Origin: Ministeria vibrans ATCC 50519
Taxonomy: Eukaryota > Protista > Filasterea
Assembly: GCA_943704425.1 (NCBI GenBank)
Contig: CALSCP010002647.1
Coordinates: 1-42,058 of the forward strand
Direction: 5' to 3'
DNA length: 42,058 bases
The notes below the pieces were generated by a model that made no database searches, was not told the DNA's origin, and was given only the letters and a program-made list of their open reading frames with translations. Shown piece by piece: positions 1 to 42,058 of the stretch (positions within the stretch are counted from its first letter, which is position 1; each line of letters opens with the position of its first letter). Made by a program: the position numbers and the translations under genes.

Positions 1-95
<95 letters not shown>
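1..95. repeat. (AAT)n microsatellite inside an anoctamin intron
   Basis: Pure AAT run at the window start, followed by a TAG acceptor at 139-141. Confidence 0.95.
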
Positions 96-96
<1 letters not shown>

Positions 97-141
97 TGTT
101 TTTATTGTAATGCTTTCAACTAATTATAATTATTATACTAG

Positions 142-2108
142 GTTGTGATTGTGGTTTCGTCGACCGTCGCAGTGATTGTTTTTCGCATTGTTGCTAGAGT
201 AAGTCATTATCTCACAACTGTCACTCAGACGCACCTGCACTATGTCACACTGCATGAATCAATGATCATGACACGCATCACTCAATCCAATGTCACACAA
301 TTAATATAATTATTGTCACTCTAGTATCAATGCGACTTAATGTCACTCAATTGATTTAATCACAGTCATGATATTTTCCATCCGCGATCGACTCATGATC
401 TTTAATTAACTATTATCTCGCTCTAATTTTCTTTGAGTAGGATGAGTGGGTGTCTAAAGTAACTGGCGGTGAACTTATCTTCAGCCTGGTGAGTTCGCTT
501 CTCAACGCGATTTCCATTATGATCCTCCAAATCGTCTACAATCGTCTTGCGCTCGTGTTTACACGCTGGGAGAACCACCGCACTCAGACTGAGTTTGAAG
601 ATGCTCTCGTTTTGAAGCGCTTTGTGTTCAATTTCATCAATTCCTATGTGTCCCTCTATTACATTGGTACGATGCAGATGAAATCATTTTTGGGTATGAT
701 TATAATTATTATAATTACAATTATTCTAGCCTTCTTCCGAGGCGGAACGCTAATTTTGGGACGATTTCAAGACACGTGCACCAACGACGACTGTATGACA
801 ATGCTGACAGTGCAAGTGCTGGTGATGGTGCTCGTCAAGCCACTCCCGAAGCAGATCATTGATAATTTCATTCCGTACGTGCTATTCCAGTTGAAAGTCA
901 TAATGATATTATAATAATAATTATTATTATTGTTATTGTTATTGTTATGTTTTTGTGATTGTTGCGATCGCACTAGTGTTGTGTTTAATTTTTTGGTACC
1001 GATTGACTCTCTATGGCTTTTTTTTATACTTCTTTCTCTCTCCTCTCTCAATCTCCCTCGACCCGATCCCTCTCTCCCGTTGTTCAGATGGCTCAAGAAG
1101 AAGCGACGTGCATGGAAGAAACGACGGGCGAATGCAGTTGACACGATCGACTCAAGCCAGAGCAGTCGCAGTCACTCAGACCCGCTTGTGTGCCAGACTG
1201 ACTCGGAGTTTGTGCGTGAGAGTGTCAGTGCGTATGAACTGCAGGAAATGAGTGAGAAGCTCATACTCTATGGGTACTTTGTGCTCTTTGCAAGCGCATT
1301 CTCTCTTGCGCCTCTGTTTCTTCTCTTCTGGTTTACTCTGGATCTCCGGTACTGAGATCAAAAGCGGCAAATCTGCAATCACGATCAATCAACTAATTTT
1401 TTTTTGTACAGATTGGACGCAAAGCGCTTTGTGTGGACTTACCGTCGACCAATTTCGCGCAGAGCTCAGGATTTGGGCAGTTTCTTTGTCATTCTTGAAT
1501 TTATTAATGCAGCAGCAGGTGACCACACTGAAATTTGTGTCAATTTTGATTGATACTGATTGATTTTTTACTATTTAGTTGTCAGCAACGGGTTTCTTTT
1601 GGCATTTACGAGTGATTTTGGTCATCGAATTTCCGACAGATATGGAGAGCGGTCGAATCTGTGGATTCTGATTCTGTTTGAGCACATTGTGTTTTCGCTC
1701 AAGTTTGTGATTGCGTATTTGATTCCGGATGTGCCGGCGAAAGTGCGGGAGAATGTGCGACGACAAGAGCGACTGGTGGACTGTGTACTGGGAGGCAAGG
1801 GATTGCAGGCGCCGGAGATGACGGAGCGAACGCGAAAGTTGTTACGAGGGCAGTTGAACGATGACGATGATGCATATGGTGGTGGTGGTGTTGACAGTGC
1901 AAGTGAGGAAGAAGAGGAAGGGCGACGCAAACGGGCGCAACGGGAGTTGTCTAATGGAGCTATTGAGAGGATGACGGGGAGTCATGAGCGGGAGAAGGAA
2001 CGCAAAAAGGCTCGCAAGCTTAAGAGGCAAGCAAAGGAGAAGGACAAGGAGAGGCGCAGGCGGACGCGGACGCTCGAGGACGCCGAAGTTGGCGATTCAG
2101 AGTTGTAA
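142..2108 (+). CDS. ANO: Anoctamin/TMEM16 family Ca-activated channel/scramblase, 3' part (5' exons outside the window)
   Basis: Exons 142-198, 441-666, 730-874, 1088-1348, 1412-1518, 1579-2108 join in frame through GT-AG introns. Family motifs: WENHRTQTEFEDALVLKRFVFNFINSYVSLYYIAFF, LFASAFSLAPLF, LRLDAKRFVWTYRRPISRRAQDLG, SNGFLLAFTSDF, FEHIVFSLKFVIAYLIPDVP. Confidence 0.95.
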
Positions 2109-2722
2109 TGCCAATACATTTCACACAATTTTATTTTGATTATTTTCCGTTGACGTTAAGAATTCGATTTTTTCAAATGATGTAGTGTTGCCTCGACTCA
2201 CTGATACTATAATGATAACAGTTAATAAAACAATAATAATAATTATTAATTTGTGAATTTTTATGTATAATTCCCCCATTTCCCTTTAAAAAAGTACAAG
2301 AATCCCCTAATATGAATCATCTAGAGTTGAGTTTCACTTGAATCACTGTGAGACTATTAATCCATGAGCGGTTTGTCGATGGCTCGCTCGCCCTTATGAC
2401 AATTGTAATGAATTGATGAATTGTGACTAACATGATTATTATTCTTATAATCATTATTCAAATTTCAAAAGTACAATAAACAATTATCATAATTTTCAGT
2501 TACTCTGCCCTTGTTGCGCCCCCTCACCACGGATCTGCAACCTCGCCAACCGGTGGCGTTCACCCGGCCCAACCTGGGTGCCTTAGTGGCGCTGAGTGAA
2601 GAGTACGCTCCTCCCTCTGCCAAAACCCTTTCGCTCTCTCCTCTCCCCTCGCCCCTCCTGGCCTCTCTCGCAACCCTGCTCCACTCTACTCCCCACACGG
2701 CGACGCTCACGTTTGCAGTGCC

Positions 2723-3815
2723 ATGAGCAGCACGCGTGGAATCAGCAACGACCTGTCAAAAGTGCCAAAAGAGATATTCAAGAGAGCAAGAGAAAGCGCA
2801 TCGGACGCCCCAGCGGTGTTTGCCTCGTCGCTACCGCCTGTCGCTGTGCATAATATTGCTTTAGCAGTCTATAGGCGTCCGCTCCGTCTACAGATTTCCC
2901 GTAAAAGCTCGGTTTTGTAGCTCCCCAATGAGTTTTTTTTAGCGACAAATCGTTTTTTGATGTTTTTTTTTTTTTTTTTTTCACCGCTCACTCTTTCTCT
3001 CTCTCTCTCTCTGTTGTGTCTACAGCGATGAGGTGACCGACTTCCACGGAGCGACACCCTCGCCCAGCAGGCAGTTGGTGTGCACGATCTGCGAGCTGAC
3101 GGAGGAGGAGACGATTGGAGCGATGCGCTCCTGTCGCTTCTGCATGACACCGTACTGTGGCAAGTGCAAGCGAGAAAACCTGATTTGGACGCGCGACGCC
3201 TACTCCGTGTGCATTGAGTGTCGGCAGCACCAGAAGAAGCAGCTGGTGGTCCTTCGGCGTGGACCGTGCGATGTGTGTCACGGGCGCATTTCGAGCACGA
3301 GCCGCAGACGCAAGGCGGAGCACTGTGCCATCTGTTTTCTTGTGTGTTGCTACCAGTGTGTCACCACGAGTCTTGCCAGGTCACCGGTATGTCTTGTCAG
3401 CGTTTTTATTGAATAGTGGGAATCGATCTGTTAACACCCTGTCTGGCACCATTAGAAAATGGAAGACCCTAACGCACTGTACTGCGAGACGTGTCGTAGC
3501 CTCGACGAAATGGACTCGGAGATTGTCAAGACGTCGTTTGTGTCGCCACTGAGTCGCCGAAGACAGTCAGACACCCTGGAGAGCGGCACGGGACGCTTGT
3601 CAAGTGATGTCCTTGGGACGCGACGTGACTCGGCGCCATCTCTGCTGCGTTCAGACATCTTCCAGTCGATGATGGACAGTAGTGACGAGGAAGACGAGAG
3701 CGACTCCAACGACGACGGCCATCACGGCAACAGTGACGATATCGACGGTGGTGGTGATGATGCAAGTGAACAGGGTGTCTCTCTGCGACATGTCCCCCCT
3801 ACAGAGTCATTGACA

Positions 3816-3848
<33 letters not shown>

Positions 3849-6800
3849 AGGCAGAGGAGAGAGAAGCAACAGAAGAAGGTGGAGGAGGAGACGACAGAGT
3901 GGCGCCACGGAGGGCGATGGCAGCGTTCGTTTGATGATAGAGGAAGCTCTGACGAGGAAGGCACTATCTCGTCCGTGTCGAGTGTGAGTCTGGAGGACCT
4001 CGCAAACCAGACGCGCCAGGCCATGACAGCTGCTCGTGCGCCTGTCGCACAGCGGCCCATGTCGTCTATCAGTGCCTTGGAGGAGTTTTCCAGTGGACCA
4101 CCACCATTAAGTGATACCAGTGATCTGGACGACAGTGGACTGACAGCAGAGAGCGCACATGGCAGCGGCAACAACGATGTTGACACTGTTGGGGTTCCTC
4201 CGCTCGGCGACGAAGAGGGGTTCCCACCTGCCCTCGACACACTGGCACAGTCACCACTTGAAAACCAACTCAAGGTGGACGTGTCCAGTCGACCCGCCTC
4301 GATGGAGGCTCTATTGGATGTGCTTCCGCCCGACGTGTTCGAGTTTGAGGTGCCTATCAATGAGTCTCACAAACGCGCGCAGGAGGCTGAGTCCGAGCCT
4401 GAGCCTGAGCCTGTGTCTGTGCCTGAAACTGAGTCTAAGTTTGAGCGTGAGCGTGAGCCTGAGTCCGAGCCTGAAACTGAGCCTGTACTCGATGCTCCTT
4501 CTACTCCTCCTTCTGCTCATGCCCCTGTTCCTGAAATACCCAATGTCACTCCGGCTGCGCCAGTCGATGTTGTCGAGGGATCGGCTACACCGACTGCTGA
4601 TGTAAATACTGATGAAAGTGCTGAGCGCCTTGTCTCAGCCGAACCGGACACTCTCTCGCACTCTGATGCGCCCCCGACTATGACGGATACTGGTGTCTCT
4701 ACCGATACAGACGTGGTACCCGACTTGATGGATCCCATCTCGCCGCGCCGACCAAGTCGCTCCAAACGCCGTAGTTTTGACAAGGGCACGGTGCAGGCCT
4801 TTCTGAACCAGCTCGCTGACTCTCCATCACCAACTGTCACTGCTGAGACCACTTTGATGCCGTCTCCCTCTGTGTCGAGTGTCGACGATGCAACCACAAC
4901 CGTCGTACAACCGACGCAGTTGGAGCTCGATCTGACGGCGCGTGCCAAAGCCAGGCGTGAGCGCATGCGCAAGCGCACATCCTCCGTCGAATTGACTCCA
5001 TCGAAGCAGAACAATGAAGTTGTCGATGCGTGGGTCAAGTCGTTGCTAGTGGACAAGTCCAGGTCGCCCGTACAGTCCGAACCCAGCGAGGCACCATCGG
5101 TTGTCACGAGCGGCACTGAAGAGGAGCCAGTCGACGCGCCGTCACCGGCCGGCTCCCCACCACCACCACCTCTTCCGCCGAAAAAGTCGCCCTTGACATC
5201 GCCACGAAGTACTCTCATCCCACCGAAGAATGTCGCCGCATCTACCGCCTCGGCAGCAGCAGCAGCAGACCCACCACCACCACCACCACCACTGCCACCC
5301 AAAGCACTCTTGTCGCCCCGTCAGATTCGACAACAAATGGAGCGAGACGCGTTTGTTGCCGCACAAGTTGCCCTCTCCACCTCCCCGCCCCCGCCAGTGC
5401 CCGCCAAGCCCTCCTCGGGGCTTCTTCGGCGCACCGTCAGCGACCTGACCAATGCTGTTGCAGCGGAAGAGCGCGCTAAGAACGCCGCGAGCAGTAGTAG
5501 CACCGGTAATCTTGCGAGTACCTCTGCAGATGGCGGCGGCTCTGAAGCTCATCCGTCCGCGAAACGCTCGTCGTCTGATCCCACCGAGACGCAAGGGCGC
5601 ACCACGATTCTCTCGCCCGTGCCTGGCTCGCCGCTCTCCCTCATTTTGTCGCCATTGTCGCTTATCACGTCGCCCCTTTCCATCATCACGTCGCCAATCA
5701 ACGATCTTCATCACCGCGTCCGTTCCACACCGACTCCTCCCATCAGCCCGACGTTGCTCGAGCCCCCCAAATTGACATCGCCTCACAGCAAGTCGCCAGT
5801 TCAAGAAGAGGCGACAGAGGAGGAGGTGGTGGAAAAGGAGACAGCACCACCACAGCCTATTGTACAGCCAGTCCCGCCACAGGTTCAGAACGTCAAAGCA
5901 TCCTCGTCGCCCAAATTCCGCAGTCGATCGGGTCGAGTGCGTCGCACATTGCAAGTGGACACGAAAATGCGGACGGGCGACGACGACGCGAGCGAGAAGA
6001 AGGTGCGTCAAAAGCAGATTGTGTTTCTCAAGTCGGACAGTGTCATGCCACGCACCATGTCTGACCGACGCCGGTCGATGCGCGAGCAGCCCAAAGACGA
6101 TGCGTTGCTTGCCGAGAAGAACAGCGACGCGACGGCCTTTCGCCTGGGCGCTCTGTTGCGCCAGGACACGTCCGGATCAGAGTTGGGGTACAAGAACATT
6201 CGCATACCCAACGGCTGGGAAGAGCAGCGTCTGCCGACTGGCGAGCCTTATTACATCGACCATCACAACCGAACGACAAGCTGGATCGACCCACGTGCGA
6301 AACAGGGCGAAGGACTTCCTTTTGGCTGGGCCAAAATTGAGGATGCGGTGCTGGGCACGTACTTTCTGGACCACATCAATCACAAGTGCACCTACGAGAA
6401 GCCACACAAACCGTCGACGCCACGCGCCCCCGATCACGCACCTACCTACTCTACCGTTCTCAAGGCAGCCACGACCATCGACTCGAATGCGTCTCAGGGC
6501 AGGCGCAATGATGACACTTTGTCGTGCGGTCGAGCCATTACGCGACATCAGGCTGTGGTGCGTCGGACCCGCTCGGGACACGACGGCGCACCCATGCAGG
6601 CGACAGTGGTGCGCTCGGCCAGTGGCAACATCGCTCCCATGATGCAACGGGCCGAGCCGGCCGAGGCCGTCGTGAGTGCCTCAAGTTCGCACAGGGTACG
6701 TCGCGTGCCGTCGGTTGAGTCGGACTCGCGACGATCTTCCATTGGCGACCAGACTGACTTAGGTCGTGTGGCGCGCGCGCCGTCCACGGCCATCACCTCC

Positions 6801-7868
6801 TCGGTGCCATCGCTCTCGTCGGCCGTCGCGTCGCGCGTGCGGCGTATGCCATCGACTGTGCTGTCGGAGCCCTATCCGGGGGCAGCAACTACAGCAGCAA
6901 CCACGACTGTGGAGGAAGAAAGGAATGACGAGGAAGGTACTGGTGCGGGATTCTACTCAAACGAGGCACGGAAGTGGCGGCGTGCCGAGTCGGCCAATAC
7001 CCCACTGGAGTCGCCACTGCCCGCCAACGCACAGCTACTGCAAGGCCTCACGTCACCTCGTGGTGGCCAAGTGTGTGCCACTGTCAGTGAGGCGCCGCTG
7101 TCGCCGCGTGCCTCGGCAACGGTGGTGTCTCCCCGAGCGACTCGCCTGCCCGTAGCCTCATCGCGCTCCATGCCGGAAGATCACGTCGTGTCGACCGCAG
7201 TTTTAGCTGTAACATTGTCTCCGCGCCACCACCGGGGCAGTGCGGATGCATCGCCGTCTCCATCACCCTCGTCACGACCGCACTCGCGCGAGGGTCGACG
7301 GCGGGTAAGTCTGCGCAAGCCTAAGCTGCCCGAGGGCTGGTCACGCGAGTACGATCAGGAGACGGGCCACAAGACCTATGTGCACGAGGACGGCCGTCGC
7401 TCCAAGACGCGTCCCGAGACAACGCCCGCCAAATCGGCGGGTACATCTCCCGCGCGTCGCCCATCAGGCGTTGTTTCCCCGCCCCCACCGCCGTACGTCG
7501 AGCCGCAGACAGAAGAGGCGGCACAGCGTCGTCGCGCGTCTCTCATGCGCACCACATCGCTGCCCGTCTCTGACGCTCCCCGCTACACTCACAACAAGCC
7601 CTCTCAGCCGCCGCCGCCGCCGCCAGCCATCACACCCACCGTAATCACCTCTTCCTCTCCAAAGCGCTCCGCTCATCGCACCAGCTCTTCTCCCCTCGAC
7701 ATCTCCCACCACTCTCCCTCTGCCGCTCTTGCTTCACCAGAGAGTCTCTCTCCTCACGCTCATACAGAGCAGCAGCTGCACCAGGGTCGTCGCAAGGACT
7801 CCTCCAAACGCCGCCTGCCCACTTCCCCGCTTGAGTTTGACGCTGGCGATGACTTCTTTCAATTCTAA
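2723..7868 (+). CDS. Large scaffold protein: two FYVE/rabphilin-like 8-Cys zinc fingers, long Ser/Pro-rich region, tandem WW pair plus a third degenerate WW
   Basis: Exons 3026-3386 and 3456-7868 join in frame. The first exon from ATG 2723 is tentative because its donor is unresolved. CxxC patterns: CTIC..CRFC..CGKC..CIEC and CDVC..CAIC..CYQC..CETC. WW1 IPNGWEEQRLPTGEPYYIDHHNRTTSWIDP, WW2 LPFGWAKIEDAVLGTYFLDHINHKCTYEKP, WW3 LPEGWSREYDQETGHKTYVH. Confidence 0.85.
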
Positions 7869-8052
7869 ACATTCAATAATGCAAATACAACAACATCAGG
7901 TGTACAGACAACGATAATCATGTCGGTTTTGGTCAATTTAAAGCTATTGATGTATTCAATGAATGAGAAGGATAGTTGTTGATGATAGATAAGTGAGTGT
8001 ATCGCAGTGGCGGAGCGAGTTCTATAAGTGAGTGAGTGAGTGACAGCACATC

Positions 8053-10363
<2,311 letters not shown>

Positions 10364-10853
10364 GCTGGGAGACTAGAGTATGGGTCTTGTCACTTGTGGG
10401 TCGTGGATAGGGAGCGTATGGAGAAGTCGAGAAGAAGAAAAAATTAATCATGAAAAATTCCAATATCTTATATCAGCTGAGAAGACTGTAACAAAAAACG
10501 GACACAAAAACAGAACAAGCTATGTTAAAAAACACGCACCATAGGAAGTGGCTGACGCCATGACTTGAGCCAAGCACAATGCTGTAAGGACAACAGCGAA
10601 CAAAGGACGCGTGACAGGCCATTTTCACAACAGATTGTAAACACTTATTCACTTCAATAGTTTCATGGAATTGATCGCGATCGACCTTTATAAAGTTCGC
10701 GATTTTGTAGGAAACACTCTGACCAGTGACCACTCAGTGACCGGCCTTAGAGGGTTGTGTACAACAATAATTCTAACATCAATGGTTGTAACAAAAATCA
10801 CAATAATAATCATAGTTTTTATCATTATTAGTGACGATCAATTGAAATCATTT

Positions 10854-12021
10854 TCAACTGAATGGGTCATCTGCGGGGTCCGTGATGAGAGCCTGGTTCA
10901 TGGTCGACTTGGATCCCTTGCGGCGGTATCGCACGAAGAGGATAATGAGAATAATGACAGCCAGGGCACCAATGATGCCCCCGACAATGGCTCCGGCGTC
11001 GTTGGACTTGTGTGGAGCGGGAGGGGAAGGAGGCAACAGACTGACGGTGGCAGTGGCAGTGGCGGTAGGAGCGGACTGAGTGGTTTGCATGGGAGCACCA
11101 CTGGCACTAGCACTGGCACTAGCACTGGCACTGGCACTGTTGGTCGCTACGGCAGTGGCAGTGGCAGTGGGCGCCTGTTGGGATGTGGTGGTGGGCATGA
11201 GGGTGGGTGCTGCGGTGGCGGTGGGCACAGCAAGGCACTGGGGGGGCACATCAAAGACTGAGGGGTTGTCAATGCCCACTGTAACGTCGGTGTACGTCTG
11301 GTCTGTGAAGGTGAACCCAAATATCGGAACATAGTGCGCTGACGGCTGCAAGAGCAAAAGAGATCAGGTGAGATTCAAACTATTTGGGTTCTGACTTTGT
11401 AGGAGAACTCGAAGGGATAGCATCCGTCGGAAGTGAACGAGAAGAACATGTTGCCAAACTGCGGGTAGGTCACAAAGTACGTGTCCAGATTGAGGTTGCG
11501 TGATTCGTTGAAGAGGTGGTAGGTGCCGAGAAAGGTCGAGTTTGGGGGCACTTGGAAGCGCTGAAACTGAGTGTCCATGATGCGTGCCTGACACTCGCCG
11601 TTCTCAAAGATGAGGTACTGCGAACCGTTGCCCACAGTGCCATTCCACAGCGTCAGCACAATGAGGTTCTTGAGTTCAAGGCCGTTCTCGAGCGTCGTGT
11701 TGAGCAGCACGCGCTCGCGAGTGTTCGTCGCATCGTACCACAGCTTGCCTTCAATCTTCTGGGGCGTCAGTCCGTACGGATCCCACTACAAGGAAGGCGG
11801 GCGGTCAGGAAAGGGCAAGAGTGCAAGCGCTGGGGTGTGTACGTCAAGGAGCGTGCTTTGGAACTGATCAGGGACGTCTGTAGAGCGAGCGAGAGAGAGA
11901 CAGTGGAAAATGAGAAAGAGAACTGGCTGAGTGACCAAAACGCACCACAGGGAGTGGCGGACGCAACTGCAAGACACACTGATGCAAGAGCAACCACAAA
12001 GAGCACGCGAGAGGGGTTCAT
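10854..12021 (-). CDS. Ependymin-related protein (EPDR) with Thr/Ala/Ser stalk, transmembrane helix and short cytoplasmic tail, about 330 aa
   Basis: Exons 12021-11946, 11877-11843, 11785-11396, 11345-10854 join in frame. Signal peptide, then PCDVPDQFQ, LWYDATNTRER, C..FQRFQVPPNSTFLG, TSDGCYP and YTDVTVGIDNPSVFDVPPQC, which is the ependymin pattern. TM AIVGGIIGALAVIILIILFV is followed by RYRRK. Confidence 0.8.
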
Positions 12022-12641
12022 GTTGGCAAAGAAAGACTTGAATAAGAGTTAGTTGGAGCTCAATCAGTTCATTCGTCAATAGTCGATGGAGCAAACAAAC
12101 ATGGCCGCAAAGCACGATGCCTCCTTCTAGCTGGCTGCTTAGGGGGTGGGTACGTATGCATTATAGCTCCAATGGTACATACAAGGGCGAGAGGGTTGAG
12201 GTGTGCCTCCTTTCTTCAATCCCGTGTGGGGAATTTCGGGGGGTTTCCCTAATCGATGTCACCCAATTTCATACTCTCGTACTAATAACACAGTCGATTC
12301 AATCTGGCACACAAAATTCAACTGTGTTTGATGATGCTCATTCTAGTGATCTAGTCACTCTAGTGGCTCTCTTGCGCGTGGTCCAGACTGCTGGTTGTTG
12401 GCGCGGCTCTGCAATCCTGTCGACGAAAACATCAAGTGCCTTCGAAATATTTGCAGTTTGAGAGCGTCTTGCTTCAATGCACCGCAAGGGTTCTCGCTTT
12501 ACAGAGCACCGGTTCTGTACCAACAGATTGTGGCTGTTCCACGACGGGATTGGCGAGTCGATGTGCACGACCATCGACACAGATGATCATGGCATAATGA
12601 GGGAGGACAGAGGCTCCACCTGTCACAACATCAAGCAAGGC

Positions 12642-13066
12642 NNNNNNNNNNNNNNNNNNNNNNNNNNNNNNNNNNNNNNNNNNNNNNNNNNNNNNNNNNN
12701 NNNNNNNNNNNNNNNNNNNNNNNNNNNNNNNNNNNNNNNNNNNNNNNNNNNNNNNNNNNNNNNNNNNNNNNNNNNNNNNNNNNNNNNNNNNNNNNNNNNN
12801 NNNNNNNNNNNNNNNNNNNNNNNNNNNNNNNNNNNNNNNNNNNNNNNNNNNNNNNNNNNNNNNNNNNNNNNNNNNNNNNNNNNNNNNNNNNNNNNNNNNN
12901 NNNNNNNNNNNNNNNNNNNNNNNNNNNNNNNNNNNNNNNNNNNNNNNNNNNNNNNNNNNNNNNNNNNNNNNNNNNNNNNNNNNNNNNNNNNNNNNNNNNN
13001 NNNNNNNNNNNNNNNNNNNNNNNNNNNNNNNNNNNNNNNNNNNNNNNNNNNNNNNNNNNNNNNNNN
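12642..13066. other. Assembly gap (N run)
   Basis: N bases. Confidence 1.
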
Positions 13067-13123
13067 GAGAAAGAGCTTTGGTGTGTTGTGCATTACACTA
13101 AAATTTGTATTTATTCACGGATG

Positions 13124-13415
13124 TTACAAGTCAAAGGAAAAGGTAAAAGTGTCCTTCTTTGAGCGATTGTGAAAAAGATCTGCTGTATGTGGAGGCAACG
13201 AGGAGGCCTGTAAAGTCGGTTGAGAAGACTTTGAGTCGCGTTTGGGCGTTTCGGGGTCGAGTGAAAAGTTGAATGCAAATGAGCGATCAGCCTCTTTCAG
13301 GGTCTCCGAGAGCTTCTTGCGCGGCGTCCCTGGTTCTCTGGGTGTCTCGTTGGTAGCGTCTTTCTTACACTGAGTCTCAATGAGACTGGGTATCGTCGTT
13401 GGTTCTTTCTTTTTT

Positions 13416-13511
<96 letters not shown>

Positions 13512-14249
13512 TGTGTGTGTGTGTGTGTGTTTAGGGAGAAGGGAGAAAGAAACAAAGTGATAAAGAGAGAAAGAAACAAAGTGATAAAGAGAGAGGAGTG
13601 AGTGAGTGAGAGTGAGCGTGAGAGAGGGTGAGCGGACGTGAGTGGAGACATCTAATAAAAAGAGATTGCAACAAAGAAACCAACACGTCTGGGGGGTCTC
13701 GGGTGGGTGGGGATACCTTCTGTAGAAGCGATGCTGGGTGTCAAAAAGGGACTTGATCGCCATGGCCTTGGCAGGTGCCAGTCGCTTGGGCGTGCCGAGC
13801 TCACCGTCCCAGTCATTCGACGACGACGACGCGCATGAGACTGACGCGCGCTGTAGAGCCGCTCGGGCGCGCTGCATGAGCGCGTCGTCCGCCATGCGCT
13901 TCGGAATGTCTGAGCCAAAATGATTGCGCATGCACTTTTCCTTTTGTTGCCGCGAGAGCTTTGCAGATGAGAGCAGACGAGCTGCTGAGGTTTCGCCTGT
14001 CGTCTCCAGTTGTCGAAGACACCAGGCAAGCTGTTGCTCGTAGGAGGGCGGAAGAGGAGCCGCCGTGGCGCTGTCAGACGACGTGCTTGCAGCGGCCGCA
14101 GCCTTTTTCTTTTTTTGCTTGAGACGCTTCTTCTGGCTGGCCGTTAGGGATGCACCATTAGAAGTAGTTGTAGTGGGCGGTGCAGTCGTCGTTGTCGTTG
14201 CGGTTGCAGAGGCAGGCGCGGGGGTGGAAGGGGAGGGCGGCTGTTCCAT
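13124..14249 (-). CDS. UPF0488/C8orf33 (DUF4615)-like protein, about 274 aa
   Basis: Exons 14249-13717 and 13415-13124 join in frame. Lys-rich NLS-like stretch; EQQLAWCLRQLE...ARLLSSAKLSRQQKEKCMRNHFG resembles the C8orf33 core ELAWCVEQLE...LMHSLFGDY; C-terminal FAFNF and FTFSF motifs. Confidence 0.7.
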
Positions 14250-14584
14250 GGTTCGCGTGTCGTCGAAGACTACAAGTGAAGCTGAGACGGCCAAGGAGAT
14301 GAATGGTGGCGACTGCCAACCACCGACCGTGTACTGTTGAAAGAGTCAAAGCAAATAAGTGATGACACCGAATCTGCGAATCGGTGAAATCACTGATCAC
14401 TGATCACAGACGTGGAGATTAAGACGAATTACTGTCGATTCAGTCACGTTAAAAGACAATAGAAATGTGTGTTCGAAATCAGGATTGGATTGTTGCTGAT
14501 TAGTCGTATGTTACCTGTACTATTCTCTCTTTCTCCTTCTCACTCTATCTCTATTTCATTCCTTCTTCTCTCTGCTCAGCGTGT

Positions 14585-17492
14585 CTACACAGACGTCTCA
14601 TAGTCAACGGGAGCAGCCGATCCTACCACTGTCTTAAGTTGCTCCACTACACACCGAGTGAGAAGAGAAGTCAGATTACACGGACAATAGTAAAAAGAAG
14701 GGAGATAGGGTACCAAGATCAAGAATCGCCTTGCGATGCGGCCCAAAGACAATGTTGAGGCGGTCGAGCTCTTCGAGTGTGATGGTGGTGCATGAGGGAA
14801 GCGTCTTGAAGCCGGCATTCTCAAAGAAGCTCAGGTAGTCGATCATGCCACCGCGGTCCAGCCACTCGGCTACAGAGGTTGGAAGCTACATAATAAAAAA
14901 AAGAATAAAATGCACAAGGGAGTGTGGGTGTGAGCGTTGTGCATCATGTGTGTGTGTGTGAGAGAGAGGGAGGGGAGCAAAATGTTACCTCGTCTTCGTC
15001 TCCTTCGACATCGTCGAGGGCCGTCAAGTCTTCATCAAGGAACTCTTCAATCTCCGAAATGCTCTCTGCGGCCTGCGTCTGTACAGCGAGTGCCGCCAGA
15101 ATGCGACTGGGTGACGCACTGTTGTCGGGAAGCACCAGAATGTCTTCATCGTCAATCACGGTATCGCTGCCAGTCGCCACTGCATCCAGCAGAGGGTCTT
15201 CGTCGTCCACTGTCGCAGCCGCAGCCGATGACGCCGCAACCGCCGCCGCGGCAGCCGCACTCCCAGCAGAGATCACTGGCGCAGAGGAAGTAGCGCCAGA
15301 AACACGTCCAATACCACTGCCAATGGAACTTTCGTGTGCCAGCTTCACCCCAGTTACCCCGCTGCTTGTGCGCGACACGGATGTGTGGATCGTCGACTCA
15401 ACCTATCCGCAACAGGAGGGCGTATAAATACCATTGTGCTGTGTTCTCTCTGAATCTTGTCTCTTGTCTCTCTTATCACTTTGTTTCTTTTTCCCTCCTC
15501 TCTTTCTCTCAGTCTGTTTTCGCGTATCTTACATCGTCTTCGGTGTAGCCAGGGGTGAGTGAGAGAACTCGGACACCACGGTACTGTTTGCCGGCCTTGA
15601 CAAGACGGCGCTTGTGAACAATGTCGGGCTGAAGGAAGGGGTTTCCGGAGACGGCAAGGGCCGTGCAAAAGTTGTGGAGCTGGCGCAGTTCGTTGGGCTC
15701 GACGTACAGACTGTTGTTCGAGATGACGAGACCGCGGAGGTGGCGGAGGCGCAGGAGGGACGGGTGGAGCTCAGTGAGCTGGTTGGAGTCGAGGGAAAGG
15801 TACTCGAGCTTCTTGAGACGGCCAAGGGTGGGCGGGAGAGCTTTGATTTCGTTGTGGGAGAGGCCGAGGGTGATGAGCCACGAGAGGGAGAGCACAGCGG
15901 GCGGAACTGACTCGAGCTTATTGTACCCAAGGTAGAGACGCTTGAGGGCTGTGCACGGCTTGAAGAGGTCGGGATCGGAGAGGGCGGCGACGCGCAGATC
16001 GTTGCGTACGAGCGAGAGGGACATGAGGTTGGTGTGGCCGGGGCACTCGAGGGGCGGCGACAGGTCAATCTTGCTGAGGTCCTGCATGCGACACCGTGTC
16101 AGTGCCAGCGACGCGACGTTGTTGCCAAGGTCGGCGAGCTTTAGGGTGGCGGCTCCCGTCGGCGACAAGTCAAGTTCGGTGAGCTCGACGTTGAGCAGTC
16201 CATCGGCGTCATCGTCATCGTTGTCACCACCGCCTTGTGGGCTATCGCGCATGTCGTCCACCGAGTCGGTGGGGGTTGTGATCAAAACTGAAATGGTGCG
16301 CGACGAAAGCGACTGGTCACGCAGCGACAGGTTGCTCGATACCATCGATGCTTGTGGTGCTCCTGCCATGCTCATCGGTCGAGCCTACATCAAAAGATCA
16401 AAATTATTATTAATAATGATAATTTTTTTTGTTTGTTTGTTTTGCTACGCACCTTTGAGGAGCGCTGTACTCGTACTGACGCACGACGAAAGTCTTCGAC
16501 AGACGCAAACCTCATGGAACGGTTGTTTCGAGAGAAGGGAACGTCTTCGTCATCGGGGCGGGCGGTGTTGGCGGGCGAGGCGGGTGGAGACGACTCGACG
16601 GCGTTGCCCGTGCTCTGCGACGACGACAACACGTTCATGCTGCTCCAGCGTTTCCCCACGGCATTTGCCGGTTCCGATTGCATCACTTTCACTGTGGGGT
16701 CTTGTCGACTGATCGATTCGGGCTTGAGGCTGCGTCGAAGCATCTGGCCGATGCCCGAGCCGCCCGTCTTCTCACCCGCACTGGGCGGCGGTGGTACGAC
16801 CGCGCCACCTTCGCGACTCTTTTGTGAGCTGAGTTTCTTTGAGAGCATAGTCTTGACACGCAGCGAGCCGGTCGACGAGCCGACGCTGGGCGAAAGGCCG
16901 AGAATGCGCGAGTTGGACGACGACGTGGCCAGACTGGCCGTCTCGGGCTTTTCCTGCGACTCCTGTGAGTTTGCCAGAAGTCGCAAGTACTCGCCCAGTT
17001 TGCGATCGAGCTCGTCAACCTTCACTTTCAAGGCTTTGTCCTTGGGCGCCCTGAAGCAAAGAGGGAGCAGAGGAGAGGGAGAGCGGGAGGTGAGACTTTA
17101 AAAAAAAAAAACTGGTGACGCAAACAATGGTGGACAAAATGCGAAAGAGCCGATGGGGCCACGGGCGGAGCGAGACTTTGACGAGAATGAAGACGGCGGA
17201 GGCCACGCTGGGAGGTACGGCACGGAGTCCGTCGCAGCGCAAAGACGTAAACGTTTTGGGGTTACGATTTTTTTTTTTTTTTTTTTTTTTTTTTTCAAAA
17301 ACTTGACGAAAAAGTTGTTGGGACAAACGCAGAAGGACACTAAGGGCACTGTGGGGGGCGCGGGGCCGGCAAGAAGGGTCGCGGGGACTGTGGCGAGGGC
17401 ACGTACTTGGCAAGCTGAGCCTGGAGCTCTTCCAGGTTGCGGGATTCGACGAGAACGAGTGAGCGAAGCTGCTCGATTCCTTCTTGGTTCAT
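14585..17492 (-). CDS. Coiled-coil + leucine-rich repeat + SAM domain protein with C-terminal PDZ-binding motif (ETSV), about 727 aa
   Basis: Exons 17492-17407, 17050-16453, 16384-15533, 15402-14989, 14885-14714, 14646-14585 join in frame. LRRs: LKRLYLGYNKLESVP, LGLSHNEIKALP, LSLDSNQLTELH. SAM exon (missed by the ORF track): SVAEWLDRGGMIDYLSFFENAGFKTLPSCTTITLEELDRLNIVFGPHRKAILDLVEQLK. Confidence 0.8.
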
Positions 17493-17848
17493 GGGCGAAT
17501 GAATGGGCAGAGAATGAGAGACAGAGGGACAGGGCAGGGCCGAGGGGTCGAGAGGGGCGGCGGCAGGAGAGGCTGTGTGCTCTGGTGAGTGAGAGAGGGG
17601 AGGTCGAGTCACACGAGGGGAGGAAGGAAGGGGGGAAGGAAAGTGATAAGATAATATAGATGAATGACTTATGAGTCAGTCAATGAGTCGTTATTCGATT
17701 AGGATATCCGCAATTTCCCTTGACCCTTGTAACTCATAGTCGTAAGATCACTTCTGTATCGTGTCTCCTCTCCAACTCTTTTCTTGACTGACCTATCCAC
17801 ACACACACACACACACACACACACAGTCGAATCGAGCCCAGACGGAAA
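17493..17848. promoter_or_regulatory. Putative bidirectional promoter between the LRR-SAM gene and the DLK kinase
   Basis: 356 bp between divergent predicted ATGs; contains TGAGTCA at 17672 and a (CA)n tract. Confidence 0.45.
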
Positions 17849-20525
17849 ATGCCGCTTTCTCGTTCGGGGTCAAGCGGATCCGGCGCTGGACCCTCAACAC
17901 CACAAGCACGTCCTGCCTCGCCGGCCACGCGCCCACCCGCCGACCCTTCCAAGACGTAAGTCGCCCATCCCACGCCATCGCCCGTGCTGCCCCAGCCCCT
18001 GTCTTGACACTCTTTGTCGTTCGCTGTGAACTCGACCGAACTCCATCTCGTCGAAATGCCCCTCCTGCACCGACCTTTGCATTCGTGTCCATTGCAGCGG
18101 CCTTGGTGCACCCGTGCCTCAGGCGATTTCCAGCGGAAACGTCTCTTTTGCACTGGTCTTCTGATTTTGTGTTTTATTTTTGTGTCTCTTCAACCCACAC
18201 ATCTCACGATCTGCCGCCCTTCCAGCCTGCCTACGCACCCCCCCTCTGTCTCTAAACAAGATCATCTCCCACACTAGCCGCTCTGCGTCCCCACTCTCTC
18301 GTGTCATAGTGCTTCTTTCGGCGTTTGTTGTGCTCCCAATTCGTTAAAAAAAGATTTTCTTTTCGCTACTTCACCATTGTCGCCCCTCGCGCGTCTCCCG
18401 CTCCTCCACGCACACTCGCATTATCTGAAGATGACTCTCGTTTGCCGCTCGTGGCACTTTATCTCGTCACGAGACTTTCACTCATCCCTTTTTTTTTTTT
18501 TTTTTTTTTTCTGTCTCTGTCTCTCTCTTCTCTCTCTCTCTCTCAGAGTTCAATTTGTTGTCGACCTGGACGCGCCCGCTTTCCAGGTAAGCAGCATGCT
18601 GTCATGTTCAAGATGCATATGCGACTCACCTGCGTTGCCCTCTCCTCCTCCGTTTCGTTCTTTTTCTTTGGTAGAGCACTGCATCCAACGACTCATCGTC
18701 TCTCGACACTGCCGACGCTCCCCTCAACGACGACAACTCCTTTTTTGGCCCGCTTCTCTCGTGTGTGGCCCCGCTCGTCCAACACGTATGATTACATCTT
18801 CTTATATGACATTCGTTTCTAACCTTGTGACAATCATTAATAATTGGGTTTTTGTAGATGAACAAGATGCTGGCGAAACCCATCATTGCAGCAAAACGAC
18901 GGCCGTGGGAGGTGTCGCTGTCGGAAATTGTCGAGCATCGATGGCTGGGGGCGGGAAGCCAGGGTGCGGTGTTCTTGGGCGAGTACAAGGGCGAGATGGT
19001 GGCGGTGAAGAAGTTGCGCGAGTGCTCGCCTCAGACGCTGCGTGAATTGAAGACGCTCTATCGCCTGTCGCATCCTAACATTATTGGCTTTCGCGGTGTC
19101 ACCCAACCCTGCCCAGTTGTATGCCTTGTGATGGAGTACGCCGAGGGCGGCAACCTTTACGAAAAGATTCGCAGCGGCAACGAAGAGCTCGGACCGCGCG
19201 TCGTCGCCAATTGGGCCATGCAAATTGCGTCGGCCATGGAGTACCTCCACAGCCAGGAGATTATTCATCGCGATCTCAAGAGCCCCAACATTCTCATTGG
19301 AGGCGACGATCAACTGAAATTGTCCGACTTTGGGGCAAGTCGCGAGCGCTCCGACAAGTCCACGCAAATGACCTTTGCCGGCACCGTGAGCTGGATGGCA
19401 CCCGAAATGATCCGCAACGAGCGCTGCAGCGACCGAGTCGATGTCTACTCGTTTGGCGTGGTCCTGTGGGAACTGCTCACGGGCAGCACACCCTACCAGG
19501 GTATGGAGCAGTCAGCCATCATCTGGGGCGTCGGCAGCGGCGCCCTGTCGCTTCCCATCCCCAACACCGCCCCCGACGGCTTCAAGCTGCTTCTCGAGCA
19601 GTGCTGGGCACCCAAGGCCCAGAACCGTCCCAGCTTCTCGCACATTCTGTCACACCTTAACATTGCTGCACCGCTTCTTGTGAGTGCCCTGCACGACTCG
19701 TTCTTGCGTTCGAAATTGGCCTGGCGCGAAGAGATTGGAGTGCGTCTGGCCGACATGAAGGCACGCGATGTCGAGCTCAAGGCACGCGACGAGAGTCTGA
19801 TTCGCAAGCGCGAAGACGAACTGCGTGTGGTACAACAAGCGCGTGCAGCGGTCGAGGCAACACTGCGTGAGGCTACCGAACGCGCAAGGGAGCTGGAAGC
19901 ACGCGCGGCGGAACTGGAGGCACGCGAGCGACACCTCAAGGTGCGCGAAGACTCGCTGAGCCGTCTCACGCCCGTCCGGCCACTTGTCGTCAAGTCGCGC
20001 ATTCAGGCGGCCGCCGCGCGTCTCGAACGCGACCATTCGCTAGAGGACCTCCATCGCAAAGCGGTTGCCCAGCATCAGTTGCGCACCGAGGCGTCGTTTG
20101 ACTCAGGCTTTGCCGGTGAAACGCCCCCTCTCAATGTCGTTGATCTCAACGATGACGCGTTTGACGAAGAGGAAGAGGAAGAAGAGGAAGAAAGCGGCGA
20201 CGTTGTGTATGGCATCTCGATGAAGCGTCTTGCAGGCGGGAGAAGAGTCAACAGCGTGAGTGAGTCGAGCGCCACTGTGACCGAGTCGTTGAGACGACAC
20301 CATTCGCATACAAGCACTGCTCCTTGTAGCTCTACTACAACGACGACGACGACGACGACGACTACCAGCACAACACCTTGTAGTGTCGCTACCACATCTC
20401 CTGTCGGTGCGTTTGCAGTGCCATCATCACCAGTGCGGGCGTCGAGTGCCGCATCCCTGCATCAGCGTGCTGGCAAGGTGGTCTTGCGCAATGCGTCCAG
20501 GAGTAGCTCGCAAATGTATCTATAA
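17849..20525 (+). CDS. MAP3K13: Dual leucine zipper kinase (DLK/LZK, MAP3K12/13 family), about 641 aa
   Basis: Exons 17849-17955, 18547-18586, 18675-18785, 18858-20525. Motifs WEVSLSEIVEHRWLGAGSQGAVFLG, IIHRDLKSPNIL, SDFGASRERSDKSTQMTFAGTVSWMAPEMIRNERCSDRVDVYSFGVVLWELLTG and AIIWGVGSGALSLPIP closely match DLK/LZK, followed by a coiled coil and PVRPLV. Confidence 0.92.
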
Positions 20526-20644
20526 TATTATCAACAAAATAATGCATTTAACTTTTTAAACAATGGCAACCACCAGCTGAGAATATCACCTTTAAAAACA
20601 ATAAGATTTATAAGAACCTTTATTAGGATTTTTTTTTGCCGAGA

Positions 20645-23600
20645 ATGACATCTACCGTATTGCTCGTTTTAGCGCTGTGGGCGACACAAAGCCATGCAAA
20701 CCAGTGCGACAGCTGCCCGTGTGCCAACGGCGCGACGTGCGCTCTGAGTGGGTCGGCAGGAAATACCTTCTTTGTGTGCGAATGTGCCGATGGTACCGAC
20801 AAACAGAACCACCGAGCCTTTCCACCTCCTTCACAACATTCTACTCTTACCTTATACCGTTTTCCTGCAAAGAGCCGACTCTCTCAATCCCTTTTTGCGA
20901 TTTTTTTTTCCTCCTGTTAAATTTATAAGGGTTTATCGGACGTTTTTGCGACAGCCAAGGGTGCAGCTCAAACCCATGCCAGAATGGCGCTACTTGCGAG
21001 CATCGAAGCTTATTTGGGACCCTGTCGGTGTCGTGCAACTGCGCTCGAGGTAGGGAAGGCAGAGAGAAGGAGTGCGAACATTGATTGGAGCAAACTCATA
21101 AACACTCTCCACTGCTCGCTGTCTCAACGAAGTCTCAACGGCCGTTTTGTTTCGCTTACCATAGGTTTCACGGGTGCGCTATGCGAGGAAGTTGGCGTCG
21201 GACTGTGTGACTCCGAGCCGTGTCTCAACGGCGGCTCGTGCAGTGTGTTCATCACACCCTTTGGCACTGCGCTTCAGTGTGCCTGTGCCCCCGGCTTTGG
21301 CGGCGGCTTGTGCGACAAGCAAGTGGCATCGCTGTGTGCATCGTCGCCCTGTGCGAACGGTGGAACCTGCCATCTCGTGACGGGGTCTGCTGGACAGCCG
21401 CTCCGCTGCGAGTGTGTACATCCCTTTGTCGGTGAGTATTGTGAGACCCGCGCCACAACCAAATGCGACTCGTCCCCATGCGCCAACAGCGGAGCCTGCT
21501 CCGAAGACTCACGCGGATTCTCATGTCTGTGTTTGCCGGGGTTGACGGGCACCAGGTGCGAATCGACGTTGGGAGACGCTTGTGACACAGTGAGCTGTCC
21601 AGCCAATACTGTGTGCCAGCCCGACAGCGACACGTTTGCTTGTCAACCCAACTCGTCTTTGGCGTTGGGCACAACGACGGTGACGGTGACGTTGAGTGGC
21701 GATCTGACGGGATTTAATGTGTCTGCGGCGGCGTGTGGCATAGCGTTGTCGATCAACGCGTTGNNNNNNNNNNNNNNNNNNNNNNNNNNNNNNNNNNNNN
21801 NNNNNNNNNNNNNNNNNNNNNNNNNNNNNNNNNNNNNNNNNNNNNNNNNNNNNNNNNNAACTCGTCTTTGGCGTTGGGCACAACGACGGTGACGGTGACG
21901 TTGAGTGGCGATCTGACGGGATTTAATGTGTCTGCGGCGGCGTGTGGCATAGCGTTGTCGATCAACGCGTTGATGGCTAGCATGGTGCCGCCGCTCGGTT
22001 GCACGAATGTTGCCGTGTATGAGCTTGCAAGTGCTAGCTCGAGCGGCGGCATCGCCATTCAGTTTTACATTGTTTCGGACACGGACGCGACGAACAACCA
22101 GGCAAGCGTGGCGGCGGGTGCGGCATTGGCAATGAATGGGGGCGTGGCAGTGGCTGGACGCACACTGGTCTCGTCGGTGACGACGAACCCTGGGTGCGAA
22201 ACATTAACTGTGCCGTGTGCCAATGATGGCATGTGTGTGTCGGCAGGTGAATCGTACACTTGTGTGTGTGCCAGTACGTTTGCCGATTACGACTGTGGGT
22301 GCGGTGTGGGCGCGGCGGAGTCGTCGACGTGTGCGGCGCCGTATGTGACGATTAAAGTGACACTGACGGCGCAAGACGTGCCTCTGCTGGGTCTGGAGTG
22401 CTATTTGCACGAGGCAATCGAAGCGTATGATATTGGCGTGACGTGTGGGCAGGTGGCAGTGGACGCTGTGTGGACAAGCAGTGCAACCACCCAAGTCGTC
22501 ATGTTCCATTTGGAGGACGCGAATGACGGAAGCGCTGACAGCGTGGCGACGGAGAATGTGGGACGTCGGTTGAGGCGCGGTGTCGAGGCTCGCTTGACGC
22601 GCACTGTGAACGTCTGGACGATTGTCAGTGTTGCCGTGGTGCCCGAGGCGAGTTCCGTGTGCTGGTCGTCACCGTGCGTCAATGGTGGACGTTGCTATGG
22701 GGCGTCGACTGGACAGGTTACGTGTGAGTGCGCCAGCGGCTTCTCTGGTAGCGTGTGTGACAAGCCGGATGTGTGTTCGCCCAATCCGTGTCTCAACGGA
22801 GCGACGTGTGTGGCGGGAACAAACGGAACATCGTACACGTGTGTGTGTCCACTGTCGTTTACTGGTGTGCGGTGTGGCGACGTGGGCTCTGCATGTGCGA
22901 CGCCAAACGCGTGTCAGAATCTGGGAGTGTGCAGTCTGGACATGACTGGGTCGGCTGTGTGCACGTGTGGAGCATGGTTCACGGGGGCGGCGTGCGAAAC
23001 GGCGCTAGCGGGCAATCCCTGCGAATCAAATCCGTGTGTGAATGGCGGCAGCTGTGCGGTGGCGGTGACGACACCGCAGACGTACACGTGTGTGTGTGCC
23101 ATGGGCTATGGTGGGCCAAACTGCGTGTGTCCGGACGGAAGTGCAGCGCCACAGTGTGCGTTCAACTACACGACAGTAACGGCGGTGGTGGGCGCAACGC
23201 TGCCGACGCTGATTGGGGCGCAGATGGGACTGTGTGCCTACGCGGCCGTCGTTAAGGAGCTGACGGGGCGCGAGCTGAACTGCTCGCAGATTGTCATTGA
23301 TCAGGTTGGAACACTGCCTGGCAACATGTCGAGTGTGATGGGTCACGTGAACGCGGCGGACGGCACGCCGGACGACGGACTGACGTCGGTGAGTGGGACG
23401 GTGATGTCGCGTGGAGTGTCGTCGGGGGAGTTTGTGCCAGGCGGAAGGGGCATTGGGAGCACAGGAGTGGGAGTTGTGCGTGCGGGAACGCCTGTAACGG
23501 CGGCAGCGTGTCGATCTGGACCGTGCCTGAATGGAGGCACATGTGTGGATGTGAGTGCGGTGACCTTTGTGTGTGTGTGCGCAGCAGATTTTGTGGGTGG

Positions 23601-26600
23601 CAATTGTCAGTTTGTCAACCAATGTCGAGCGTCTGCGCCGTGTGCGAATATTGCCGGGTCTGAGTGTGTTGCTGACGACGCACACTTCGCGTGCGAAGCG
23701 CAGTCGTCTTTGGCGTTGGGCACAACGACGGTGACGGTGACGTTGAGTGGCGATCTGACGGGATTTAATGTGTCTGCGGCGGCGTGTGGCATAGCGTTGT
23801 CGATCAACGCGTTGATGGCTAGCATGGTGCCGCCGCTCGGTTGCACGAATGTTGCCGTGTATGAGCTTGCAAGTGCTAGCTCGAGCGGCGGCATCGCCAT
23901 TCAGTTTTACATTGTTTCGGACACGGACGCGACGAACAACCAGGCAAGCGTGGCGGCGGGTGCGGCATTGGCAATGAATGGGGGCGTGGCAGTGGCTGGA
24001 CGCACACTGGTCTCGTCGGTGACGACGAACCCTGGGTGCGAAACATTAACTGTGCCGTGTGCCAATGATGGCATGTGTGTGTCGGCAGGTGATTCGTACA
24101 CTTGTGTGTGTGCCAGTACGTTTGCCGATTACGACTGTGGGTGCGGTGCGGGCGCGGCGGAGTCGTCGACGTGTGCGGCGCCGTATGTGACGATTAAAGT
24201 GACACTGACGGCGCAAGACGTGCCTCTGCTGGGTCTGGAGTGCTATTTGCACGAGGCAATCGAAGCGTATGATATTGGCGTGACGTGTGGGCAGGTGGCA
24301 GTGGACGCTGTGTGGACAAGCAGTGCAACCACCCAAGTCGTCATGTTCCATTTGGAGGACGCGAATGACGGAAGCGCTGACAGCGTGGCGACGGAGAATG
24401 TGGGACGTCGGTTGAGGCGCGGTGTCGAGGCTCGCTTGACGCGCACTGTGAACGTCTGGACGATTGTCAGTGTTGCCGTGGTGCCCGAGGCGAGTTCCGT
24501 GTGCTGGTCGTCACCGTGCATCAATGGTGGACGTTGCTATGGGGCGTCGACTGGACAGGTTACGTGTGAGTGCGCCAGCGGCTTCTCTGGTAGCGTGTGT
24601 GACAAGCCGGATGTGTGTTTGCCCAATCCGTGTCTCAACGGAGCGACGTGTGTGGCGGGAACAAACGGAACATCGTACACGTGTGTGTGTCCACTGTCGT
24701 TTACTGGTGTGCGGTGTGGCGACGTGGGCTCTGCATGTGCGACGCCAAACGCGTGTCAGAATCTGGGAGTGTGCAGTCTGGACATGACTGGGTCGGCTGT
24801 GTGCACGTGTGGAGCATGGTTCACGGGGGCGGCGTGCGAAACGGCGCTAGCGGGCAATCCCTGCGAATCAAATCCGTGTGTGAATGGCGGCAGCTGTGCG
24901 GTGGCGGTGACGACACCGCAGACGTACACGTGTGTGTGTGCCATGGGCTATGGTGGGCCAAACTGCGTGTGTCCGGACGGAAGTGCAGCGCCACAGTGTG
25001 CGTTCAACTACACGACAGTAACGGCGGTGGTGGGCGCAACGCTGCCGACGCTGATTGGGGCGCAGATGGGACTGTGTGCCTACGCGGCCGTCGTTAAGGA
25101 GCTGACGGGGCGCGAGCTGAACTGCTCGCAGATTGTCATTGATCAGGTTGGAACACTGCCTGGCAACATGTCGAGTGTGATGGGTCACGTGAACGCGGCG
25201 GACGGCACGCCGGACGACGGACTGACGTCGGTGAGTGGGACGGTGATGTCGCGTGGAGTGTCGTCGGGGGAGTTTGTGCCAGGCGGAAGGGGCATTGGGA
25301 GCACAGGAGTGGGAGTTGTGCGTGCGGGAACGCCTGTAACGGCGGCAGCGTGTCGATCTGGACCGTGCCTGAATGGAGGCACATGTGTGGATGTGAGTGC
25401 GGTGACCTTTGTGTGTGTGTGCACAGCGGATTACGTAGGGTCGCAGTGTCAGTATGAAAACGGGTGCAACTCGTCGCCTTGTTTGAATGTTGCTCGTTGT
25501 GAACCGACTAAGACGACAGATGTCACGTGTGAGTGCACGCCTGGGTTTGCAGGCCCACTTTGCGAGTTTTCCAGTCCTGTTGTCAGGATGGTCCTGGCAA
25601 CGAATATGACCCAAGCCACTCGCCCAGTGCTCGACAGTGGCGTCCGCTCGTTTGCAAGCGCCTCTGGCATCTCTGTACGCATGAACGATGAAGTGCAACT
25701 ATTGTCGGTAGTTCCCGGTTCCGTGATCGCCACCTTTCGCATTGAAGACGTCACCGGCGAGCCTCTGAACAATGCCACTACGTCGATGGGCTTGGCGCTT
25801 GAGGCTGCCGCAAACACGGGCTCGGCGACCGTCGCGGGCTTCCCACTTCTCAGTGCCACGCTGTACTCGGTCACGGTCGATCCGTGTGGGTCGTCACCGT
25901 GTATTGGCGGCGAGAGTGTGTGTAGCTTTGCCTTTGGCGATTCTTTCGTGTGTATGTGCGGAACTGGACGAACTGGCACGCTGTGTGACATTGTGGCGGT
26001 CTGCAGTGCTGGCGAGCCATGTGCGAATGGGGGCAGTTGTGTGCTGTCGATACGGCAGTGCGTTTGTGTGGCAGGATTCACTGGGGAGCGATGCGAGGCA
26101 AACATAGACGAGTGTGTGTCGAAGCCCTGTGGCGGAGGTGGAGAGTGTGTCGATGGCGTTGCCTCGTTCACGTGTGTCTATCCCTACACCGTTGTGGTCC
26201 TCACGCTAATCGCGACGGTCGAGCAGGTCACATCTGTACCCTCACTGGCGTGCAACCTATCTGCGACGACCAGCACACTGCTAGGCGTCTCTAATCTTGC
26301 ATGTAATCAGACCCAGATTGATTCCATTGGCGCAGGTAGTGCCATTGTGCGATTCCACATGACGACACTGGCGGGCGCCATTGACAATGCTTTGACAAGC
26401 GCCGCAGGTGCAGCGTATGGTGCGGCAGCGACCGCCGGCAACGTTACTGTTGCTGGTGTTCCGCTTGTTGCGGCAACGACAGTGGCTGGGACGGGTACGG
26501 TCGGAAGTAGTAGTCGCGGTGGTGGCGGAGCACGTGCGGCGGGCATTGTTATTGGCTGTTTCGCGCTGGTGCTGCTACTGCTTGCGATTCTCTATCGCAA

Positions 26601-26835
26601 GCGACAGCGCGATCGTATGCTTATCGTAGACAAGGAGGAGCTGGGCGAGGCGTCGGTGCCAATGGTGGAGCAGCGAATGGAGCTGGTGGGCAGTCACCGC
26701 CCAAGCATCGCGGAAGCCGAAGACGATCTCTTTGAGCGCATTGGACGAGGCGACATTGTGATGCTGGAGCTGGATGAGAGCAGTGCTGAGGGCAGTGTAG
26801 CGGGATGCAGTCCACCCAGGTCTCTCCAGCCCTAA
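20645..26835 (+). CDS. Type I membrane protein with about 20 EGF repeats interleaved with about 8 SEA-like domains
   Basis: Exons 20645-20792, 20930-21049, 21165-26835 (the last spans an N-gap). Signal peptide MTSTVLLVLALWATQSHA, repeated CxxxPCxNGGxC...CxCxxGFxGxxC, roughly 100-aa spacers including VVPGSVIATF and IGAGSAIVRF, TM AAGIVIGCFALVLLLLAILY then RKRQR, and an acidic tail. Confidence 0.9.
21764..21858. other. Assembly gap, probably an overlap (negative gap)
   Basis: 21650-21763 is repeated identically starting at 21859. Confidence 0.9.
21862..25422 (+). repeat. Near-identical intragenic tandem duplication, period 1842 bp (614 aa)
   Basis: 21862-23580 matches 23704-25422. Alternative-frame ORFs recur at an offset of 1842 (for example 22065/23907 and 22773/24615). 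Confidence 0.97.
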
Positions 26836-27001
26836 GTCGAGTTGAAAACGAAAATTGAAAAAAAAAATAATAATATTATTATAATCTCCATTAAGTTTAT
26901 TATCATTATTATGATAGTGAAAGTTTTTTTTATGAGACTTTAATAATAATAATAGTAATAATAATAATAATATTTAGTTGTGTTGCGTTGATGGTATTGT
27001 A

Positions 27002-30877
<3,876 letters not shown>

Positions 30878-31212
30878 GGTTGAAGCCTATTGACTATGCG
30901 GCTACGGTAGGTCGAATGTCGCGCACTGACAGAGAGCGCGAAGATGAAGTAAAACTGTGAAACTGAAACTGATTGTGACTTGTTGAAAATCAGACCGGCC
31001 CAGGACCACTTTCCGCGCTACAAGAGTAACAACTGACAGAACTAACGTCTAACAGGAGCGTGGAGAGAGTCAGAGAGGGAGAGAGAGCAAAGGCCGATGA
31101 GCTGATGGTTTGTTTATTTTTTCCTCAGTGATTAGTGATCAGGTATCAGTCAGCTTTCGCCTTTCTCGCCCTCGCCTGACTGAGAGTTGCCTTGGAAGCG
31201 AGCACCCCTTTA

Positions 31213-31400
31213 TGGCGGACGAAGAGAAGCAATCGTCGCTGTTTATCGACAGGGACTTTGTGGTCTCAGCGGACGACGCTGCTGCCCGGCGCGCCGAGGC
31301 CAGGCTGGACGCAGCCTGCGGGGCACGCGACCCCAGCGCCGCGGCCGAGGCTGGTGCGCGCAGTGCTGGGGCCGCCAGCCCCGTCGATCCACGAACTAAG
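31213..31400 (+). CDS. First exon of an unknown gene, broken by N-gap 31453-32067
   Basis: GC-rich ORF MADEEKQSSLFIDRDFVVSADDAAARRAEARL...PRTK followed by GTTGAC and a poly-A intron-like stretch. A possible last exon lies at about 32113-32169 (LCRDSLGQDDRVDILLLS*). Confidence 0.4.
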
Positions 31401-32311
31401 GTTGACCTATTCTCAAAAAAAAAAAAAAAAAGCTTTCTCATCGAATTTACGCNNNNNNNNNNNNNNNNNNNNNNNNNNNNNNNNNNNNNNNNNNNNNNNN
31501 NNNNNNNNNNNNNNNNNNNNNNNNNNNNNNNNNNNNNNNNNNNNNNNNNNNNNNNNNNNNNNNNNNNNNNNNNNNNNNNNNNNNNNNNNNNNNNNNNNNN
31601 NNNNNNNNNNNNNNNNNNNNNNNNNNNNNNNNNNNNNNNNNNNNNNNNNNNNNNNNNNNNNNNNNNNNNNNNNNNNNNNNNNNNNNNNNNNNNNNNNNNN
31701 NNNNNNNNNNNNNNNNNNNNNNNNNNNNNNNNNNNNNNNNNNNNNNNNNNNNNNNNNNNNNNNNNNNNNNNNNNNNNNNNNNNNNNNNNNNNNNNNNNNN
31801 NNNNNNNNNNNNNNNNNNNNNNNNNNNNNNNNNNNNNNNNNNNNNNNNNNNNNNNNNNNNNNNNNNNNNNNNNNNNNNNNNNNNNNNNNNNNNNNNNNNN
31901 NNNNNNNNNNNNNNNNNNNNNNNNNNNNNNNNNNNNNNNNNNNNNNNNNNNNNNNNNNNNNNNNNNNNNNNNNNNNNNNNNNNNNNNNNNNNNNNNNNNN
32001 NNNNNNNNNNNNNNNNNNNNNNNNNNNNNNNNNNNNNNNNNNNNNNNNNNNNNNNNNNNNNNNNNNNATCTGTTACTGACTCGATTAGTGAAACACTGCG
32101 TATAGCTATTAGTTGTGTCGTGATTCCTTGGGGCAGGACGACCGGGTGGACATCCTACTATTGTCTTAAGTCTATAATACTATAATTAATTTGAAGATAA
32201 TAATACTAATAAGTAAATTAAAAATAATAATAATATTATAATAATAATAATAATTTTGCAATCCCATTCAAAAAAAAACCAAAAAAAGACCCAAAAAAGC
32301 AAAAAAAAAAA

Positions 32312-32394
32312 TCCGAGAACGGAGAGTCGAACTCCGGACAGCTCGATAACTTTACGTCTACAGTCGAGCACTCTGCCAACTGAGTTATTCTCGG
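32312..32394 (-). tRNA. tRNA-Tyr (anticodon GTA) with a 10-nt intron at position 37/38
   Basis: The reverse complement folds as: acceptor CCGAGAA/TTCTCGG plus discriminator A, D-stem ACTC/GAGT, anticodon stem CTCGA/TCGAG with loop CT-GTA-G-[ACGTAAAGTT]-A, T-arm CGGAG-TTCGACT-CTCCG. It has the eukaryotic Tyr C1:G72 pair and an oligo-T Pol III terminator immediately downstream. Confidence 0.95.
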
Positions 32395-32745
32395 GAAGAG
32401 AAGGCGAATTCCTGCTCACATTTGCTAAACTCCTAAATAGTGCTATATATTATCATTTTGATATTGGCAACTACAATTTTAATCTTAAAGTACTGCATCA
32501 GGTTCATCACACAGAGTCACAGATGTAAGCATGTGAATGGTTTAGTAGCAGTGACAATGCGATGCGATTTAATTTACAATAATTATATTGCAACTCAAAA
32601 ACACTTTGGAATGTCTGTGAGATATTTCCTGTATTAGGGCATTGAGTAAGGTTAGAGCGTTAGAAACAGCAACTCCAGTCTACTGACTGCCTCTGGGGAA
32701 CGTGTGGGAAACCAATGAATCTCTTTTCAATTTGTTTTAGTTTCT

Positions 32746-34056
32746 ATGGATTTATTTTTTTTCTTTCTTTCTGATAATTCACAACTTCGAGAACAAACTG
32801 CGCGTATGATTGAGCACCTTGCAACACGATGTCCCGGCTTGCACGGCCCTGGCGCCTCGCAGACCATCACTGTGATTTCCTTTTCGGAATTGTTCGACCA
32901 CCGTTCGATAGTCATCCCACTTTTCCAACGACGCTATCAGTGGACCCCTTTGATCGCCCAGCGGTGGTGGGACGATGCTATGAGTGTTGACCTTGCAGAG
33001 ATACCGGACTTTGCGCATCGGGTGGGCAAAGCTCGCTTTCGGCGATGCGATGAGGACGGACAGGCGACGCTGTGCATCGACGGCCAGCAGCGCATTACCA
33101 CCACCCTGCTGCTTGTGTGTGCTCTCCGCGATGCCACGCTGCGCCTCTCTCGCGATCATTCCCATGATGATGACTTGACTGGCGCCTGCGCCCCCCTGCT
33201 CAGACGACTGCAGAGTGCGCTGTTTCACGACGTAGCAGCCTTTGAGACCTTTGTCGCGGAGCACAAAGGAGCAGCAGCGGCCAACGTCCACCCTCACGGC
33301 GACATTCTGAAGTGTGCTCGTCTCATTCCTTCCTTTGAGGACCGTGCAGGCTTTTACAGCGTGCTCACCGGAGCCTTCTTGAATGTGACGTTGCCTCCAT
33401 CCGCCTCACTACAATCCGCCATCAAGGCGCACTTTGATACGTGTGTAGTTGAGCACCTTCTTGGCTCCACCGACGCCCGTGCACAACTCAAACGGCTGGA
33501 GTACTGCGTCGCTTGTGTACTTGATGGTATGCTCTTGACATTCATCGACATTGACAATCCCATCGACTTTGGTCAGGTATTTCTGTGGTTCCAGGAGCGC
33601 ACGCTAATTGGTCTCGGTGCGCTCCTTGCCAATCGAGCGCCGGGTCTCGACTTCTCCGCGTGCGATATGGTTCGCAATCTGCTGTTTGCTCCTTTTCTCG
33701 TGTCCTCAGAGACCAACTCGTTGCGCATGCACGAGGAGATGTACCGGCGCGAATGGCTTGTGTGCATAGAGCAGGGTCGCTCTACCGACTCCCTCGATGC
33801 GTGTCTTGCAGACTTTCTCAATCACGTTGGATTTGGCGCTACCGTACCGGCAAGCAAGCGACATTGTAGTGCTTTTGAGCTGAAGGCCGCCAAAGGTATC
33901 GACATGGTCCGTCTTGTGCACCCCGACAAACCGTTTGTTGCCGCACAGCTATACATGCGCTTTGTGTCGTGGCTGGAGACACAGTCGGCACCCACCGACA
34001 CTGGCCTTGCTCTTCATGCTCTCCGTCAGCTGCAAGACTTTATGAAGCATCGATGA
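32746..34056 (+). CDS. Intronless DUF262 (ParB/Srx-like; GmrSD/SspE N-terminal NTPase-type) domain protein; more likely start is ATG 32806
   Basis: Hallmark motifs IVIPLFQRRYQW (32908-32943), LCIDGQQRITTTLLLVCALRD (DGQQR at 33079-33093) and a degenerate VF...ANRAPGLDFSACDMVRNLLF (compare IFexlNxRGxxLxxxDlxkN). No recognisable HNH/DUF1524 domain. Confidence 0.85.
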   Translation: MDLFFFFLSDNSQLREQTARMIEHLATRCPGLHGPGASQTITVISFSELFDHRSIVIPLFQRRYQWTPLIAQRWWDDAMSVDLAEIPDFAHRVGKARFRRCDEDGQATLCIDGQQRITTTLLLVCALRDATLRLSRDHSHDDDLTGACAPLLRRLQSALFHDVAAFETFVAEHKGAAAANVHPHGDILKCARLIPSFEDRAGFYSVLTGAFLNVTLPPSASLQSAIKAHFDTCVVEHLLGSTDARAQLKRLEYCVACVLDGMLLTFIDIDNPIDFGQVFLWFQERTLIGLGALLANRAPGLDFSACDMVRNLLFAPFLVSSETNSLRMHEEMYRREWLVCIEQGRSTDSLDACLADFLNHVGFGATVPASKRHCSAFELKAAKGIDMVRLVHPDKPFVAAQLYMRFVSWLETQSAPTDTGLALHALRQLQDFMKHR

Positions 34057-34226
34057 GCTACAAGGCGATTGCTGTATGCTGGGTGGGGCGTTTTAATCTG
34101 GAGACACAGTCGGCACCCACCGACACTGGCCTTGCTCTTCATGCTCTCCGTCAGCTGCAAGACTTTATGAAGCATTGATGAGCTACAAGGCGATTGCTGT
34201 ATGCTGGGTGGGGCGTTTTAATCTGG
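33973..34226 (+). repeat. 125-bp tandem duplication of the DUF262 3' end and UTR
   Basis: 33973-34097 equals 34098-34222 except C34051/T34176. CTGG microhomology at 33973, 34098 and 34223. Confidence 0.95.
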
Positions 34227-34848
34227 TGTTTCACAGTTTGTTGTCTCTCTGACAAACTTAATATGGTTGCACGTTGTTGTATTCTATGCAACGTTTGCCT
34301 GGCACAGTCAACCTAACCTGTCTTCCTCACTGGGCCATTGAAACGCAGCTTGACGTTTCCCTGTTTTCCATCTCTTCTTTTGTCTCGTCGCTCTTGGCTT
34401 CACCACAACAATTGTTCAACCTTCTCAACGTCTTCGTTGTGTTGTCGTATGTGTTTACAAACATAACAATAAAAAGCTAAAATAAATTAATATTAATTAT
34501 TTGAGTTCCGAGTTATTATTATTATTCGAATATACCCCCCTCGACGCTGCTGTACCTTCTCACGTGACGCAAGTCAACGCGGTAAGAAACACCCATCTCC
34601 AATATAATGGAGAAGAAGAAGACATTTCCGATAATATAACAAATAGCGTCTTTCCGCTTCTCTTCGTCTCCTTCTCTCCCTCTCCCTTGCTTGCCTCTCT
34701 AATGGGCTGGTCAACTGTCTATGCTACCGAACTGCACCCTCTGAAACCCTTAATGTCATTGGCGTGTTCCTTTTTTAGTGCTCTGCAAACAAAAGAAGAA
34801 AAAGGAAAATTTAACAATCGAAATTGGAATTGCGGTGGTGTTGGCACA

Positions 34849-35163
34849 ATGGGATGGTGGGACAGCAAAACGAACCGGGTGATCTTCCTGGTGTGTCTGG
34901 CGCTGGCGATTGTGCTGGTTGCCGTGGTCCTCGCGCTGTGTCTGTGGCGACGCAGGGTCATGCAGCAGCAGCAGAAGGAGTCGGATCGGCGGAGGCGCCA
35001 GCGAGTTCAGCATGCCGTCGCCACCGCCACCAACAGCGGGCTGTCGCGCCGGGGCGAGCTCGAAGCGGTGGTCAACGAGAGCTACGGACGTGCTGCCACC
35101 ATCGAAGAGGAGCGTCTTCAGCAGCTGAGAGTGTCGAACAATGTGTTGCGCGACTACAAGTAA
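34849..35163 (+). CDS. Small single-pass membrane protein (104 aa), orphan
   Basis: GC-rich ORF MGWWDSKTNR-VIFLVCLALAIVLVAVVLALCLW-RRRVMQQQQ...VNESYG...DYK in AT-rich surroundings. Confidence 0.55.
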   Translation: MGWWDSKTNRVIFLVCLALAIVLVAVVLALCLWRRRVMQQQQKESDRRRRQRVQHAVATATNSGLSRRGELEAVVNESYGRAATIEEERLQQLRVSNNVLRDYK

Positions 35164-35432
35164 GACATTCCAACCAACAACCAAGAATGTGTGTCCTATC
35201 CACGACTTTTGCGCTTTTTGTCAGTCCGCATCATTGATAATTATATTAATTTATTACGATTTTTACTGTATTATCGGTATGAATCGTGACTGTCTGTGTG
35301 TGATTGTGCGTGAGTACGCGTGCTCGTGTGGTGTTTTAAAAGTTTACTATTGTGACGATTGTTAATAGAAAAACAATAATAATAATAATAAGAAGAAGAA
35401 GAATACAACCCAGTAATTAAAAATAAAAATTA

Positions 35433-36524
<1,092 letters not shown>

Positions 36525-36658
36525 ACCAACTGCCAACAAACTATCAACGATCTACCAACGGACTACCAGCTACCATAAACCATGCAATGTAAATAAATTA
36601 TAATAATAATACAAATAATAAAAATAATTATAATAATAATTATTATTTATTATAATAA

Positions 36659-36697
<39 letters not shown>

Positions 36698-36853
36698 CAA
36701 TAATAATAATAATAATTATAACAACTCAATTAATACTCTTATTAAATGCTTTTGTGACTTAATTTATCAGACATTTCACAATTTGCGAGGACGATCCAAA
36801 GTTTTCATTCTCATTCTATCACACCACTAGCTCCACAGAAAAAAAAACTCTCC

Positions 36854-39800
36854 CTACTCGTAGACTACTGAACCACGCGCCATCCTCGTGCGTGCGTGGT
36901 GTGTGTCTTCCTTGTGCGAATCGCCGTGCTTCCTGTCGCGTAGGCGGTTCAGGGCCAGCTGCCAGCGCAGACGCGGCACATGTGTACGCGCCTCTGGGTC
37001 AAAAGCAAACTTGGCCAACACATTCACCAACGGATGGTACTCCATCCACCACCTGTACAAAACATCAAAAAAGTACACTCAGCAGTCGATGAGGTGCAAA
37101 ACAACTCAAGGGTACCGATCAATAGGAACCCTCAATTTGAAATCGGTGCGTGTCGCAAGTTCTTCAACGGGAGTAAAGACCGATGACGAGCCAATCTGAC
37201 CAACCACTGCGACACTCAAATCGTCGCGGCAAGGAAGACTAAATAGAGTCGTAAAATCATATCAAAGAAGTAAAACACCAGACATCGCAGCAACAGTCAC
37301 ATACCTTCCATGAAAGCTGAAAAGCCACTCGACCGCTCTGGTGGCGTACTTGACACCTGCAATGCGATCGGCGGGTGACGGCGCCAGGCCTTGCTGCAGA
37401 TGTCCCAGAATGTTACTGCGCGCCGTGAACAGTCCTTTGCCTTCCTCTTCGTACAGTCGCTGTAGAAAGTCACTCGTGTAGGTCAAACTGCACTTTTCGT
37501 TGCGCAACAGCACACCACATCGCGCTCCCTATATCAAACACCAGAGCCCTTCGTGAGCAACTTGACAACAACGAAAAAACAAAAAAAAAAAAAACAAAAA
37601 AGGGGGCGGGGTTCGTCTACGAAACTCTTACCTCTTCGAATCGAGTTTTCATATGCTCCAAATCGCGCAGAACACGATCAATCTTAATACCCTCTTCGCT
37701 CGTGTACGACAAGTCTGACCCACTCGCAATCGCACCAACCGTCGCAAGGTATCCTACAAACGCAAGTAAAGACGTCATGGATTGTTCTCTCCTCTTTTCC
37801 CATCTCTCATACCACAGTTGTTGCCGTGCGTCTCCACAATGAACATGCGTCGACGGGTGCCCGACGCACTCTGCTTAAGCACGTCGACAGCCCCCACAAT
37901 GGCATTGAGAGCCGTATCGGTGCCCAGCGCGCACTCGGTGCCCGGCACATTGTTGCTAATGGTGGCTGGTAGGCATGTCATGGGAATGCACAGTGCAGGG
38001 TATGTGTCGCGGGCCGCCGCGAGCGCGCGCAGACCTGTAAACGCCTCAAACCCACCAATGTTAAATAGGGCCGTCACATTGTGCTCACGCAGCGTGCGCG
38101 CAATATTCTCCATAGGCGCCTCAGTTGTGCCGGGTATGACGCGGTTCGTGCCCAGTGCACAGCCGCCCATGTTCGCCCACGTGTCCACGTCCATCCATTT
38201 GAGTGCCTTCACGCGTCCCTGGGCAAGCCCCAAAAACCCATCGAGACAGCCTACGACGCAGCTTCCCCGATCTAGTGCGAGACGCACGGCTGCCCGCGCC
38301 GCACTGTTCATGCCGGCACAAGGCGCTCCCGTGTGCATCACCAGAAGACACCCTCGCTCACATGCCTTACTCTCGTCGCGCTCCATGTCAAACTGGTGCC
38401 GCAACGACTCCGACTCCTCGAGTGTCTCCGACACACAATTGACCTTCTTGAGTGTTTCAAAATCCTTTGCAAAGTCGCGTCCGCGCAGCGCCATCGCCTG
38501 CTCGTACTTTCCCTCACCAATCAGCTTAGCCACCCTCTGACACTCTTCCACACTCTGCACCAGGGGACTCGCCACAATCTCCGTCCCAATCACTCCCACA
38601 ACCACAGCAGGCGCGTGAGCGGGTCGTGTCAGCAGCTGCTGCACTGCACACGCACCCTGTACAGTGCCCAAGTATCGGTCAAACGCCGACGGCGCTCCAC
38701 CTCGTTGCACGTGTCCCAACGTCGTAATGCGCGTGTCGTGGCCCAGTCGGGTGCCCAGAATCTACCAAACATATTAAAAAAAAACAGACAAACACACGCT
38801 CTGCATTATGTATGCAATATGGATTGAATTCATAGCGCTACTGCTTACGTCTTTAATGTACTGTGCAGTGATGGGATTGCCATGGCGGTCACGAGCGCCC
38901 TCCGCAATGATCACAATGGAGCATCGACGACCCCCACTGCGTGTCTGAGAAATCATCAACATAATGAGGTTAGTTAAGCAAGCAACGTCCATGTGGAAGG
39001 CGCCCAAGTTGAAAAACAAACAAACAGCCAACCAAACCAAACAGACACACACGCACGTACACTGCACACTCTCGCTTTTTTTTAATAATATTATGTATCC
39101 CTTACACGGCGGAGTTGGTTGCAGAGGATCTGCTCCCAATCGTCAACGGTGGGAGGACACTCCGGGATCAGCACCCAGTCGGCACCCACCGCAAGTGCCG
39201 TCATCAGTGCCAGGTAGCCACAGTTCCTTCAAGGGTGAGACAGATAGCGTGTAAGGCACAGGCTGCTTGCTACTACATCGCTTCGCTTCTACGCACCTTC
39301 CCATGACCTCAAGCACAAAGGAGCGCTTGTGCGACTGTGCTGTGGACACAATCGAGTCAGACGCTTCAATGATGCGGTGTAGGGCAGTGTTGGCGCCAAT
39401 GGTGAGGTCTGTGCCGCACATGTCGTTGTCGATGGAGCCCACCATGCCCACAACGGTCAAGACATTATACTGTGCTCCGATCTGAGCGCTGATCTCTCCC
39501 GCCTCAACCAGCTCTGTGATCAACGAGGGCCACTCCAACTTAAACAAGTTGGCGCCCGTCAAACTTCCGTCGCCGCCAATGCAGATCTGAGACAATACAA
39601 AGAAGAGGGTAGCAGAGTAAGGAAAATGTTTGTATATGGGAGAGAGGGAATGAATGAGAGCAAGAGAGAGAGAGAAAGACAAAAAAGAGAAATAGAGAGA
39701 GAGAGAGACAAAGAGAAAAAGAGAGAGAGAGACAAAGAGAAAAAGAGAGAGACAAAGAGAAAAAGAGAGACAAGAGAAAAAGAGACAGACAAGGAGAAAA

Positions 39801-40693
39801 CGAGAGCGACAAAGAGAAAAAGTAGAAGTATAACTACATCAATCCAAGACACACATTGAAAGCAGTGCACAACGAGAAAAAAAAAACAAACAAAAAAGCA
39901 AACAAAACAAAAACGTCATACCAAGTTTGAGATTCCCAGTTGCACAAGATTCTTGCACGCTCGCAAACGTCCACTTCGCTCGCGGAATTCCTTGCACCGC
40001 GCCGTTCCAATACACGTCCCACCAAGACTAATAAGTCCTCCCGTATCAATCCAGTCCATAGCGCGAATGTTGTCGCCGCCATCAACCAGGCCTTGGTAGC
40101 CCTGAGGCAAGTCAATGCACAAAACATGAGCAAACATGAGCAAATCATCCATATGACAAGATGCGCATTTTCCTACCTCGTAAATAGCAAAGGCCTTCAT
40201 TTCCATCGCATGCGCCGTCTTTACCACGGAGCGGACGGCGGCATTCATTCCTACGCAATTGAGAGTGTTCACACAAAAGGGCAAAGCTCGCACTTGCACT
40301 GGGCGGAGGGTGTACGGCGGCACAGGCGCGGGGGCAGCGCACGGGCCAGGCAGTGTACGCTGCACATGTGCTCAGGGGGGCGGTGGGTCGCATGGGGGCC
40401 ACAGACAGCGGCAGAGGGGACGAGTGCAAAAATGCGTGATTGGATTGGACTGTTGCGGTGCGACACAGATCGTACCTGGAGCATCGCCGCCGCTGGTCAT
40501 GACTGCTACGGCGCGTCCTTTGCCCAGGGGCGGTCCATTGAGCACACGGAAGTTCACGGGAGCGGACTCTACAAGAGAGAGCGCGAGCGAGTCAGTCAAC
40601 ACATTAACACATTGAGGCGAAGCGTCTCTCTTTCGCACCCCATCGATCCGAACTGGTGGACGACGTCGATGTCGACGACTGTGAGTGTTGCAT
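36854..40693 (-). CDS. PFK: ATP-dependent 6-phosphofructokinase, eukaryotic tandem-domain type (multi-exon)
   Basis: Catalytic half: [77 protein letters not shown]. Regulatory half: [32 protein letters not shown]. The ATG at 40693 is tentative. Confidence 0.96.
39650..39825. repeat. Intronic purine-rich 20-22 bp tandem repeat (GAGAGACAAAGAGAAAAA)
   Basis: Several tandem units within a PFK intron. Confidence 0.75.
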
Positions 40694-40847
40694 GTCGCTT
40701 ATGTTGAAGAGAAAATTGATTATATGTCATATGATTATATGATTAATGATTTCGATTATCGACTTCAGTCAGAGACAAAAGTACACACAAATTTTTTCTA
40801 ATTTTTTTTAACATTGGAAGAAAAAATAGGACACGAATGATTATTTA

Positions 40848-41880
40848 TTACTTTTTGTGCAACGCTGCACAATCGACACACACGCGACAGGGATCGTCCG
40901 AAGTGGCGCCCAGACGGCTCTTGGGGATTTCTGGAGATTCTAGAGAGCATTCGCGGCACAAGACAGCGCCACACGCAGCACAGTGTACGCGAGGTTCCAC
41001 TGACAGTGGCCGCACCACACAGCGGCCGCACGGGGTGTTGGACAACAGTGACCGTGACGGCACGCCACCTCCGCCCTTCTTAGGGTCGTCGCCTCGCTTC
41101 AGCGCCTCCAGTGTGTCTGCGCGAGCCTGCGACGGCGCATTACCCGCAACACGACGCAGAAATGCCCCAAAATCGTGACAGTCCTTGACACTTGCCTCTT
41201 GCCACTCCACGTCGTCCTGGAACTTAGCAATGGCTTTGTCAACATTAAAGCCCGCCAGACTCAGGTAGGCAAGTGCCTCGCCAGGCTCCCGCTCGTGCGT
41301 CACCCGCATAAACGTCTTGATGGCCATCCGGCGCCTCAGTGCCTCGATCACCTCGGGATCGGGCAGGGGCACGTCGCACGCGCGCATATCCTTGGGGCGC
41401 GGCACGAGTAGCGAATAGTACCCGATCACGTCCGTCGTTTGCATTCGGTTGAGTCGTCGCAGCTCAGTCGTGTCTGTGCCATACCGCACCGCAATACCCG
41501 CAAGCGTATCCTGCAAGACGTACAATAATAAGTACGGTGAAAGTTTGATTCGAAGTAATTATTCATACTGATTCGGAAACGTAGTGGACAATGGTGTCGA
41601 GACCTGTTGCCGCAAGACGTTGTTGTTCCTGTTCGAGTTGGGCACGCTGGTCCAGGGCCCGTTGCGAGGGTGCCTCTGCGACACTGGATGAGGTGGACAT
41701 GCCCGAGTCCGAGGGGACGTTTGAAGCTGTCGATGAGGTGTACTGCGCGAGAAGTTGGTCGCTGTACTGTGTGCGGTAGGAGCATTGGAAGGTGTGGATG
41801 TCGAGGTCTCGACGGTCTACCAGTGTGTTACAGCCGTAGAAAGGACATGTGATCATGACTGCCGAAGCGTCCGCCGTCAT
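40848..41880 (-). CDS. TRAF-type-like zinc finger + LysM + UBA-like + FYVE-like zinc finger protein (5' end may lie beyond the window)
   Basis: Exons 41880-41569 and 41510-40848 join in frame. CPFYGCNTLVDRRDLDIHTFQC; LysM IVHYVSES|DTLAGIAVRYGTDTTELRRLNRM...LLVP; UBA-like AIKTFMRVTHEREPGEALAYLSLAGFNVDKAIAKF; CGRC...HCAACGAVLCREC...RVCVDC. Confidence 0.85.
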
Positions 41881-41919
41881 CTGCAGCGTACTGTTGTGTC
41901 TGTGTGGGTTGTGGAACCA

Positions 41920-42058
<139 letters not shown>

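Follow-up and report, generated by a model that had tools for sequence, protein, structure and literature searches.

What a DUF262 protein does in a eukaryotic chromosome, and how its gene came to be there, are questions raised by one open reading frame of the filasterean Ministeria vibrans ATCC 50519. DUF262 proteins are familiar almost only as the sensing and NTP-hydrolyzing halves of bacterial anti-phage nucleases. The window analyzed here, a contig of 42,058 nucleotides (CALSCP010002647.1, assembly GCA_943704425.1), carries at positions 32746-34056 of the plus strand an intact frame without introns, which encodes 436 amino acids counted from its first ATG. An earlier note on this DNA had read the frame as a bacterial anti-phage-type gene residing in a eukaryotic chromosome, horizontally acquired and domesticated as an NTPase or sensor of modified DNA.

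Whether the gene belongs to the chromosome at all can be judged from its surroundings, which comprise the following features:

About 32200-32260: AAT repeats.
32312-32394, minus strand: intron-containing tRNA-Tyr, its anticodon loop enlarged by extra bases (Rfam RF00005, 52.2 bits).
32746-32805, plus strand: in-frame upstream extension of 20 T-rich codons, included in the earlier note's choice of start and absent from the paralogue and from a 47-member family alignment.
32806-34056, plus strand: probable coding sequence of a nuclease-less DUF262 protein (open frame; start of family and paralogue; RNA contig 32764-34002; Pfam PF03235).
33973-34222, plus strand: tandem duplication of 125 nt across the stop codon, in two copies 99% identical; the second copy falls within the 3' untranslated region and leaves the protein unchanged.
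34057-34477, plus strand: minimum extent of the 3' untranslated region, from RNA contigs (run X9) over the repeat units and over 34197-34477.
34778-35717, plus strand: downstream neighbor gene with a spliced intron at 35160-35542; an RNA contig (X9) omits these 383 nt, which have GT..AG ends.
37778-38761, minus strand: exon of PFK.

The tRNA, the repeats and the PFK exon were said to share an ungapped stretch with the frame. This holds from position 32068 onward, as the interval 32068-42058 is free of N, whereas a run of 615 N occupies 31453-32067, just before the tRNA in window coordinates and 680 nt upstream of the gene. ARAGORN reported no tRNA, probably because of the intron; Rfam detects tRNA-Tyr. 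DNA unitigs spanning 32367-34002 from two independent studies join the frame to the tRNA-Tyr, and unitigs also link it to the spliced neighbor. In RNA run X9, the frame forms a single unspliced contig, the neighbor is spliced and intergenic DNA is uncovered, with no X9 contig over 34568-34692. An identical piece of 232 nt occurs in a poly(A) marine metatranscriptome. The earlier argument against a contaminant contig is thus borne out: contamination is excluded because DNA contigs from two studies join the frame to the tRNA-Tyr and its RNA is unspliced beside a spliced neighbor. The frame is a genuine gene of a marine unicellular eukaryote, and it is transcribed. Gene content elsewhere in the genome (integrin-beta, T-box, many cadherin repeats) indicates a repertoire like that of unicellular holozoans; an algal host resembling Nannochloropsis was considered and rejected, as light-harvesting-complex genes are absent. 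The spliced downstream neighbor is a small membrane-protein gene, and neither it nor the tRNA-Tyr gives a hint of a partner effector at the locus.

The true start of the protein is probably the second ATG, at 32806, which gives 416 amino acids. This start is favored because the paralogue and the family begin at the equivalent methionine, and because the RNA contig starts at 32764, 3' of the first ATG; position 32764 is the edge of an assembled contig, from which the actual 5' end of the transcript cannot be placed. The interval 32746-32805 is therefore probably 5' untranslated region or promoter rather than coding. The frame has a GC content of 0.563 and a GC3 of 0.611, resembling other coding frames within the window, some of which are also long and intronless (e.g., 3456-7865). 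No sequence differences are listed for it across four read runs.

The encoded protein is recognizable by the following parts, all on the plus strand:

32830-32850: family-specific N-terminal motif CPGLHGP, residues 9-15, ahead of the DUF262 core (pLDDT 81-94).
32917-32943: DUF262 motif I, PLFQRRYQW (QRxxxW), with P38, Q41, R42 and W46 invariant in 47 sequences.
33079-33093: DUF262 motif II, DGQQR, the NTP-hydrolysis motif, with D92-R96 invariant across the family.
33580-33645: motif III, FLWFQERTLIGLGALLANRAPG, split by a 13-14-residue insertion shared across the family (F259 ... N276-R-A-P-G280), placed by hhalign.
33646-34053: C-terminal six-helix domain, residues 281-416, predicted equivalent of the helical middle domain of DndI/SspE.

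The intact, intronless frame of more than 400 amino acids and the DUF262 motifs quoted from it in the earlier note are confirmed; PLFQRRYQW and DGQQR fit the QRxxxW and DGxQR definitions of PMC12065111. Profile searches agree on the assignment: PF03235 reaches 41.7 bits (cut-off 33.2; E 1.8e-10), with only profile positions 2-78 of 199 aligned, and it also matches all 47 aligned relatives. PF07510 (DUF1524/HNH) matches neither the window protein nor any of 47 family members, in line with the HNH motif having been reported as missing; the sole PF07510 match of the genome lies on a different contig (C1890). NCBIfam gave no match to the window protein. Among the PADLOC models, only HEC-06, Orf5 and SspE matched, over at most about 100 N-terminal residues, and NsnA did not; the SspE models of PADLOC cover only some 30-90 N-terminal residues.

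Motif III and the N-terminus set this protein apart. The insertion noticed earlier in the third conserved motif is supported by profile-profile alignment: hhalign, run between the family and bacterial profiles, pairs F259, N276 and G280 with the canonical F...N..G across gaps of 5+8+1. Motif III in its contiguous form is FxxxN; in the window protein, 13-14 extra residues fall between F259 and N276..G280, the Pfam model leaves the motif III part unaligned, and pLDDT drops to 64 at the insertion. A local HMMER alignment to DndI had offered another reading, in which N is replaced by Q with no insertion; hhalign retains the asparagine (N276) and shows the insertion, and that reading was rejected. 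The pattern F.W.QE occurs in 86 of 157 family sequences but in none of the 96 bacterial DUF262+DUF1524 proteins. For CPG[LFIYM] upstream of DGQQR, the counts are 76/157, many of the family sequences being fragments, and 0/96. The N-terminal motif includes a conserved Cys and His. In motif I, the family profile aligns F40 with Tyr25 of the YQR motif of DndI, the residue reported to sense phosphorothioate (PMC11662687).

The C-terminus, previously described as an unrecognized helical region, resembles in the predicted structure the domain C-terminal to DUF262 in DndI and SspE, named ParBDB in PMC12065111. The AF2 model of the whole protein (pLDDT 92.2, pTM 0.92) ends at the position corresponding to DndI residue 330. 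When the C-terminal domain was folded alone, the middle domain of DndI/SspE supplied its top three structural matches, and the family profile matches DndI (9JFL; E 5e-18) and SspE (E 1e-11). As judged from these alignments and the model, the product is a two-domain protein, with a ParB/Srx-fold DUF262 NTPase domain, a helical middle domain of DNA-binding type and no nuclease.

The question of origin turns on relatives. The same genome carries a paralogue, 46% identical (C335), which has a CPGLHGP-type motif and the motif III insertion and no nuclease; synonymous sites are saturated between the two genes. The CPGLHGP-type motif, the insertion (F.W.QE ... N-P-x-P-G) and the missing nuclease delimit a family, and the window protein has all three. 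A search of 1.84 billion representative proteins returned 677 matches at E<1e-3, 46 of them at E<1e-30. Related clusters number about 150-200; all named ones are eukaryotic, and most members are metagenome or transcriptome contigs without names, for which a eukaryotic origin is assumed. The named members fall in at least seven lineages (cryptophytes, a green alga, Archamoebae, an apusomonad, a diplonemid, a copepod and diatoms) and include Rhodomonas, Palpitomonas, Chloroparvula, Mastigella, Pelomyxa, Amastigomonas, Namystynia and Tigriopus. In the protein atlas, the nearest cluster is 87% eukaryotic and its most frequent taxon is Bacillariophyta (diatoms). The closest relatives of the window protein are eukaryotic, at 35-46% identity. 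Gene ranges longer than the coding sequence show that the Tigriopus and Pelomyxa members have introns, the Pelomyxa member has eukaryotic neighbor genes, and one metatranscriptome contig bearing a family member terminates in a short poly(A) run. Three sequences without the N-terminal motif (P0048, P0049 and P0068) had been suspected to be bacterial; they stand on single-gene, transcript-like contigs, one with a short poly(A), and a bacterial origin is unsupported. In one lineage, the family is fused in a single frame to a SAM methyltransferase of the Methyltransf_25/TehB type (small-molecule type). One family member has a reverse-transcriptase gene less than 10 kb away.

Outside eukaryotes, a scan of 185,579 prokaryotic species with an 8-row family alignment found no close relative, the best matches being 20-29% identical over long stretches. 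IMG/VR likewise yielded no close relative, only N-terminal matches of 80-100 amino acids. In the tree, the window gene pairs as sister with the C335 paralogue (support 100), and the family separates from 15 bacterial DUF262+DUF1524 proteins (SH-aLRT 100). Archamoebae group at 99 and Cryptista weakly; the deep branching order lacks resolution. The earlier note had set its import reading against an ancient, vertically inherited eukaryotic family of known housekeeping function, and these results together come near to that alternative with an old eukaryotic family, to which no housekeeping function is attached. On these sequence comparisons, the family is exclusively eukaryotic as far as sampled, large, long resident and duplicated in this lineage, and its fold traces back in the end to prokaryotic defence systems. 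Such a eukaryote-wide, nuclease-less family was apparently undescribed before: among the papers that could be searched, none describes a eukaryote-specific nuclease-less DUF262 subfamily. GmrSD-family homologues had been recorded from the genomes of three eukaryotes, Thalassiosira oceanica among them, by Machnicka et al. (2015, PMC4619093), whose survey describes neither the breadth nor the signatures of a nuclease-less eukaryotic subfamily.

Among accounts of how the gene arose, the recent insertion of a bacterial or phage DUF262 gene now undergoing domestication would fit a gene that lacks introns while the neighbor checked is spliced, that adjoins a tRNA gene, a classic integration landmark, and whose domain is overwhelmingly prokaryotic (control genomes; PMC4619093). 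However, full-length identity to prokaryotic or viral proteins never rises above about 20-29%, an old paralogue is its sister, the family signatures are missing from the sampled bacterial proteins, its composition equals that of host coding DNA and other long intronless frames share the window. These results, together with at least seven eukaryotic lineages, displace the picture of a newly placed bacterial-type gene; recent transfer is largely refuted and very improbable. The cargo of a eukaryotic selfish element, or endogenized giant-virus DNA moving among eukaryotes with no host function, would fit a family that is patchy across supergroups and poorly resolved in its deep order, the reverse-transcriptase gene near one member, and the DUF262 proteins encoded by giant viruses, one of them a choanoflagellate virus. 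Yet neither the window gene nor the paralogue is flanked by transposon or viral genes, IMG/VR holds no close relative, giant-virus DUF262 structures match no better than bacterial ones (TM 0.16-0.49), and the clustering of Archamoebae, and weakly of Cryptista, suggests vertical descent inside groups, which makes this origin improbable. Least credible is a contaminant contig, an assembly chimera or a decaying, functionless pseudogene. The N gap upstream and the tandem duplication at the 3' end might suggest one, but unitigs from two independent DNA sets tie the frame to its neighbors on both sides, the repeat unitig reaches about double the depth of the adjoining sequence in each of the two DNA runs (and occurs in RNA) with the frame untouched, and the frame is intact, transcribed and keeps every family-invariant residue.

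A different doubt concerns function rather than origin. The fold may have been re-purposed for a non-DNA substrate, giving an NTP-dependent enzyme that acts on a protein or small molecule, as in sulfiredoxin with its ParB fold, which was derived from ParB according to work cited in PMC4619093. The absent nuclease, the altered motif III, the new N-terminal motif with its Cys and His and the methyltransferase fusion would all suit such a change. Against it, the DNA-binding-type middle domain of DndI/SspE is kept, the catalytic Cys motif of sulfiredoxin is missing and the fusion is limited to one lineage; this re-purposing appears unlikely.

The preferred reading, to which a probability of roughly 60% can be given, is that the gene was acquired long ago and encodes an NTP-dependent sensor or switch for DNA that has no nuclease, a role suggested by conserved motifs, the structural model and analogy. 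NTP would be bound and hydrolyzed at the DGQQR pocket, and this cycle would gate DNA binding. In DndI, the R87A change in the DGQQR motif abolishes ATPase activity and defence, modified DNA stimulates the ATPase and hydrolysis drives release from DNA (PMC11662687). The window protein may read a DNA feature, be it a modified backbone, a modified base or foreign DNA, and, without a nuclease of its own, it would have a sensing or switching role, either regulating or bringing in a separate effector. Given the interrupted motif III and the new N-terminal motif, its nucleotide preference, and even its substrate, may differ from those of the bacterial enzymes. Of the earlier proposal of a horizontally acquired, domesticated NTPase or modified-DNA sensor, the missing nuclease, the intact NTPase motifs and the sensor role as the most reasonable inference survive, but a recent bacterial import is not supported.

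A more speculative form of the sensor reading, of low probability, would make the family a conserved, pan-eukaryotic surveillance module: the sensor half of prokaryotic modification-dependent and phosphorothioate-sensing restriction enzymes, kept nuclease-free since early eukaryotes, that would act as an NTP-gated clamp or sensor for foreign or abnormally modified DNA (viral, transposon) and pass the signal to separate eukaryotic effectors. If true, innate immunity or epigenome control in eukaryotes would gain a new branch, one rooted in prokaryotes. Prokaryotic defence modules kept in eukaryotes form a growing list, to which a sensor without its effector would be an unusual addition. The analysis delimits a eukaryote-specific, nuclease-free DUF262 derivative with its own conserved signatures, found from protists to a copepod and transcribed. 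It raises the question of what a modification-sensing NTPase reads in eukaryotic chromatin or invading DNA, and via which partner. The alignment, structural model and diagnostic motifs offer a handle for a census of the family and for work in diatoms and Tigriopus.

Set beside known systems, the protein corresponds in its domains to the nucleotide-binding and DNA-binding sensor half of bacterial anti-phage restriction enzymes. Sulfiredoxin and canonical ParB are distant: neither is a close structural match, and the protein has no Srx catalytic-Cys motif and no ParB box with HTH domain. With GmrSD, SspE and DndI it shares the helical middle domain after DUF262. However, SspE (SspABCD-SspE) and the type IV enzymes GmrSD/BrxU carry a fused DUF1524/HNH nuclease that is absent from the window protein and 47 relatives. 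DndI, of the Salmonella IscS-DndBCDE-DndI phosphorothioate-sensing defence (PDB 9JFL), extends into an HNH nickase domain (~N541) that the window protein lacks. It is about 14% identical to the window protein, has neither the CPGLHGP extension nor the motif III insertion, and operates with a dnd modification operon, a context not seen around the window gene. The layout of ParB-DUF262 followed by ParBDB without a nuclease is shared instead with NsnA (Menshen) and DndB (PMC12065111), although DndB has a DGQHR motif where the window family has an invariant DGQQR. NsnA sits in an operon with the ABC-ATPase NsnB and the effector NsnC, in contrast to the window gene, which has tRNA-Tyr on one side and a small spliced gene on the other. 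In SspE, the helical domain that comes after DUF262 has been described as DNA-binding, and the same two-domain layout has been proposed as the sensor in NsnA, which would detect DNA and signal to separate effectors (PMC12065111). From this likeness, which is one of architecture, NsnA is the best analogy for how the window protein may work.

The open frame at 32746-34056(+) comprises 436 codons, and the motifs PLFQRRYQW, DGQQR and FLWFQERTLIGLGALLANRAPG quoted in the earlier note were all found in it exactly. The encoded protein is a member of Pfam DUF262: a Pfam-A search gave PF03235 (GmrSD_N, formerly DUF262) at 41.7 bits against a cut-off of 33.2 (E 1.8e-10), with a match spanning just profile positions 2-78 of 199, and no other significant domain. 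Codons 1-20 are T-rich and have no equivalent in any relative or in the paralogue on C335, another contig of the same genome. These proteins all start M-x-x-H-x-x-Y-x-C-P-G-L-H-G-P, the counterpart of the second ATG at 32806. Because the relatives start there and the assembled transcript contig begins at 32764, 3' of the first ATG, the gene is taken as 32806-34056 (416 aa), and residues are numbered from the Met at 32806.

Of the four N runs in the window, the closest to the gene (31453-32067) lies just upstream of a tRNA and ends at 32067, so that 32068-42058 is N-free. The tRNA, AAT repeats, DUF262 ORF and a PFK exon all fall within this stretch; the earlier description of a single ungapped segment holds only from 32068 onward.

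Features of the window
Upstream of the 31453-32067 gap: WW, LIM, protein-kinase and LRR ORFs
32312-32394(-): tRNA (Rfam, 52.2 bits); extra anticodon-loop bases form an intron; anticodon GTA by eye
3' of the DUF262 ORF: small gene with an intron at 35160-35542 (GT..AG), spliced out in RNA
37778-38761(-): PFK exon, within the N-free stretch
Within 32068-42058: FYVE/LysM ORFs

Two separate studies (2011 and 2022) sequenced DNA of this organism, and in each data set contigs cover 32367-34002, thereby joining the tRNA to the ORF, and also 34197-35361. Bases 32367-32420 (54 bases, 2 differences) are common to a second contig in both DNA runs, which diverges afterwards and fits another tRNA-Tyr gene copy elsewhere in the genome. 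A tandem duplication of 125 nt across the stop codon (33973-34097 and 34098-34222, 99% identical) collapses into one unitig with depth about twice that of its flanks in both DNA runs and is therefore real; it leaves the protein unchanged and occurs in the transcript's 3' UTR.

In X9, one sequencing run mapped to the window, the ORF lies under one unspliced contig (32764-34002), with a 3' UTR extending to 34477. Since neither intergenic DNA nor the tRNA is covered and the neighbouring gene is spliced, X9 represents RNA, and the window gene is transcribed, unspliced, next to a spliced neighbour. An identical 232-nt piece of the gene occurs in a poly(A) marine metatranscriptome. Seawater and algal metagenomes are among the sequencing runs in which the stretch occurs. 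GC (0.563) and GC3 (0.611) of the gene are similar to those of other coding ORFs in the window. Contamination and chimerism are excluded by the DNA contigs from two studies, the RNA evidence and the host-like GC and GC3, in line with the earlier argument against a contaminant. Long intronless coding stretches are not unusual in the window, as the uninterrupted 1470-codon ORF at 3456-7865(+), with a WW domain at residues 918-946, indicates.

The genome assembly (29.7 Mb, 2860 contigs) contains two further DUF262 genes. An intact paralogue of 448 aa, 46% identical to the window gene, lies at C335:189032-190336(-) (locus L004:1444-2787(-)), starts MLKHLSWECPGLHGP and adjoins a 380-aa ORF. The third gene, on contig C1890 at about 12166-14360(+) (loci L007, L010 and L091), is of the canonical type, with FQRPYAW, DGIQR, a contiguous motif III (FSTVNARGIPL) and, in a later piece, VEHILPQN. 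Its matches to PF03235 (64 bits) and PF07510 (33 bits) are spread over separate open frames, as if intron-split. The same eukaryote thus also has a nuclease-bearing GmrSD-type gene, the sole DUF1524 match in the genome. Three integrin-beta genes (C749, C376, C2390), two T-box genes (C1301, C1244) and many cadherin repeats (C245, C1086, C2206, C2595) are present and a search for light-harvesting-complex genes in the genome found none, a holozoan-type repertoire; the host is probably a heterotroph living in the sea.

A HMMER scan of the full set of 1.84 billion cluster representatives returned 677 proteins at E<1e-3, of which 199 reached E<1e-10 and 46 reached E<1e-30; even the best had only 35-39% identity. 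All relatives carrying an organism name are eukaryotic: Cryptista (Rhodomonas, Palpitomonas), a green alga (Chloroparvula), Archamoebae (Mastigella, Pelomyxa), an apusomonad (Amastigomonas), a diplonemid (Namystynia) and the copepod Tigriopus californicus, the last on a chromosome record of 16.5 Mb. In both Tigriopus and Pelomyxa the gene spans more than its CDS and hence contains introns; neighbours of the Pelomyxa member encode RhoGAP, Arf/Ras, kinases and Tub. Contigs of members without an organism name look eukaryotic by their neighbour genes (a split melibiase, an F-box gene, a reverse transcriptase). Members on metatranscriptome contigs are monocistronic, one contig ending in a short poly(A) run, and eukaryotes make up 87% of the closest protein-atlas cluster, Bacillariophyta (diatoms) being the most frequent.

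Bacterial DUF262+DUF1524 proteins first appear at E about 1e-8 with a single-sequence query, and with a profile query from 1e-32, compared with 1e-54 to 1e-128 for family members. In a scan of 185,579 prokaryotic species, each represented by one genome, with the motif III of the family among the search patterns, the top matches had 20-29% identity when long, or 35-42% when confined to the N-terminal 80-100 residues; results from IMG/VR were alike. Giant viruses of protists (Harvfovirus, Yasminevirus, Hokovirus, Catovirus, Indivirus, Hyperionvirus and the choanoflagellate virus ChoanoV1) encode DUF262 proteins, some nuclease-less and of 360-390 aa, that match the model in BFVD no better than bacterial proteins do. 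In a quick-search maximum-likelihood tree of 63 rows, in which rows without an organism name were assumed eukaryotic, the family separates from a small bacterial set of 15 proteins (SH-aLRT 100). The C335 paralogue is sister to the window gene (100), Pelomyxa pairs with Mastigella (99) and the two Cryptista form a weak group (86); the tree does not resolve the deep branching order. Given eukaryotic relatives, the lack of a close prokaryotic or IMG/VR match and a paralogue in the same genome, the reading of a bacterial-type, recently acquired gene does not hold.

P38, Q41, R42, W46, D92-G-Q-Q-R96, D179, G280 and W317 are invariant in a 47-row family alignment. CPG[LFIYM] before the core (76/157 family versus 0/96 bacterial proteins) and F.W.QE (86/157 versus 0/96) mark the family, in which the contiguous canonical F...N..G is rare (4/157 versus 94/96). 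Profile-profile alignment with the bacterial alignment (probability 99.96%, E 6e-39; family columns 30-343, window residues 22-341) places F259 and N276..G280 opposite the F, N and G of the canonical motif, separated by 13-14 inserted residues. The motif III insertion noted earlier is thus family-wide; in the AlphaFold2 model (47-row alignment, pLDDT 92.2, pTM 0.92) its loop falls to pLDDT 64. Foldseek matched this model at E<1e-3 to DndI and SspE only. By the domain limits of DndI (N-terminal domain 1-238, HNH motif near N541; PMC11662687), the model comprises the DUF262 domain and the first helical part of the C-terminal half, ending far before the nuclease. The C-terminus is helical, as first described, but not unrecognised, corresponding to the DndI/SspE helical part. 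DUF1524 is absent from the window protein and all 47 aligned rows, in agreement with the reported lack of HNH. The protein shares with DUF262 NTPases both their fold and the invariant residues of the NTP motifs, and also carries their helical domain of the DNA-binding type.

In DndI, the DGQQR arginine is needed for ATPase activity and defence, phosphorothioate DNA stimulates the ATPase, Tyr25 in the YQR motif, the counterpart of F40 in the window protein, takes part in sensing, and hydrolysis leads to conformational change and DNA release (PMC11662687). The eukaryotic protein is probably an NTP-gated DNA-binding sensor or switch, whose output would be regulatory or pass via a separate partner. 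Less probably, the family could instead serve a non-DNA chemistry, one reading of a fusion in one marine lineage that joins a SAM methyltransferase to the family protein's N-terminus. In marine metagenome scaffold locus L095:1195-3489 (protein P0064), a class-I methyltransferase of Methyltransf_25/TehB type (residues about 35-145) and a nuclease-less member form one continuous ORF; related loci are L092-L094, and in sister contigs the ORF begins later, with a short overlapping ORF upstream. This fusion could also be a modify-and-sense pair. Eukaryotic proteins derived from prokaryotic defence modules are being actively studied, and a conserved 'sensor without effector' shared by protists and an arthropod, its function putative, is a good experimental lead.

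GmrSD homologues were reported in three eukaryotic genomes (Machnicka et al. 2015; PMC4619093), and no description of a nuclease-less eukaryotic family or its signatures was found in the searchable literature, subscription journals aside. The PADLOC models HEC-06, Orf5 and SspE matched at most about 100 N-terminal residues of the window protein, and NCBIfam gave no match. The window protein resembles the sensing part of DndI, SspE and GmrSD but, missing their nuclease, is not a member of these systems. Nor does it belong to NsnA, given neither NsnB or NsnC neighbours nor an NsnA model match, or to DndB, which has DGQHR where the window protein has DGQQR. Its architecture is the same as that of NsnA and DndB, in bacteria a two-domain module without nuclease and a proposed sensor (PMC12065111).
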